Shown in pieces: positions 1 through 64,000 of a DNA stretch of 64,000 nucleotides. The translations under genes were made by a program, and so were the position numbers. The notes under the pieces were generated by a model that saw only the letters and a list, made by a program, of their open reading frames with translations, searched no databases and was not told where the DNA came from. Location: the NCBI GenBank assembly GCA_943356465.1, contig CALREX010000003.1, positions 46,450 through 110,449 of the forward strand, in the 5' to 3' direction. The DNA comes from Candidatus Peribacteria bacterium. GTDB lineage: Bacteria; Patescibacteriota; Gracilibacteria; UBA1369; LOWO2-01-FULL-3. The first letter of the stretch is position 1. Each line of letters begins with the position of its first letter.

Positions 1-339
1 TATCGAAGCGTAGGAAAGAACTCTGAAAAATTCAATATCGTGTCCTACACCATGAAAGTATTTCCTAGCAACAAAACTGACTCCAAAAACCATTCCAACA
101 AAGCTAAAAACAGGAATCAAAAGCGGCCAAATAAGATATCTTGAAAAAATCGCCGAAAATCCTGAAGGAAAACTAAGCGCCCCAAAAATAATATTAAAAA
201 CAGCGGGAACAAGAAGAATAATAATACCATTTCTTGTAGACTCAATTTTTCCTCCAACATGAGCCATTTTCACTTTATCAAATTTCAAAACCGCCAAAGC
301 ATCTTTTGCTTCGGAAACAGCATAATTTTTTAGATCCAT
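1..339 (-). CDS. hypothetical multi-pass membrane protein, C-terminal part cut by the window edge
   Basis: ATG at 339 (cat 337-339 on +) opens a frame that runs to position 1 without a stop: MDLKNYAVSEAKDALAVLKFDKV... It has hydrophobic segments IIILLVPAVFNIIFGAL and LIWPLLIPVFSFVGMVFGV. It is absent from the ORF track because it is truncated. Confidence 0.6.
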   Translation of the reverse strand, partial: MDLKNYAVSEAKDALAVLKFDKVKMAHVGGKIESTRNGIIILLVPAVFNIIFGALSFPSGFSAIFSRYLIWPLLIPVFSFVGMVFGVSFVARKYFHGVGHDIEFFRVLSYASI

Positions 340-356
340 TTTGTTTTGATTAAATT

Positions 357-872
357 TTAATAAACATCCTGACTAAAAAGATTTGTAAGATCTACAAATA
401 AAGACTTAACAGCATCAAACTGTACATCATTTTGTATCATACTATAGTCATATTTTTGGCTTTTACCATTTTTGAAATTAAGAGTCACATCAAATTTTCC
501 GACACCGGTGGAAGGATCATAGGAATCAGCACTTTTCAATTTTCCATCAAGAACCAAAGCTGTTATTTCTTCAAAACGATCATAAAATTCTCCACCGACA
601 ACACCACTGTTTTTCGCATCCGGATTTTGGATTTTAGCGCTACCCGAAGCCTTTGGATAAGTACGACCATAATCGAGAGAAATAGTCCTTTCGTTCAAAC
701 TTGGCGTAAGCTTAAGGTTGGAAACAGAGAAATAATCGTCTGGAATTTTCCCATCATCGACATAAAATTCAATAGAAACTACATCTGAAGCTTTTGCAGT
801 AAAAATAGAGCAACCAGCATAAACAAGGCTGAAAATAGCCACCAATATCAATGAATAAATAATTTTTCTCAT
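357..872 (-). CDS. putative lipoprotein, unknown function
   Basis: ORF 357..893 starts at a TTG. The in-frame ATG at 872 gives MRKIIYSLILVAIFSLVYAGCS, a signal peptide plus lipobox. No recognisable domain. Confidence 0.7.
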   Translation of the reverse strand: MRKIIYSLILVAIFSLVYAGCSIFTAKASDVVSIEFYVDDGKIPDDYFSVSNLKLTPSLNERTISLDYGRTYPKASGSAKIQNPDAKNSGVVGGEFYDRFEEITALVLDGKLKSADSYDPSTGVGKFDVTLNFKNGKSQKYDYSMIQNDVQFDAVKSLFVDLTNLFSQDVY

Positions 873-953
873 AAGTACAACAAAATAACTCAATTAATAT
901 TATTACACTTTAAAAGCAAAATGCAATAAAAACATTAAAAGCACATATCAAAA

Positions 954-1625
954 TTATTTTCCATTCTGTTCACCTTCGGCAGGAGCGGCAGCACCTTCAG
1001 CTGCAGCAGCTTCACCTTCCGCAGGAGTAGCAGCTACAACAGGAGCCTCTTCTTCCTCAGCTCTTGGAGCAACAACAACAGCTACAACATCTTCAGGTTC
1101 ATTCAGAATAGTAATTCCAGCAGGTACATTCAAGTCTTTAACCCTGACATAACAGTGGAAATCTTCAAGAGAATCAACATTTACTTCAATATTGTGTACA
1201 AGCGCATTTGGCAAACATTTAACTTCAACATCATCCATCTTAGCCATGAAAATTCCGGCAAGATTTTTGACCGCAGGCGCAGTACCAACAAAAGTAAGAG
1301 GTATTTGAGTATGAATTTCCTGATCCATCTTCACATTTCTAAAATCTACATGAATCATATTTCCACTAATAGGATGATATTGAACATCCCCCACAAGGAC
1401 ATTTGGACCTTTTTTACCGTCAATCACAAGATTTATAATAGTATTTGTTCCAGCTTTATTGAAAACTCTTCTAAAAGTTTGATAATCCATTTTCAAAGAC
1501 ATATTTTCAACACCATTCCCGTAGAATTCCGCAGGAATAAAATTTTCAGCCAACAAATCTTTGGCTTTTTGTTCAGCATTTCTGCTCTGTACTTCCAATG
1601 TTATTGCATCCATAAATTTAACCAT
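954..1625 (-). CDS. rplY: 50S ribosomal protein L25 / general stress protein Ctc
   Basis: 223 aa. The family pattern is typical: LEVQSR...GK..AK.LR-like N-terminus, IPAEFYG, INLVIDGKK, VQYHPISGNMIHVDF, and an acidic/Ala-rich C-terminal tail. Confidence 0.9.
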   Translation of the reverse strand: MVKFMDAITLEVQSRNAEQKAKDLLAENFIPAEFYGNGVENMSLKMDYQTFRRVFNKAGTNTIINLVIDGKKGPNVLVGDVQYHPISGNMIHVDFRNVKMDQEIHTQIPLTFVGTAPAVKNLAGIFMAKMDDVEVKCLPNALVHNIEVNVDSLEDFHCYVRVKDLNVPAGITILNEPEDVVAVVVAPRAEEEEAPVVAATPAEGEAAAAEGAAAPAEGEQNGK

Positions 1626-1738
1626 TCAAGAATAAATTGCTGGCTCAGTCTAGCCGAATTTAGTTACCCATGCAATAGATTTTTTGAGGAAATCGGAATA
1701 TATGGTATAGTTGGCGAAAATCGCTTAAACCAACCCAT

Positions 1739-2029
1739 ATGTTCGACAAAGCAAAACAACTATATCAGCTGCAAAAGAAAGCCAGAGAAATAAAAAGTCA
1801 GCTAAAAAATACACACATCGAAGCCAAGGACGAAGGTGTAATAGTAGTAATAGACGGGGAACAAAACGTAGTAAAAGTCACACTTCCGGAGCTAGCAAAC
1901 GAGAAAAAAGAAGATTTGGAGAAAAAACTTGAAAAATGCTTCAACAAAGCAGTAAAAAAATCACAACAAATAGGGGCGGACTTAATGAAAAGCGTGATGG
2001 GTCCAGACTTCAATTTGCCTGGAATGTAA
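1739..2029 (+). CDS. ybaB: YbaB/EbfC family nucleoid-associated protein
   Basis: 96 aa. MFDKAKQLYQLQKKAREIKSQL...VIVVIDGEQNVVKVTL...LEKKLEKCFNKAVKKSQQ matches the size and pattern of YbaB/EbfC. Confidence 0.85.
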   Translation: MFDKAKQLYQLQKKAREIKSQLKNTHIEAKDEGVIVVIDGEQNVVKVTLPELANEKKEDLEKKLEKCFNKAVKKSQQIGADLMKSVMGPDFNLPGM

Positions 2030-2036
2030 TCCAAAA

Positions 2037-3053
2037 ATGATGCAAAAAAAAACTTTATTGGCAATTTTGGCAATACTACTAATAAATATTTTAGTCTTCA
2101 CTAAGGCATATTTCAGCAATATAAGCAGTAGTGTCGACAAAAATGACACCAAAGAAATTTCGTTCACAGTAAAAAAGAATTCGACTCTTCGTGAAGTGAG
2201 CAACGATCTTGAAGACAAAGGCCTGATCAAAAGCTCTTTCTCATTCTATATATATGGGAAGCTACACGATACATCTTCAAAATTAATCGCAGGCAGATTC
2301 AAATTGAAAAAATCCATGACAGCGGAAGAAATCGCAAATACGCTTACAGATGCATCAAAATCGGAATTCATCATCACGATTCAGGAAGGACTGACGGTAA
2401 AAGACATAGATAAAAAATTGGTGGAAATGGAGCTTATCAAGGAAGGCGAGTTTATTTCAGCTGTAAAAAGCTTCAACGGATGGGAATATTATCCATTTTT
2501 GGACAAAAATACACTCTCAAAATCACAGGTTCCACTCGAAGGATATCTTTATCCTGACACATACTATCTCGATCCTTCAGACTTTAAGCCAAATAAGCTC
2601 ATATACAAAGCACTCGATAATTTCGAAAAAAAATGGACAGCCACAATCAAAGTAAATCCTCTACAATTAAATAAAAACTCGATTCAGGAAATCATCACTA
2701 TGGCTTCAATTATAGAGAAAGAAGTACCGGAAAGCGGAAGAAAAAGAGTGGCAGGAATTTTATGGAAAAGACTTGCAAGTGGCTGGATGCTGGGCGTCGA
2801 TGCAACATTACTATACGAAAAAAATAACAATACAATCACAAAGCAAGATCTACAAAAAGATTCTCCATACAACACAAGAAAAGTAAAAGGCCTTCCGCCG
2901 ACACCGATCTGCAACCCAAGTATCGATGCAATTTCCGCAGCACTGAATCCGGAACAAACAGACTACTGGTTTTATCTATCGACAAAAGACGGAACAACAA
3001 TCTACTCAAGAACAAACGAGGAACACAACGCAAACAAGGCGAAATATCTTTAA
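2037..3053 (+). CDS. mltG: endolytic murein transglycosylase MltG (YceG-like)
   Basis: 338 aa with an N-terminal TM segment. YceG motifs are present: EGYLYPDTYYL, ASIIEKE, GVDATLLY, YNTRKVKGLPPTPICNPS. Confidence 0.9.
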   Translation: MMQKKTLLAILAILLINILVFTKAYFSNISSSVDKNDTKEISFTVKKNSTLREVSNDLEDKGLIKSSFSFYIYGKLHDTSSKLIAGRFKLKKSMTAEEIANTLTDASKSEFIITIQEGLTVKDIDKKLVEMELIKEGEFISAVKSFNGWEYYPFLDKNTLSKSQVPLEGYLYPDTYYLDPSDFKPNKLIYKALDNFEKKWTATIKVNPLQLNKNSIQEIITMASIIEKEVPESGRKRVAGILWKRLASGWMLGVDATLLYEKNNNTITKQDLQKDSPYNTRKVKGLPPTPICNPSIDAISAALNPEQTDYWFYLSTKDGTTIYSRTNEEHNANKAKYL

Positions 3054-3114
3054 AATTTGCATTAAACAATGAAACAGTTTTTGCATCAACTCTTATTAAG
3101 AGAAAATTCAGTTA

Positions 3115-4443
3115 CTATTGCTTAGGCGCAGATATAACACCAGTCGAACCTGAGACCGGAGCAACAGAGGCTTTCTTATAAAACACCTTTATTGTAGTAA
3201 TTGGCGTTTTATTCCCATCTTTATCGAGTCCATAAATCTCATAAATATTTTCACCTTCCTTCATGTAACCATAATCACTGTTTGCAAAATAAGACCACGT
3301 CTTATCCCCTGCCTTAAATTTCTTCAAAGTTAAGCCATTTACAACTATTGCAACAGCACCATTTGGATTTCCTAGAATAACGGCTGGATTCTCGGAAACT
3401 TGATAAACGCCTTTATCATCAGGTTTTGCACCGGCAACAGAAACTACAGTCGGCGCAGCCCCTACAGTTTTTGGAACTACAGCATCTTTTGGCTTATCAG
3501 TAGGAGTTTTACTTGCATCAGTTGTCGCAGTGGGATCAACTTTCGTACCATCAGGATTTGTAGCATCAACAGGCGCAGGAGCATCCGGCACACCGTCACC
3601 ATTAGTATCAATAGTAAGCACAGGCGTAGGAAGAACCTCAGGCTCAACTTTAACAAATTGTCCGTCACCTGTCGTAGATTTAACAAATTTAGTGGGATTT
3701 TTATCCTCACCTATATTCCAAAGATAAAATTCACCCGTTTTAAAAGCATCAGAAAGCGCAGAAAGAACACTAGGGCTCTTGAATTCATAGTAACTTTTAA
3801 GAACATCTTGTGTGAAAACAACCTCCTGCCCAACTCCGACATTTTCACTATCCACAACCTTATCACCAGCTTCATTTAATACATCTATGCCAACACTATC
3901 ACCAGCAATAACTCGCAATGCTTCATCAGTTTCATTTTCAAAATCAAAAATACTCTGCTTGTCGGACTTTACTACAACACTGTCCCCTCTCAACTCAACT
4001 TTTGTGCTGCCGGCAGTCGCTCCATAAACTTTATTTACCCAAACTTTTCCGTTCACAACAAGAAGGCTTATAGCAGGGCTTTTTGGGCTATCATCTATAA
4101 CACTCAAAATCACATCACTGCCTCCAGCAATTCTCATCACTGTTCCATCAAAAAATTCAGCAATTATTTTACTATCAGCCGAAGTCTTGAATTCATCCCC
4201 TTGAAGCACTAAAGCATCGGACGAAACACCAAAAAAATCTTGAGTATTCCAGGTTTTCATCTGAACACTTCCCTGTAAAATATGTAAATACGCTCCATTC
4301 ACAGATCTTCCTCCAAAAATAAAACTCCACAAATTAAAAACCAAAACTCCAATAATTCCAATACACACTATAACCAAAAACGGCATAATATAGCCTTTTC
4401 TTGATGGAGGCCTTCTCTGCGTTCGATAAGGAGAATAATACAT
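3115..4443 (-). CDS. membrane-anchored FecR-like domain protein with Pro/Thr-rich linker
   Basis: 442 aa. TM segment IMPFLVIVCIGIIGVLVFNLW; FecR-type pattern GSVQMKTWNTQ...LVLQGDEFKTSADSKIIAEFFDGTVMRIAGGSDVILS; PT-rich linker; beta-rich C-terminus. Confidence 0.7.
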   Translation of the reverse strand: MYYSPYRTQRRPPSRKGYIMPFLVIVCIGIIGVLVFNLWSFIFGGRSVNGAYLHILQGSVQMKTWNTQDFFGVSSDALVLQGDEFKTSADSKIIAEFFDGTVMRIAGGSDVILSVIDDSPKSPAISLLVVNGKVWVNKVYGATAGSTKVELRGDSVVVKSDKQSIFDFENETDEALRVIAGDSVGIDVLNEAGDKVVDSENVGVGQEVVFTQDVLKSYYEFKSPSVLSALSDAFKTGEFYLWNIGEDKNPTKFVKSTTGDGQFVKVEPEVLPTPVLTIDTNGDGVPDAPAPVDATNPDGTKVDPTATTDASKTPTDKPKDAVVPKTVGAAPTVVSVAGAKPDDKGVYQVSENPAVILGNPNGAVAIVVNGLTLKKFKAGDKTWSYFANSDYGYMKEGENIYEIYGLDKDGNKTPITTIKVFYKKASVAPVSGSTGVISAPKQ

Positions 4444-4527
4444 ATTTGAAGAATTTATTGATTTTTACCGCAAACATATTAGCGCAAAGTGCAGGAGAAT
4501 GGCAATAAAAATAGGGAAAATCGTTCA

Positions 4528-4557
4528 GTGTTGTTGAAGCCCCAACAACACTTTTTT
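4528..4557 (+). terminator. rho-independent terminator-like hairpin, plus-strand polarity
   Basis: The 9-bp stem gtgttgttg (4528-4536) pairs with caacaacac (4543-4551), followed by tttttt (4552-4557). There is no plus-strand gene upstream. Confidence 0.5.
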
Positions 4558-4569
4558 CACAATAAAATC

Positions 4570-4598
4570 TTGTCAAAAAAATCTAAATTTAATAGTAT
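4570..4598 (+). promoter_or_regulatory. sigma70-like promoter candidate (TTGTCA-17-TAGTAT)
   Basis: ttgtca at 4570-4575, a 17-nt spacer, then tagtat at 4593-4598. It sits upstream of the leader and tRNA-like gene. Confidence 0.35.
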
Positions 4599-4650
4599 AT
4601 AAGCGCAAACCAATGTGCCGTTGAATTACGGTCCTCATGGGTGACGCATA

Positions 4651-4676
4651 AGAATCCTTTGTAAAGAAGGATTTTT
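4651..4676 (+). terminator. hairpin plus T-run inside the leader (terminator/attenuator-like)
   Basis: agaatcctt (4651-4659) pairs with aaggatttt (4667-4675) across a 7-nt loop tgtaaag. The 3' arm runs into ttttt. Confidence 0.4.
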
Positions 4677-4706
4677 ATGTATGATTAAAGTACCTTGGTG
4701 GAACAT

Positions 4707-4782
4707 GGGGACAGAGTTTAATGGTAGAACACATTGGTTCGTCACCCATGAGATGCGGGTTCAAATCCCGTCAGCTCCACCA
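4707..4782 (+). tRNA. aberrant tRNA-like gene, anticodon CGU (Thr), defective acceptor stem; possible pseudo-tRNA or tRNA-like ncRNA
   Basis: Exactly 76 nt with encoded ACCA. D arm GTTT-AATGGTA-GAAC; anticodon arm ATTGG-TTCGTCA-CCCAT; T arm GCGGG-TTCAAAT-CCCGT. Acceptor 5' strand GGGGACA against 3' strand CAGCTCC pairs only at positions 1-4 (including G3:U70). Pairs 5:68, 6:67 and 7:66 are mismatches. Confidence 0.5.
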
Positions 4783-4796
4783 AGGCGTAAAAATAA

Positions 4797-4826
4797 TTGA
4801 CATAATGCGTTCAATACAGATATAAT
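4797..4826 (+). promoter_or_regulatory. consensus sigma70 promoter candidate (TTGACA-18-TATAAT)
   Basis: ttgaca at 4797-4802, an 18-nt spacer, then tataat at 4821-4826. About 75 nt downstream lies the 4881-4907 terminator. Confidence 0.4.
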
Positions 4827-4880
4827 GTAAACGTAGCCAGAGTGCTGTTACACAACAGTTTCTCTCGGGTGTCGCAAAAA

Positions 4881-4907
4881 GCTCTTCCTATCGGAAGAGT
4901 CTTTTTT
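4881..4907. terminator. bidirectional rho-independent terminator (ends dnaA; could also end a short plus-strand transcript)
   Basis: gctcttcc (4881-4888) pairs with ggaagagt (4893-4900) across loop tatc. It is flanked by aaaaa upstream and tttttt downstream. Confidence 0.7.
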
Positions 4908-4970
4908 GTTATTCGTAACAAAACAATAAATTCAACATTGATAAAAGACATAATATAACGAGCTTCCACC

Positions 4971-6410
4971 TTACATCCCCATTTCCCTCTTTATCGCATT
5001 GATATCGCGAACCAAACGCACGTCGTTTCGAAGCATTTTTTCAGTTTTTTTGCAGGCGTGCATCACGGTCGTGTGATTTCTGCCACCGAAGCCATCACCG
5101 ATTTTCTCATAAGATTCGCCAAGTTCGTGTTTGATCAAATACATACAAACCTGCCTTGGAAGCATAAACTGTTTGTGTCTGTCCTGCCCCATCAAATCAG
5201 TAAAAGTCATATTGTAATACTGCGCGACAATCTTCATTACATCCTCAGAAGTTTTCGCATAAACCCTCTCAGCCTTCGCATCTACATCATAACCGATAAT
5301 CTCCTGCGCTTTATTCAATCTCTTAATGATTTCTGCAACAGATCTGATCGTCGGAACACTATTTTTAAGCTGGCTTTCGGCAACAGCCTGGCGCAAAACA
5401 CCTTCAAGTTCACGAACAGAATGATGCACGTTATTCGCAATAAAACTCAAAACTTCAGGATCGATCAAAACCTCAAAATCTTTGCATTTTTCATTCAAGA
5501 TAGCGAGTCTTGTCTCAAAATCAGGGAAAAGAAGTTCTACAACCATTCCCATTCCAAAACGACTTTTTAGCCTTTCATCCAAATCATCGAGCTCACTTGG
5601 CGGTCGGTCAGAAGTCAAAACAATCTGCTTATTCCTATCATATAGTTCATTGAAAGTGTGAAAAAATTCCTGCTGTGAAGAATCTTTTCGAGCAAAAAAC
5701 TGCACGTCATCAATCAAAAACACATCCACATTTCTATATTGATCCTTAAACTTCTGCATATGCCTTTTACCGATCGCTTCAACAACTTCAGTCACAAATT
5801 TTTCGGCAGTAATATATTTTATTACCATATCAGGAAAATTTTTCAAAATCTGATTTCCAATCGCTTGAACCAAATGAGTCTTTCCAAGTCCGACACTTCC
5901 ATAGATATAAAGTGGATTGTACATTCCTCCCGGATTCTCTGAAACAGCAGTACAAACGGCATGTGGAAGCATGTTTTCACGTCCGACAACAAAGTTTGAA
6001 AGATCATATCTGTTATTAAGCATCTGGCTTGAAATATGTCCGCTGACATTTCCTTTTTTCACAGTAACCTCATTCATATTTTTCACCTTTCTGACTTTTT
6101 TCTCATCCTCTTCATTAAAAAAAGATTTTATTTCAGGGGCCTCAATGTTTTCAACTTCAGACAATCTCGCGCAAACTTCATATTCAATTGTTTCAATAGA
6201 AGCATCCAATTCCTGCATCGCTTGAAGAAGTTTGATATTGTATTTCGCTGAGATCCAACCCTTTGCAAACATCGTAGGCACTCCAACAGTAACTTTACCT
6301 GTTTCACTCTTCACGACAGCCGTATTTTGAAACCAAGTGATAAAATGAGCCTTCTGGATAGTAGGCTTGATTCTATTTAAGACATTAGTCCAAAGCTCAC
6401 GGTTTGTCAT
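4971..6410 (-). CDS. dnaA: chromosomal replication initiator protein DnaA
   Basis: 479 aa. N-terminus LWTNVLNRIKPTIQKAHFITWF; Walker A GSVGLGKTHL; Walker B LIDDVQFF; C-terminal DNA-binding domain ...GGRNHTTVMHA. Confidence 0.97.
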   Translation of the reverse strand: MTNRELWTNVLNRIKPTIQKAHFITWFQNTAVVKSETGKVTVGVPTMFAKGWISAKYNIKLLQAMQELDASIETIEYEVCARLSEVENIEAPEIKSFFNEEDEKKVRKVKNMNEVTVKKGNVSGHISSQMLNNRYDLSNFVVGRENMLPHAVCTAVSENPGGMYNPLYIYGSVGLGKTHLVQAIGNQILKNFPDMVIKYITAEKFVTEVVEAIGKRHMQKFKDQYRNVDVFLIDDVQFFARKDSSQQEFFHTFNELYDRNKQIVLTSDRPPSELDDLDERLKSRFGMGMVVELLFPDFETRLAILNEKCKDFEVLIDPEVLSFIANNVHHSVRELEGVLRQAVAESQLKNSVPTIRSVAEIIKRLNKAQEIIGYDVDAKAERVYAKTSEDVMKIVAQYYNMTFTDLMGQDRHKQFMLPRQVCMYLIKHELGESYEKIGDGFGGRNHTTVMHACKKTEKMLRNDVRLVRDINAIKREMGM

Positions 6411-6706
6411 GATAGGAAAGATTAAATAGTATGAAATGCCGAAAAAATTCTTGCACCACCAATACTATTTATTTTCCTCCTAAACCACAAGGGATTTCCC
6501 CATAAACAAGCCATATACTATAAGTAGACAATTCCTACATCAGACATACTATATTTAGAAAAAACACGAAATTAAACAACACATTGCATATCGCCGCAAT
6601 AATCTCACATCACATATTTGACAAGCACCGCAACCTCAAAAAACATACAAACAAAAATCACCGCATCCTTTAAAGGAAAACATGAGTCAGCATCTGTAGA
6701 AAAAAT

Positions 6707-8341
6707 CTACTGCACTCCATGTATCAATCGAACTATGTCGCTATAGGTAACGACAAAGATCAAAAGTAATATTAGAAAATATCCAAAAATATGTATTCTT
6801 GATTCGATTTTTCGACTTATTCTTCTACCTAAAACTACTTCAGCAATGATAAAGAAAATTCTTCCACCATCAAGTCCAGGCAAAGGAAGCACATTGATTA
6901 CCGCTAAACTAAGGGACAAAACAGCCACAAATCTTATCAAAGGAATAGCACCCTCTTGTACAAAAGTATGTGTCATCCTCGCAATACCTACGGGTCCGGA
7001 AACACCGTCCGGCACTTTACCTGTAGTAGCAAGTCCGCTGACAAAAGAACCAAAGGATGAAGCAGTGAGTTTTGATATTTTCACCATTTCAGTAAATGAC
7101 TTATAAAGAGCCTGCTTTATCGGATATTTTTCATCTTTTACCTCAGAAACAGATGAGACAACATTTACATTATAAAAACTCACATCCTGAAAACTCTTAT
7201 AATTCATTAATTCTGACAAAAGCACTCCAATTTTTTTATCTTCACCAGGTTTTATTTCAAAAAACAATTTAACCCCATCTCTTTCAATAGCATAAGCAAT
7301 ATTCTCAGTCGCATGCTCACTCACATATTTGATAAGAACAAGGCTATCTGTCACATTTGTGCCGTTTACAGACAAAATCACATCTCTAGGTTTAATACCA
7401 GCCTTAGAAGCAGGACTACCGGCCAAAACATCAGATACAATAACTTTCCTCGTCTGCGGAACCTCAACAATCACCTTTTGTCTCTCGCCATTTCTATAAA
7501 TTTCATACTCAAGCGGACTTACACCACGCACAAAAGATTCAAATTCATTGACGTAATAAACCTGTTTTCCATTTACACTTAAAATAATATCGCCATCACG
7601 AAGCCCATAAGAATAATGCGGACCGGTTTGATCCACTTTAAACACTTCAACTCTCGGAAACGCAGTAGTGTCACCCAAAACAATTCCAAGGGTATGAAGA
7701 CCGGTTTTTGAAACCATTTCATTTGTCACTTCATAAGACAAAACTTCATTTCCCCTCTTTACTTTATAAACACCAACGGGATCGGTATTCACTCTCATCA
7801 AGAATTCCTCACCGACATTTTTTCCATTCAATGAATAAAGCAAATCATCTTTCTTCATGCCGACATATTGGGCCAAACTATCCTGCACAATATCTTTGAT
7901 TTTTATACCTTCAACCAGCTGAACCTGGCCGGAACTCACGTAATCAAAAACTTCATCAGGTGCAATAAGCGGCTTCATTCCAACAGAAAAACCAATAGTA
8001 AGAAGCAACCATGCCAAAAAGAAATTCATGAAAACTCCGGCGAAAGCGACCTTAAATCTATTTCTAACACTTGCCGCAGCAAAACTTCTTTTCTTTTTTA
8101 TAACACCGGGATCATAACTATCCTCTCCAAAAAGCCTCACAAATCCTCCAAAAGGAATCCAATTCAAAGAATAAATAGTCTCACCAATTTTCTTTCCAAA
8201 AATTCTAGGAGGAAGACCGAGTCCAAATTCCTCAACCTTAATTCCAGATCTTTTTGCCGCCCAAAAATGCCCTAATTCATGAATCAGAATCAGAACCGAG
8301 AAAATAACAATGAACACAATAGCGGTAATGAGATATGACAT
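6707..8341 (-). CDS. rseP: RIP metalloprotease RseP (site-2 protease, M50) with PDZ domains
   Basis: 544 aa. HELGHFWAAK zinc motif near the N-terminus, PDZ-like repeats, and C-terminal NVLPLPGLDGG. Confidence 0.92.
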   Translation of the reverse strand: MSYLITAIVFIVIFSVLILIHELGHFWAAKRSGIKVEEFGLGLPPRIFGKKIGETIYSLNWIPFGGFVRLFGEDSYDPGVIKKKRSFAAASVRNRFKVAFAGVFMNFFLAWLLLTIGFSVGMKPLIAPDEVFDYVSSGQVQLVEGIKIKDIVQDSLAQYVGMKKDDLLYSLNGKNVGEEFLMRVNTDPVGVYKVKRGNEVLSYEVTNEMVSKTGLHTLGIVLGDTTAFPRVEVFKVDQTGPHYSYGLRDGDIILSVNGKQVYYVNEFESFVRGVSPLEYEIYRNGERQKVIVEVPQTRKVIVSDVLAGSPASKAGIKPRDVILSVNGTNVTDSLVLIKYVSEHATENIAYAIERDGVKLFFEIKPGEDKKIGVLLSELMNYKSFQDVSFYNVNVVSSVSEVKDEKYPIKQALYKSFTEMVKISKLTASSFGSFVSGLATTGKVPDGVSGPVGIARMTHTFVQEGAIPLIRFVAVLSLSLAVINVLPLPGLDGGRIFFIIAEVVLGRRISRKIESRIHIFGYFLILLLIFVVTYSDIVRLIHGVQ

Positions 8342-8482
8342 AGGAACAAGGTTAATTTATACAAGAAACTTTTCTAAATCATTCAGTACAAGGAAACAAG
8401 GAGTTCTTGACGAGCTGTACTCACGGTACAGCAAGGAAAAGAACGACGAAGTTGACGCAGTAATCAATGATTTACAAAAGTT

Positions 8483-9043
8483 TTACACTGTCATCACGTC
8501 TTTTTCTTTCGCCACAGTAACTTCGTCAATCTTTGAATTAAATTCATCGACCTTCACTTGCAAAGCTTTATCAGCGGAAAAAAGATCATCTTCAGTAATT
8601 TCCTCATCAGCTTTTAATTTTTTAAAAATACCAAGTACATCCTGTCTTGCAGTTCTTATCGAAATCCTTGCATCCTCGGCAAGACGCTTCACGTGCTTAG
8701 TCAAATCAGTTCTTCTCTCTTCTGTTAAAGGCGGGATTGGCACTCTTACACAAAGTCCATCGCTTACAGGGTTTAGTCCAGTCCCCATGGAAAGAATAGC
8801 TTTTTCAATATGCACAAGCGCACTTTTATCCCACGGCTGAATAAGAATACTTCTCGGGTCGGGAATAGAAATATTTGCAATATTTTTTAGTGGTTGAGTA
8901 ACTCCATACATTTCAACATTCGCGCCTTCTACAAGCCCTGGACTCGCACGTCCGATTTGAAGTCTTGAGAATTCTTCTTTCAAATGCGAAACAACTTTTT
9001 CAAACTCCCTTACCGCATTTGAAATTGCTTCGTTTGTCGTCAT
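8483..9043 (-). CDS. frr: ribosome recycling factor
   Basis: 186 aa with the typical RRF pattern (LQIGRASPGLVE, IQPWDKS, NPVSDG, PPLTEERR). Confidence 0.95.
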   Translation of the reverse strand: MTTNEAISNAVREFEKVVSHLKEEFSRLQIGRASPGLVEGANVEMYGVTQPLKNIANISIPDPRSILIQPWDKSALVHIEKAILSMGTGLNPVSDGLCVRVPIPPLTEERRTDLTKHVKRLAEDARISIRTARQDVLGIFKKLKADEEITEDDLFSADKALQVKVDEFNSKIDEVTVAKEKDVMTV

Positions 9044-9067
9044 ATAAATTTTGTTAAATTATTAATT

Positions 9068-9784
9068 TTAATTTGTAATAAGAGTTCCAATGCTATCACC
9101 CTTCACAGCTTTTTCAATATTTCCTTTTTTCTCAAGATTAAAAACAATCATCGGAAGATTCCCCTCCATACACATGCTTGCACAAGTAAGATCCATAACT
9201 CCAAGTTTCTGCTCAAGCACCTGCATAAAAGTCATCTTTGTAAACTTCTTTGCATTTTTAAATTTCATGGGATCTTTGTCGTAAACAAAATCAACTTTTG
9301 TAGCCTTAAGCAGGACATTACAGTCCATTTCAAGCCCCATAAGAGCAGCGGCAGAATCTGTCGTAAAAAATGGATGACCGGTACCTCCTGCAAAAATCAC
9401 AATCCGTCCTTTCTCAAGATGATGCTTTGCACGTTTTGGGACATAAGTTTCCATAGCTTTTTCACAAGGAAAATTTGTGACAGCACGAACATCAGCACCA
9501 ACGTATTTAAGCGCATCCTCAAGAGCTAAAGAGTTCATACACGTCGCCATCATGCCGATAGAATCAGATGTCACACGATCAAGTTTTAGATGTTGAAAAT
9601 CTCGAAATCTCCAAATATTTCCACCACCAATCACAATTCCGATTTCAACTCCAATATCCTGAAGTTTTTTTATATCTTTTGCAAAATTCATCAAAATTTC
9701 TCCATCAATTCCACTCGCAAGATCTCCTTTGAAAACCTCACCTGAAAGTTTCAACAAAATTCTTTTATATTTCAATTTTGGCAT
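9068..9784 (-). CDS. pyrH: UMP kinase
   Basis: 238 aa. KRILLKLSGE, VIGGGNIWR, FAGGTGHPFFTTDSAAAL. Confidence 0.95.
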   Translation of the reverse strand: MPKLKYKRILLKLSGEVFKGDLASGIDGEILMNFAKDIKKLQDIGVEIGIVIGGGNIWRFRDFQHLKLDRVTSDSIGMMATCMNSLALEDALKYVGADVRAVTNFPCEKAMETYVPKRAKHHLEKGRIVIFAGGTGHPFFTTDSAAALMGLEMDCNVLLKATKVDFVYDKDPMKFKNAKKFTKMTFMQVLEQKLGVMDLTCASMCMEGNLPMIVFNLEKKGNIEKAVKGDSIGTLITN

Positions 9785-9800
9785 GCAAATAAATTAAAAA

Positions 9801-10208
9801 TTACATCTTAAACAAAATATAAGTAAGCGCTATCCCAAGCGCAATTCCTATTACAAAAATAAGAGGGACTTTATGCCCGCTGTCGGTTTCTTCTTCATCA
9901 TGAGCATTCGCAATATCAGCAAGAAGATCAGTCGAAATTATCACATCATCATCCGAATGTTTTGCGACAATATCTTCATAAGCATGGCTCGCAATTAAAT
10001 TTACAAATTTATCAAATTTAATTTTAACTTTATCGTTAGGCCTTAAGCTTGATTCCTCCGCTACAGAAATAGACGAAGCCCCCATCGCAGTAACAGCTTT
10101 ATCAACAGGATCATCAACAATCGTAGTTCTCTGTCCTATGCGGAATTCTGCACCTTCATCATTTCTGCGTTTTCCCCTCAAATCAATGATATCATCATCG
10201 TTATACAT
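9801..10208 (-). CDS. hypothetical protein with C-terminal membrane anchor
   Basis: 135 aa and acidic, with a single C-terminal hydrophobic segment PLIFVIGIALGIALTYILF. It sits tightly between pyrH and the upstream surface-protein gene. Confidence 0.6.
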   Translation of the reverse strand: MYNDDDIIDLRGKRRNDEGAEFRIGQRTTIVDDPVDKAVTAMGASSISVAEESSLRPNDKVKIKFDKFVNLIASHAYEDIVAKHSDDDVIISTDLLADIANAHDEEETDSGHKVPLIFVIGIALGIALTYILFKM

Positions 10209-10224
10209 AAAAATACGTTAATCT

Positions 10225-11940
10225 TTATTTACTAAACAAGAATGATGCAATATTTCCTACAAAATTATTATTTGGATCATAAACAAACGCAAGAACTTCG
10301 TGATTTCCATCAGGAAGAACATCCGGAACTTCAGCTATAAATTTTTGATTGGCATCAGCGATTACAACAGCCGATCTAACTATACTTTTGAAAGTCACAT
10401 AAACTCTGGAACCGGCTTTTGCATGCCCCTCGATCACTTTAGGAACTTTGCCCTGTACTACAGGAATTCCGGCCGCCGCAACAACATCTTCATTACGAGG
10501 ATCAAGATAAGGAAAAACTCTATAAATATAAACTCTGACAAGATACTTCGTAACATCAAATGAATTTAAAGTACCGGAAGCATCGGCACCAAGAACAGAG
10601 GCCTGAACATAAGTCAAAGATGAAGTTTTACCATCACCAGAAGTCTGTTTGTCTTTTTTCTCCTGAAAACCCAAGGCCGGAGCCTTTGGAACTTTGTCAT
10701 TATCAACTTCAATATTTTTCTTATCAACAACATTTCCTTTTACATCAGAAACAACTACAGAATATTTACCTTTACTCAATTTATCAGATGGACTATAAGT
10801 CGCGACTCCATTTTCATCAGTTTCAATAGATTGAGAATCGACAGAAACTCCATCTTCAGAAATGAATTTCACAGTATATTTCTTTTGGGCAAGATTTTCT
10901 CCGGCCTTTCCAACCACTTTAATCTTAAATAATGGCTTCTCTCCAACAACCTGCTCACCTTCTCCTGGAGCGGACACTATGACAACTTTTCCAACATCTG
11001 CATCAGTCACACCATAATTAACCAAATCACTCGCTTTCTTTTTTGCAACTTCATCAAAAGCAAGTCCTCCAGTTTTTTTCACCTCAACAGAATCATCAAT
11101 ACCATTATTATTCAAATCACCAGAAAGCTTGCCTGACCCCGCATAAAGCCCTGCAATTTGAGAAAATTTCTGTACATCATTAGCAGCAACTTTGGCATAT
11201 TTACCATTTCCAAGATAAACATCAACACCCTCACCAGTTGCATTAATTGCATCAGCCAAAGCTTTATTCACTTCTTGTTTTACAACAGCTTTTTCCTCAA
11301 GAGTATAAGCACTTTGTGCTTCTTGCGCAGCTTTATCAAGAGCAGCTTGATCCTGAGCAGACTTCTCATCAGCTAGCTTTTCTTCTTGAGCAAGTTTTTC
11401 AGCCGCAGCCTTTGCCGCTGCATCAACAGCAACTTGATCAACATTTTCTTGTGTCCCTTTAGAGCCTTCAGCAACTTTTGCAGCTTCTTCTTGAGCAGCC
11501 TTATCTTTGTCAACTTTCAGAGCCTCATCTGCTGCTGTTTTTGCAACCTGTTCTTGTGCAGTTTTATCCGCCACCTCTTGTGCAGCTTTTTCCTCCGCAG
11601 CTTTTTGCGCTTCATATGCCGCTCTCTTTGCCGCAGCATTCGCCGCTTCCTGCGCTGCTATTTTGGCAGCTTCTTCTTGCGCAGCTTTATCAGCCGCCTC
11701 CTGAGCAGCAAGCTCCTCCGCTGCTTTTGCCGCTTCTTCTGCTGCTTTCGCATCAGCTGCAGCTTTCTCTTCTGAAGTTGGTCTTACATAACCTTGATTA
11801 GTATTTCGGATCTCTTCTTCATTACCAATCCAATCAGGCTGATCAGTCGTGGCACCAATCGCTGTATAAATAGAACTAAACATGAAAGTCGTCACCAAAA
11901 AAGTAGCAACAAACCTGAAAAAAGATTTTTTAATACTCAT
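10225..11940 (-). CDS. secreted Ala/Glu/Lys-rich coiled-coil repeat protein with beta-rich C-terminal half
   Basis: 571 aa. Signal peptide MSIKKSFFRFVATFLVTTFMFSSIYTAIGA. There are about 150 aa of AAQEEAAK/AAEEKAAQE-type repeats, which generate many shadow ORFs on the plus strand at 11158-11801. Confidence 0.8.
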   Translation of the reverse strand: MSIKKSFFRFVATFLVTTFMFSSIYTAIGATTDQPDWIGNEEEIRNTNQGYVRPTSEEKAAADAKAAEEAAKAAEELAAQEAADKAAQEEAAKIAAQEAANAAAKRAAYEAQKAAEEKAAQEVADKTAQEQVAKTAADEALKVDKDKAAQEEAAKVAEGSKGTQENVDQVAVDAAAKAAAEKLAQEEKLADEKSAQDQAALDKAAQEAQSAYTLEEKAVVKQEVNKALADAINATGEGVDVYLGNGKYAKVAANDVQKFSQIAGLYAGSGKLSGDLNNNGIDDSVEVKKTGGLAFDEVAKKKASDLVNYGVTDADVGKVVIVSAPGEGEQVVGEKPLFKIKVVGKAGENLAQKKYTVKFISEDGVSVDSQSIETDENGVATYSPSDKLSKGKYSVVVSDVKGNVVDKKNIEVDNDKVPKAPALGFQEKKDKQTSGDGKTSSLTYVQASVLGADASGTLNSFDVTKYLVRVYIYRVFPYLDPRNEDVVAAAGIPVVQGKVPKVIEGHAKAGSRVYVTFKSIVRSAVVIADANQKFIAEVPDVLPDGNHEVLAFVYDPNNNFVGNIASFLFSK

Positions 11941-12007
11941 TTTTTTATTTTAAATCTACACACAACAAAGAATACTATATGGAGCATCTTTTTGCAAAGA
12001 ATTTGAT

Positions 12008-13952
<1,945 letters not shown>

Positions 13953-13980
13953 AATTTATAGCAGTTATTTAAATTCAAAT

Positions 13981-14007
13981 TTAGCACCCCGTATTATAGA
14001 GTGCTAA
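13981..14007. promoter_or_regulatory. CIRCE operator (HrcA binding site) upstream of groES
   Basis: ttagcaccc-cgtattata-gagtgctaa corresponds to TTAGCACYC-N9-GAGTGCTAA. It lies 29 nt upstream of the groES start. Confidence 0.85.
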
Positions 14008-14106
14008 AAAATCAAGTCAAGGATAAAAAGAACAAAAAAGCTAAAAATTGATGTAATGCAAGAAATCATGAAGTTGACGCAGCAGTACACAATTTTTAGC
14101 TTTTTT

Positions 14107-15630
14107 TTACACGGCAAACTCCTCTGCTCTAGTTTCACGAACAACATGTACTTTCACAGGATTTGGACTGTGGAAATCTTTTTCGATTTTGCGTGCAATA
14201 TCATGAGACATTTTGATAGCCCCAAGATCATCTACTTCATCAGGTTTCACAAATATTCTAACCTCATTTCCAGCCTGTACCGCAAACACTTTCTTAACAC
14301 CCTCAAAAGTATTGCAAAGAGTTTCAAGCTCGGAAAGCCTTCTGATATATGTATCAAGATTGTCTTTGCTCGCACCTGTTCTCGCATTTGAAATAAGATT
14401 TGCCGCCTGCACAATCTGCGCTTCAAGACTCTTTGGCTCAGGATCTCCATGATGAGCCTCGATTGCATGAACAACTTCTTCAGGAAGTCCAAATTTTCTA
14501 GCGATATCAGCACCGATTTTTGAATGATGCCCTGCTATCTCATGGTCAACAGACTTTCCAATATCGTGCAAAAGTCCGGCTTTCTTACAAACAGAAATAT
14601 CAGCACCAAGCTCGGAAGCAATAGCCGCCGCCAAGAATGACACCTCCATCGAATGCTTCAAAGCATTTTGTCCATGAGTAACTCTAAATTTCAAACGACC
14701 CAAAATCTTTATCAAATTAACATGAAGTCCAGTAACTCCGGTCTCAAGCACAGCCTTTTCCCCAAGCTCTTTGATAAGCATATTTACATCTTCTTTCACC
14801 TTCTCCACAGTCTCCTCGATTCTCGCAGGATGAATACGTCCATCTTCGATAAGCCTCTCAAGAGCCACTTTCGCAATATATCTTCTGACTAAATCAAAAC
14901 CAGAAATAACAATAGATCCAGGCGTATCATCAACAATGACATCAACTCCGGTAATTTGTTCAAAAGTATTAATATTTCTGCCTTCACGACCGATGATACG
15001 TCCCTTCATTTCATCACTAGGCAAACTTACTATGGTGGAAGTAGATTCAGCTGTAGTTTCAGCGGCACATTTCACAATAGCCTCAGCTAAAATCCATTTT
15101 GCTTTCTCTTTCGCCTTATCATGAAGCTCTTTCTCAAATTTTGTAATTTGATTCACAATATCCTCCTTGGCATCTTCTTCAACTTTCTTTATAAGAAGCT
15201 CCTTAGCCTCCTCTTTACTCATATTCGCAACTTTTTCAAGCTGAGCCGCCTGAAGCTTATAAATATCCTCAACCTGATCTCTAAGCTGACGGATAGAGGT
15301 AATCTTTGAGTCCATTTCACCTTTAAGCTTATCCACTTCATCTTCTTTCTTATCAATAGTAGCCTCTTTCTTAAGCAGTCTTTCCTCAATTTCATTCAGT
15401 TGAGTCTGTCTTTTTCTCTCTTCCTTTTTTACTTCATCCTGAAGCTTGAAAGCCTCATTCTTAGCCTCATACAAAAGCTCCTTGGATTTGTTTTTGGCAT
15501 CATTCATTATCTGCTCAGCCTTCACAACAAGATCCTTGTTTTTCTCCTCAACAGTGTTCTTCCTGTACAGATAACCTCCGTACCCACCAATAGCAGCACC
15601 TATGATGGCAATTAAAAATGTTATACCCAT
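14107..15630 (-). CDS. rny: ribonuclease Y
   Basis: 507 aa. N-terminal TM segment, coiled-coil, KH domain (GRIIGREGRNI), HD domain (LLHDIGK). Confidence 0.95.
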   Translation of the reverse strand: MGITFLIAIIGAAIGGYGGYLYRKNTVEEKNKDLVVKAEQIMNDAKNKSKELLYEAKNEAFKLQDEVKKEERKRQTQLNEIEERLLKKEATIDKKEDEVDKLKGEMDSKITSIRQLRDQVEDIYKLQAAQLEKVANMSKEEAKELLIKKVEEDAKEDIVNQITKFEKELHDKAKEKAKWILAEAIVKCAAETTAESTSTIVSLPSDEMKGRIIGREGRNINTFEQITGVDVIVDDTPGSIVISGFDLVRRYIAKVALERLIEDGRIHPARIEETVEKVKEDVNMLIKELGEKAVLETGVTGLHVNLIKILGRLKFRVTHGQNALKHSMEVSFLAAAIASELGADISVCKKAGLLHDIGKSVDHEIAGHHSKIGADIARKFGLPEEVVHAIEAHHGDPEPKSLEAQIVQAANLISNARTGASKDNLDTYIRRLSELETLCNTFEGVKKVFAVQAGNEVRIFVKPDEVDDLGAIKMSHDIARKIEKDFHSPNPVKVHVVRETRAEEFAV

Positions 15631-16014
15631 ATCAATAAAAGTTAGATTATTTAATCCTTACTTTTAGTTTTTATGAGTTTAAAACACCTGGAATAGAAAC
15701 AACACCTAGATTATCTAGGATATTAATTTCAGTCTATTTTTGATCTTGGAAGTCAAGTTTGTCATTGTAATTTCTGCCTTACATAAGCCATCAAAGCGTA
15801 AACGTCAAAAATGTGATTCTAAACCCTATAAAATTTAAAGCTCGGACTTAATATTTAATAAATACTTACAGCAAAAGTGTACTTGATTAGTTAAAAATGT
15901 CAAACAGCTTTTATAAAAACTTGAAGAAAATTTTATAAAAATTTAACAAAATTTTAATCTCATAATGTTTAAATAAGCTAAATTATAAAATATTTACAAA
16001 TTTATCAAATCACA

Positions 16015-16437
16015 ATGAAAAATAAAACCACAAGAATAATAAAAATATTTTTACCCATAATAATACAGTTTTTAATTTGGCAAAGTCTGGAAGTTTCAGC
16101 AACATCAATCAGCACTTTTCAGCCAGCGTCAATCAACAAAAAAATAAGCACACAAAAAGAAAAAACACCGAATAATAAAATTATTCAAAAATCACAAACT
16201 TCAAAACCAAAATCAAAGAAAAAAACTATAAAGAAACCTAAAAAAGAATCAAGCAAGAAACAAACAAAGAAAAGCAAAACAACAAAACCAAAAATAGTAA
16301 ATACGACAAAGAACATCAATTTGAAAAACGTCAACTTGAATTCAAAAACAGACTTACCAAAAAATTGGGGGCGTTACATAACGCCCCCAATCATAATCAT
16401 AACTTTAATCCTCTTATCTATCTTTAAAAAATATTAA
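16015..16437 (+). CDS. small Lys-rich secreted/anchored protein, unknown function
   Basis: 140 aa. N-terminal signal-like IIKIFLPIIIQFLIWQSLEVSA, a KPK/KKK-rich middle, and a C-terminal LPKNWG...PPIIIITLILLSIFKKY (motif + TM + basic tail). Low-complexity sequence, so coding status is uncertain. Confidence 0.45.
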   Translation: MKNKTTRIIKIFLPIIIQFLIWQSLEVSATSISTFQPASINKKISTQKEKTPNNKIIQKSQTSKPKSKKKTIKKPKKESSKKQTKKSKTTKPKIVNTTKNINLKNVNLNSKTDLPKNWGRYITPPIIIITLILLSIFKKY

Positions 16438-17280
16438 CTAATTCAAGAGGTCAAGCTTAGCCATTGTGTTATAAATCAGCTGAGCTGTGTCCCCTCTCGT
16501 AACTTCGTAAAGTGGCATATACAAAGTTTTTCCTGAAACTATACTTCCTTCCTTAGCAGCACAGGCATAAGGCGCCATCCAGCTTGTAACTTCAACATCA
16601 GTATATGGCGCATCCTTAACATTTTCACAAAGAGGATACTGCATAGCTTCAAAAATTATCTTAACAGCCTCAGATTTTGAGACACTTTGAGCAGGCTTAA
16701 AAGTCCCATCCTCATATCCCTTCACCCATCCAGCCTCCTTTGCATAACAAGAAAATGCAGCGAACCATTCTGTTTTTACATCTTTAAAGCAATTTTCAAG
16801 CTTTTTCCCTGCAAAATTAGCATCGACAGCATTTGATAAAATAGCCAAAAATTCAGCACGATTGATAGTATTCTCAGGCTTAAAACTTCCATCGGTATAA
16901 CCGGTCAAAATTCCCAAATTATAAAGAGATACAATAGCAACTGCATTCTTATGATTAGACGGAACATCGATAAATACCTGCTTTTTCTGCTCCTCTTTAG
17001 AAACCTTATCCTCTGCGTCTTTCGTTTCACTCGATTCATCAGCTCCAATGACAGAAGAATAAGATTTATTCAAATAATCATTCGTAGAGCTGAAGAAAGA
17101 TCCCATAGCATAACCGGAAACTGCGACAAAAAGCAGAAGAAGAGCAAGAAAAGTCTTAGGAACACTCATTCCAGAGAAAGAATGTAAAAAAGAAACACGA
17201 TCCATCCTATTTTGTGAAACCTTCGGGTTCAATATCTTCCTCGGTGGAAAATTTTTATTTTTTTGGACTATTTTTGGCAT
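16438..17280 (-). CDS. S-layer homology (SLH) domain protein
   Basis: 280 aa. N-terminal TM/signal segment FLALLLLFVAVSGYA and three SLH-like repeats (FIDVPSNHKNAVAIVSLYNLGILTGYTDGSFKPENTINRAEFLAIL; FKDVKTEW...GYEDGTFKPAQSVSKSEAVKII; YTDVEVTSW...). Confidence 0.8.
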   Translation of the reverse strand: MPKIVQKNKNFPPRKILNPKVSQNRMDRVSFLHSFSGMSVPKTFLALLLLFVAVSGYAMGSFFSSTNDYLNKSYSSVIGADESSETKDAEDKVSKEEQKKQVFIDVPSNHKNAVAIVSLYNLGILTGYTDGSFKPENTINRAEFLAILSNAVDANFAGKKLENCFKDVKTEWFAAFSCYAKEAGWVKGYEDGTFKPAQSVSKSEAVKIIFEAMQYPLCENVKDAPYTDVEVTSWMAPYACAAKEGSIVSGKTLYMPLYEVTRGDTAQLIYNTMAKLDLLN

Positions 17281-17294
17281 AATAAATTATTAAA

Positions 17295-18422
17295 TTATTT
17301 TTTTAAAAGATTTTTATATTCAAATTCATAAATATGTACAAATGACATAAGCACAATAAGGACAAGAGGTCCTATCACAACTCCTTTAAGACCTAGAGTC
17401 ACAACTCCACCCATTACAACCAAGAACATCATAAGAGGATAAGTACGCGTATTTCCACGAATCAAATAAGGTCTGGCAAGATTATCCACAGTTCCGATAA
17501 CAAGGCTTCCCCAAATAAACAGGAACATCCCCGCATAATAATCGCCAAGAATAAATAAAATAATCGATGCGGGAATCCAAATAATAGCTGTTCCGACAAC
17601 AGGAACAAGTGAGAAAAAAGCTATAGCTGTAGCCCAAAAAACAGGATTTGAAATACCTGCGATCATAAAACCAACTCCTCCAACAACACCCTGAAGAATG
17701 GCAGTCAAAAATACACCAAAAACAACAGCTTTCACCATGTCTTTTATCTTATAAAAAAGCTGATCCTCGTAAGAAGAAGGTAGTGGACTTAACTGTCCAA
17801 ACCTCTTCACAAGAGCAGACCCATCTTTGAAAAAATAAAACAAACAGAACAATAAGACAACAAGATCAAGCATAATTTCAGAAATACTCTTTAAGAAAGA
17901 GGCAGTCTGAGAAACAAGGAAAGTACTCAAAGACTTTGCGATTTCAACTATATTTTGCTTTAAATCCATATGTTCAACATCAACAAGAGGCGATATCATA
18001 TTCTTCAAATCATAGAAAAATCCACCATCCTTCCATTGTAAATATCTGTCAAAAACACCAGAATTTATTTTCAATTGAATAACTTCATATGTAGAAAAAG
18101 CCTCACTCGTAAGGAAAACAATAAAAACAGCTATAGGAATAAGAATAATAAGAACAATCAAAATACAGGAAACTATGCTCGCAGTCCTTCCCCATCCTCT
18201 AAAAGCTCTTAATAAAAGATTATGCAAAGGATTGAAAGCTATAGCCAAAACAGCGGCAACAAAAATAACAGTAATAAAAGGCTCTAGAATATTCACTAGG
18301 TAATATAGCGCAAATAAAAGACAGACAAGCAAAAAATATCCAGGTAGTTTATCCAGTATAAGCGCACTATCAGATTTAAAGTGAAACGGCTTTCTTTTTA
18401 TCATACCAAAAATATATAACAC
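17295..18422 (-). CDS. AI-2E family transporter (PerM/UPF0118)
   Basis: 375 aa, polytopic, with typical AI-2E layout and a C-terminal ...GGVVTLGLKGVVIGPL segment. The 18422 start is GTG; an alternative ATG lies at 18404. Confidence 0.8.
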   Translation of the reverse strand: MLYIFGMIKRKPFHFKSDSALILDKLPGYFLLVCLLFALYYLVNILEPFITVIFVAAVLAIAFNPLHNLLLRAFRGWGRTASIVSCILIVLIILIPIAVFIVFLTSEAFSTYEVIQLKINSGVFDRYLQWKDGGFFYDLKNMISPLVDVEHMDLKQNIVEIAKSLSTFLVSQTASFLKSISEIMLDLVVLLFCLFYFFKDGSALVKRFGQLSPLPSSYEDQLFYKIKDMVKAVVFGVFLTAILQGVVGGVGFMIAGISNPVFWATAIAFFSLVPVVGTAIIWIPASIILFILGDYYAGMFLFIWGSLVIGTVDNLARPYLIRGNTRTYPLMMFLVVMGGVVTLGLKGVVIGPLVLIVLMSFVHIYEFEYKNLLKK

Positions 18423-18460
18423 ATCTTCCCTTAGTGCAAAGCAAAAACTCGTATAAAAAT

Positions 18461-20680
18461 CTAAATCAAAGGTTCTTCAAACACCGGAGCACCCTGAGGA
18501 CCAAGATTATCAAACTCACCGGCCTCATCCCACTTCGCCAACATTTTCTCTACATTCTCACGTTTTTCACAATACAAACTACGTGAATTTTCTATAATTT
18601 CTTTCGCATGAGAATCAGTTATTTTTGGAAGATTCAAAGTTTTTCCGGAGAAAGCTTCTCTGATTTCTCCATTTACAGACATTTTACAATAAAATTCACG
18701 AACACCGAGATTTATAATATCTCTTTCTTTGAAGATAGGATTATATTCAGCAGCAAGAGCGCCGGCATCATCAGCACCAACTCTGAAACTGATGATAGAA
18801 CCAACGTTACCAAAAACAGTTTTCTTAACAACATCAGATAATTGCCCCATATACTGATGGGCAAGAGTAAGGTTCAGCCTGTATTTTCTGGCTTCGGACA
18901 AAATTTCCGCAAAAGTATCTGTAGCGAAATTTTGGAACTCATCAACATACAAATAAAAATCCTTTCTATTTTCCTCTTTCATATCGGCACGACTCATCGC
19001 AGCCTGATACATTTTTGTAATAATCATCGCCCCCATAAGTCCGCTGTTTTCTTCACCAAGAAGACCTTTTGACACCTTCATAAGCAAAATCTTCTGCCCA
19101 TCCATCACCTCTCTGATATTAAATTTATTCACAGGCTGACCGACAATATTACGAATCATATTCGTCGCAACGAACTGTCCGACTTTATTCAAAAGCGGAG
19201 TAATAGCTTCAGCATCAAATTTTTCACTCCATCCGGCAAACTCTGAAACCCAGAAATTTTTAACAACATTATCTTTGATTCTAGAGACAATATTTTGTCT
19301 GTAATTTTTATCGGTAAGCATTTTCAAGATCGAAAGCACTGTCGTATTTGGACTATCCAAAAGGGCTAAAACGGTATACCTAAGCACATGTTCGAGCCTA
19401 TCGGTCCAGTTCGACCCAAAAAGTTTTTTGAAAATCTGGATAAAACCAATCGTCACCTGCATCTTATATGCCTCATCAACACTCTCCATCGGATTGAAAG
19501 CAATCGGGAAATTTGTATCGGCAGGGTCAAAATAAATCACATCCTTTATCCTGTTTTCAGGCACAAATTCCATCACATTATCAACAAGATCTCCATGCGG
19601 ATCAAGCACAGCAACACCCTTTCCATTTTCAATATCCTCTTTAATCAAAAGCTCAAGAAGCTTGGATTTTCCGGAACCGGATTTTCCAACGACATAAAGA
19701 TGTCTACGTCTATCATCACGTTTTATACCAAATTCATCGAAGTTATTGTGATAATTTGTTGTACCAAAAACACTGACTTCTCCACTTCCGGCTTTCGGTA
19801 AATCCTGTGGAGCTTCTGACTTTTTAGCAAGCACATGGACAATATGAGGAACAATATCGGCATTCGGCAGATGATAAATTGTCGCAAGTTCATCAGGCCC
19901 TACAATAAAATCATCAGCAAAACTTCTGGCTTTATATTCTTTCAAAAAAGCTTTTTCACTCAAAGGAATAGACTTGAAATATTGAATATCTGTCTCATTA
20001 AATTGAAAAAAACTGTTTACAATAGCATGCAGTTTTCTACTGGCTTCATCCTTAGTGGTACTCAAATAAGCCGCTCTCATAGTGATTTTAAATGGTTCCT
20101 CCTTTGATTTATGCACAGCTTGTTCAGCCCTTATATTTATGACACTATGTGCGTCTTTTACTCTCACACGATCTCTTATGCTAAAAAGTTTTTTGAAACC
20201 ATTCCATTTAAGAAGCCATCTGCGTTTTAGCAAATACCAAGCATTTTGTACAACAGGTTCGGTAACAACCTGAAACCAAACTTGCTCCTTTGTCGCAATC
20301 TTGGAAATAACTGAAAAAAGCCTGCTTAAACTATCTTCATCAAAATGTTTATAAGTTTTGATAGGATAAACATCTCCCATTTCAAAAGTGATTCTAGTTC
20401 CGGCAATAGCCATCTTTTCAGGATTGTAATTATCCACATAATCATTTACAGACTTGATTTCACAGTCCGGATAAGTCGAATAGAAGAAACCTTCCATAGT
20501 CTCATATAGATCATCTGCAACAGCACAGAAAAAGTAAGTATATTGCTCATATCCAAGCATTTCAAAAGATACACTGTGAGCATGTAAAGTTTTATGAAGA
20601 TTTATAAGAAATTCACAGAATATCGATTCCTTTTTTTTCTTGTCATCACCCTGTGGGACTACGACCTGAAAATATCTCAT
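18461..20680 (-). CDS. TraD/VirD4-like (type IV coupling protein family) P-loop NTPase, apparently soluble
   Basis: 739 aa. Walker A VVGKSGSGKSKLL then LDPHGDL; Walker B YLYVDEFQNFAT; TraG-D_C-like ARKYRLNLTLAHQYMGQL. I see no TM segments. Confidence 0.7.
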   Translation of the reverse strand: MRYFQVVVPQGDDKKKKESIFCEFLINLHKTLHAHSVSFEMLGYEQYTYFFCAVADDLYETMEGFFYSTYPDCEIKSVNDYVDNYNPEKMAIAGTRITFEMGDVYPIKTYKHFDEDSLSRLFSVISKIATKEQVWFQVVTEPVVQNAWYLLKRRWLLKWNGFKKLFSIRDRVRVKDAHSVINIRAEQAVHKSKEEPFKITMRAAYLSTTKDEASRKLHAIVNSFFQFNETDIQYFKSIPLSEKAFLKEYKARSFADDFIVGPDELATIYHLPNADIVPHIVHVLAKKSEAPQDLPKAGSGEVSVFGTTNYHNNFDEFGIKRDDRRRHLYVVGKSGSGKSKLLELLIKEDIENGKGVAVLDPHGDLVDNVMEFVPENRIKDVIYFDPADTNFPIAFNPMESVDEAYKMQVTIGFIQIFKKLFGSNWTDRLEHVLRYTVLALLDSPNTTVLSILKMLTDKNYRQNIVSRIKDNVVKNFWVSEFAGWSEKFDAEAITPLLNKVGQFVATNMIRNIVGQPVNKFNIREVMDGQKILLMKVSKGLLGEENSGLMGAMIITKMYQAAMSRADMKEENRKDFYLYVDEFQNFATDTFAEILSEARKYRLNLTLAHQYMGQLSDVVKKTVFGNVGSIISFRVGADDAGALAAEYNPIFKERDIINLGVREFYCKMSVNGEIREAFSGKTLNLPKITDSHAKEIIENSRSLYCEKRENVEKMLAKWDEAGEFDNLGPQGAPVFEEPLI

Positions 20681-20768
20681 GAAATACTATTAAACTAAGA
20701 GTAAATTATACCATTTTAAGGTAAAATCGTCAATCTAAGCCCGATAAAACCACCATTCAATATACAGT

Positions 20769-22469
20769 CTAATAAACTTCCTTCAAATAACATTTTTCAC
20801 AATAAACTTTTTCAATTTTGTCGGATGAATAGACAGACATGATTTTTCCGCCACAATTAGAGCAATTCCTATCAAAAAGCTTCTTTGGATTTTTAAATTT
20901 CATAAGGTCTTGCTGCCTGCAATCTGCACATTTTTTTGAAAGAGGAACTTTCATTTTCCTCGAAAGACTAAGCTCCAAAGAGACAATTTTATAATTTTTA
21001 TCACAATCGCTACATGAAAAAACTTGGCTAAGCACATCATCTTTCGTATCATCTATCCTATCCGGCAAAACATACGGAGACTTAGAAAACTCTTTCGGAT
21101 CAATATCTTTCCACTTCCATCCTTTACTTAAAACCTGCTCCTTCGTCATAGGGAAATAATCATGAGCAACAGTTTCATTGTATGCAAAAGGCGAAATTGA
21201 TATCGGAAAAAATTCTCCATATTCTATATTAGGCTCGATCTCGCTCGCGCCGTGCGCTCGCCCATCTTTAATCATTTGCTCAATAATTTTAGCTTTCAGA
21301 TCCTGATATTCCGCTTCAGAATATTGTTTATTTAAAATACAATTTTTCATTTTTGAATGAAGCCCATCACATCCAAAACATTCATTTACATAAAAACATC
21401 CAAAAAGATATTCACTTTCAGGGGATACACAGGTACAAAAACAAAATTTTGACATATAATTACTGTCCCCACCACAACTCATTTCGTAACAAAGCTGGAT
21501 ATTTTTATCATGCATATTTATGTCCATGGAATCTTTCACGTCTTCACATTCAACAATATATTTTGAATCCTGAACATTAAAACTATCGAAACACATTTCT
21601 GCATTTTTACAGTTTTGAATAAAATCACCGGAAGAATTTTCACAGTTTAATTGATTCTGATATTTTTTCGGAATAGTTTTATTAAACTCAATAAATTCAT
21701 TCATCAAATTTTCTGGATTTTCCTTAAGTTTCTCTTTCACCAAGTTTTCATATTCTTCTTTTGAATATTGCTTATTTTTCACACAATAATTTTTCTTATT
21801 AAGCCCGCTACACATAAAACAATTGCTGCATCCAATCAAGTCCGCGATATAAGAACAATCCGAACAATTCCTACAATTAAAAACAGATTTACAATTATAA
21901 CAATGGCTTGAGTTTGTGCTTCCCTCCGTAAGCTCACACTCATCCAAAAGCATAGAATTCAAACAATCTTTCAAATGCTGACTTTTGCGACAATAAACAC
22001 TGTCCTCAGAAAGATACGTTCCGGGACTCATGTAAACATTCTTACAGTAAGCAAGAAAACTGTTAAATTCAGAGTTCTCATTATTCAATTGATAGAGCCC
22101 CATCTTTGGTACGCTATTCATTAGCCCCTTAAACTGGTCAAAAAATGAACGCGAAAAATCATAATCTTTTCCAAAACTTAGTGGATCCCATTTGTCACTC
22201 CAAAAACAATCGACACAATAAACAGGAAATTTCACATCCTCAGGAAAAACAAAAATTCCACTTTTCCCGCAAAGATCACATTTTCTTTTATACAAATTTT
22301 TCTCATTACGAAAAGAAAGCCTTCGCATAAGCCTGCAATCAGGACAATGGGTCGGACTCGGTATCGGGTGTTTTTTCCCTTTAATTAGAGGAGAAACCTT
22401 ATCATAAAATTTCAAATCCTCATCAGTAATTTCAAATTCAATTCCACAATTTTTACAAGTTTTTTTCAT
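20769..22469 (-). CDS. cysteine-rich multi-zinc-ribbon protein, paralog A
   Basis: ORF 20769..22484 starts at a GTG; the ATG at 22469 gives MKKTCKNCGIEFEI. It has about 42 Cys by hand count, N- and C-terminal triple-CxxC modules, and two internal Cys-repeat blocks each ending in NKQYS.(E/A)EY. Confidence 0.85.
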   Translation of the reverse strand: MKKTCKNCGIEFEITDEDLKFYDKVSPLIKGKKHPIPSPTHCPDCRLMRRLSFRNEKNLYKRKCDLCGKSGIFVFPEDVKFPVYCVDCFWSDKWDPLSFGKDYDFSRSFFDQFKGLMNSVPKMGLYQLNNENSEFNSFLAYCKNVYMSPGTYLSEDSVYCRKSQHLKDCLNSMLLDECELTEGSTNSSHCYNCKSVFNCRNCSDCSYIADLIGCSNCFMCSGLNKKNYCVKNKQYSKEEYENLVKEKLKENPENLMNEFIEFNKTIPKKYQNQLNCENSSGDFIQNCKNAEMCFDSFNVQDSKYIVECEDVKDSMDINMHDKNIQLCYEMSCGGDSNYMSKFCFCTCVSPESEYLFGCFYVNECFGCDGLHSKMKNCILNKQYSEAEYQDLKAKIIEQMIKDGRAHGASEIEPNIEYGEFFPISISPFAYNETVAHDYFPMTKEQVLSKGWKWKDIDPKEFSKSPYVLPDRIDDTKDDVLSQVFSCSDCDKNYKIVSLELSLSRKMKVPLSKKCADCRQQDLMKFKNPKKLFDRNCSNCGGKIMSVYSSDKIEKVYCEKCYLKEVY

Positions 22470-22485
22470 AAAATTTATTAACACA

Positions 22486-24018
22486 TTAAGAAATGGCTAT
22501 CGATTTTCTAAATTTTACACGATTTTGAAAACGAGCCTCATGATGTTTCCGTGGCAATGGAACACCTATTTTTTTCAACAACAAAAACTCTTGTTTAATA
22601 ATTTTAAAAAGTTTAAATGTCTCTGGACACTCATAAACATTAGAAAGATTATTTTCTTCAAAATCATCAATAATATCAGGAATAAGATTTACAGATAATC
22701 CGTTAGTTTTTTTCAATTCTTCTACTTCTCCATATTTCCAACCTATCGCCAAAACCTGCTCTTTCGTCAAATCAGAATAATCCTTAAAAGCACTTTCTTG
22801 ATAAGTAAAAGGGGCTAGATTAAGGGGAAAAGGAGACCCCCATGATTCACCAAGTTCTTCAATAATATGACTTTTTATTTTTTCATATTCCTCTTTTGAA
22901 TACTGTTTATTAAACACACAATACTGTTTACGTCGCAGTGAAATACATCCAATACAATTTTTACATCCCTGCAAAAACTCACTGTATGAACATTCATTAC
23001 ATGTCCAGCAACCAATAACATTATGACAGTTGTAAGATTCAGTGGTGCTAACATTTCCAACAATTAGTTCAGAACCATCCACAATCGCGTGAGAATGATG
23101 CACATCTTTAAGCCTATTAACTCCGATTCTCAAATAAGAACAATCCTCAGCATTTTCAACATCAAAACAATGAAAACAATTTTTAGTATTAACTAAAAAA
23201 TTACCGGATGAGTTTTCCACATTTATCATCCTCTCGTATTTCGATTTTTCAACAATTTCTTTAATAAATTTAATTCTAAATTCATCAAAAACTTTATAAG
23301 ATTTAAGATTAATAAATTTCATTTTTTCCTCATATTCTTGACGTGAAAGTTGTTCATTAAAATAACAATATTTTTGATTTTTAAGCCCACTACAGAAAAA
23401 ACAATTTTGACATCCCCTCATGTCAAAACAGAAATTTAATTCCGAAGAATTATCACACAAAAAACACATTTTACAGTGATACAAATTTCTACAATCAGTA
23501 CATTCGTAACAAAGTTCACTATCACTCAAAAAAGCACAATCTATTGAGTCTTTAGATCCGAAAACACCATGCGTATACATACAGTCTTCATCTCTATCAC
23601 TCAAAATATGCATATAACAATTTTTATTTTTCTCAGCAGCACTCACATAATCACAATTCTCGTTATACGGGACAAAACCGTGTGCCCTTGGAGTTATCTT
23701 GGAAAGCTCTGCATATTGCTCAAAAAAAGGTTTATTAAAATCAAAATCCTTTTCCGGAACATTCCACTTATCGCTGACCCAATAATCATATTTATAAACC
23801 GGAAAGACTGAGTCAGCACCATAAATACTCAAAATATTTTCCCCAGTCGCATCACATTTTCGCATTTTCAAATTCCTCTCATTGCGAAAACAAAGCCTCA
23901 TAACTTCCCTGACCACAGGCGAAAACAAAGGATCCTTGAGCCCCATTTTTCGCAAAACATCTATTTCTCCATCTCTAACTTCAAACTCCTTTTTTGTAAT
24001 CAAACAAGTTTTTTTCAT
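22486..24018 (-). CDS. cysteine-rich protein, paralog B (terminal zinc ligands mostly lost)
   Basis: 510 aa, homologous to A, C and D throughout. The N-terminus is MKKTCLITKKEFEV and the C-terminus ...CPETFKLFKIIKQEF...RKHHEARFQNRVKFRKSIAIS. These lack most of the CxxC pairs. Confidence 0.85.
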   Translation of the reverse strand: MKKTCLITKKEFEVRDGEIDVLRKMGLKDPLFSPVVREVMRLCFRNERNLKMRKCDATGENILSIYGADSVFPVYKYDYWVSDKWNVPEKDFDFNKPFFEQYAELSKITPRAHGFVPYNENCDYVSAAEKNKNCYMHILSDRDEDCMYTHGVFGSKDSIDCAFLSDSELCYECTDCRNLYHCKMCFLCDNSSELNFCFDMRGCQNCFFCSGLKNQKYCYFNEQLSRQEYEEKMKFINLKSYKVFDEFRIKFIKEIVEKSKYERMINVENSSGNFLVNTKNCFHCFDVENAEDCSYLRIGVNRLKDVHHSHAIVDGSELIVGNVSTTESYNCHNVIGCWTCNECSYSEFLQGCKNCIGCISLRRKQYCVFNKQYSKEEYEKIKSHIIEELGESWGSPFPLNLAPFTYQESAFKDYSDLTKEQVLAIGWKYGEVEELKKTNGLSVNLIPDIIDDFEENNLSNVYECPETFKLFKIIKQEFLLLKKIGVPLPRKHHEARFQNRVKFRKSIAIS

Positions 24019-24092
24019 AATTCAAGTATCAACCAATGAATTATTTTTTTCAACACAAAACAAGCACAAAGCAAAACTCGAGACAGAATAAT

Positions 24093-24833
24093 CTACTTAT
24101 TTTTCCCATCCTTGAGGCTACATGCAGTCTTCAAAATTCCATTTTTCAAAGCCTCCAAAAAAGCACCGGCAATTCCAGCCGTCCAAGCACCCCAAAAAGC
24201 CCTTGCAAGAATTGGATATCGGGCAAAAGATGCCACATATTCTCGCACAGAATCGGGAGTATCAACTCCGTGACTCGAAAGAAAACCAAAAATATCAGAA
24301 GCAACCTTGTGATCTAAAAGAACACCAATTATTGCACCAGCAGTAGCAACTCTAATCATAGGAATATCTCGTTTTTTACTCTCGTCTTTTTTCTCGACAA
24401 AATCCTTATAAACATGCTCTTTATTATAATAAAGAATCATAAATCCATGCTGAATATTTTTTTCAATTTCAGCCCAACCATCATCGACATCAGCTTCAAT
24501 ATCAAGAGCCCCAAGACAAAGATAAATAGTTGAAAAATCTTGAGTGCTGATCAAAACAGATCTTCCATCAAAATTAATCCTTTTGAAATATCTATCCTGT
24601 CTCACAGCGTCATCAACAGGCAAACATATAGAAATAGAATTCATACCTCCAAAACAACTACAAATAATCTCCAAATCATCTTTCACCATTCCGCCGCCAA
24701 GCGATTCTCCGGATTTAAGCCCTCCAGCACCTCTAGGCTCAAAACCGGAATCTTGAAGCTTTTTATATACAATTTGTCTAAAAACCAGCTCATGAGTCAA
24801 TTCTATATGTGGCGCTTTAGAGACCTCAATCAT
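24093..24833 (-). CDS. hypothetical protein
   Basis: 246 aa with no recognisable motif. The C-terminal third is Gly/Ala-rich and amphipathic (ATAGAIIGVLL, AFWGAWTAGIAGAFLEAL). Confidence 0.6.
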   Translation of the reverse strand: MIEVSKAPHIELTHELVFRQIVYKKLQDSGFEPRGAGGLKSGESLGGGMVKDDLEIICSCFGGMNSISICLPVDDAVRQDRYFKRINFDGRSVLISTQDFSTIYLCLGALDIEADVDDGWAEIEKNIQHGFMILYYNKEHVYKDFVEKKDESKKRDIPMIRVATAGAIIGVLLDHKVASDIFGFLSSHGVDTPDSVREYVASFARYPILARAFWGAWTAGIAGAFLEALKNGILKTACSLKDGKNK

Positions 24834-25077
24834 AAATATTATAAAAAGTAGAGCCTACTTATATAACATTTAACAAAAAATGTCAATCAAGCACGAATTG
24901 ACCAAACAAAATCGCACCATCAACCGCCACCACTACTTCCGGACGGAGCTGAAACGGCAGAAGAAATACTGCTAGCCAAAGAAGTCATATTCACGAGCAC
25001 TTGCAGAAAATCCAAAAGCAAATTGTGCCAAAAGAGACAATAGAACGACACCAAGATTTTTTTTCATAAGTCCTTTC

Positions 25078-27183
25078 TTACTTATGCATAAGCAAGAAAA
25101 GCGGTGCAAGTACAAGTGTCAAAGTAGACAAAAGTTTTATCAAAACGTGTAGTGAAGGACCTGCTGTGTCCTTGAACGGATCACCAACAGTATCTCCAAC
25201 AACCGCAGCCTTATGCGCAAATGAACCTTTTCCACCGTGAGCGCCCATTTCAATATATTTCTTGGCATTGTCCCAAGCACCTCCTCCATTGTTTAGAGTA
25301 AGCGCCAAGATAACACCGGCAATAGTTCCAACCATAAGAGTCGCTCCAACAGACTCAACTCCAAGAGTAAATCCAACAATAGTAGGTACAATCACGGCTA
25401 TAAGACCAGGAAGCACCATTTCCTTAAGCGCACCTCTCGTGCAAATATCCACACTTCTAGCATAGTCAGGCTTATCAGTTCCTGCCATAATTCCAGGTTT
25501 TTCTTTAAATTGAGCACGAACATCATTGATAATATATCCAGCAGCACGACTCACAGCGCGAATTGCAAAGGAAGAGAAAACAAAAACAAGTCCTGCTCCA
25601 ATAAGTCCTCCGACAAAAACAACCGGCTTGGCAAGATCAACAGTCGTAAGCTTCGCAGCCTCCAAGAAAGCTGAGAAAAGCAAAAATGCCGCAAGAGCTG
25701 CAGAACCTACAGCGTAGCCCTTTGTAAGAGCTTTTGTTGTATTTCCAACAGCATCAAGACGATCTGTTCTTTTTCTGATTTCTTCAGGAGCTTTTGACAT
25801 TTCCACAATTCCACCGGCATTGTCTGTGATAGGTCCAAAATTGTCCATTGCAAGAATATAACCTGCAGTTGCAAGCATTCCCATAGTTGCAACAGCAGTC
25901 CCATAAATACCACCATGCATAATTCCGGTAGCATTACCAAGGAAGTAAGATCCGATCAATGCCGCAGAAATAACAAGAACAGGAAGCCCTGTGCTCTCAA
26001 GACCGACAGCAAAACCACTGATTATATTTGTAGCACCTCCTGTTTCTGAAGCCTTTGCGATTTCTTTCACAGGACGATATTTGTATTCAGTATAATATTG
26101 AGTAATATAAACAAAAGCAATGCTGGCAACGATACCGACAAGTCCAGCACCAAAAAACCACAACCATGCATTTGCCGACGAAGGATTTGCAGCAAGATAT
26201 TCAGCTGATGGCGTAAGGAAAGCATAGCTTAACACAGCAAATCCAATAACAGACAAAATTGTCGTAACAAAATACCCCTTATTCAAGCCTTTCATCGGAT
26301 CTTGAGATTCCTTGATTGAAACAGACATAACTCCGATAATAGAAGCTATAAGTCCACATGCACAAACTAAAAGAGGGAAAATAATTCCTTTGAATCCAAA
26401 AACAGGGAAAAGTGAAATTCCAATAATCATCGCTCCGATATTTTCAGCTGCAGTAGATTCAAAAAGATCAGCTCCACGACCCGCGCAATCTCCAACATTA
26501 TCACCAACTAGATCAGCAATAACAGCAGGGTTTCTAGGATCATCTTCAGGAATTCCAGCTTCAACTTTTCCAACCAAGTCAGCTCCGACATCAGCTGCTT
26601 TTGTATAGATTCCACCTCCAAGTTGTGCGAATAGGGCTACAAAAGAAGCTCCAAATCCAAAACCAACAAGTAAAAGAGGAATTTCTATAGGATTTGCAAC
26701 TCCACCATAAGTTACAAAAAGTCCACCAACTCCAAGAAGAGAAAGTGCAACTACAAGAATACCTGAGAAAGCCCCACCACGAATAGCCATTTGAAGAGCT
26801 TTATTTACACTGTGCTGAGCTGCAGCAGCAGTTCTAAGATTTGCTTTAACACTCATATACATGCCCAAAAATCCAGAAAGAGCAGAACAAGCAGCCCCAA
26901 GGACAAAAGCCAAAGCAGTGTGCCAACCATAGTTGAAATCACCACTTAAAGAATATGCGCCAAGAATCACAATAACCATAACAATCGACAGAGCACCAAT
27001 TGTTACATACTGTCTCTTCAAAAACGCCATCGCTCCCTGCCTAATAGCTTCGGCAATCTCCTGCATTTTTACAGTACCTGTCTCTTGTTTCAAAACATGG
27101 CGCGCAAGTAAAATCGCAATCACAAGAGAAACAAAACAAACTCCAAATATAGAAGCAAAAAGATATGTAGACATAGACATCAA
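25078..27183 (-). CDS. hppA: membrane-bound proton/sodium-translocating pyrophosphatase
   Basis: 701 aa, polytopic. GGIYTKAADVGADLVGK, DNVGDCAGRGADLFES, GGAWDNAKK, DTVGDPFKDTAGPS. Confidence 0.96.
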   Translation of the reverse strand: MMSMSTYLFASIFGVCFVSLVIAILLARHVLKQETGTVKMQEIAEAIRQGAMAFLKRQYVTIGALSIVMVIVILGAYSLSGDFNYGWHTALAFVLGAACSALSGFLGMYMSVKANLRTAAAAQHSVNKALQMAIRGGAFSGILVVALSLLGVGGLFVTYGGVANPIEIPLLLVGFGFGASFVALFAQLGGGIYTKAADVGADLVGKVEAGIPEDDPRNPAVIADLVGDNVGDCAGRGADLFESTAAENIGAMIIGISLFPVFGFKGIIFPLLVCACGLIASIIGVMSVSIKESQDPMKGLNKGYFVTTILSVIGFAVLSYAFLTPSAEYLAANPSSANAWLWFFGAGLVGIVASIAFVYITQYYTEYKYRPVKEIAKASETGGATNIISGFAVGLESTGLPVLVISAALIGSYFLGNATGIMHGGIYGTAVATMGMLATAGYILAMDNFGPITDNAGGIVEMSKAPEEIRKRTDRLDAVGNTTKALTKGYAVGSAALAAFLLFSAFLEAAKLTTVDLAKPVVFVGGLIGAGLVFVFSSFAIRAVSRAAGYIINDVRAQFKEKPGIMAGTDKPDYARSVDICTRGALKEMVLPGLIAVIVPTIVGFTLGVESVGATLMVGTIAGVILALTLNNGGGAWDNAKKYIEMGAHGGKGSFAHKAAVVGDTVGDPFKDTAGPSLHVLIKLLSTLTLVLAPLFLLMHK

Positions 27184-27269
27184 AAAAATATTAAAATATA
27201 TATAAAGTTCGCGGGGAATCTTATCAATTTACTAAGGCGAGTTCAAGTTGATTTTGAGCTTGAGGCCAA

Positions 27270-27415
27270 CGCCAAGAGGAGTATGTGCTAGAATTTTCAC
27301 TCAGACTAAACAGTTTGCTCGCCCTAACATGTACGGGCTCGCAAATTTTGAGTGTACATGTACACTCAAAAGGTTTAGTAATTCATAAAAATTCTAGCAC
27401 ATACTCCTCTTGGCG
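27270..27415. repeat. 146-bp element bounded by perfect 28-bp inverted repeats, enclosing a 26-bp perfect palindrome (MITE-like or structured leader)
   Basis: cgccaagaggagtatgtgctagaatttt (27270-27297) is the exact reverse complement of 27388-27415. The inner palindrome ttttgagtgtacatgtacactcaaaa lies at 27346-27371. Confidence 0.85.
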
Positions 27416-27433
27416 AACTTTCAAAGCAAAAAA

Positions 27434-28174
27434 TTACATAAACATCACCATGGAAATCGCAGAAATCGCTGCAGTTTCCATTCTTAGCACGTTCTCCCCA
27501 AGCAAAAAGATTTTCGCACCATTAGCTTTCGCATCGGAGATTTCCTCGTCTGTAAGCCCTCCTTCAGGTCCAATAACAACACTCACGCCGACAGAGTCGG
27601 CCATATCTTTTCCGTAACTCTCACCTATCTCATTTTTCCCGCATAAATATTCACCAAGTTTTACATCATGTTGCCTCGCGTCACCGACCAAAACCTCCCC
27701 CTTTGGAAAATTATTCAAAAAATCTTTAAACAAAATTACATTATGTAGAAGGGGCAAAACACATCTCTCACTTTGCTCGGCCGCCTCACTGATAATAGAA
27801 AGAAATCTTGGTACATTCCTCATTTCCTTTACCTGACATCTACTGGTCACAATCGGAAAAATATCAGTCACGCCAATCTCTGTAGCTTTTTGTACAATCA
27901 ACTCCAGCGTCGCAGGTTTCTTCGACAAGGCTATATAAAGACTCACTTTTCGTCCATTTACAGGACAATAAGTGACTTTCGATAAAACAATAATCGCCTC
28001 CTTTTTCGAAACGACATCAAACACTCCATTTGCCTTTGCACCTTTACCATCAAGAAAAACACACTTATCCCCCACCTCAAATCTCATCACAGTTTTCATC
28101 TGATGAAGAAGCTCAGGATCTGTTATCACGATCTTTCCTTCCTTAAGTTCCTGATTTATAAAAAAATGTTGCAT
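27434..28174 (-). CDS. rsmE: 16S rRNA (uracil1498-N3)-methyltransferase RsmE
   Basis: 246 aa. HFFINQEL N-terminus with a PUA-like domain, and a C-terminal SPOUT motif VVIGPEGGLTDEE...LGENVLRMETA. Confidence 0.9.
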   Translation of the reverse strand: MQHFFINQELKEGKIVITDPELLHQMKTVMRFEVGDKCVFLDGKGAKANGVFDVVSKKEAIIVLSKVTYCPVNGRKVSLYIALSKKPATLELIVQKATEIGVTDIFPIVTSRCQVKEMRNVPRFLSIISEAAEQSERCVLPLLHNVILFKDFLNNFPKGEVLVGDARQHDVKLGEYLCGKNEIGESYGKDMADSVGVSVVIGPEGGLTDEEISDAKANGAKIFLLGENVLRMETAAISAISMVMFM

Positions 28175-28192
28175 GAAAACAATAATACAAAA

Positions 28193-29863
28193 CTAATACA
28201 CCTCCTTCAAATAACACTCTTCGCAATATACGATTTCCGGCCTCTGCTCGGTATAAACGCTCTTCATGTCTTTTCCGCATTTCATACAATTTCTATCAAA
28301 AAGTTTTCTTTGTGGACGTAGCGCAAGTCTCGCAAAATACCTGCAATCAGGACATTTTTTTGGAGCAGGAACTTTCATTTTTCGATAAAAATCGAGTTCG
28401 TGCTTCAAAATTTTATATCGTTTAGAACACTTTTCACACGTCAAAACTTTATCGCAAATATCATCACCTGTGTCGTTGATATTCTCAGGCACTTCAACCA
28501 AATTACCTGTAGTTGGCGCAGTAATCGCTTCTATTTCCTTCCATTTAAATCCACGTCTTAAAACCTCTTCCTTCGACAAAGGATAATACTCATTTGCCAC
28601 AGTTTCGTTGTAAGCATGTGGAGAAATAGTATGGGGAAAAAATTCACCCCACTCACCAGTTTTCCTCATATGCTCAATGATTTTAGGCACCAATGCCTCG
28701 TATTCTTCCTGCGGATATTGTTTATTAAAAATACAATATTTCTTATTTCTTAAACCAACACATCCAAAACAATTCTGTGATCCAAAACAAGATTCACAAT
28801 ATAAAAGATTATTAGAATTAAATACGTACAAACAAAAATTCACATTATAAGTCGTAATCGTACCAAGAACTTCATATGACAATTCCGGCTTCACATACAT
28901 GTTTGAACAATCCATCAAATCCTTGGTCTGCACACCGACTTGAACATATTTAGCATCTTCACTGTCAGAGACATCATAGCAATCTTCACAATTTTTAGAG
29001 TTCAACAAAAAATCTCCAGTACAATTTTCACAGTTTAAAACATTCGCATATTTATAAATTCTTTTTTTGCGCATTTCATCAAAATCCGCTATCACTTTTC
29101 GAAATTTCTCCGGCGAATTCAAAATGTCAGCAACCTTGTTTTCGTAGTCTGCTTGCGGAAATTTTTGATTTTCGAAATGATATTCTTTACCGACCAAATT
29201 CGTACACAAAAAACAATTTCTGCAATTTTTCAAATTATCACAAAACCAAGAATCGCTTGTATTCTGGGAATTATAAACATATCTACAGTTGTAACATTTC
29301 TCAACATTAAAACATTCGTAAATCAATTCACAGTCATACGCATACGAACAATCAACTGCATTTTTACACCTCTGAAGCAATTTCCCATACCAACAATCCT
29401 CGCAATATTCAGAGGAATTGATCAAATAACAATTTCTGCAATATCCTGTACCAGTAGTATAATCAGAGTTTTCATTATCCATCGCCATCATGCAGGCATG
29501 CGGAACATCAAGCTGAAGCATATGAAATTGCTCAAAAAATGGCTTACTAAAATCAAAATCACGACCATAATCCGTAGCGCTCCAGTCATCAGAAAACCAT
29601 TCCGCGATAGAAAAAACCCTATAATTCGACTCCGGAGAATAAACAGAAACCAAAGGTTTATTTGAAAGCGCCGAAGTGCGCCTATACAAATTATACTCAT
29701 TCCTATGCATAGTTCTCCTCATACACCGACAATCAGGACAAATAGTAGGGGCAGGAATATCAAAACGTTTTCCGCCAAAAATCGGTGAAACTTTTTCTAA
29801 AAATTTCAAATCCTTGTCAGTTATCTCAAATTTCAGACCACACTGTTTACAATTTTTTTCCAT
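28193..29863 (-). CDS. cysteine-rich multi-zinc-ribbon protein, paralog C
   Basis: ORF 28193..29914. The ATG at 29863 gives MEKNCKQCGLKFEI. Same architecture as A, with C-terminus ...CPDCRYF...RNCMKCGKDMKSVY...VYCEECYLKEVY. Confidence 0.85.
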   Translation of the reverse strand: MEKNCKQCGLKFEITDKDLKFLEKVSPIFGGKRFDIPAPTICPDCRCMRRTMHRNEYNLYRRTSALSNKPLVSVYSPESNYRVFSIAEWFSDDWSATDYGRDFDFSKPFFEQFHMLQLDVPHACMMAMDNENSDYTTGTGYCRNCYLINSSEYCEDCWYGKLLQRCKNAVDCSYAYDCELIYECFNVEKCYNCRYVYNSQNTSDSWFCDNLKNCRNCFLCTNLVGKEYHFENQKFPQADYENKVADILNSPEKFRKVIADFDEMRKKRIYKYANVLNCENCTGDFLLNSKNCEDCYDVSDSEDAKYVQVGVQTKDLMDCSNMYVKPELSYEVLGTITTYNVNFCLYVFNSNNLLYCESCFGSQNCFGCVGLRNKKYCIFNKQYPQEEYEALVPKIIEHMRKTGEWGEFFPHTISPHAYNETVANEYYPLSKEEVLRRGFKWKEIEAITAPTTGNLVEVPENINDTGDDICDKVLTCEKCSKRYKILKHELDFYRKMKVPAPKKCPDCRYFARLALRPQRKLFDRNCMKCGKDMKSVYTEQRPEIVYCEECYLKEVY

Positions 29864-29880
29864 ATAAAAATCATAACAAA

Positions 29881-31632
29881 CTAATACACTTCTTTCAAAT
29901 AACAATCCTCGCAATACACAATTTCCGGCCTACCTGGGGCATAAACACTCTTCACATCCTTGCCGCATTTCGCACATTTCCTATCACAAAGCCTGTAATA
30001 ATTATGAAATTTCAACCTGTCAAAATGCCTTTGATCAGGACAAATTCGTGGAATCGGCAGTTTCATTTTCTTATAAAATTTTAATTCCGAAGGAATAACT
30101 TTATAAGCCTTACCTGTCACTTCGCATTTCAAAATTTTCTCACAAATATCATCACCGACCTCTCGAATATCCGCAGGCGGCACGAAATAATCCCCTTCAC
30201 TCGCCATCTCGATCTTCTCATCGCGCCATGCACAACCAAGCTTAAGTGCTTGATCTTTACTCAATGGATAATATTCATGCGCAATCGTTTCATTATACGC
30301 AAAAGCAGAAACATCATACGGAAAAAATTCACCCCATTCTCGATTTTTAGGCTCGGTCTCGCTCGAACTGGCAAAGCCAGATTCTGCTTTAACCTGCGCG
30401 CTCGCGCCGTGCGCTCGCCCAATCCCCCCCATATGTTGAATAATCTTCGACACTAAAACTTCGTATTCCTCTTTTGAATATTGCTTATTAAAGACACAAT
30501 ATTTTTTATTTCTAAGCCCGACACAACCAAAAATATTATGACAATGATGACACTCCATCGAATAATATACATTACTCCCGTACCACGCATAAAAAAGCAT
30601 CATAGACATCTCCAAACCGACAGTCGAACACATACTATAACAAGATCTCACGCCATCAGGAGAACAAAAAGTTATATCACGGGAACCAAAGGAATTTGGC
30701 GTAAAATAGACATGATCACAATCCTCGGAATTTTTCGAATCAAAAGAATTCGTACAATTTTTACAATTATAAACACTTTCACCCGTACAATTTTCACTGC
30801 CAAAAATATGCGACGAAACATGTGGCAAAGTTTTCTTCAGCTCTTCCAATTTTCCACGCAACACCTCTATCTTTTCATTGGTCAAATATTCGTATTCTTT
30901 TTTTATTTCCGCATATTCTTCTTGAGAATACTGCTTATTAAACACACAAAATTCCTTTGCTCTAAGCCCGAAACATCCTATGCAATTTCTACACGACTGA
31001 CAATCTTCAATCATTATTGAGTCGCTGCAATTTCTACAATTCACAAAAAATTTACACGCATAACACATATCACTCGCAATCCCCTGATAACAAAGTTCGC
31101 CAGCATACAGAGTCAAATTATCCACACAGTCCTTGCTGAAAGAAACAAATTTTCCATACATACAATCTTCATTTTTTGCCGCACCAAACATCAAATAACA
31201 ATTTTTCTGTTCCAAAGCATAGTTTGTATAATAACTGTTTTCGCAATTTGTTGTATAAAGCGACATATGCGGAACATCTCGGTACAAAGCCTTAAACTGC
31301 TCTGCAAAAGTTTTCGAAAAATCAAAATCTCGTCCATACTTCAATTCATCCCATTTGTCACTCCACCACGCTTCTTGATCATAAACCTTGAAAGCTTTAT
31401 CAGGAGAATATGTGGAAATAATTTGTTTATCAGTCAGATCACATTTTCTCGCATAAAGTTTACGTTCATTCCTAAAAGAAAGATGCCTCTGATGCTTACA
31501 ATCATGACAAAAATCTGAAACAGGAATAGAAAATTTCCTACCATCAAAAACAGGAGAAATTTTTTCCAAAAACTTCAAATCCTCATCTGTCACTTCAAAC
31601 TTTTCACCACACTGTTTACACATTTTTTCCAT
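29881..31632 (-). CDS. cysteine-rich multi-zinc-ribbon protein, paralog D
   Basis: ORF 29881..31638 starts at a TTG; the ATG at 31632 gives MEKMCKQCGEKFEV. Same architecture, and it carries the GC-rich GRAHGAS... insertion. Confidence 0.85.
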   Translation of the reverse strand: MEKMCKQCGEKFEVTDEDLKFLEKISPVFDGRKFSIPVSDFCHDCKHQRHLSFRNERKLYARKCDLTDKQIISTYSPDKAFKVYDQEAWWSDKWDELKYGRDFDFSKTFAEQFKALYRDVPHMSLYTTNCENSYYTNYALEQKNCYLMFGAAKNEDCMYGKFVSFSKDCVDNLTLYAGELCYQGIASDMCYACKFFVNCRNCSDSIMIEDCQSCRNCIGCFGLRAKEFCVFNKQYSQEEYAEIKKEYEYLTNEKIEVLRGKLEELKKTLPHVSSHIFGSENCTGESVYNCKNCTNSFDSKNSEDCDHVYFTPNSFGSRDITFCSPDGVRSCYSMCSTVGLEMSMMLFYAWYGSNVYYSMECHHCHNIFGCVGLRNKKYCVFNKQYSKEEYEVLVSKIIQHMGGIGRAHGASAQVKAESGFASSSETEPKNREWGEFFPYDVSAFAYNETIAHEYYPLSKDQALKLGCAWRDEKIEMASEGDYFVPPADIREVGDDICEKILKCEVTGKAYKVIPSELKFYKKMKLPIPRICPDQRHFDRLKFHNYYRLCDRKCAKCGKDVKSVYAPGRPEIVYCEDCYLKEVY

Positions 31633-31643
31633 AATCAATAAAA

Positions 31644-34193
31644 TTATTTCTTTAAACTAAACAAATCAAAAAATTTCCAAAACATTCCACCTGCAAAACC
31701 TAATGCCGCAACTATCAAAAAATGTGTGACGGAAATCATTTCAAATCTAAACATACTTCTTACAGAGGAAATATAAACAGAAGAAATCAATACAAAAATC
31801 ACACCAATAACAACATACCAAAGTGCAGTATTTTTATTTTTAAAAATTTTTAGAATTGAACGCCCAAAAGATCTATTTATAAAAATAAGCCCGATATTGG
31901 AGGAAATAAACGCAATATAGGTAAGAGTTCTGGAATAAGCATCAGAAAACCCGCTAGACAATGCTACATCAAAAATAATAGATATAACAACAAGAGAAAT
32001 AAGTCCTTGGAAAAAACTTCTTAGAAGTAAATGCCCGCTAAAAAGCGGCGCCAAAGGATTCCTCGGCATACGCAACATTATATCATCTTCTTCTTTCTCA
32101 GCTTCAAAAACAATCGAACAAACAGGATCAATAATAAGCTCAAGAAAAACAACATGCACCGGATAAAGAATAATAGGCCAATTCAAAAGGACAGGCAAAA
32201 GAGCAAGTCCAGCAATAGGCACATGAATACTGACAATATAGGCCATCGCCTTCTTAATATTATCAAAAATACGACGTCCCATTCTAACAGCGGCAACAAT
32301 TGAATTAAAATCATCTCGTAAAAGAACAAGATCAGAAGATTCTCTGGCAGTATCAGTTCCTCTTTCTCCCATGGCAATACCGATATGAGCAGCCTTAATA
32401 GCAGGAGCATCATTTACTCCATCACCAGTCATCGCTACAATTTCTCCATCTCTTTTAAGAGCCTGAACAATAAGAAGTTTTTGTTCAGGAACAACACGAG
32501 CAAAAACATTAACATTTTTGATCTTTTCAGCAAGTTCATCAGCAGACATTTTTTCAAGTTCGACACCTGTAATAATATTTTCTGGATTCTTTAGTCCAAT
32601 TTGTTCCGCAATATTTCTTGCAGTAATAGGATAGTCCCCTGTAATCATAATCACACGAATACCAGCTTTATAACATTCAACTATAGCTGGAGCAACAGCA
32701 CCACGTACAGGATCAACAAGTCCCACAAGTCCCAAAAATTCAAAATCAAAATCATGCTGAGATATAGGCAAATTATTATTTTTATAGACAGCTTTCGCAA
32801 CGCCTAAAACACGAAGTCCTTTTGCTGCCATGTCCTCTATCTTTCCCTTCAAAGCCTTTTGCTTTCTTTGTGATAAATGACAAAGATCAAAAATCGACTC
32901 TGGCGCACCCTTCGCCGCCACAAGATAAAACTTTTCACCGGCATCTTTATATACATGAGAAAGCGCAAGAAGCTCTCTAGACAAAGGATATTCTTTTAAC
33001 AAGCTCCATTCCTCATGTAAATGCTCAGTGTTTTTTAATTTTATATCTCCGAGTTCACGAAATGCCTTTTCCATAGGATCAAAAGGATCTTTCTTACTTG
33101 CCAAAATAGCATACTCAATAATTTCATGAAAATATTCAGGCAAAGATTTTTTTTTATTTTCAGCAACATCATAATTTCTTCCATCAACAAAAATCTCCTG
33201 AATAGACATTTTATTTTGAGTAAGCGTACCAGTTTTATCCACACAAAGAACAGTCGCAGCGCCTAAAATTTCAACAGCCGCAATCTTTCTTGTAAGAACA
33301 TGTTTTTTTGAAATTCTCCAAGCTCCAATAGCCAAAAACACAGTAAAAACAACAGAAAACTCTTCGGGCAAAAGAGAGATTGCAACTGTAATTCCATATA
33401 AAAATCCATTTAAAATTTGACCATTCCACAGAATAAAAGCCGATACAATAACAATAAGAATTACTACAGCAAAAATAAAAAACAAACGAACAAGTCTAAT
33501 TGTTTCTTTTTGCAAAACAGTTTTTTCTTGAACAATTGACAATATAGACTTCCCTATCTTCCCAATTTCAGTAGCAAGTCCAACCGAAAAAACCTTTGCA
33601 ACAGCTTGTCCACCAACAACCATACTTCCGGAAAAAACACATGGATGATCATTTCCACCAGGACGTTCACATCGAACATTTTCCTTTTCCATAGCCAATT
33701 TTCGAACAGGGACAGATTCTCCGGTCAAAAGAGATTCGTCAACCAAAAGATTCATCTCCCATATGACAGTAGCATCAGCAGGCACACGATCTCCTTCATT
33801 CAAAATAATAATATCATCAACAACAACTTCACGTCCCGCAATACGCATTCTTTCACCATCACGAATAACAAGCGCCCTTGGACTTGAAAGATCACGAAGA
33901 GAAGTAAGCGCCTTTTCAGTTTTGTTTTCTTGATAAATAGTAATTCCAACCACAACAAAAATACTGAAAGACAAAAATATTGCCTCTTTTATATTTCCAA
34001 GTAACAAATAAATAGCTCCACAAGCCACAAGGAGCGAAATCATAGGCTCCTTAATAATACCAAAAATAATCAAAAAAATACTTCTCTTCTTCGACGAAGG
34101 AAGCTCATTATAACCATGTTTTTTCAAGCTCTGCGCAACTTCACTAGCAGTAAGCCCCGTAAGTTTCTGAACTTGAGCTTCAGATAATTTCAT
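31644..34193 (-). CDS. cation-transporting P-type ATPase (P2-like, Ca2+/Mg2+-type)
   Basis: 849 aa. TGESVPV, phosphorylation motif CVDKTGTLTQN, hinge MTGDGVNDAPAIK, and about 10 TM segments. Confidence 0.93.
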   Translation of the reverse strand: MKLSEAQVQKLTGLTASEVAQSLKKHGYNELPSSKKRSIFLIIFGIIKEPMISLLVACGAIYLLLGNIKEAIFLSFSIFVVVGITIYQENKTEKALTSLRDLSSPRALVIRDGERMRIAGREVVVDDIIILNEGDRVPADATVIWEMNLLVDESLLTGESVPVRKLAMEKENVRCERPGGNDHPCVFSGSMVVGGQAVAKVFSVGLATEIGKIGKSILSIVQEKTVLQKETIRLVRLFFIFAVVILIVIVSAFILWNGQILNGFLYGITVAISLLPEEFSVVFTVFLAIGAWRISKKHVLTRKIAAVEILGAATVLCVDKTGTLTQNKMSIQEIFVDGRNYDVAENKKKSLPEYFHEIIEYAILASKKDPFDPMEKAFRELGDIKLKNTEHLHEEWSLLKEYPLSRELLALSHVYKDAGEKFYLVAAKGAPESIFDLCHLSQRKQKALKGKIEDMAAKGLRVLGVAKAVYKNNNLPISQHDFDFEFLGLVGLVDPVRGAVAPAIVECYKAGIRVIMITGDYPITARNIAEQIGLKNPENIITGVELEKMSADELAEKIKNVNVFARVVPEQKLLIVQALKRDGEIVAMTGDGVNDAPAIKAAHIGIAMGERGTDTARESSDLVLLRDDFNSIVAAVRMGRRIFDNIKKAMAYIVSIHVPIAGLALLPVLLNWPIILYPVHVVFLELIIDPVCSIVFEAEKEEDDIMLRMPRNPLAPLFSGHLLLRSFFQGLISLVVISIIFDVALSSGFSDAYSRTLTYIAFISSNIGLIFINRSFGRSILKIFKNKNTALWYVVIGVIFVLISSVYISSVRSMFRFEMISVTHFLIVAALGFAGGMFWKFFDLFSLKK

Positions 34194-34219
34194 AATAACA
34201 ATAGAATTAAATCACTATT

Positions 34220-34954
34220 TTAACGATTCTCATACTTCAGCGGCGCTTTAGAAACGACAAAAGAATAAGAAGCAATTTTCTTACCTTTTTCAAATAATTT
34301 ATCAAGATTATAGTCAAATTTTGCCTCGGAATTCTTCCAGATTTCCAAAGAATTAAATTTTAACAAATCATCGTAATTATTTGTTTTATAATCTGCGGTA
34401 ACATAATAAGTTTTTGCAATCCCACCGCCGCACTTATAAACATCTTCATAATAAACCCCAAAAGGATAAGCAATATGGTCATACCCACAATACCTGCCGC
34501 TTATCAAAGATCCTTTAACCTCAAGCCCATCAAGTCCAAGAATCTTTCCGGCAAAATCCCCATCTTTAGGCGGCAATTCTTCAACATAAATATTAAAAAT
34601 TACATCCAAATGCTTATCTCCATAGGACAGATAGTTAATTCCGGCTGTACCACGAATTTTTCCATCACCGGAAACATAACTTATATAAGTCTTGTCATAT
34701 TTTTTCAAAGGATCATCAGATGGGACAGCAACAACATTAGGCGAAACAATAGGCTTGGAATCATCAACCTTATTAACAGTGTCGCCGGCAGGAACAAAAT
34801 TATCTTTTACATTAATTTTATCAATTTCAGCTTCAGAAGACGGTGCCTCAACAGTTTTTCTGAAAAAGAAAAACACAGCTACAGCAATAAACAATAATAT
34901 AAAAATTAAAATAAAGATCTTAAAACCTTTATTTTCTGACTTTTGTTCAGCCAT
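34220..34954 (-). CDS. hypothetical membrane-anchored protein
   Basis: 244 aa with an N-terminal anchor FKIFILIFILLFIAVAVFFFF and no recognisable domain. Confidence 0.65.
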   Translation of the reverse strand: MAEQKSENKGFKIFILIFILLFIAVAVFFFFRKTVEAPSSEAEIDKINVKDNFVPAGDTVNKVDDSKPIVSPNVVAVPSDDPLKKYDKTYISYVSGDGKIRGTAGINYLSYGDKHLDVIFNIYVEELPPKDGDFAGKILGLDGLEVKGSLISGRYCGYDHIAYPFGVYYEDVYKCGGGIAKTYYVTADYKTNNYDDLLKFNSLEIWKNSEAKFDYNLDKLFEKGKKIASYSFVVSKAPLKYENR

Positions 34955-34995
34955 AATTAAAAAATTTAAAGATATAACAATAATATTTTACCAGC

Positions 34996-35030
34996 AAAAA
35001 AAAATAGAGCCAGCGTTTTACCGCAGGCTC
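34996..35030 (-). terminator. rho-independent terminator of the RRM protein gene
   Basis: On the minus strand, gagcc-tgcggtaaaacgct-ggctc (35030 down to 35007) is followed by a T-run, seen as the A-run 34996-35004 on +. Confidence 0.6.
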
Positions 35031-35060
35031 CATCCATATGATTCTTAAAAATCGATAACT

Positions 35061-35411
35061 TTAGAAACTATTTCTGTCTCCTGAGTCTCTCCTTCTAAAA
35101 CCTCCACCTCCGAATCCACCTCCTCCGAAACCTCCACCACCTGTTCTTCTTGGTGGTCGATCTTCCATTGGACGAGCTTCGTTAACAACGAGCTTTCTTC
35201 CTTCCATCTCATTGCCATTCCACATTTCGATAGCTTTTTGAGCTTCTTCTTCTGTGGACATTTCGACGAATCCAAAACCTTTGGATCTGCCTGAAAATTT
35301 GTCAGCGATTACAGCTGCTGATTCAACAGTTCCTGCCTGCGCAAATGCAGTGCGAAGAGATTCTTCTGTTGCTGTGTAAGGTAGATTCCCTACGTATAAT
35401 TTCTTTCCCAT
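35061..35411 (-). CDS. RRM-type RNA-binding protein with Gly-rich tail
   Basis: The ATG at 35411 gives MGKKLYVGNLPY (RNP-2) and KGFGFVEM (RNP-1), with a C-terminal GGGGFGGGGFGGGGFRRR. Confidence 0.9.
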   Translation of the reverse strand: MGKKLYVGNLPYTATEESLRTAFAQAGTVESAAVIADKFSGRSKGFGFVEMSTEEEAQKAIEMWNGNEMEGRKLVVNEARPMEDRPPRRTGGGGFGGGGFGGGGFRRRDSGDRNSF

Positions 35412-35521
35412 AACGGTGATTAAAAAATAACAAAAGGATTTTGCTCTCAACCAAAGCAGAAGTCAATAGAAGATTTGACAAACACGACAATTGTGAACGA
35501 AATAAATCCTCTAAGACTAGT

Positions 35522-35923
35522 TTATTTCTCAGTGGTTACGCCGTCAAAATGTTCATCATCACTTGTAGCTTCCTCCTTTGTCACATGAACAACTCCATCA
35601 CGATGATGAGCCGGAGAATATATAGTATAAAGCTTAAGAGGCTCGGAATCAGACATATTTATAACATTATGTTGAGATCTTGAAGGTACTATTATAGCAT
35701 CTCCATCTGACACATCGTATTCATTTCCATCAATAATCACCTTGCCGACACCTTTTTCAAAACGAAAAAATTGATCACTATTTTCATGCACCTCCATCCC
35801 AATTTCCTCAGCAGGCTTAAGACTCATAGCGACAATTTGGCTATGTTCTGCGGTATAAAGCACTTTTCTGAAATTCTCATTTTCAAGAGTGATTTTTTCT
35901 ATTGAACCTTTATATCCTTTCAT
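35522..35923 (-). CDS. cupin domain protein
   Basis: 133 aa. GMEVHENSDQFFRFEKGVGKVIIDGNEY...GDAIIVPSRSQHNVIN is a two-motif cupin signature. Confidence 0.8.
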   Translation of the reverse strand: MKGYKGSIEKITLENENFRKVLYTAEHSQIVAMSLKPAEEIGMEVHENSDQFFRFEKGVGKVIIDGNEYDVSDGDAIIVPSRSQHNVINMSDSEPLKLYTIYSPAHHRDGVVHVTKEEATSDDEHFDGVTTEK

Positions 35924-35937
35924 ATTTTTAAAATTAG

Positions 35938-36858
35938 TTATATTTTCTTCGGAAATATCACAGACAGAATAAGAGAAACAGATAATGCAAACAAGATTAC
36001 CAAAAGAGAAGTTACGGAAGAAATATGAATATCAATAATACCGGCAAGCATTTTAAGTCCTATAAAAATAAGAATAAAAGACAACCCTTTTTGCAAATGA
36101 TGAAATTTATGCAGAATATTTTCAATCAAGAAAAACATAGCCCTAAGCCCCATGACAGCAAAAATATTTGAAGTAAAAACAATAAAAGGGCTTTGAGAAA
36201 TAGAAAAAGTAGCCGGAATAGAATCAACAGCAAAAATTATATCGGTAGTTTCAACAAGAATCATAATCATAAAAAGAAGAGTGAAATACTTCTTACCATT
36301 TTCTTTCGCAATAAATTGTCCATTGTGAGGACTCGGAGTAAATCGCAAAAATCTTCTGGCAAGTCTAACAATTTTGCTGTTTTCAAAATCGGCATGTTCC
36401 TCCTTCTTATCGGCAAAAAGTTTAATTCCGGTATAAACAAGTAAAATTCCAAAAACATACAAAACCCAATAAAACTGATGAATTATTACAGAACCGGCAG
36501 TAATAAAAATTCCTCTAAAAACAACTGCGCCCAAAATCCCCCAAAACAAAACTTTATGATGATATTTTTCATCAAGACTGAAAAAACTGAATATCAACAT
36601 AATGACAAAAAGATTATCCATCGACAACATTTCTTCTGTTAAATAAGCACTCACAAATTGAGCAAACATTTCATGCCCTATAAAAATAAAAATCAAAGAC
36701 GAAAAACCAAGAGAAATCAAAACCCAAAAAACAGTTTGAACAAGAGCTGACTTAGGTCCTATCTTATGAGGATTTCTGTTGAAATATCCCAGGTCCACTA
36801 CCAAAAACACAACCATTATAGCGACAAAAACAATCCATAAATAATTTTGTGCAGTCAT
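35938..36858 (-). CDS. TerC family integral membrane protein
   Basis: 306 aa. SMDNLFVIMLIF and ETTDIIFAVDSIPA are TerC hallmarks. Confidence 0.88.
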   Translation of the reverse strand: MTAQNYLWIVFVAIMVVFLVVDLGYFNRNPHKIGPKSALVQTVFWVLISLGFSSLIFIFIGHEMFAQFVSAYLTEEMLSMDNLFVIMLIFSFFSLDEKYHHKVLFWGILGAVVFRGIFITAGSVIIHQFYWVLYVFGILLVYTGIKLFADKKEEHADFENSKIVRLARRFLRFTPSPHNGQFIAKENGKKYFTLLFMIMILVETTDIIFAVDSIPATFSISQSPFIVFTSNIFAVMGLRAMFFLIENILHKFHHLQKGLSFILIFIGLKMLAGIIDIHISSVTSLLVILFALSVSLILSVIFPKKI

Positions 36859-36991
36859 ATTATTTCGACTCTAAAGGAAAAAATTTTTTTCTGCAAATAA
36901 AACACAAAAATAAATTACATTTTTACTTAAAAAACTCTTGTATTTTTTTTAAATAAGACCTATGTTTTTCATAAATATATAACAACCACAA

Positions 36992-39394
36992 ATGCCACCA
37001 AACAAAGACTTACTTGGCAAAAATATTATCTTCATAAATTCAGGAGGAAAAAAGAAAAAATTCACACTTGAAAAAGCAAAAAGCCTAGGGTTAAACATCA
37101 TTTTGGTTAATCAAAAACTGGACACAAACAAAAAACTCATCGACCACTTCATCGAAGCAGACACTTACAACCATAAAGAAGTAATCGATAAATTAAAATT
37201 ATTTCAAAAAAACAATCCAGAAATAAAATTCGACGGAGCAATAACATTCTGGGAAGACGATATTCCACTTTTAGCAAGAGTATGTGAAGAATTTAAACTC
37301 TCCGGAAACAGCTACGAAACTTCAATAAGGACAAGAAATAAATACGAAATGAGAAAACGTCTTGCCGAAACAAACCTCGGAAATCCACTTTTTCATATGG
37401 TAAAAAATAAAAACGATTTAAAAAAAGCCATAGAGCAAATAGGATTTCCTGCAGTAATGAAGCCTGCATGGGGAGCAGACAGTGAATTTGTAATATTGGT
37501 AAAAAACGAAGAAGAGGCAAAAAGCACTTTGGATTATTTGCAAAAAAACTGTAATGAAAAATTCAATCCGATTTTCAAATATAACAATGGAACTTTTTTG
37601 TTTGAAGAATATATGGATGGAATGGAAATAAGTTTGGAATGTTTTTCTCAATATGGAATCCCGCATGTCATAGGAATAAATGAAAAACAACCTATAAAAC
37701 CTCCTTACTTTGTGGAATACGGAGATATCGCTCCGGCAAGGTTAGACGACGAAGTCGAAATGGAAGCAATAAAATTGGCGGAATCAGCTTTGATAGCTTT
37801 AGGAGTACAAAACAGCCTTGCACATATAGAAGTAAAAATAACTTCAACAGGTACAAAAATTGTAGAGGTCGGATCGAGAATGGGTGGAGATGATATATAC
37901 ACAAACGTGAAAAATGTTTGGGACACAGACATGGTGGAAATAGGAATAAGAATAGCCTGCGGCCTAAACACAAATTATAAAAACACTCCGTCAAAAGGAT
38001 GCGTAATATGCCGTTATTTCATTCCAAATCATTCAGGAATAATAACAAATATTGAAGGAGTAAAAGAAGCACAACAAATAAAAAATGTTCTTCAATTAAT
38101 CATAACAAAAGATGTTGGAGATGCAATTTTAGTACCACCTGAAGGATTCGAAAATGCAGGATGGGCTGTAGTAAAAGGGCGAACATATCAGGAAGCGGAA
38201 ACACTGATGAACAGAGTAACAAGCAAAATCGAGATAAATGTAACTCGTTTCCACAAAGATTCATCACTTGGAAAAACAATAAGACAATCCCCTCTTTCAT
38301 CAGCATCAATTGTCCGCGAACAAATCATAAAAGCTTCAAAAATAGAAAAACTCAGAATAGTGGATAAGAATAAAATCAAAAAATTACACATTGGAATCGT
38401 TGCAAATTCTCTGATTCCTATATACAGCGAAAATTCAAAGAAATTTTTCACAGGAGAAGATATTAAAAATATATTAGAAGCAAAAGGCTACAATGTAACT
38501 TTATTTGATGTAGGAGAATCAACATTGCCAATCGAAAAAATTCAAAGAGCAAATCTCGATTTCGTAATGAATCTCTGCGAAGCAATTTACGATTCACCAT
38601 TGCTAAAATCACACTCTGCAGCATTATTCGACATGCTACAATTGCCTTACACAGGGTCAAATCCTGGAACACTATCACTCTCTTTGGATAAAATAAAAGT
38701 AAAAAAAATCCTTGAATATCACGATATTCCGACACCGGCATGGGATTATGTTGAAAGTATGGACGACGAAATAAGCGACGAACTTGAGTATCCACTAATT
38801 GTAAAACCGGCAAACTCCGACAACTTTTTCGGAATAAACAATCAATCAGTTGTAACTAATGAAAAAGACCTAAAAAAACAACTACGCACAATAATAGAAG
38901 GATTCAAACGACCTGCACTGATAGAGGAATATATTGAAGGAACAGAAATAGATGTTTCGCTCATCGGAAATGAAGAAGAAGTGGAAGTTTTACCGCTTAT
39001 ACGTTCAACTTTTGATAAAACGCCAAGAGACCATTGGCATATATATTCATCAGACCTTTGGGATGACAAAAATAAACATATTTTAGACACAATAAAAGTC
39101 GAAAAACCTGCAAAAATAAACAAAAAACTTGAGACATTAATAAGCGAAATGGCACTGGACGTTTACAATATTTTCGACTGCCACGATTACGGAAAAATAG
39201 AGTTCAGAGTAGATAAAGAAGGGAATCCATACGTAATAGAATTAAATCCAAATCCACCGATAGAAAGAGATAATTTCATTGCCATATCGGCAAAACTCGC
39301 CGGATACAGCTATGAAGATTTGATAGAAAAAATACTTTGGCTCGCTATACAAAGATACAAAGACAAACCACCGTTCTATCATCTACAATTCTAA
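36992..39394 (+). CDS. fusion of two ATP-grasp ligase modules (L-amino-acid-ligase-like N-half, D-Ala-D-Ala-ligase-like C-half)
   Basis: 800 aa. N-half: FPAVMKPAWGADSEFVILV, FEEYMDGMEISLECF, KIVEVGSRMGGD. C-half: LHIGIVAN...ALFDMLQLPYTGSNP, YPLIVKPANSDNFFGI, LIEEYIEGTEIDVSLIG, PYVIELNPNP. Confidence 0.85.
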   Translation: MPPNKDLLGKNIIFINSGGKKKKFTLEKAKSLGLNIILVNQKLDTNKKLIDHFIEADTYNHKEVIDKLKLFQKNNPEIKFDGAITFWEDDIPLLARVCEEFKLSGNSYETSIRTRNKYEMRKRLAETNLGNPLFHMVKNKNDLKKAIEQIGFPAVMKPAWGADSEFVILVKNEEEAKSTLDYLQKNCNEKFNPIFKYNNGTFLFEEYMDGMEISLECFSQYGIPHVIGINEKQPIKPPYFVEYGDIAPARLDDEVEMEAIKLAESALIALGVQNSLAHIEVKITSTGTKIVEVGSRMGGDDIYTNVKNVWDTDMVEIGIRIACGLNTNYKNTPSKGCVICRYFIPNHSGIITNIEGVKEAQQIKNVLQLIITKDVGDAILVPPEGFENAGWAVVKGRTYQEAETLMNRVTSKIEINVTRFHKDSSLGKTIRQSPLSSASIVREQIIKASKIEKLRIVDKNKIKKLHIGIVANSLIPIYSENSKKFFTGEDIKNILEAKGYNVTLFDVGESTLPIEKIQRANLDFVMNLCEAIYDSPLLKSHSAALFDMLQLPYTGSNPGTLSLSLDKIKVKKILEYHDIPTPAWDYVESMDDEISDELEYPLIVKPANSDNFFGINNQSVVTNEKDLKKQLRTIIEGFKRPALIEEYIEGTEIDVSLIGNEEEVEVLPLIRSTFDKTPRDHWHIYSSDLWDDKNKHILDTIKVEKPAKINKKLETLISEMALDVYNIFDCHDYGKIEFRVDKEGNPYVIELNPNPPIERDNFIAISAKLAGYSYEDLIEKILWLAIQRYKDKPPFYHLQF

Positions 39395-40683
39395 TGGGGA
39401 AAAATATTCTGATAGTTACAGGCTCGGATTACAGCGATATAGTATATCAAGCCTTTTATGACACAAAAAAACTTGGACATAAACTATATCTTTTGAGCGA
39501 CGGATCTTTTGAACCACGACCTGAAGTTTTCGAAAAACATTTTATATACGACCTTAGAAAGACAAAAGAAAGCTTAGAGTACATGAAAAATCAAAATGAG
39601 AAATTTGACGCAGTAACAATAAAAACTTCAGAATGGCTCACTCCGTTAGTCGCACTTTTGGCTAAACAATACGGATGTATAGGCAATGAACCAATTGTGG
39701 CATTCAACTGTCGGAGTAAATATCACATGCGACAATGTTTGGAGCGCGGAGGTGTTCCGATACCAAAATTTAAACTTTGCAAAAATTACGAAGAACTGAT
39801 TAATGGCATAAGAGAGATAAAAACTCCATGTGTGGCAAAACCGGTTGGAGGAAATGCAAGCTATGGAACCTTCATGATAAGAGACGAAAAGGACATTGAG
39901 TCACTAAAAGAAAATTATGAAAACTCAATAAAATTCCTTAAAGAAAAAGCAATCGACAGTGATGTTTTTGCCTTTGATAAAGAGGAAATGGACCTCATCG
40001 GCGTAGACGGCCATGTCGACATGATAACAGATTATCTTGTCGAAGAATTTATGGATGGACATGAAATAAGCGTAGACGCATTAGTTCAAAATGGAGAAGT
40101 TAACATCATAGGAACAGAAGACCAAGTCAGGATGGAACCACCCTATTTCGTACAACTGGCAGCCAGATTACCATACGTATGTTCAGCAAACGAACAAGCC
40201 CAAATATCAGATTTGATAAAACTCACTATCAAGGCAATGAACATTAAAAATTCAGCAACACACACAGAAATAATGTTCACATCACAAGGGCCGAAAATAG
40301 TAGAAATAGGATGCCGTATCGGCGGCGACAATCTTCACGATGACATTCTAAACCTCACAGGATACAACCTAATGTTTGAATCAATAATGATAGCGCTAGG
40401 AGAAAAAAGGCATTACGAAGTCAAAAACAAAGGACACAAAGTTTTAAAATACATACTTCCTGAAAAGAAAGGAAGAATTAAAAAGATACACATTCCGGAT
40501 GAAATAAAGTACGATAGTAATAATTTCAATATTGAAATTTTATCAAGCGTTGATGACTTTGTCGCATTGCCTCCGGAAAAATTCGACTACATCGGATATA
40601 TTTCCGGCAGAGGAGAAACAGCGGAAGAAGCGGAAAAAAACACAAATGAAGCCTTAAAAAAAATAGAAATCATAATAGAATAA
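39394..40683 (+). CDS. ATP-grasp ligase (L-amino-acid-ligase-like)
   Basis: The ATG at 39394 overlaps the upstream TAA (TAATG). MGKNILIVTGS..., TPCVAKPVGGNASYGTFMI, LVEEFMDGHEISVDAL, KIVEIGCRIGGD. It is a paralog of the N-half of the 800-aa protein. Confidence 0.85.
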   Translation: MGKNILIVTGSDYSDIVYQAFYDTKKLGHKLYLLSDGSFEPRPEVFEKHFIYDLRKTKESLEYMKNQNEKFDAVTIKTSEWLTPLVALLAKQYGCIGNEPIVAFNCRSKYHMRQCLERGGVPIPKFKLCKNYEELINGIREIKTPCVAKPVGGNASYGTFMIRDEKDIESLKENYENSIKFLKEKAIDSDVFAFDKEEMDLIGVDGHVDMITDYLVEEFMDGHEISVDALVQNGEVNIIGTEDQVRMEPPYFVQLAARLPYVCSANEQAQISDLIKLTIKAMNIKNSATHTEIMFTSQGPKIVEIGCRIGGDNLHDDILNLTGYNLMFESIMIALGEKRHYEVKNKGHKVLKYILPEKKGRIKKIHIPDEIKYDSNNFNIEILSSVDDFVALPPEKFDYIGYISGRGETAEEAEKNTNEALKKIEIIIE

Positions 40684-40685
40684 AA

Positions 40686-41984
40686 ATGAATATAGTATCA
40701 ACCCAAAGCTATGAAATCTTATTCTCAAACAACAGAGATAAGTATTATTTCATAATACTAAAAAACAATCCTGGGCGAGATTTTTTTCTAGCAAATATTT
40801 CAAAAGATAAAATAATAGATATAGAAGCAAAAGAAAGTTCACTTTCGGAAACAGAACTGATAAAAAGATCTGGATTCTTAAAAAAATTAAAAGAAAAAAA
40901 GATAGAGGCATACTACCTAAACAGCCTTTCCTCAAGCCCTTTAGACAAATGGGCAAAGAAAAATAAAATAAAATTATTATCTCCCACTTGGGCTCTTCAA
41001 AAAAAACTCGAAGATAAAATATTTTTCGACAAACTTTTGAAAAAAAATAAAGTTTCGTCCCCATTTAGCGTAATTCCAAAAAAAGAAAAAGATATAGAAT
41101 CAATCACAAAATTCCCGGGAGTTGTACAAGTGCCATATAGCCATGGATCGCAAGGAACATTCTTGGTAAAAGATAAAAAAGAAATATTTGAATTATTGAA
41201 AAACAAGAAAATGAAATTTCCATTTTTATATCGCGAATTTATAAAAGGACTACCTGTTGGAGTCACTCTTCTTCTAAGCAAGAAAGAGATGATTTTCTCT
41301 AGCATAAGAGGACAAGCAATCATGCTGGACAGCAAAAACACAAACAAATATCTTGGAATTCAGTGGATGAAAACTTCAGAATTTAAAAAAGAAGGAATAA
41401 AAAATCTCAATAAAACACTTATATCAATGGGGAAAGTTTTACAAAAATTAAAACTTTACGGAACAGCTAGTATAGACCTAATAATAAGAGATAATGATGT
41501 TTTTGTAATCGAATGCAATCCAAGACTTTCACTATCAAGCATCCAAATGTCCCAGAGAAAAGAGCTAATACATGGATACGATTTTAATGAAGAGTTCATA
41601 AAAGGCCTGTTTGGACATAAACTTTCAGCAAATAAACCATTTGTTCCAAACACAACTTACGAAGGATGCACTTTGGATTTGGACTTTTTCGAAAACAAAT
41701 TAAGCGGTAAAAAAACAAAAAGAGTTCACAAAATAGGAATGTACAAAATAAAAAATGGAACTTTACAATATCTGTCCGACAAAATGAAAGATTTTAAAAA
41801 CAAAGATATAATTTTTGTAGACCACAAACTTGAAAAAAACGTAGTACTAAGCCCAAAAGACGACTACGGAATGGTGATTTCACACCACCCTGTCGTAAAG
41901 ATAGAACATGGAACTTTCTCTATCAAAGACAAGAATAAAATCTTGGCAGGAATAGAAAAATTACTTCTTTCAAACACTAAATAG
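40686..41984 (+). CDS. divergent ATP-grasp-like protein
   Basis: 432 aa, starting 2 nt after the preceding stop. FPGVVQVPYSHGSQGTFLVKDKKE, LYREFIKGLPVGVTLL, ASIDLIIRDNDVFVIECNPRLS. Confidence 0.65.
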   Translation: MNIVSTQSYEILFSNNRDKYYFIILKNNPGRDFFLANISKDKIIDIEAKESSLSETELIKRSGFLKKLKEKKIEAYYLNSLSSSPLDKWAKKNKIKLLSPTWALQKKLEDKIFFDKLLKKNKVSSPFSVIPKKEKDIESITKFPGVVQVPYSHGSQGTFLVKDKKEIFELLKNKKMKFPFLYREFIKGLPVGVTLLLSKKEMIFSSIRGQAIMLDSKNTNKYLGIQWMKTSEFKKEGIKNLNKTLISMGKVLQKLKLYGTASIDLIIRDNDVFVIECNPRLSLSSIQMSQRKELIHGYDFNEEFIKGLFGHKLSANKPFVPNTTYEGCTLDLDFFENKLSGKKTKRVHKIGMYKIKNGTLQYLSDKMKDFKNKDIIFVDHKLEKNVVLSPKDDYGMVISHHPVVKIEHGTFSIKDKNKILAGIEKLLLSNTK

Positions 41985-42888
41985 TAAGAACAAACTGCGG
42001 AATTGTTTTAAACAATTTTTCTTTATAGGACCCTTCTTCACTTTCTGCAAAATCAATCAATTTTAGACCTAAAGAAAGAGCATCTTGCATATCAAGCAAT
42101 GTAAGATAATGCCCTATTCCGGGACATTTGATCGTATCGTTTCCACACAACATAGTGTAATAAACATCTCCACAAATAAAATTCAGATCAACCCCAACGA
42201 TTTCACCATTAACCTTCACGGAAATCATTCTGCTTTTATATTTTCCACCATTTTTTCCATTTTCGATGATACGGTTAAAGGTCTTGATAATGCGCTCATC
42301 CTTGAACGGAGAATCAGAAAACTTATCTGAGTTAAATCTCATCAGTGCATTTAAATCTTCAAAATGATCGAAAAGAATTTCAGGATTTAATTCATCAACT
42401 CTTTTTTTATCTCTCCTCAAATTTTGTCGAAGTTTCGTGTTTATAGTCATAAAGAAATCATCAACAGAATTAATACCATCGAGATTTAAAACTTGTTTTG
42501 GATCAGACTTCAAAAGCCTATCATCCCCTACTAAAAAATCACACGCACTTTCCTTCAAACTATTTAAAACAGTCGATTTCGGACAAGCATCAATCAAAGA
42601 TTTTAAATATTTTTTGTCTTTTATCCAAAAAGAATTTTCTTCCTGCCAATTAAATCCGTCACCAATATCTCCAAACCAAAAATATTTATTTTTATCACTA
42701 ATATACCAAAGAGGCAGCAAACCAACATTTCGATTTTCGTCCTGCAGAAGAACAAAATGGAAGTCATACTTAAAAAATTCAAAAAAAGAAAAACGAAAAT
42801 CCCATTCATCAAAAATCGACAAATGTGGAGAAAATTCTTCCCATAATTTTTTACACTCATCTCTATTTTCAACAAAAATTGCATTCAT
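41977..42888 (-). CDS. FemAB-like / GNAT-fold (Acetyltransf_6, CelD/BioF2-like) transferase candidate
   Basis: 303 aa. Size and C-terminal pattern (...ISVKVNGEIVGVDLNF...GIGHYLTLLDMQDALSLGLKLIDFAESEEGSYKEKLF) resemble that family. The assignment is from memory only. Confidence 0.5.
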   Translation of the reverse strand: MNAIFVENRDECKKLWEEFSPHLSIFDEWDFRFSFFEFFKYDFHFVLLQDENRNVGLLPLWYISDKNKYFWFGDIGDGFNWQEENSFWIKDKKYLKSLIDACPKSTVLNSLKESACDFLVGDDRLLKSDPKQVLNLDGINSVDDFFMTINTKLRQNLRRDKKRVDELNPEILFDHFEDLNALMRFNSDKFSDSPFKDERIIKTFNRIIENGKNGGKYKSRMISVKVNGEIVGVDLNFICGDVYYTMLCGNDTIKCPGIGHYLTLLDMQDALSLGLKLIDFAESEEGSYKEKLFKTIPQFVLTI

Positions 42889-42934
42889 AATTCACATGCA
42901 TTATAGTATTGATATACCCCAATAGAAATCAAAA

Positions 42935-44239
42935 ATGAAAATATCACGTGGAAAAATCAACACAAAACCTTCAAAAAAAACTGACAATCAATTTCACTCA
43001 AGATTTCAAAAAGTTAAAATTTTACGTCCACGATTTCTCGAAATAGGAAAAAAGATAGGTACTCCACTTTATCTCTACGACAAAGAAGAAGTACAAAAAA
43101 ACGTACAAACTTTCAAAAACGCATTTAAAAAAGAAGGACTAAATATAAACATTTTTTTTGCAACAAAAAGCAACTACTATCCTGGAATCCTTAGAACAGT
43201 GGTACAAGAAAAAGAAGGGCTGGACGTCTCAAGTGAGCGAGAACTAAAACTCGCAATAGAAGCAAAAGCGGAAAAAATAGTCTATACAGGACCTGGAAAA
43301 ACAGAAAAAGATTTTGAGTTAATTTTAAAATATCACAAAAAAATCACAGTAAATTTAGAAAGCATACGTGAACTAAAATTACTTGCAGAAATGGCAGAAA
43401 ACAAAAAAGCAACCATGAGATGCGGAGTAAGAATATACACAAAAATGCAGACAGGATGGACAAAATTTGGCATTCCATTAGAAAACCTAAAAACATTTTT
43501 CCATGAAGCAAGAAAACACAAATCAATAAATTTTTGCGGAATTCATTTTCACATCAGTTACAACAAGAACCCTGAGAAATATGTAAAAACATTCAAAATA
43601 TTATCAGAATATTTGAAAGAAAATTTCACAGAAAACGAACGAAAACAATTTCAGTACATAGATATGGGAGGTGGCTTTTATCCGCAGCCATTTGAGGGAA
43701 CTCATCCATGGAATAGAGAGGAGGACAGCATGGAAGTTCCGGATGAAAAAACATTAATATCAACAAAACCGGGAAAAAGATATATACCGATAAAAGTGGA
43801 CCCGATAGAAAAATTCGCTAAAGAAATCTCAAAAATTTACAAAAAAGAAATTCTCCCAATTCTTCCAAATATTTCACTTTATGCAGAACCGGGCCGATAT
43901 ATTTGCCACAGCGCAATGCACATGATTTTCAAAATAATCGACATAAAAAATCCACACCTCGGCATAACAGATGGCAGCAACAACATGATTGGATGGGAAA
44001 GATATCAGTTTTTTCACTATGTTCCATTATTCAACCTCTCACAATTCGATCAAAAAAACGAAATTCCATTCATTACTTATGGCTCACTCTGCACACCTGA
44101 CGACGTTTGGGGATATTACATTTACACAAAAAAGACACCAAAAGAAGGAGATATCCTTGTAATGCCATTTCAAGGAGCATACACATACACATTCGCCCAA
44201 AACTTCATCAAAGAAATTCCACCTGTTTACGATTTATAA
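42935..44239 (+). CDS. fold-type-III PLP-dependent decarboxylase (Orn/DAP/Arg decarboxylase family)
   Basis: 434 aa. PLP-lysine motif FFATKSNYY, IDMGGGF, YAEPGRY, YGSLCTPDD. Confidence 0.85.
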   Translation: MKISRGKINTKPSKKTDNQFHSRFQKVKILRPRFLEIGKKIGTPLYLYDKEEVQKNVQTFKNAFKKEGLNINIFFATKSNYYPGILRTVVQEKEGLDVSSERELKLAIEAKAEKIVYTGPGKTEKDFELILKYHKKITVNLESIRELKLLAEMAENKKATMRCGVRIYTKMQTGWTKFGIPLENLKTFFHEARKHKSINFCGIHFHISYNKNPEKYVKTFKILSEYLKENFTENERKQFQYIDMGGGFYPQPFEGTHPWNREEDSMEVPDEKTLISTKPGKRYIPIKVDPIEKFAKEISKIYKKEILPILPNISLYAEPGRYICHSAMHMIFKIIDIKNPHLGITDGSNNMIGWERYQFFHYVPLFNLSQFDQKNEIPFITYGSLCTPDDVWGYYIYTKKTPKEGDILVMPFQGAYTYTFAQNFIKEIPPVYDL

Positions 44240-44248
44240 AAAAATCGA

Positions 44249-44908
44249 ATGCACACCTCAATCCGTAATTTCATACTCAGAATAACCAGATGCTTCACAA
44301 GCTATAATTTGCTCTATCACATAGCCGCAGCAATATTTACATACATCTGCGTAACATCAGGTTTTGACTGGTTCTACTTCAACGCAACACGATCACCAGA
44401 ATTACAATTTTTCATGTTTCCAGCAGTAATAATAGGCAGCATCGGAACATTGATGATCCTAGTAATTCTACTTCTTATCGGAATAATCAAAAAAAATCAT
44501 AAAATTCTTAAAACAGCTTTTGCGCTAATCGAAGCCGTTTTAATTTCAATAATAATTATAACAATCTATAAAGCCTTAACAGGAAGAGCACACCCCCCTT
44601 ATATATTGGATATGTTTATAAAAAGAACAGACATAAGCCATATTTTTAACTTCGGATTGATAAAAAATAGCGTATTCTATGGATGGCCATCAGGACACAC
44701 AGCCGCATCATTTGCATTTGCAACAACAATTTACAAACTCTACCCTAAGAACAAAATCAAATATCTAGCACTATTTTATGCCTTCTATGTAGGCATCGGA
44801 GTATCAACAAACATTCACTGGTTCTCAGATTTTCTAGCAGGTTCACTTGTAGGAACCGCAATAGGTACAACAGTAGCAAAAGATTTCACTAAACAAATAA
44901 AATCATAA
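44249..44908 (+). CDS. PAP2-family phosphatase (membrane)
   Basis: 219 aa, polytopic. [38 protein letters not shown]. Confidence 0.85.
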
Positions 44909-44912
44909 AATT

Positions 44913-45278
44913 ATGGAACTAAATAAACTCACACCGGAAGAAGAAAACGTAATCATAAGAAAAGGCACAGAAGCTCCATTTTCAGGCGAATACAATAGTT
45001 TTAGAGGAAAAGGCACATATGTTTGTAGGCAATGCAACACACCTCTCTACAGATCAGAAGATAAATTTGATTCGGGCTGCGGATGGCCAAGTTTTGATCA
45101 GGAAATAAAAGGAGCAGTAACAAAAATTCCCGACAGAGACGGCATGAGAACCGAAATCACATGTGCAAATTGCGGAGGACACTTAGGCCATGTATTTACA
45201 GGCGAACATCTGACACCAAAAGACACACGCTTCTGCGTAAATTCTATTTCACTAAAATTCATAAAAGATGACAAATAA
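44913..45278 (+). CDS. msrB: peptide-methionine (R)-S-oxide reductase MsrB
   Basis: 121 aa. [32 protein letters not shown]. Confidence 0.95.
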
Positions 45279-45753
45279 AGCGATTTTTGCCGCAGGATGT
45301 TTTTGGGGAGTCCAATTTTATTTCAGCAAAGAAAAAGGCGTTATTTCAAGCCAAGTTGGATACATCGGCGGACATACCGAAAATCCAACATATGAAGAAG
45401 TTTGCTCACATAAAACAGGCCACATAGAAGCTATAGAGGTAACATTTGATACAGAAAAAATAACTTATAAAGATTTAGTAAAACTATTTTTCGAAATACA
45501 TGATTTTACTCAAACAGACGGGCAAGGAAATGACATCGGCGAACAATATTTATCAAAAATTTTTTATTTAGACGAAGAACAAAAACAAACAGCAGAAAAA
45601 ATAATAAAAGAATTAGAATCAAAAGGTTACAAAGTAGCGACAACAATTGAAAAAGCAGACACATTCTATAAAGCAGAAGAATATCATCAAAATTACTACG
45701 ACAAAACAGGCGGCGAACCATATTGTCACATCAGAAAAAAAATCTTCGATTAA
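45268..45753 (+). CDS. msrA: peptide-methionine (S)-S-oxide reductase MsrA
   Basis: 161 aa. [36 protein letters not shown]. Confidence 0.95.
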
Positions 45754-47431
45754 TTTTCTATCACAGTTCTTACAAGCCTAGTGCCCTTTGTAGAACTTTC
45801 AATTCTAAATGGAGAAATACTTGAGTGAATCTTCAAAAATCCACTGACACTAGCACAATATGATCCTTCTGTAGAAAATTGTAATTGTATAACAGAACTT
45901 TCAGCAAAAATACTTTTTCTAGAAATTGATTTACCTTCATGACGAAGAAGATATTCAATAGTCGCACGCTGCCAAGGTTTTGCTTCAGAGAAATTTTCAT
46001 CAAGCCATTTTTGCGCAACTTCATCCAGTTTAGTCTCACCACTTGCATCATTCGCACCATCATGATCATTTGCACCACTCGCGACTTCTGCATCTTTATC
46101 CTTTGCATTGTCATTCGTGCCACTCGCGACTTCCCCACTTTTATCTACTACATGGTCACTCGTGTCAACTGCACTACCTAAATCAGCAACCACCTTATCA
46201 CCAATTTCATCATCATGAACTAAAGTGGTCAATCCTTCCTTCTCTAATTCTTTGGCAACGTTCCACTCAAGCACACTTATAATATGTCTGGTTATACCAA
46301 TTCGACTATCATTTGGATTAGTAGCTTCTTGAATCTTCAAAATTGCCCTACGATGTTCCAAAGCTTCAGCATATCTATGGATAAAATCAAAAAATTTAGA
46401 TATATCAATATGTAAACGTATTAATGCACCGGCTACATTTCTGGAAATATTATCAAGAGCAAGCAATCTACCACGAACAGCAATAAGATCATCAATAGAA
46501 CGTCTCTCCACAGCACTTCTTGCAGAATCAAAAACAGCACCAAAAGACGTACTGTCGTCTAAGACAGCTTTATCTTTAGGCTTAGAATCGTTTTTCTTAT
46601 CATCAGATGCAATCCTAGTTCTTATCCTTTGCAAAAAAGTTTCATGATCATGGATATGTGGACGACTATTTGCAGCAAATTCCATCTGTATCGATAAAGA
46701 TTTTTCAGCATGTTTCAGGGCAATTTCAGGCCTATTGTTGTGAAGAAGAATATTGGCAATTTTAGTATTTGCACGAATCAAATCAATCCAATTGCTACGA
46801 GCCGCCTCCGCAAGTAAAACATGTTGTCCAAAAGCCGTGATAGCTTCCTCATTTCTTTCAAAAAATGCCCTCTCCATAAGACTTGCAGCCATTTCGAAAC
46901 TCAAGTTTTCAACCTGTTCAATATAATGCTCAAGAGAATTCGGATTTGGAACAAATCTTCTAGAACTAGCTGGTGCTGGTGCTGGCACAGGTTCCGGTTC
47001 TCGATGAGAAAGCTCTATATCAGCATTCCCACCATCAACTGGCTCAACAACTCTCACAACAGGAGCTTGAGAAGGAAGAGCAACCTGAGAAATTACACCG
47101 GAATTTCGCATTGAAGCCGAAATAATCACTTCAACAGACGAACCAAGCCCCGCCCCAATCGCAGCAAAAGCATGAGCATCACCAGCCATCGCCACAGCTG
47201 TAGCAATACATTTTCGTCCAACAGCCTGACAAATTCTAAGCACATTCTCTTCATTAATTTCCAAAGAGTCCACTCCGGCCCGCGACATCAAATCAGAGAT
47301 AGCCTCTCTGACAAATTTACGCAAATCTTTCAAAAATCCATCATCAACCTCAAATGGAAGTCTCTCCATAACAACAGGCAAAAATTGATCAGTATGCGCC
47401 TCCACCACTTCAGCTAAATCAAATTGTGACA
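45750..47431 (-). CDS. large hypothetical protein (orphan)
   Basis: ORF 45750..47552 starts at a TTG and would overlap the divergent gene. The ATG at 47431 gives MSQFDLAEVVEAH... There is no signal peptide or TM segment. Composition is atypical (APAPAPASS; EVASG(T/A)ND repeats). Confidence 0.65.
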
Positions 47432-47534
47432 TCTCTATAAAATTAAATTTGGGAGGAACTTTACAGCACAAAAAACGACCAGTCAAATCAAGCAACATTG
47501 ACAAAATTACAAAATTGAGACAAAATAGCGTTCT

Positions 47535-48341
47535 ATGCAAAAATTTGATCAATATTCAGATTATATAGCCGAACAAACAAGTTCACTTTTCGGCGTACCT
47601 AAGACAGAAGCTGACAAACAAAAGTTGGCTGCATATTTAGATCACATGCCAAGAAACATGTTAAGAACAGCGTCAGACGCAGTCGATTTAGTCAAATTCA
47701 TTACAATAACAAGACAAGAACACTTATTGCCACGCAAAAAAAATGTAAACAACGCCAGAAAAAGAAGAATAATGGATCATGAGAATGCGTGGTACTACTT
47801 ATTAGACAAAGAAGATATCTCAAAAGACAATGATGACCTTCCAGGAATAATCAGAGATATTCGCGATGATGCAGAAAAAACAACTGAAAAAGATGAAAAA
47901 AGACAACTCGTCCGCCTCGCAAGAAGAATAGAAGAAACTATTGTCGAAGACGATTTCAGGGAGAGTTTTGAGCTCCTTCAAGCGGCAAAACAAATTGATG
48001 TAGAACGCGGAAAAGTAAATATACTGACACATCAAGATATTCAACGTATTTGCGAAATGATGGAAGAGGGAAATAATCTCGCAAAAACGATAAGCGACCA
48101 TGATCGCCAAATCATTCATTCACTTTTGATAGATCAGCGCCAACTCGCGATTTTAGCTTGTGTATATAGAAAATGGACTCCCGCACAACTTCACGAAAAA
48201 TTAAAAAAACTGGAAGTTAAATTAGTATCATGGGGAATAATAGGACAAACACACGCTAGAACAGAGGCTGTATTCGCTAATGGATTGATGAATCTCGATA
48301 AAAGAGGTAATATCCCATTCGACTTTAATAAGATACAATAA
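47535..48341 (+). CDS. hypothetical protein (orphan)
   Basis: 268 aa, charged and helical-looking, with no recognisable motif. It is divergent from the 560-aa orphan. Confidence 0.65.
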   Translation: MQKFDQYSDYIAEQTSSLFGVPKTEADKQKLAAYLDHMPRNMLRTASDAVDLVKFITITRQEHLLPRKKNVNNARKRRIMDHENAWYYLLDKEDISKDNDDLPGIIRDIRDDAEKTTEKDEKRQLVRLARRIEETIVEDDFRESFELLQAAKQIDVERGKVNILTHQDIQRICEMMEEGNNLAKTISDHDRQIIHSLLIDQRQLAILACVYRKWTPAQLHEKLKKLEVKLVSWGIIGQTHARTEAVFANGLMNLDKRGNIPFDFNKIQ

Positions 48342-48346
48342 AAAAT

Positions 48347-49834
48347 ATGGATCACGGAAATGTTGTTTTAAGATTTGACCAGGTAAGTTTTCACTACGAC
48401 CAAAATAAACCGATCTTGGATGAGGCCAGTTTTTCTATTCGTGAAAATGCAAAAATCACGATAATGGGACAAAACGGAGCTGGAAAAAGTACAATTTTTA
48501 AACTTATTCTAGGAGCCGCAGGTGCAAAAGAAGACATCACGGCAGACATGACTCTAAAACCAACATCGGGAAAAGTTCATATTTTAAACAAAGCCTCTGT
48601 TGGTATCGGTCTTCAAGTTATGCCAAAAAGATTTTTTGAACATAGCGTTTTGGAATATTTCGAAACTGCATTTACAGAAAAAACATACAACATCGAAAAA
48701 TTAATAAAAGACGTTTTTGAAGTAGTTCAATTCTCTACTCCACTCGACAAAAAAATCAAAGATTTTTCCGGAGGACAACTTGCAAGACTTTTACTTGCAT
48801 ATGCACTTATTCAAAAACCCGATATTTTACTTCTCGATGAGCCAACAAACAACTTAGATACAGAAGGCATAAATCACCTCACTGGATTTTTGATGGGATA
48901 CGATAAAACTGTAATAGTGATTTCACATGACGCAAATTTTTTGAATTGTTTCACCGATGGAGTTTTAAATCTGGATGTTTACACAAAAAAAGTTGAACAA
49001 TATGTCGGGGATTATTTTGACGTAATAGAACAAATCGCCGGACAGATAGAACGTGAACAAAGAAAAAACGCACAACTGGAAAAAAATATTCAGGACAGAA
49101 AAGATAAAGTAAATTTTTTCTCACACAAAGGAGGAAAAATGCGCAAACTGGCTAGCAAACTCCGCGATGAAGTAGCTGAAGATGAAGAAAATATGGTGGA
49201 CGTAAAACGCGACGATAAAACTATCAAAAATTTTATTATTCCCGCCCAATCATGGTCTGACGTTGTCGTAAGAATTTCTTCAGTCGGAGTAATTAAAGAA
49301 AACAAAAAAGTTCCAAAAAAAGTGGAAATGAAACTTTTCAATAGAAGCAAATTACGAATTATCGGACCAAATGGTATCGGTAAAAGCACACTTCTTAGAG
49401 AATTAGCGGAAGGAAAATCAGCAGGAACAGAAATAACAGAAGGAGTAAAAATAGGCTACTATCAACAAGATTTTGCAGGTTTGGATTTTGACAAAACAGT
49501 TTATGACTCACTTATGGAAGTCGCAGAAGATCCATCAAATGAAAAAATTTATGCAACAGGCGCACACTTTTTACTTACCTCAGAATTGATAAAAAACAAA
49601 GTGGGATCGCTTTCCGAAGGACAAAAAGGTCTACTTTGCTACGCACGTTTTGTTTTGCAAAAACCGGGATTATTGATTTTGGATGAACCGACAAACCACA
49701 TAAATTTTCGTCACTTACCAATCATCGCAAAAGCAATCGACGACTACGAAGGTGCAATAATTTTGGTCTCCCACATGCCGGAATTTGTAGAACAAGTCAC
49801 ATTAAATGAAACTTTGGATTTGGAAGAGTTATAA
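48347..49834 (+). CDS. ABC-F family ATPase (two ABC domains, no TM domain)
   Basis: 495 aa. Walker A GQNGAGKST and GPNGIGKST; signatures FSGGQLARL and LSEGQKGLL; LLLDEPTN and LILDEPTN. Confidence 0.93.
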   Translation: MDHGNVVLRFDQVSFHYDQNKPILDEASFSIRENAKITIMGQNGAGKSTIFKLILGAAGAKEDITADMTLKPTSGKVHILNKASVGIGLQVMPKRFFEHSVLEYFETAFTEKTYNIEKLIKDVFEVVQFSTPLDKKIKDFSGGQLARLLLAYALIQKPDILLLDEPTNNLDTEGINHLTGFLMGYDKTVIVISHDANFLNCFTDGVLNLDVYTKKVEQYVGDYFDVIEQIAGQIEREQRKNAQLEKNIQDRKDKVNFFSHKGGKMRKLASKLRDEVAEDEENMVDVKRDDKTIKNFIIPAQSWSDVVVRISSVGVIKENKKVPKKVEMKLFNRSKLRIIGPNGIGKSTLLRELAEGKSAGTEITEGVKIGYYQQDFAGLDFDKTVYDSLMEVAEDPSNEKIYATGAHFLLTSELIKNKVGSLSEGQKGLLCYARFVLQKPGLLILDEPTNHINFRHLPIIAKAIDDYEGAIILVSHMPEFVEQVTLNETLDLEEL

Positions 49835-49848
49835 GAAATCTCAATCAC

Positions 49849-51123
49849 TTAAATCTTTTTCACCAAAACTTTATCAATTCTCCTTCCATCCAAATCAACA
49901 ATTTCAAATTCAAAACCACTATGTACAAACTTTGCACCTTCTTTTGGAACTCTTTTCAAATGATGGATAATAAATCCCGCCAAAGTCACATAATCCTGGG
50001 ATTTTTCGCTGATAATTTTTGCACCAAGAGATTTATTTAATTGATGAATCTGTATTCCACCATCGACTAAAAATGAATAATCATCACGCACAACAATATC
50101 CGGATCAACCTCATCGTCAAATTCAGGAAGCTCCCCAACAATCGCCTCAGTCAAATCATGAAGAGTGATTATTCCCTCTACATCGCCAAATTCATCTACA
50201 ACGATTCCAATATATTGTTTGCGTTTTTTAAATAATTTCAAGATATCAAAAGCATTCATATTCTCAGGAATAAAAATCGGCTCGCTCATAATTCTTTTTA
50301 TCGAAAATCTTTTTTGTTTTCTTCTTTCAAAAAAATCTTCGGCGGTAATTATTCCTTTTATTTTATCCAAATCACCATCGCAGACAGGAAATTTGGAGTA
50401 AGGACTTTCTTTGATTTTTTTCTCGATATCTTCAAGTTTTTCATTTACATCAATCCACTCAATATCATTTGAATTTGTTTGTAAATTTTTTGCTTTTTGA
50501 TCGGAAAAGAAAAATATATTTTGATGCATTTGTGTTTCTTCTTTCTCCAAGACACCCTGTTTTCCAGCAGTCTTAAGCAAATATTTGATTTCATCCTCGG
50601 TAAGATCATCTCTGACTTTTTTATGAATTCTGAAAATTTTCAAAATTAATGTTGTAGAAAATGAAAAGATTTTTGCAAAAGGATAACTCAAATTTGAGAA
50701 AAATTTCACAAACGGCACCATGAAAAGCGCAATCTGTTCGGAATAATTCAAAGCAACAGTTTTTGGAATTAATTCTCCGAAAACAATTGAAAAATATGTT
50801 ATAAGTGCGACAATTATTATAAAAGATATTCCTGAGGCATATGCAGAAAAGAGCTCAATTCGTTGAACATAAGGGACAAGATCTTTCGTCAAAGTAGCTC
50901 CACCATACGCACCGGAGATTATACTTATCAAAGTTATTCCAACCTGAACAGAAGACAAAAAACCTTCAGGATGTTTCAAAAGATTTAAAACCATCTGTGC
51001 CCTCTTGCTCCCCTTCAATGCCATTTGCTCTATCCTATGCCTTTTTACAGATATAATAGCAATTTCAGACAACGAAAAAAGTCCGTTAAACAGAGTTAAT
51101 ATTATAAGAACAAGAATTCCCAT
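49849..51123 (-). CDS. CNNM/HlyC-CorC family transporter (DUF21-CBS-CorC_HlyC)
   Basis: 424 aa. N-terminal DUF21 TM block, CBS pair, C-terminal transporter-associated domain. Confidence 0.88.
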   Translation of the reverse strand: MGILVLIILTLFNGLFSLSEIAIISVKRHRIEQMALKGSKRAQMVLNLLKHPEGFLSSVQVGITLISIISGAYGGATLTKDLVPYVQRIELFSAYASGISFIIIVALITYFSIVFGELIPKTVALNYSEQIALFMVPFVKFFSNLSYPFAKIFSFSTTLILKIFRIHKKVRDDLTEDEIKYLLKTAGKQGVLEKEETQMHQNIFFFSDQKAKNLQTNSNDIEWIDVNEKLEDIEKKIKESPYSKFPVCDGDLDKIKGIITAEDFFERRKQKRFSIKRIMSEPIFIPENMNAFDILKLFKKRKQYIGIVVDEFGDVEGIITLHDLTEAIVGELPEFDDEVDPDIVVRDDYSFLVDGGIQIHQLNKSLGAKIISEKSQDYVTLAGFIIHHLKRVPKEGAKFVHSGFEFEIVDLDGRRIDKVLVKKI

Positions 51124-51169
51124 TTAGTTATTAAATTTTAATTCCAGTTTATTATACATAAAAAAAGTC

Positions 51170-52222
51170 TTACACACCAGAAATGTATTGCTCTCGCAAT
51201 TTCGGACGTAATCGACTTTTATATACGGAAATACAATCGGTTTTATTTTTGCCTTTACGAAGTTCGCGTTGTTCTTCTATCGAAAGACTCGAAATTTTCT
51301 GACAATTCAAAGTGCAACAACCGGCATATTTTTCACGACAACTTTCGCATTGTATAAACAAAAGATGACAATCATCATTTTTACAATTTGTATGAGTATC
51401 ACATTTTGCACCACATTGGTGACATTCACTGATTACATCATCTGTAATACGCTCCCCGACACGTTCATCAAAAACAAAATTTTTACCTTTAAATTTACAA
51501 TCCAGATCTTTTTCTTTTACCTCCTTCGCATACTGAATAATCCCGCCATGAAGCTGATAAGTATTTTTAAACCCTTCGTGTTTCAGATAAGCACTCGCTT
51601 TCTCACAACGAATTCCTCCTGTACAGTAAAGCAAAATTTGCCTTTCTTCCTTTCCCGCCAAAAGTTTTTTTACATACTGTAATTCTTCACGAAAAGTGTC
51701 TGCATCAGGACAAATAGCTTTTTCAAAATGACCGACTTCACTTTCATATTGATTACGCATATCGACAACAAGAGTATTTTCATCATCCATCAATTTATTA
51801 AAATTTTCCGCATCAAGATGTGTTCCGGTATTAGAGGAATCAAAAGTCGCATCATCAAGCCCATCCGCGACAATTTTTTCTTTTACTTTGATAGTCAGTT
51901 TATAAAAAGATTTGCCATTATCCTCCACAGCAATTTTAAATGGCACATCTTTAAAACGTACATCTGAATAAAGTTCCTTTTCAAATTTCTCCAAATTTTC
52001 TTCAGGCAAAGATAACTGCGCATTTATCCCTTCGTGTGCAAGATAAATACGCCCCATAACTCCCAAATCACTCCATTTCATAAAAAGCTGATCACGTAAC
52101 TCATGGGGATTTTCGATCTTAACATATCGGTAAAACGAGAGCGTACGGCGCTTCTCAGAGGCACCAGCCAGTTTAGCTTTTAGTTCATGTTTGTTTACAA
52201 GATTGCGTAGTTGCATATGCAT
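51170..52222 (-). CDS. trhO: rhodanese-domain tRNA uridine(34) hydroxylase TrhO (UPF0176/YceA)
   Basis: 350 aa. LSFYRY, rhodanese loop [15 protein letters not shown], Cys-rich C-terminus. Confidence 0.85.
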
Positions 52223-52231
52223 CTTTTACCA

Positions 52232-52774
52232 CTATTTTAGCCTGTTTGTCCAGACCACTAAAGCTTCAAGCAATTCTTTGATCTTATCAGAAGTCATTTT
52301 ATCCGTAAGATTTCCATCTTTATCGATTTTTTCATGCACCATCGGCACCATCACCTCCGGTCGATTTAGCGCATGCACATTCAGAAAAACAAATGTCTGG
52401 CGCAAATGATATTGTGCGCGCGCAGTTCCTGTCATACCCATCGAACCGCCCATGATCGCCGCAGGCTTATCGTCAAAACTATTATCACCGTAAGGCCTCG
52501 AACCCCAGTCCAAAGCATTTTTCAAAACACCAGGCATCGAATAGTTAAACTCGGGAGTCACAATCAAAATCGCATCAGCAGCTTTCACTTTTGCCTTAAA
52601 ATCAACCACAGTCTGAGGAAGACTAGCTTCAAGATCCTGATTAAACAGAGGCAAAACACCAATATCCAAAATCTCGATTTCCATACCGCTTGGCACAAAA
52701 TTCTGTGCCGCCCTCAAAAGAGCCGCATTAAAAGAACCTTTTCTCAAACTTCCGGTAAACGCCACAACTTTCAT
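52232..52774 (-). CDS. NADPH-dependent FMN reductase family protein
   Basis: The ATG at 52774 gives MKVVAFTGSLRKGSFNAALLRAA; also TPEFNYSMPGVLKNALDW. Confidence 0.88.
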   Translation of the reverse strand: MKVVAFTGSLRKGSFNAALLRAAQNFVPSGMEIEILDIGVLPLFNQDLEASLPQTVVDFKAKVKAADAILIVTPEFNYSMPGVLKNALDWGSRPYGDNSFDDKPAAIMGGSMGMTGTARAQYHLRQTFVFLNVHALNRPEVMVPMVHEKIDKDGNLTDKMTSDKIKELLEALVVWTNRLK

Positions 52775-52815
52775 AGTAAATGAGGTTAGAAATAACATAA
52801 GGATTATAGCACTTC

Positions 52816-52839
52816 ATAAAGATTTTAAGAAAATTTAAC
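52816..52839 (+). repeat. 24-bp direct repeat, copy 1 (flanks the NYN gene)
   Basis: ataaagattttaagaaaatttaac, identical to 53507-53530. Confidence 0.9.
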
Positions 52840-52897
52840 GAAAATTTAATTTCAATAATTTACACTCATTGAAATATAACATTAAAATCTTTCTTTT

Positions 52898-53395
52898 ATG
52901 AATAAACTACAACAAGGAAAAGAAGTGATTTACGCCTTTATAGACAGCCAAAATCTCAATCTTTCGATCCGCGATCAAGGCTGGAAACTGGATTTTGCAA
53001 AGTTCAGAAGATATCTTTCAGATAAATTTAAAGCAAAAAAAGCATTTTTATTTTTAGGATATGTCAGTTCAAATCAAAAACTATACCAATACTTAAAAGA
53101 AGCAGGTTATTCCATAATATTCAGACCAACAATAAATTTTAGAAATAACAAGATAAAAGGCAATATAGACGCAGAATTAGTACTTCATTCAATGATCCAA
53201 TACGAAAATTACAGTAAAGCCATAATTATAAGCAATGATGGAGATTTTTATTGTTTGATCAAACATCTAAGAAACAAAAACAAACTGCATAAAGTAATAA
53301 TTTCAAATAAAAATAATTTTTCTTCTCTACTAAAAAAATTTAGAAAACATATGTTCTACATGAACGATCTAAAACAAAAGCTAGAAATGAAATAA
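52898..53395 (+). CDS. NYN (LabA/DUF88-like) domain protein
   Basis: 165 aa. VIYAFIDSQNLNLSI...WKLDFAKFRRYL...KAFLFLGY...NIDAELVLHSM...IIISNDGDFYCLIKHL. Confidence 0.8.
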   Translation: MNKLQQGKEVIYAFIDSQNLNLSIRDQGWKLDFAKFRRYLSDKFKAKKAFLFLGYVSSNQKLYQYLKEAGYSIIFRPTINFRNNKIKGNIDAELVLHSMIQYENYSKAIIISNDGDFYCLIKHLRNKNKLHKVIISNKNNFSSLLKKFRKHMFYMNDLKQKLEMK

Positions 53396-53506
53396 TGAAA
53401 TAAAAAAGAGGGAGTAACCTTCGGACTATCCCTTAGGTGTGCCCTCTCATCGTGATTATCTACATAGTACAGATTCTAAAACAAAACTTCAACACAAATC
53501 TTTCTA

Positions 53507-53530
53507 TAAAGATTTTAAGAAAATTTAACA
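53507..53530 (+). repeat. 24-bp direct repeat, copy 2
   Basis: ataaagattttaagaaaatttaac, identical to 52816-52839. Confidence 0.9.
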
Positions 53531-53537
53531 TAAACAT

Positions 53538-53588
53538 GGGGATGAGGGATTTACCCCTCCGCTTCGCTCCGGGGCATAAACTTCGACT
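53538..53588 (-). repeat. tRNA-flank module: hairpin plus a 15-nt copy of the tRNA-Gln 3' end
   Basis: The minus strand reads tcgaagtttatgccccggagcgaagcggaggggtaaatccctcatcccca. Its last 15 nt (53538-53552 on +) are identical to 53648-53662 inside tRNA-Gln. Confidence 0.8.
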
Positions 53589-53604
53589 CTCTCTTCCCTC
53601 AAGA

Positions 53605-53644
53605 TTGAAAACCATCTCTGCCTTCGGCAGAGCCGATTTTCAAT
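53605..53644 (-). terminator. hairpin downstream of tRNA-Gln
   Basis: The core ctctgc (53617-53622) pairs with gcagag (53628-53633) across loop cttcg. The outer attgaaa (53605-53611) pairs with tttcaat (53638-53644). Confidence 0.5.
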
Positions 53645-53717
53645 GGCTGGGGATGAGGGATTCGAACCCCCGATGGTGGGACCAGAACCCACTGCCTTAC
53701 CACTTGGCCAATCCCCA
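53644..53717 (-). tRNA. tRNA-Gln (anticodon CUG)
   Basis: The reverse complement is TGGGGATTGGCCAAGTGGTAAGGCAGTGGGTTCTGGTCCCACCATCGGGGGTTCGAATCCCTCATCCCCAGCCA. It has a U1:A72 pair, anticodon loop TTCTGGT and an encoded CCA, and closely resembles E. coli tRNA-Gln. Confidence 0.93.
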
Positions 53718-53837
53718 ATAAGTAGCTAGATTTGCGATCCGAAGCCAAAGTCACGCAAAGCGCGATGTAGACACTGGCAAATTTCGACGGAAGTTTAGCA
53801 AATCCGCATTGAGAGATCAACAGCGAAAACCACCGCT

Positions 53838-54920
53838 CTACTCAGGTATTATTTCTTGTGGATAATAATAAACAGCGATTTCTTTTGAGCCTACAAGCTT
53901 TCCTTTGTTGTAAAATTTCACAAGATATTCTTGATCGTAATATCCGGTATAAACTTCGAAATTAGAATAAAGCCCACCATTACAAGCCTTCACAACAGGT
54001 TGACTCAAAGCAGAATCTGCTATATGCCATTGACCATCAAGAAAGCCCTTATAATAAAGCTCCATCTCAATAGAATCCGAAGTAGAACCAAATTCATTTA
54101 TATTTGCAGAAACATACAAAATTTTCCAACCAGGATATTGTTTTACACCATCTTTCTCAACTACAAGATCTGAAGCCTTCTCAGGATTTTGGCATGCACT
54201 TGTCGTCACATCTGAAACAGAGATATCGCCAACGATATCATAAGGCTTTAGCGCATCTTTCTTTTTATAATTTTCATAATACCCTTTCGCCGCAGCAGCA
54301 TCCTTATTTTTCACGTAATCACTCGTAAAATCCCATTCTGAAATACAAGTGTCATCATATTTGCTGCCAGAATAAACTTCCTGAACTTCTAAAGTGATTT
54401 TTTTGAAAGTTTTCTCTCCTCCGAAATCAACAAACTGCATTCCATATTTATCTTCCAAAGTTACAAGATTTCCCTTCACATCATCAAAATACATTTGCAT
54501 GCCATGAACTCTATTATTTTGTTTAAAAATCGCTTCATCACGAGCAAAACCGCCAACGATACCAAAACCGGAAGCTTTCACAGGAGTGCTGAAAACATAA
54601 CTTATCTTGCCATTAAGACCTTTTTCAGAACACCAAGCAGTCGAGAAGTCACGATCAGCAACCATTTCTCCTTCATAATTAAAACCAATTCCAGTGTTGT
54701 CCACCAAAACAGAACTCGTCTCCACTTGATAATTTTTAACCTCAGCAATAGGCTTTGGCGCCTCTTCTTTGGCCTCTGCACGTTTAGGAACTTCAGATTT
54801 TGAAACATTTTTCTCATCACCTTTTTTATCCTCAGAAGAATTCGTGGAAAAAGAAAAACTACAAGCACTCAAAAGCATCGGCACAATCAATGCTAAAACA
54901 AAGAATCTAAGTTTGAACAT
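53838..54920 (-). CDS. lipoprotein with discoidin-like (NADase-type glycan-binding-like) domain
   Basis: 360 aa. Signal and lipobox FVLALIVPMLLSACS. The DRDFSTAWCSE...ISYVF...ITLEVQEVYSGSKYDDTCISEW pattern is typical of that beta-sandwich family. Confidence 0.7.
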   Translation of the reverse strand: MFKLRFFVLALIVPMLLSACSFSFSTNSSEDKKGDEKNVSKSEVPKRAEAKEEAPKPIAEVKNYQVETSSVLVDNTGIGFNYEGEMVADRDFSTAWCSEKGLNGKISYVFSTPVKASGFGIVGGFARDEAIFKQNNRVHGMQMYFDDVKGNLVTLEDKYGMQFVDFGGEKTFKKITLEVQEVYSGSKYDDTCISEWDFTSDYVKNKDAAAAKGYYENYKKKDALKPYDIVGDISVSDVTTSACQNPEKASDLVVEKDGVKQYPGWKILYVSANINEFGSTSDSIEMELYYKGFLDGQWHIADSALSQPVVKACNGGLYSNFEVYTGYYDQEYLVKFYNKGKLVGSKEIAVYYYPQEIIPE

Positions 54921-54950
54921 AAAATGGAATTTAAAAGATATACTAAAACC

Positions 54951-55559
54951 TTAATACATTTTTTTTATCTCAGCAAGAATAATCTTCTCAACATTTGCAA
55001 CACAATCCCCGATCTCGCCCCATTTATTTTCCACCTGATAATTACATTCGCCGGATTGAGCAATCTCCTTTTTCGCACTATCAAGACGTTTTTCAAGCTC
55101 TTCCTCAGAAATTTGTCCACGTCTCAAAATCCTGCCTTTCAAATCTTCCAGATCACTGACCTTCATAAAAATAGAGATCAGGTTTTCTTTTGGAACAAGA
55201 TTTCGAATTGAATTAAATCCCTGAATATCAACTTCCCTGACGACAACCGCACCAGCCTTAAGCGGCTCCATTATGTCCTTTTTTGAAGTTCCATAGTAGT
55301 TGTCGGAATGGACTACAGCATATTCCAGAAAGTCACCATCCTTTATCATTCGTTCAAACTCTTCACGAGAGACATAATGATAGCTTCCACCATCTTTTTC
55401 CCCTTCACGAATTTCACGCGTCGTATAAGAAATAGGATAAGCAAAACCAGGATATTTACCTTTTATCTTCTCAATAACAGTCCCCTTTCCAGAGCCGGAT
55501 GGCCCTACAATAAGGAAAAGCTTTCCACTATACTCGGATTTTTGTTCTTCGTTTTCCAT
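54951..55559 (-). CDS. gmk: guanylate kinase
   Basis: ORF 54951..55634 starts at a TTG. The ATG at 55559 gives MENEEQKSEYSGKLFLIVGPSGSGKGT; also YTTREIREGEKDG.YHYVS and LEYAVV. Confidence 0.93.
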   Translation of the reverse strand: MENEEQKSEYSGKLFLIVGPSGSGKGTVIEKIKGKYPGFAYPISYTTREIREGEKDGGSYHYVSREEFERMIKDGDFLEYAVVHSDNYYGTSKKDIMEPLKAGAVVVREVDIQGFNSIRNLVPKENLISIFMKVSDLEDLKGRILRRGQISEEELEKRLDSAKKEIAQSGECNYQVENKWGEIGDCVANVEKIILAEIKKMY

Positions 55560-55708
55560 ATGATTTTTGTATGCAGAGGAAATATATATGCCTACCCCTT
55601 GAAAAACAATTGAAAATTTGGTATAATTAATCAATTTACATCAGTTATTTAAGCGCCCTTTAAAAACTTGTCACTACTTATCTTAGCGTTTACCCACTCG
55701 AAAAGCGG

Positions 55709-55777
55709 GGGAATGCAGAGCAGAAGCTTCCATCCTGGCTAACAAATTACAGCCGGTCCTTCTTCTCTGCATTTCCC
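55709..55777. ncRNA. GC-rich long imperfect hairpin, candidate structured RNA of unknown class
   Basis: 55709-55726 (gggaatgcagagcagaag) pairs with 55759-55777 (cttcttctctgcatttccc): 17 bp with one bulge and one mismatch. The apical stem ctggct/agccgg lies at 55735-55740 and 55751-55756. Local G+C is clearly above the surroundings. Confidence 0.4.
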
Positions 55778-55933
55778 TACTTTCCCCTCGTACCAAGCCA
55801 AAAAAATAAATTGGCCAAAGGACGGGAAACAAAAACAAAAACAAACTGAACAAAAACAAAAATCGTTCAATAGCTCCAAAATAAGAGCTAAAGAACAAAA
55901 AAACAAAAATAAAATAAAACAAAGTAGGGACAT

Positions 55934-55975
55934 AAAAGAGAGATCCGATACCTATAACGGTCGGATCTCTTTTTT
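55934..55975. terminator. bidirectional rho-independent terminator after ssb
   Basis: agagatccga (55939-55948) pairs with tcggatctct (55961-55970). It is flanked by aaaa and ttttt. Confidence 0.75.
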
Positions 55976-55997
55976 AATTTATTTTTCGAAATTTAGC

Positions 55998-56471
55998 TTA
56001 GAACGGCAAATCATCGATCTTTACCTCTTCTTCAGCTGAAGCAGATGCGAAATCTCCAACACTATCATCGGAACTAGGTGACATACCGGAAATTCCCGCA
56101 GCCTCTCTATCAGCACCATAAGCTGAGCTACCGTCCACTTTTCCGCTCAACATGATCATATTATCAGCAACGATTTCAGTTCTGTATCTCTTTACCCCAT
56201 CTTCACCTTGCCAATCACGAGTTTGAAGCTTGCCTTCAACAAAAACCTTCATTCCTTTTTTCAAATACTGTCCACAAATTTCCGCAAGCTTTCTCCAAGC
56301 CACTATATTGTGAAATTCTGTTTTGCTTTGGCGTGATCCGCTCGCATCATTCCATGAAAAACTCGTAGCAACACTAAAAGTGGCTACAGTCTGGCCACCG
56401 GGAATCTGTTTTACGTCAGGATCACGTGTAAGATTTCCGATCAGCTGGACTCTATTTAATGACATTGCCAT
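55998..56471 (-). CDS. ssb: single-stranded DNA-binding protein
   Basis: ORF 55998..56513 starts at a TTG. The ATG at 56471 gives MAMSLNRVQLIGNLTRDPD. It has an OB fold and the acidic tip IDDLPF. Confidence 0.93.
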   Translation of the reverse strand: MAMSLNRVQLIGNLTRDPDVKQIPGGQTVATFSVATSFSWNDASGSRQSKTEFHNIVAWRKLAEICGQYLKKGMKVFVEGKLQTRDWQGEDGVKRYRTEIVADNMIMLSGKVDGSSAYGADREAAGISGMSPSSDDSVGDFASASAEEEVKIDDLPF

Positions 56472-56602
56472 ATTTATAAAGTTAATTTTAATTCGCCGGC
56501 ACGATACATCCAAAACAAACCTCTTTCAAAACAAATCGCTTGCGCATATATACAAAAACTTAGACAATAGAAATGATTTAAGAAAAATTTTAAAAAAACT
56601 TT

Positions 56603-58294
56603 ATGAAAATTTCAAAACAACAAGTTCTACTCACGGCTTCTTTTCTTTTACTGTCAGCCATTTTAGCCGGATGTTCGCTAAACACGCCGACGAAGTCGGC
56701 CCTCCCGACACAAACCGAACAAACAGAGAAGCCTAAAGCTGAAGAACTACAAATAAATGGAGACATTTCATATTCAACTCCAAGCGAAAAAGACATATGG
56801 ACTCCGGAGTTTAAACAAAAATTCATGGAAGGATACAAAAAAATGTATCCGGATTCAGAAGTAAAAACATTCGAAGATACTCAAAAATATGGTTATTACA
56901 AATTTTTCGAAGTTGGAACAATAACAAAGACCCCATACAAAAACCAAAAACTTCTCGTCATAGCAATCCCCTGTGACGGCATGTGCTTCACAAAAGACAC
57001 ATACAGATTCGCATACGATGAAACCACAAAAACACTCACACTTCTAAAAAAACATTCAATAAATTCGGATTCTTATCTCCCAGTTCTACAAGCGATTTCC
57101 ACCAAAACAGATTCAGTTACAAATCTCGAAAATCTCGATGCACCTGACAAAATCCTGATCCCGGGAACAGACAAATACGCAGAATTAGAGACGAAAGACG
57201 CCTCCGACATGTTCGATTCAGCCACTTACAACCCTATCGAACAATATTCAGAAGAATACACGGACAAACCCACCGGCATGAAAATCTACTATAATTTAAA
57301 ATCAACAAAAGAATTTATTTCGGACGAATGCCTGAGGGTTCTGCTTCCAGACGGCACAATCTCGATATACGCATTCAAACCTGATTTCGGAAAAGCAATA
57401 ACGGACAAATATTCTATGACTGCAGGAGGATGCGGCATAACAGGCTCATGCTATTTAATAGCAGACGTACAAGATTCAGACTTAATACCGGCAAGAAACA
57501 AATCGGGTAACATAGATTTCTATGTTCCAAAAAATCCAAAAACAGACAAGATACTGTTAGATAACTACGATAGATACAAAATACTACAGGAATGGAAAGT
57601 AAAAGAAAATCCAAGCGTGAAAGTATTATCACTCGATGAATTTGTTACAGGAGAGCCACTTCTTTACTGGAAAGATCCACTTGGAAGATGGTCATCATTA
57701 ATAAACAATGACATAAAACCGATGGCGGAATGCGGCAAACCTGTAATCTATTTGTACCCGCAAAAAACTATGGATGTCTCCGTAGAAGTGGGAATAGATC
57801 GCCTTACAAAAACAATTCCGGAATATAAAACCGGATGGAAAGTTTCTGCACAACCAAATGGCACACTATACAATTATGACGACAAACAGGCATACCCATA
57901 TCTATTCTGGGAAGGTCAAAATAAAGGCATGCTGACGCCAACAAAAGGCTCATCAGTAAAACGCGCGGATCTTGAAAAATTCCTTACAGACAGCCTTGAT
58001 TCTTTGGGATTAAACAGGACAGAAAAGAAAGATTTCATGGAGTTCTGGCTTTCAAAAATGTTGGCAAATAACGAAGAATATTTCTTCGTTTCATTTGTTG
58101 GAACACGAGATTTCAACAAAGTCGCACCACTAAAAATCTCGCCTGCACCGGACACATTGATCAGAGTTTTCATGTACTACATGCCGCTCGATAAACCCAT
58201 GAGAACAGAAAAACAAGATCTAAAAGCGATCGACAGAAATGGATTTACAGTTGTTGAATGGGGAGGAACATCATCAGTGCCATGGTTGGAATAA
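56603..58294 (+). CDS. large lipoprotein, unknown function
   Basis: 563 aa. Signal and lipobox LLLSAILAGCS. No recognisable domain. Confidence 0.75.
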   Translation: MKISKQQVLLTASFLLLSAILAGCSLNTPTKSALPTQTEQTEKPKAEELQINGDISYSTPSEKDIWTPEFKQKFMEGYKKMYPDSEVKTFEDTQKYGYYKFFEVGTITKTPYKNQKLLVIAIPCDGMCFTKDTYRFAYDETTKTLTLLKKHSINSDSYLPVLQAISTKTDSVTNLENLDAPDKILIPGTDKYAELETKDASDMFDSATYNPIEQYSEEYTDKPTGMKIYYNLKSTKEFISDECLRVLLPDGTISIYAFKPDFGKAITDKYSMTAGGCGITGSCYLIADVQDSDLIPARNKSGNIDFYVPKNPKTDKILLDNYDRYKILQEWKVKENPSVKVLSLDEFVTGEPLLYWKDPLGRWSSLINNDIKPMAECGKPVIYLYPQKTMDVSVEVGIDRLTKTIPEYKTGWKVSAQPNGTLYNYDDKQAYPYLFWEGQNKGMLTPTKGSSVKRADLEKFLTDSLDSLGLNRTEKKDFMEFWLSKMLANNEEYFFVSFVGTRDFNKVAPLKISPAPDTLIRVFMYYMPLDKPMRTEKQDLKAIDRNGFTVVEWGGTSSVPWLE

Positions 58295-58359
58295 AGCAAA
58301 AAAACGACATCATAAAAGAATTCAGAAATACTGGATTCTTTTCCTCAAAGAAATTTTTT

Positions 58360-59178
58360 ATGATTTCTCTAGTTGCCTTAACATTAACTGCATGTGCAAC
58401 AAAAGCAGTCACAGAGCCTAAAACACCAATCATCACAAAAGCCATAATAGTCCCCCATCATCTTCTTGTCGAAAACTATCTCGATGATTTTTACAAAAAA
58501 ATTGCAGAAAAAAATCCTGATGTGGAAAAAATAATCCTCCTTAGCCCGAATCATTTTGATTATGGAAACCGCTATATACAGAGCACAACTGCACTAACAG
58601 ACAAAAACGGCATAAAAATAAATATAGACAAAAATGAAATCGCAAAACTTGCACAGATAGGCGCACTATATATCGAACCTATATATTTCGAAAAAGAACA
58701 CGGCATAATGAATGAATTTATTTTTACAAATAAATATTTTAAAGATGCCGAAATAATCCCCATAAGATTAAAGAACGGAACACCAAAAGATCTCTTGGAT
58801 ATACTCGCAAATGAACTTTCAAAAATCATCACACCAAACACTCTTATCATAGTAAGCGCAGATTTCACTCACTACACAAATGAGAAAATCACACTCGAAA
58901 ATGACAAAAAATTCATAGAATATTTCGAGAACATCCATACAAAAAAAGATGTAAATTTTGATGAAATAAAAAAATTAGCACAGTGTTCAAAAATAGATTC
59001 ACCTGATGCAGTTGCTGTAGATTCACCGGAATCCATATATACGGAACTAAAAATTTTACAAAAAGAAAACGCATTAAATTTCATATTTTTCAAACGCACA
59101 TCCTCAGCATCACTTCTCGGGCTGAAAAATCCACTCGACAACACAAGTCACATCTTCGGGGAATTCTTAACAAAATAA
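58360..59178 (+). CDS. MEMO1 / AmmeMemoRadiSam system protein B-like, with lipoprotein-type signal
   Basis: ORF 58258..59178; alternative ATGs lie at 58258 and 58282. The start at 58360 gives MISLVALTLTACAT. Family motifs are VPHHLL, LLSPNHF, EHGIMNE and SADFTHY. Confidence 0.7.
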   Translation: MISLVALTLTACATKAVTEPKTPIITKAIIVPHHLLVENYLDDFYKKIAEKNPDVEKIILLSPNHFDYGNRYIQSTTALTDKNGIKINIDKNEIAKLAQIGALYIEPIYFEKEHGIMNEFIFTNKYFKDAEIIPIRLKNGTPKDLLDILANELSKIITPNTLIIVSADFTHYTNEKITLENDKKFIEYFENIHTKKDVNFDEIKKLAQCSKIDSPDAVAVDSPESIYTELKILQKENALNFIFFKRTSSASLLGLKNPLDNTSHIFGEFLTK

Positions 59179-59219
59179 ACAAAATCTGATACTATCCACA
59201 AAGTGAATAAATTTTAAAC

Positions 59220-60395
59220 ATGAACTTATACGCATTTGAACTCGGTCGAAAAAAAGAGCTTTGTCTCGCAGAACTTTTGAGTGTTCTCGGAGAAAAAAAT
59301 CTCCTAGAGAAAAATATGGATACAGCAATTTTTAAACTAAAAGAATCTCAAGAAAAAAATATTCAATCTTTACAGGATTCACTTGGCGGAACAATAAAAA
59401 TTGTGAAAATTTTCAAAACCGCACAAAAAAATCAGATAAAAGACATAGTAAAAGAATATCTGGAAGAAAATTTCAAAGACAGGACAGGAAAAATAAATTT
59501 TTCGTTAACGATATTAAACCAAAAATTTCCTGACAAAATTCTTATAAAAAACCTACTGATATCTTCAAAGAAAATCCTGAAAGAACTGGGACTAAACAGC
59601 AGATTCGTAAATCAAAATTTCGGCAATACAAAGCCGTCAACAATCTACAAAGCACGTGTCATCGAAAAAGGTGTAGATATAAACATAATTTACAGCGACA
59701 AAACTATATACATCGGAAATACAGTAGCGATTCAAGACATAGACAGCTATTCACTTCGTGACTTCAATAGACCAAAACGAGACGCTTTAGTCGGAATGCT
59801 TCCTCCAAAACTCGCACAAGTCATGATAAATCTTGCCGTTCCGGAAGCCAAAGATAAAACCACGATCTATGATCCATTTTGTGGCACAGGAGTGATTCCA
59901 ATGGAAGGACTTTTGCTCGGATACGACGTCATAGGTTCAGACATAGATCAAAGAATGGTTGAGTACACGACAGAAAACTGCGATTGGTTAATCAAAAATT
60001 TCAGACCAAAAAATAGTCCATCTTTTCGCATTTTCAAAAACGATGCAAAGTTTCTGACAAAAAATTTACTTCCGGAAAACATAACAGCAATAGTAACAGA
60101 AGGATATCTTGGCCCTGCACTAACAAAATATCCTCTGGAAGAAGAACAAGAAAAGATATTCCGCGAACTTTCAAACTTGCATTTAAACTGGTTAAAACAA
60201 GTACACGAGCTTACTAACAAAAATTTGAGGATCGTAATGTGCCTTACAGGATTCAAAAAAAATACATCTATCACACATTTTCCACGCTTCAAAGAACTCG
60301 CAACTTTCGCCGGTTACAAAATCGAAGATACATATTCCTATGATCGTGAAGACCAAATCGTCATTCGCGACATAGTGATTTTAACAAAAATATAA
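59220..60395 (+). CDS. putative RNA (guanine-N2)-methyltransferase, UPF0020/Trm11-like class I SAM MTase
   Basis: 391 aa. SAM motif I IYDPFCGTGVIPMEG, then GSDID, and motif IV-like VTEGYLG. There is an N-terminal THUMP-like region. Confidence 0.7.
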   Translation: MNLYAFELGRKKELCLAELLSVLGEKNLLEKNMDTAIFKLKESQEKNIQSLQDSLGGTIKIVKIFKTAQKNQIKDIVKEYLEENFKDRTGKINFSLTILNQKFPDKILIKNLLISSKKILKELGLNSRFVNQNFGNTKPSTIYKARVIEKGVDINIIYSDKTIYIGNTVAIQDIDSYSLRDFNRPKRDALVGMLPPKLAQVMINLAVPEAKDKTTIYDPFCGTGVIPMEGLLLGYDVIGSDIDQRMVEYTTENCDWLIKNFRPKNSPSFRIFKNDAKFLTKNLLPENITAIVTEGYLGPALTKYPLEEEQEKIFRELSNLHLNWLKQVHELTNKNLRIVMCLTGFKKNTSITHFPRFKELATFAGYKIEDTYSYDREDQIVIRDIVILTKI

Positions 60396-61001
60396 ATGTT
60401 ACAATCTGCCGGCGGAGAAGTGATTCAACTTCTTACCACATATAGATATTTCATACTTCTGCCACTTTCAATCATTGAAGGCCCTATCATGACAGTCATT
60501 GGCGGATTTTTAGTTGTATCAGGCCTTTTCAATCCATTTGCAGTATATGGAATAATAATTTTGGGAGATATCCTCGGCGATACTATTGCATATTCAATAG
60601 GCAAATTCGGAGGAATACATTTGATGAAAACAAAATTCGGAAAGTTTCTGGGAGTAACGCAGGAAAAACTGGAAGAAGCAAAAAATAAATTTCAAAAACA
60701 TCACAAAAAAACTCTAATTTTCTCAAAGCTATTTCACGGCTTTGGACTCGCAGGCCTCATCACTGCGGGAATACTGAGAATAAATTATTGGAAATATCTT
60801 ATAACCTGCGTTTCAGTCACAATGATTCAGGCTATGATATTGTTGATTATTGGAATATTATTCGGTTCCGCATATCAAACTTTCGGCAGATACATCAGTT
60901 ATTTTGCGGAAACAACAATCGCTATAGGTATTTGCGTAATTATTTATTTGATAGCAAGAAACAGGATTAAATCAAAAAAACATGAAAATCTTAATAGTTA
61001 A
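60396..61001 (+). CDS. DedA/VTT (SNARE-associated) family membrane protein
   Basis: 201 aa. FILLPLSIIEGPIMTVIGGFLV...GDILGDTIAYSIGKFGG. Confidence 0.8.
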   Translation: MLQSAGGEVIQLLTTYRYFILLPLSIIEGPIMTVIGGFLVVSGLFNPFAVYGIIILGDILGDTIAYSIGKFGGIHLMKTKFGKFLGVTQEKLEEAKNKFQKHHKKTLIFSKLFHGFGLAGLITAGILRINYWKYLITCVSVTMIQAMILLIIGILFGSAYQTFGRYISYFAETTIAIGICVIIYLIARNRIKSKKHENLNS

Positions 61002-62151
61002 TGACACTTATCATCCACATGTAAACGGATGCTCGGTATTCACACAAAGATTTGTTCATTATCTGAAAGAAAGAGGGCATGAAATAAACGTAATCGGACC
61101 ATCATTGGACTTCAGCAATTCAAAAAGAGAAGTGGATGGCGTGACAGTTTATGGCATAAGAACTTCGACATTTGGATTCAAAAATAATTGGGAGTTCAGA
61201 TATGCAATTCCATGGTTTAACAAAAAATATATCAGACAAATTCTCGACGAGGTTAAGCCCGATTTAGTTCATGCACAAGGCCATTTCCCTATCTCAAGAA
61301 ACGTCATAGATGTGGCTATTGAAAAAAAAATTCCTGTAATGGGAACAAATCATTTTATGGCGGAAAATTTGGTTCATTATCTTCCGGGTCCGGAAATTTT
61401 CAGGACATGGCTTCATAAATGGCTATACAAAGACTTCGCAAAAGTATTCAATAAACTTAAAAAAATTACAACTCCGACAGCAACAGCGGCAAAATTCATT
61501 CAAAAATGGATATCACAACCGGTTATCGTGATATCAAATGGGATAGATTTAAAAATTTTCAATCATAATCTGGAAATAAAAGAAAATCTACGCGAGAAAT
61601 ACAAAATACCAAAGAATAAACCAAATCTGTATTACGTAGGACGTTTGGACAAAGAAAAAAATCTGGATATGGTGATAAAATCAGCAGCTATCGCTATGAA
61701 AAAAGCGCAATTTCACCTAACAATCACAGGAAATGGAAATGAAAAAGAAAACTTGAAAAAGCTCTCGGCGGAATTGGGAATTACTGACAACACAACTTTC
61801 ACAGGCTTTGTACCTGACGAAGAACTGCCTTATCTTTATAAATTTGCAGACTGTTTCATCATGGCAGGCACAGTCGAACTCCAAAGCCTAGTAACAATGG
61901 AAGCAATGGCTACAGGGCTCCCAGTTTTAGGTGTAAATGCCATGGCAATTCCTGAATTGGTACATGACGGAGAAAACGGATTTTTGTTTGAATTCGGAGA
62001 CATAGAGGGACTTTCTGACAAAATGGTAAGAATATTCAACGACGAAAAAACAAGAAAAGAAATGAGCCAAAAAAGCCTTGAAATAATAGCAAAACACGAC
62101 ATAAACAAGACTATGGATAGTTTTGAAGGTCTTTACAGAAAATTATGTTGA
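60982..62151 (+). CDS. glycosyltransferase family 4
   Basis: 389 aa. MKILIVNDTYHPHVNG; GRLDKEKN; C-terminal E..S.V.MEAMATGLPVLG...ELV.DGENG. Confidence 0.88.
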   Translation: MKILIVNDTYHPHVNGCSVFTQRFVHYLKERGHEINVIGPSLDFSNSKREVDGVTVYGIRTSTFGFKNNWEFRYAIPWFNKKYIRQILDEVKPDLVHAQGHFPISRNVIDVAIEKKIPVMGTNHFMAENLVHYLPGPEIFRTWLHKWLYKDFAKVFNKLKKITTPTATAAKFIQKWISQPVIVISNGIDLKIFNHNLEIKENLREKYKIPKNKPNLYYVGRLDKEKNLDMVIKSAAIAMKKAQFHLTITGNGNEKENLKKLSAELGITDNTTFTGFVPDEELPYLYKFADCFIMAGTVELQSLVTMEAMATGLPVLGVNAMAIPELVHDGENGFLFEFGDIEGLSDKMVRIFNDEKTRKEMSQKSLEIIAKHDINKTMDSFEGLYRKLC

Positions 62152-62212
62152 AAATCCACCCACACTTGCGTATATTAGGCCTGTTCGGTACTTTTTTGCT
62201 GAACAATAACGT

Positions 62213-62287
62213 TCCCGGGTGGCGCAGCGGTAGCGCAGCTCGCTGTTAACGAGTTGGTCGTCGGTTCGAATCCGACCCTGGGAGCCA
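62213..62287 (+). tRNA. tRNA-Asn (anticodon GUU)
   Basis: TCCCGGGTGGCGCAGCGGTAGCGCAGCTCGCTGTTAACGAGTTGGTCGTCGGTTCGAATCCGACCCTGGGAGCCA. It forms a clean cloverleaf with anticodon loop CTGTTAA and an encoded CCA. Confidence 0.93.
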
Positions 62288-62291
62288 TTTA

Positions 62292-62359
62292 AAAAACGAT
62301 GGACGCAAAGCGTTCAGCGGTTTTTAAAAACGATGGACGCAAAGCGTTCAGCGGTTTTT
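62292..62359. repeat. perfect tandem duplication of a 34-bp terminator-like hairpin
   Basis: aaaaacgatggacgcaaagcgttcagcggttttt occurs at 62292-62325 and again at 62326-62359. Each unit folds: A5C pairs with GT5, cgatgg/tcagcg pair, and acgc-aaa-gcgt forms the tip. Confidence 0.85.
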
Positions 62360-62373
62360 AAACATTGCTCGAC

Positions 62374-62458
62374 GAGGATTCGAAGTTTACACCCCGCATT
62401 GCGGGGTGAATCCGACATACATTATGCCCCGCAGCGAAGCGAAGGGGTGTATCCGACC
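62374..62458 (+). repeat. two tandem tRNA-flank modules (hairpin plus copy of the tRNA-Asn T-stem/acceptor junction)
   Basis: The first module is gaggattcgaagtttacaccccgcattgcggggtgaatccgaca. The second is atgccccgcagcgaagcgaaggggtgtatccgacc. gaatccgac and atccgacc repeat 62268-62277 of tRNA-Asn, and the second hairpin matches the tRNA-Gln flank module at 27 of 31 positions. Confidence 0.75.
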
Positions 62459-62461
62459 ACA

Positions 62462-63025
62462 CTACCTCCAACTCCAAGAGTTCATTGTATCGCTAAGAAA
62501 ATCTTTTGCTCGACCATTGCTACTAAGGATCAATTGAAGTTTATGATCCGGAGAAATAGTTATCAATTGTTCTGATTCATATGAAGGATCTTTTTGATTT
62601 ATTTCACGAACAATAATTCCAGGCTCACCATCAATAGTAATGTCATTTATAGTACTACCAGCGACCTTGTCAGGAAGCGCATCCTTATTGTTAGTAATTT
62701 CATAAGAACTAAAATCAGAAATTTCCAGACTGCCAACCGGTTCACCAGAGGCTTTATTGAAGTAAATTTCATTTTCAGATACCGTTTCAACAGTAATTTC
62801 AGGAGAGATGAAAAATGCAAATTGATATTTTGGATGTCGCCAAACCAAGCGCTCAGAATCAGATGGAGTCTCTGTTTGTTTCCCAGCCAACATTTCAGCG
62901 GCAATACGTGCCTTTTCGGCTTCGACTAAAGCAATATCAGATTTCGACACACATCCTGCAAAAAGCAAGATTACAAACAACACAATCCCCACACATAATT
63001 TATTTTTTGTATTATTCATATGCAT
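62462..63025 (-). CDS. putative lipoprotein, unknown function
   Basis: 187 aa. Signal and lipobox LCVGIVLFVILLFAGCVS. Confidence 0.7.
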   Translation of the reverse strand: MHMNNTKNKLCVGIVLFVILLFAGCVSKSDIALVEAEKARIAAEMLAGKQTETPSDSERLVWRHPKYQFAFFISPEITVETVSENEIYFNKASGEPVGSLEISDFSSYEITNNKDALPDKVAGSTINDITIDGEPGIIVREINQKDPSYESEQLITISPDHKLQLILSSNGRAKDFLSDTMNSWSWR

Positions 63026-63131
63026 AATTTATTCTTTTTGGTTAGAACTGCACTTATTGTATACAAGTTTTTTATTTAATCCAAGCTTAACAAAACTTTC
63101 AAAATTATAAAATTTTAAGTACAATTAAAAT

Positions 63132-63668
63132 ATGAAGTTATCACCGGAACAACATGAGAAACTACTCAAAACATTGAAAGTCCGTTTTGAGAAAAACATG
63201 AACCGCCATAAAGGTCTTAAGTGGGCTAAAGTAGAATCAAGACTCAAAGCCAATACTGAAAAACTTTGGTCACTCAACGAAATGGAAAGAACCGGCGGTG
63301 AACCTGATATTATTGGCAGTGAATATATTTTTTACGATTGCTCAGAAGAAAGCCCTAAAGACCGCAGGAGTGTTTGTTACGACCTTGAAGCACTGGAGTC
63401 AAGGAAAGAACATAAACCAAAAGATAGCGCTATTGATATGGCAGCGGCTATGGGTATCGAGCTTTTAACTGAAGAAGAATATCGAGAATTACAAAAATTT
63501 GGAAACTTCGATACGAAAACATCAAGCTGGATAAAAACACCTTCTGACATAAGAAAACTCGGCGGCGCCCTTTTTTGTGACCGCCGCTACGACACCGTCT
63601 TCGTATATCACAACGGCGCAGAATCCTACTACGCAGCTAGAGGATTCCGTGGATTGCTAAGAATATAA
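63132..63668 (+). CDS. DUF4256 domain protein
   Basis: 178 aa. ...RFEKNMNRHKGLKWAKVESRLKANTEKLWSLNEMERTGGEPD...FCDRRYDTVFVYHNGAESYYAARGFRG matches my recollection of DUF4256 closely. Confidence 0.75.
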   Translation: MKLSPEQHEKLLKTLKVRFEKNMNRHKGLKWAKVESRLKANTEKLWSLNEMERTGGEPDIIGSEYIFYDCSEESPKDRRSVCYDLEALESRKEHKPKDSAIDMAAAMGIELLTEEEYRELQKFGNFDTKTSSWIKTPSDIRKLGGALFCDRRYDTVFVYHNGAESYYAARGFRGLLRI

Positions 63669-63676
63669 ACAGACTT

Positions 63677-63955
63677 TTAATACCCTCGCCCCCTTCCTTC
63701 AGGTGGTCTAGAACTTGATCTTGATACACCAACTTTTGGAGGAACCGTTGCAAAAATTGCAACAGTTGCCCGTTGATCTAGCTCATTAGAATCAAAAATA
63801 TTTTTTATGTGACGAGATATACCTGACTTATCGGTATCGAAAAGACAAGCAATCTGTTGTAAAGTTGCCCATATTGTTTCAGCATGAATATCTTCGCGTA
63901 ATTCTATTGCACCAGTTTTTGCCTGATAAATGACGACTTTATTTTCTTTTTTCAT
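63677..63955 (-). pseudogene. N-terminal remnant of a RhuM-family protein
   Basis: The first ~66 aa (VVIYQAKTGAIELREDIHAETIWATLQQIACLFDTDKSGISRHIKNIFDSNELDQ) look like a RhuM N-terminus. The frame then runs into an unrelated GC-rich tail (PPKVGVSRSSSRPPEGRGRGY) and stops. Full-length members are about 330 aa. Confidence 0.55.
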
Positions 63956-64000
63956 ATGTTTTGTTGAAAAAATATATGAAAAAAGCCTAGACTAGGGAGA

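What the first reader, a model, noticed from the sequence alone, without database searches (positions are those of the whole stretch)
62374..62458. Shared hairpin module downstream of two different tRNA genes, each fused to a copy of that tRNA's own 3' end
Seen in sequence.

Downstream of tRNA-Asn (plus strand):
- First module: ...ttcgaagtttacaccccgc-att-gcggggtg-aatccgaca.
- Second module: atgccccgcagcgaagcgaaggggtgtatccgacc.

Downstream of tRNA-Gln (minus strand, 53588 to 53538):
- gtcgaagtttatgccccggagcgaagcggaggggtaaatccctcatcccca.

Shared between the two loci:
- tcgaagttta.
- atgccccg(c/g)agcgaagcg(a/g)aggggt..atcc, matching at 27 of 31 positions.

What follows the module is locus-specific:
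- At tRNA-Gln, a 15-nt perfect copy of the T-stem/acceptor strand (53538-53552 equals 53648-53662).
- At tRNA-Asn, 9- and 8-nt copies of gaatccgac(c).
- The hairpin contains the GCGAAGC mini-hairpin core.

Established: tyrosine-integrase elements target the T-loop-to-3'-end of tRNA genes and leave direct repeats of exactly that segment.

Inference: either these are footprints of one family of tRNA-targeting integrative elements (arm sequence plus att core) that has decayed to about 50 nt at both sites. Or this is a conserved 3'-trailer structure with a decoy acceptor strand that could compete for the tRNA 5' strand.
Basis: partly seen in the sequence, partly recalled or inferred. Interest (0 to 1): 0.6.

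Follow-up and report, generated by a model that had tools for sequence, protein, structure and literature searches.

The report
Compact RtT-like tRNA-trailer hairpin element
The hairpins behind these two tRNA genes are copies of a small gene-less element that ends in a copy of the tRNA's own last bases; it follows a third of this bacterium's tRNA genes, occurs in many bacterial phyla, and is a miniature relative of the 'RtT' repeats of E. coli, whose function is still unknown.

Summary
The two sites are members of one element family. One copy sits behind tRNA-Gln(CUG). A decayed tandem pair sits behind tRNA-Asn.

In this 1.08-Mb Peregrinibacteria genome a covariance model finds 11 copies, all tied to a tRNA 3' end and none elsewhere.

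Each unit has three parts:
- an arm that is the Watson-Crick complement of tRNA nt 59-65;
- a conserved junction, GA(U/C)GAGAAGUUUA or UCGAAGUUUA, plus a GC hairpin with a variable tip;
- a copy of the cognate tRNA's 3' end that starts exactly at A58 of the T loop.

The same plan occurs behind 29 tRNA species in Patescibacteria, Bacteroidota, Cyanobacteria, Proteobacteria and other phyla. It is present in about 7% of sampled genomes, often as tandem arrays, with no linked recombinase gene.

E. coli RtT repeats (tyrT 178-bp repeats, Rfam RF00391) have the same architecture around a larger central domain. The Rfam model does not detect the compact form.

Best reading: a dispensable, gene-less RtT-like tRNA-trailer cassette that is gained, lost and amplified between the repeated tRNA ends. 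It folds on the tRNA-sense strand and is probably co-transcribed. It is not a decayed integrase scar. How it spreads and whether it has a function remain unknown.

The parts
53644..53717 (-). tRNA-Gln(CUG), CCA encoded
   Evidence: ARAGORN; Rfam tRNA, 60.7 bits
53605..53643 (-). Terminator-like hairpin hp1 (UUGAAAAUCGGCUCUGCC-GAA-GGCAGAGAUGGUUUUCAA). Its core, CUCUGCCGAAGGCAGAG, recurs in the units behind other tRNAs of this genus.
   Evidence: Fold -20.5 kcal/mol, z -5.8; the same core follows Tyr, Val, Gln(UUG), Ser(GCU) and Lys(CUU)
53541..53599 (-). Gln module. 5' arm GAGGGA (53595-53600) pairs with TCCCTC (53544-53549). Junction ...GAGTCGAAGTTTA (53577-53594). Hairpin P2: TGCCCC (53571-53576), tip GGAGCGAAGCGGA, GGGGTA (52-57 of 535xx, i.e. 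53552-53557).
   Evidence: Model R1 hit, 56.5 bits, E 4.8e-12 in the genome (G000:C3:99990-100048); sequence
53537..53551 (-). 15-nt perfect copy of tRNA-Gln A58 to A72 (AATCCCTCATCCCCA). It stops before the discriminator and CCA, and unrelated DNA with a NYN-domain gene follows.
   Evidence: Identical to 53648-53662; NYN domain in 52898-53395(+)
62213..62287 (+). tRNA-Asn(GUU), CCA encoded
   Evidence: ARAGORN; Rfam tRNA, 66.4 bits
62288..62362 (+). Terminator-like hairpin present as 2.2 tandem copies of a 34-nt unit
   Evidence: TRF: period 34, 97% matches; fold z -5.1
62367..62419 (+). Asn module a. Arm GGATTC (62376-62381), junction GAAGTTTA (62382-62389), hairpin P2 (62391-62407), then GAATCCGAC (62408-62416), which equals tRNA-Asn G57 to C65. 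The copy is truncated after 9 nt.
   Evidence: Model R1 hit, 42.8 bits, E 2.8e-8 (G000:C3:108816-108868); fold z -2.65. The orthologous unit in G001 is intact, with GAATCCGACCCTGGGAGCCA (L038).
62423..62458 (+). Asn module b, degenerate second unit. Hairpin TATGCCCC-GCAGCGAAGCGAA-GGGGTGTA, then ATCCGACC (62451-62458), which equals tRNA-Asn A59 to C66. It lacks the GAGAAGTTTA junction and the 5' arm.
   Evidence: Sequence; fold. The hairpin with the GCAGCG(A/C)AGCGAA tip is the same as in the Gln(CUG) unit and the Ser(UGA)-type unit at C4:44-102.

Best explanation
Both sites carry copies of a compact RtT-like tRNA-trailer element: a gene-less unit of about 50-100 nt that sits 3' of a tRNA gene on the same strand.

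Shown:
- The unit consists of (i) often its own terminator-like hairpin; (ii) a 5-12-nt arm that is the Watson-Crick complement of tRNA nt 59-65 and beyond; (iii) a conserved junction, GA(U/C)GAGAAGUUUA or UCGAAGUUUA, plus a GC hairpin with a variable tip; (iv) a copy of the cognate tRNA from A58 of the T loop to its 3' end, sometimes running on through the trailer and terminator.
- The unit is therefore flanked by direct repeats of the tRNA's 3' end.
- It is gained, lost, truncated and amplified into tandem arrays between close relatives.
- It is patchy: about 7% of sampled genomes in two phyla.
- It has the same architecture as the E. coli RtT repeats.

Inferred:
- It is a dispensable, semi-selfish cassette. 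It spreads among tRNA genes and between genomes by recombination through the repeated tRNA ends.
- The arm and the copy are kept matched to the neighbouring tRNA by conversion and hairpin-templated correction.
- The conserved junction and hairpin, folded on the tRNA-sense strand, are the part recognised by a still unknown trans-acting host factor.
- Read-through transcription would give an RNA with a tRNA-like 3' end, as published for RtT.

In this window the Gln copy is nearly intact. The Asn locus holds two decaying units.
For: Inventory and tRNA link:
- 11 model hits in G000, all at tRNA 3' ends; 10 of 38 tRNA genes are followed by a unit.
- Of 126 copies with a same-strand tRNA in the locus, 110 lie within 150 nt of it. 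They follow 29 tRNA species.

Anatomy:
- Identity with the tRNA starts 2 nt 5' of T60 (at A58) in 81 of 102 copies. It starts 3 nt 5' in 20 more, where the module has a G. The right end is variable, from 0 to +68 nt past the tRNA end.
- At tRNA G.U pairs the arm has the complement A in 25 cases and the copy G in 2.
- P2 is 99.6% paired in 104 distinct copies, with compensatory changes and with G.U only on the tRNA-sense strand. Shuffle and slide controls fall well below the observed values.

Gain, loss and decay:
- tRNA-Lys(UUU) in G002 has a 98-nt unit flanked by a 26-nt repeat. The site is empty in G000, G001, G004 and G005.
- Copy number within the genus ranges from 3 to 11.
- The Asn unit has decayed in G000. 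The Lys(CUU) unit is truncated in G004.
- Arrays reach 7-12 copies.
- Cargo sometimes lies between units, for example a RhuM/Fic gene.

No linked gene: the most widespread protein family near the units occurs in only 8 of 119 loci.

RtT link:
- Sequence.
- RF00391 hits at 134-137 bits.
- Model R1 hits the three E. coli repeats at E 4e-4.
- The E. coli proK locus is polymorphic for one unit.
- RtT homologues give Northern signals next to tRNA-Asn and tRNA-Lys genes in Actinobacillus (PMC4986893).
Against: - No enzyme or mechanism of spread was identified.
- The element was not found on phage or plasmid records. There is one likely true hit in viral contigs, and it looks like a host junction.
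- Conservation of a 10-nt single-stranded motif from E. coli to the candidate phyla radiation (CPR), together with sense-strand G.U pairs, would also fit a functional RNA.
- Some units are kept at orthologous sites across species, with compensatory hairpin changes (tRNA-Tyr in G000, G001 and G003).
A terminator-like hairpin usually lies between the tRNA and the unit.
- RF00391 itself does not reach its threshold on any copy here, so homology with RtT rests on shared architecture and a weak cross-hit.
Confidence: 0.6

Rival explanations
1. The unit is a functional small RNA or cis-acting trailer. It is co-transcribed with the tRNA and trimmed to the copied tRNA 3' end. It then acts as a mimic of the tRNA T-arm and 3' end, for example by titrating a factor that reads uncharged CCA ends or tRNA 3'-processing enzymes, or by punctuating tRNA operon transcripts.
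For: - The hairpin covaries, and G.U pairs occur only on the tRNA-sense strand.
- The junction motif is conserved across phyla.
- Literature reports E. coli RtT as an RNA released from tRNA operon transcripts, with a hint of an effect on the stringent response. Actinobacillus homologues give Northern signals (PMC4986893; 10.1101/2024.07.17.603846).
- In tandem units each copied 3' end is followed by its own hairpin, as the tRNA is.
- The tRNA-Tyr unit is retained in three species.
Against: - It is present in only about 7% of sampled genomes in two phyla.
- Copy number differs 3-11 among congeners.
- Copies decay, are truncated or are absent at the same tRNA in sister species.
- Arrays of up to 12 identical units look like amplification, not dosage design.
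- The acceptor strand of the copy is mostly unpaired, so the unit is not a true minihelix.
- A terminator usually precedes the unit.
Confidence: 0.25
2. The units are scars (attR-type junctions) or cis-mobilisable remnants of tRNA-integrating islands or phages. An integrase supplied in trans moves them. The hairpin is part of attP and the tRNA 3' end is the crossover core.
For: - The direct repeats of the tRNA 3' end begin in the T loop, which I recall (not re-read here) as a classic crossover sublocation for tRNA-integrating integrases.
- Diverged units occur in tandem with identical cores.
- Genes occasionally lie between units.
- Synteny breaks downstream of the unit.
Against: - No integrase is linked in 119 loci.
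- G000 has only two tyrosine recombinases and one large serine recombinase for 11-13 units.
- One conserved core serves 29 tRNA species.
- The T loop of the copy is replaced by 35-60 nt, so the two arms cannot form a normal core site.
- The element is absent from phage and plasmid collections.
- The His island, and probably one at Ser(UGA), lie between the tRNA and its unit and so use the tRNA itself.
Confidence: 0.1
3. The units are retro-copies. A reverse transcriptase copies the tRNA or pre-tRNA 3' end up to a block at A58, switches to the hairpin RNA, and the product recombines back behind the gene.
For: - The left boundary at A58/A59 gives an 18-19-nt copy. From memory, this is the length of tRNA that retroviral plus-strand synthesis copies before m1A58.
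- The right boundary often coincides with the tRNA end or the end of the terminator.
Against: - Where tRNA genes lack CCA, the copies lack it too and carry the genomic trailer instead.
- Reverse transcriptase presence does not track the element in family f1. At least five carriers have none (G001, G018, G043-G045), and many non-carriers have one.
Confidence: 0.03

Closest known systems
E. coli RtT RNA / tyrT-operon 178-bp repeats (Rfam RF00391; annotated 'RtT sRNA' in RefSeq)
   Same: - It lies 3' of tRNA genes on the same strand.
- The outer helix forms between an upstream arm and the copied T-stem 3' strand.
- The junction is GAUGAGAAG(C/U)UU.
- An inner GCGAAGCG-type motif is present.
- It ends in UAAUCC plus the cognate tRNA's 3' end, starting at A58.
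- The trailer and terminator are repeated, tandem units occur, and units behind several different tRNAs (Tyr, Pro, Lys, Ser) each carry their own tRNA's end.
- Copy number is polymorphic.
   Different: - The RtT central domain is about 85 nt; here the hairpin is 15-35 nt.
- RF00391 gives no hit at E<=1 in this genome, and among 14 control genomes it hits only E. coli.
- RtT carries the small tpr reading frame, and the compact units have no reading frame.
- The compact form occurs in Patescibacteria, Bacteroidota, Cyanobacteria and other phyla.
Displaced tRNA 3' fragments (attL/attR repeats) of tRNA-integrating islands, and cis-mobilisable elements formed by accretion
   Same: Both show direct repeats of the tRNA 3' end that begin in the T loop and can extend past the gene. 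Both show tandem accretion and sit at hot spots of variable DNA.
   Different: The compact unit has no integrase and usually no cargo. One conserved core serves many tRNAs. The copied T arm has its loop replaced by a conserved junction and hairpin.
Integron attC sites (resemblance of form only)
   Same: Both have two stacked helices separated by an unpaired conserved spacer, a variable terminal loop of 3 to more than 40 nt, folding of one specific strand, a boundary of partner-derived sequence at the inner end of the outer helix, arrays, and units with or without a gene.
   Different: No integron integrase was found, no GTTRRRY core is present, and the target is a tRNA T loop. This comparison rests on my memory of attC anatomy and was not tested.
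REP/BIME-type intergenic hairpin repeats and MITEs
   Same: All are short, gene-less, hairpin-forming repeats in multiple copies.
   Different: The compact unit is found only at tRNA 3' ends. Part of each copy is templated by its target. No terminal inverted repeats of fixed sequence are present.

Membership tests
RtT family (Rfam RF00391), strict sense | Scores at or above the RF00391 gathering threshold (45 bits) | tested here: not met
   There is no RtT hit at E<=10 at either window locus. There are 0 hits at E<=1 in the whole genome, against 13 over the cut-off in E. coli K-12.
RtT family, broad sense (architecture) | Lies 3' of a tRNA gene on the same strand and ends in a copy of that tRNA's own 3' end | tested here: met
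   Window. Genome. 110 of 126 copies lie within 150 nt of a same-strand tRNA, and identity starts at A58. E. coli tyrV and proK units obey the same rule.
RtT family, broad sense (architecture) | Outer helix between an upstream arm and the copied T-stem strand, followed by the junction GAUGAGAAG(C/U)UU | tested here: met
   P1 covaries with tRNA identity. The RF00391 consensus shows GgGaaGGAUGAGAAcCUU ... UaAUCCuuCcC. The CPR-built model R1 hits all three E. coli repeats at 17 bits, E 4e-4 in 1.6 kb.
RtT family, broad sense (architecture) | Large central domain of about 85-90 nt | tested here: not met
   The hairpin and its tip are 15-35 nt in the window copies.
RtT family | Released as a stable RNA during tRNA operon processing | not testable with these tools
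The claim is published only for E. coli and Actinobacillus (PMC4986893).
Integrase att scar of a tRNA-integrating element | Integrase gene or element body between or beside the repeats; one element family targets one tRNA | tested here: not met
   No protein family is shared by more than 8 of 119 loci. The units follow 29 tRNA species. The genes next to the window units are a NYN-domain gene, a glycosyltransferase and others.
Integrase att scar of a tRNA-integrating element | Direct repeat of the tRNA 3' end that begins in the T loop or anticodon loop | tested here: met
   The boundary is at A58 in 101 of 102 copies.
Generic REP-like repeat | Dispersed at many intergenic sites regardless of the neighbouring gene | tested here: not met
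   All 11 model hits in G000 carry a tRNA 3' end. Non-tRNA hits of the 10-mer lack the hairpin.
tRNA minihelix (acceptor plus T arm) | A 5' strand pairs with the whole acceptor 3' strand, leaving an NCCA overhang | tested here: not met
   Complementarity reaches only 5-12 nt from nt 59 in most of 146 copies.

The most novel reading that the evidence does not exclude
The compact units and RtT together form a pan-bacterial class of programmable, gene-less cassettes. A conserved junction and hairpin, folded on the tRNA-sense strand as single-stranded DNA or RNA, is recognised by an unidentified and widely distributed trans-acting enzyme. That enzyme breaks and joins at A58 of the T loop. The flanking arm (complement of nt 59-65) and the copied 3' end specify which tRNA gene is targeted. 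This would be a structure-specific recombination system analogous to integron attC cassettes, but aimed at tRNA genes.
Probability: 0.15. Interest if true: 0.85.

Novelty: new variant of a known kind. Interest (0 to 1): 0.55.

Why it matters
From memory, RtT repeats have been known in E. coli since the late 1970s, yet they still have no accepted function or origin (function unknown also per PMC4986893). Rfam models them only for enterobacteria and their close relatives.

The same plan exists in miniature behind many tRNA genes in distant phyla. It shows three strict rules:
- the boundary with the tRNA copy lies at A58;
- the arm is complementary to the tRNA rather than copied from it;
- the hairpin folds on the tRNA-sense strand.

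This gives a minimal core for experiments and a comparative data set to find the partner factor.

It also has practical value. These units mimic att-site scars and partial tRNA genes, so they can mislead island prediction and tRNA annotation, especially in small CPR genomes. In this genome a third of the tRNA genes carry one.

Tried and rejected
- Rfam at E<=10 on both loci gave only tRNA and noise.
- Scans of viral contigs with two patterns gave 0 and 3 hits. One of the three is a true module, at what looks like a host or prophage junction.
- BLAST of a consensus against the phage and plasmid collections gave nothing real.
- A literature string search for the motif found nothing relevant. Searches on minihelix terms and on RtT terms were mostly noise. 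Bösl & Kersten 1991 is not held.
- Clustering of ORFs within 8 kb of 119 loci found no shared family.
- Origin from mature tRNA was rejected. CCA-less tRNA genes have CCA-less copies with the genomic trailer. The one apparent counter-example (tRNA-Asp, L070; CTA in the gene, CCA in the copy) is a single base difference.
- Reverse transcriptase presence shows no relation to module presence.
- A direct-inverted-direct triplication, with the spacer as a full inverted copy of the target, was rejected because complementarity stops after 5-12 nt.
- A decoy attB role is not supported. The His island, and probably one at Ser(UGA), lie between the tRNA and its unit, so they integrated into the tRNA itself.
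- Hammerhead and hairpin-ribozyme cores, and the XerD arm of dif, were compared by eye with sequences recalled from memory. They matched in only 6-8 nt, and I place no weight on them.

Full report
**Observation**

The window holds tRNA-Gln(CUG) at 53644-53717 (-) and tRNA-Asn(GUU) at 62213-62287 (+).

- TCGAAGTTTA occurs three times in the window against 0.26 expected, and no shuffle reaches three.
- At tRNA-Asn the copies are GAATCCGAC (62408-62416) and ATCCGACC (62451-62458).

**Genome-wide picture**

The window is C3:46450-110449 of a 1.08-Mb, 36% GC, 7-contig genome with 38 tRNA genes. Earlier notes of this scan call it Peregrinibacteria, a lineage of the candidate phyla radiation (CPR). 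I did not test the taxonomy.

Printing the 3' flank of every tRNA showed the same arrangement behind Ser(GGA), Tyr, Val(UAC), Gln(UUG), Gln(CUG), Asn, Ser(GCU), Glu(CUC) and Lys(CUU), and a truncated one behind Glu(UUC). The arrangement is:

- the tRNA;
- usually a long hairpin with a CUCUGCC-GAA-GGCAGAG core;
- a short spacer;
- the motif GA(T)GAGAAGTTTA or TCGAAGTTTA;
- a GC hairpin;
- then AATCC and the rest of that tRNA's own 3' end, usually through CCA.

Two more copies carry the 3' ends of tRNA-His and tRNA-Ser(UGA) but lie away from those genes.

- The His-type copy lies 15.5 kb from tRNA-His. The intervening DNA encodes a large serine recombinase next to the tRNA and a primase-polymerase, and it is bounded by a 15-nt repeat of the tRNA end. 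This is an ordinary island that integrated between the tRNA and its unit.
- The Ser(UGA)-type copy is at the very start of contig C4, preceded by a 6-nt remnant, CCGCCA.

**Structure**

I aligned 22 copies from the genus (A1).

- Helix P1 pairs the segment 5' of the motif with the AATCC... strand.
- Helix P2 is the GC hairpin.
- Both are supported by covariation. 91.7% of cells are paired, and no shuffle or slid register comes near this.

A covariance model (R1) gave these results:

- 11 copies in this genome and 3-10 in five congeners;
- hits in 13 of 56 genomes of the family;
- hits in 27 of 401 genomes sampled across the phylum.

Every hit I inspected lies behind a tRNA and carries that tRNA's 3' end. 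Tandem arrays are frequent.

The tRNA-Asn unit of sister genome G001 is intact and ends in GAATCCGACCCTGGGAGCCA. The two units in the window are therefore decayed versions of that unit.

**Breadth**

These came from Bacteroidota (including cultured Salinimicrobium), Cyanobacteria, Gammaproteobacteria, Chlorobiota, Armatimonadota, Bdellovibrionota, Firmicutes metagenome-assembled genomes and many CPR lineages. Almost all true hits lie 10-110 nt behind a tRNA.

A second model (R2) built from 114 such copies found the element in 15 of 201 Bacteroidota genomes. It also found 2-16 copies, with arrays of up to 12, in eight carriers.

**Rules extracted from 157 non-redundant copies**

- 110 of 126 copies with a same-strand tRNA in the locus lie within 150 nt of it. 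They follow 29 tRNA species.
- Identity with the tRNA begins at A58 of the T loop. It starts two bases 5' of T60 in 81 of 102 copies, and three bases 5' in 20 more where the module happens to have a G.
- The right end of the identity is variable. It ranges from the tRNA end to 68 nt beyond, often through the terminator.
- The arm is not a copy of the tRNA's T-stem 5' strand. Where the tRNA has a G.U pair, the arm has the complement A in 25 cases and G in 2.
- The two bases before GAGAAG pair with T-loop nt 59-60 (AT with AT, AC with GT).
- The arm's complementarity extends only 5-12 nt, so the acceptor strand of the copy is mostly unpaired.
- In 104 distinct copies from many phyla, P2 is 99.6% paired, with many double changes. 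Its G.U pairs would be A.C mismatches on the other strand, so the tRNA-sense strand is the one that folds.

**Dynamics**

- tRNA-Lys(UUU) of G002 carries a 98-nt unit with its own hairpin, flanked by a 26-nt repeat (A58 to CCA plus TAAAAAA). G000, G001, G004 and G005 have the empty site with the native terminator.
- tRNA-Gln(CUG) of G002 has no unit and has different downstream DNA.
- tRNA-Lys(CUU) shows every state:
  - one unit in G000 and in G005;
  - two diverged units with identical 19-nt tRNA ends in G003;
  - a unit truncated by a different trailer repeat in G004;
  - no unit in G001 and G002.
- The tRNA-Tyr unit sits at an orthologous site in three species. Its hairpin shows compensatory changes. 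In G001, where the tRNA's T stem has changed, both strands of P1 have changed with it.
- Genes sometimes lie between units: a RhuM/Fic gene and a secreted protein.

**No linked enzyme**

- ORFs within 8 kb of 119 loci share no family in more than 8 loci.
- G000 has two tyrosine recombinases, one reverse transcriptase and the island's serine recombinase.
- Reverse transcriptase presence does not track the element in the family.
- The element is absent from the phage and plasmid collections.
- It is almost absent from viral contigs.

**Identity**

Earlier notes of this scan suggested a link to E. coli RtT, and I tested it.

The tyrV trailer reads GGGGAAGGAT-GAGAAGCTTC-[about 85 nt including GCGAAGCG]-GAGT-AATCCTTCCCCCACCACCA, repeated three times. 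It therefore has an arm complementary to nt 59-68, the same junction, and a copy of the tRNA from A58.

- RF00391 scores these repeats at 134-137 bits.
- My CPR-built model R1 hits all three at E 4e-4.
- The proK unit follows the same rules with the tRNA-Pro end and a repeated terminator.
- RF00391 hits K-12 behind tyrTV, proK, the Lys tRNAs of the lysT operon and serX.
- RF00391 gives nothing in G000 and nothing at the window loci.
- Among 5,426 E. coli genomes the proK locus differs by one 168-nt unit.
- Published work describes RtT as an RNA released from tRNA operon transcripts, with function unknown. Homologues next to tRNA-Asn and tRNA-Lys genes in Actinobacillus give Northern signals (PMC4986893; also 10.1101/2024.07.17.603846).

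**Interpretation**

The two window sites belong to a compact, widely distributed variant of the RtT kind.

Several features fit a dispensable cassette that propagates at the DNA level through its flanking repeats:

- patchy occurrence;
- copy-number differences between congeners;
- decay of individual copies;
- tandem arrays;
- gain at a naive tRNA.

The conserved junction, the covarying sense-strand hairpin and the RtT precedent fit a transcribed, structured RNA. The two readings are not exclusive.

I commit to the cassette reading as primary (0.6). A functional RNA is the main rival (0.25). An integrase scar (0.1) and a retro-copy (0.03) are minor rivals.

The mechanism that keeps the arm complementary to the tRNA is inferred, not shown. 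I propose conversion from the adjacent tRNA plus hairpin-templated correction.

**Limits**

- The key 1991 RtT paper is not held.
- Prevalence figures come from searches with strict filters and are lower bounds.

Noticed in passing
G000 C2:163553-179250 (outside the window; locus L075): A 15.5-kb island lies between tRNA-His and its displaced RtT-like unit. It encodes a 529-aa large serine recombinase beside the tRNA, a Prim-Pol primase, two subtilases and an SLH-anchored Ig-repeat protein. It is bounded by the repeat TAACTCACCCCAGAA.
   Followed up: partly
G000 C2:11361-11470 and C2:95553-95660; G004 tRNA-Lys(CUU) trailer (L209): A second, unrelated tRNA-trailing repeat with two hairpins (AAGAAAACCTTTT..AAAAGGTTTTCTTCCTTTCCAAAA.ATTATGG.GTTTTT.GC.TTGGGAACCCGCGAGACCCAA) follows tRNA-Leu(GAG) and tRNA-Met. 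In G004 it has overwritten most of an RtT-like unit.
   Followed up: partly
G000 C1:55700-55832 (minus strand, 3' of tRNA-Trp): tRNA-Trp is followed by a partial copy of itself, from the anticodon arm to CCA. The copy has a 2-nt insertion in the T loop (TTCTAGAATCC). A third, shorter copy follows, and each is preceded by AAGGGGACTAGTA. This is a different kind of tRNA 3' reiteration.
   Followed up: no
window 52898-53395 (+): A 165-aa NYN-domain (PIN-like RNase) gene lies directly after the truncated tRNA-Gln 3' copy, convergent with the tRNA. This gene and about 30 nt at the junction (53501-53534) are multi-copy in all five sister genomes.
   Followed up: partly
window 62288-62362 (+): The terminator-like hairpin after tRNA-Asn is tandemly duplicated (34-nt period, 2.2 copies, 97% identical).
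   Followed up: yes
G000 C4:1-102 and C1:247422-256666: The unit carrying the tRNA-Ser(UGA) 3' end sits at the start of contig C4, after only a CCGCCA remnant. tRNA-Ser(UGA) itself is near the end of contig C1, with a tyrosine recombinase 6 kb downstream (C1:253327-253794). The two contigs may join across another island in this tRNA.
   Followed up: no
L054 (G300), 1560-2970: A RhuM/Fic-domain gene (335 aa) lies between two identical RtT-like units behind tRNA-Gln(CUG). It is an example of a unit pair enclosing cargo.
   Followed up: partly
L162 (Prolixibacteraceae) and G469 C1:4645410-4646412 (Cyclobacteriaceae): These loci hold long tandem arrays of the unit: 7 copies with a 114-nt period behind tRNA-Arg(UCU), and 12 copies with a 66-nt period.
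   Followed up: no
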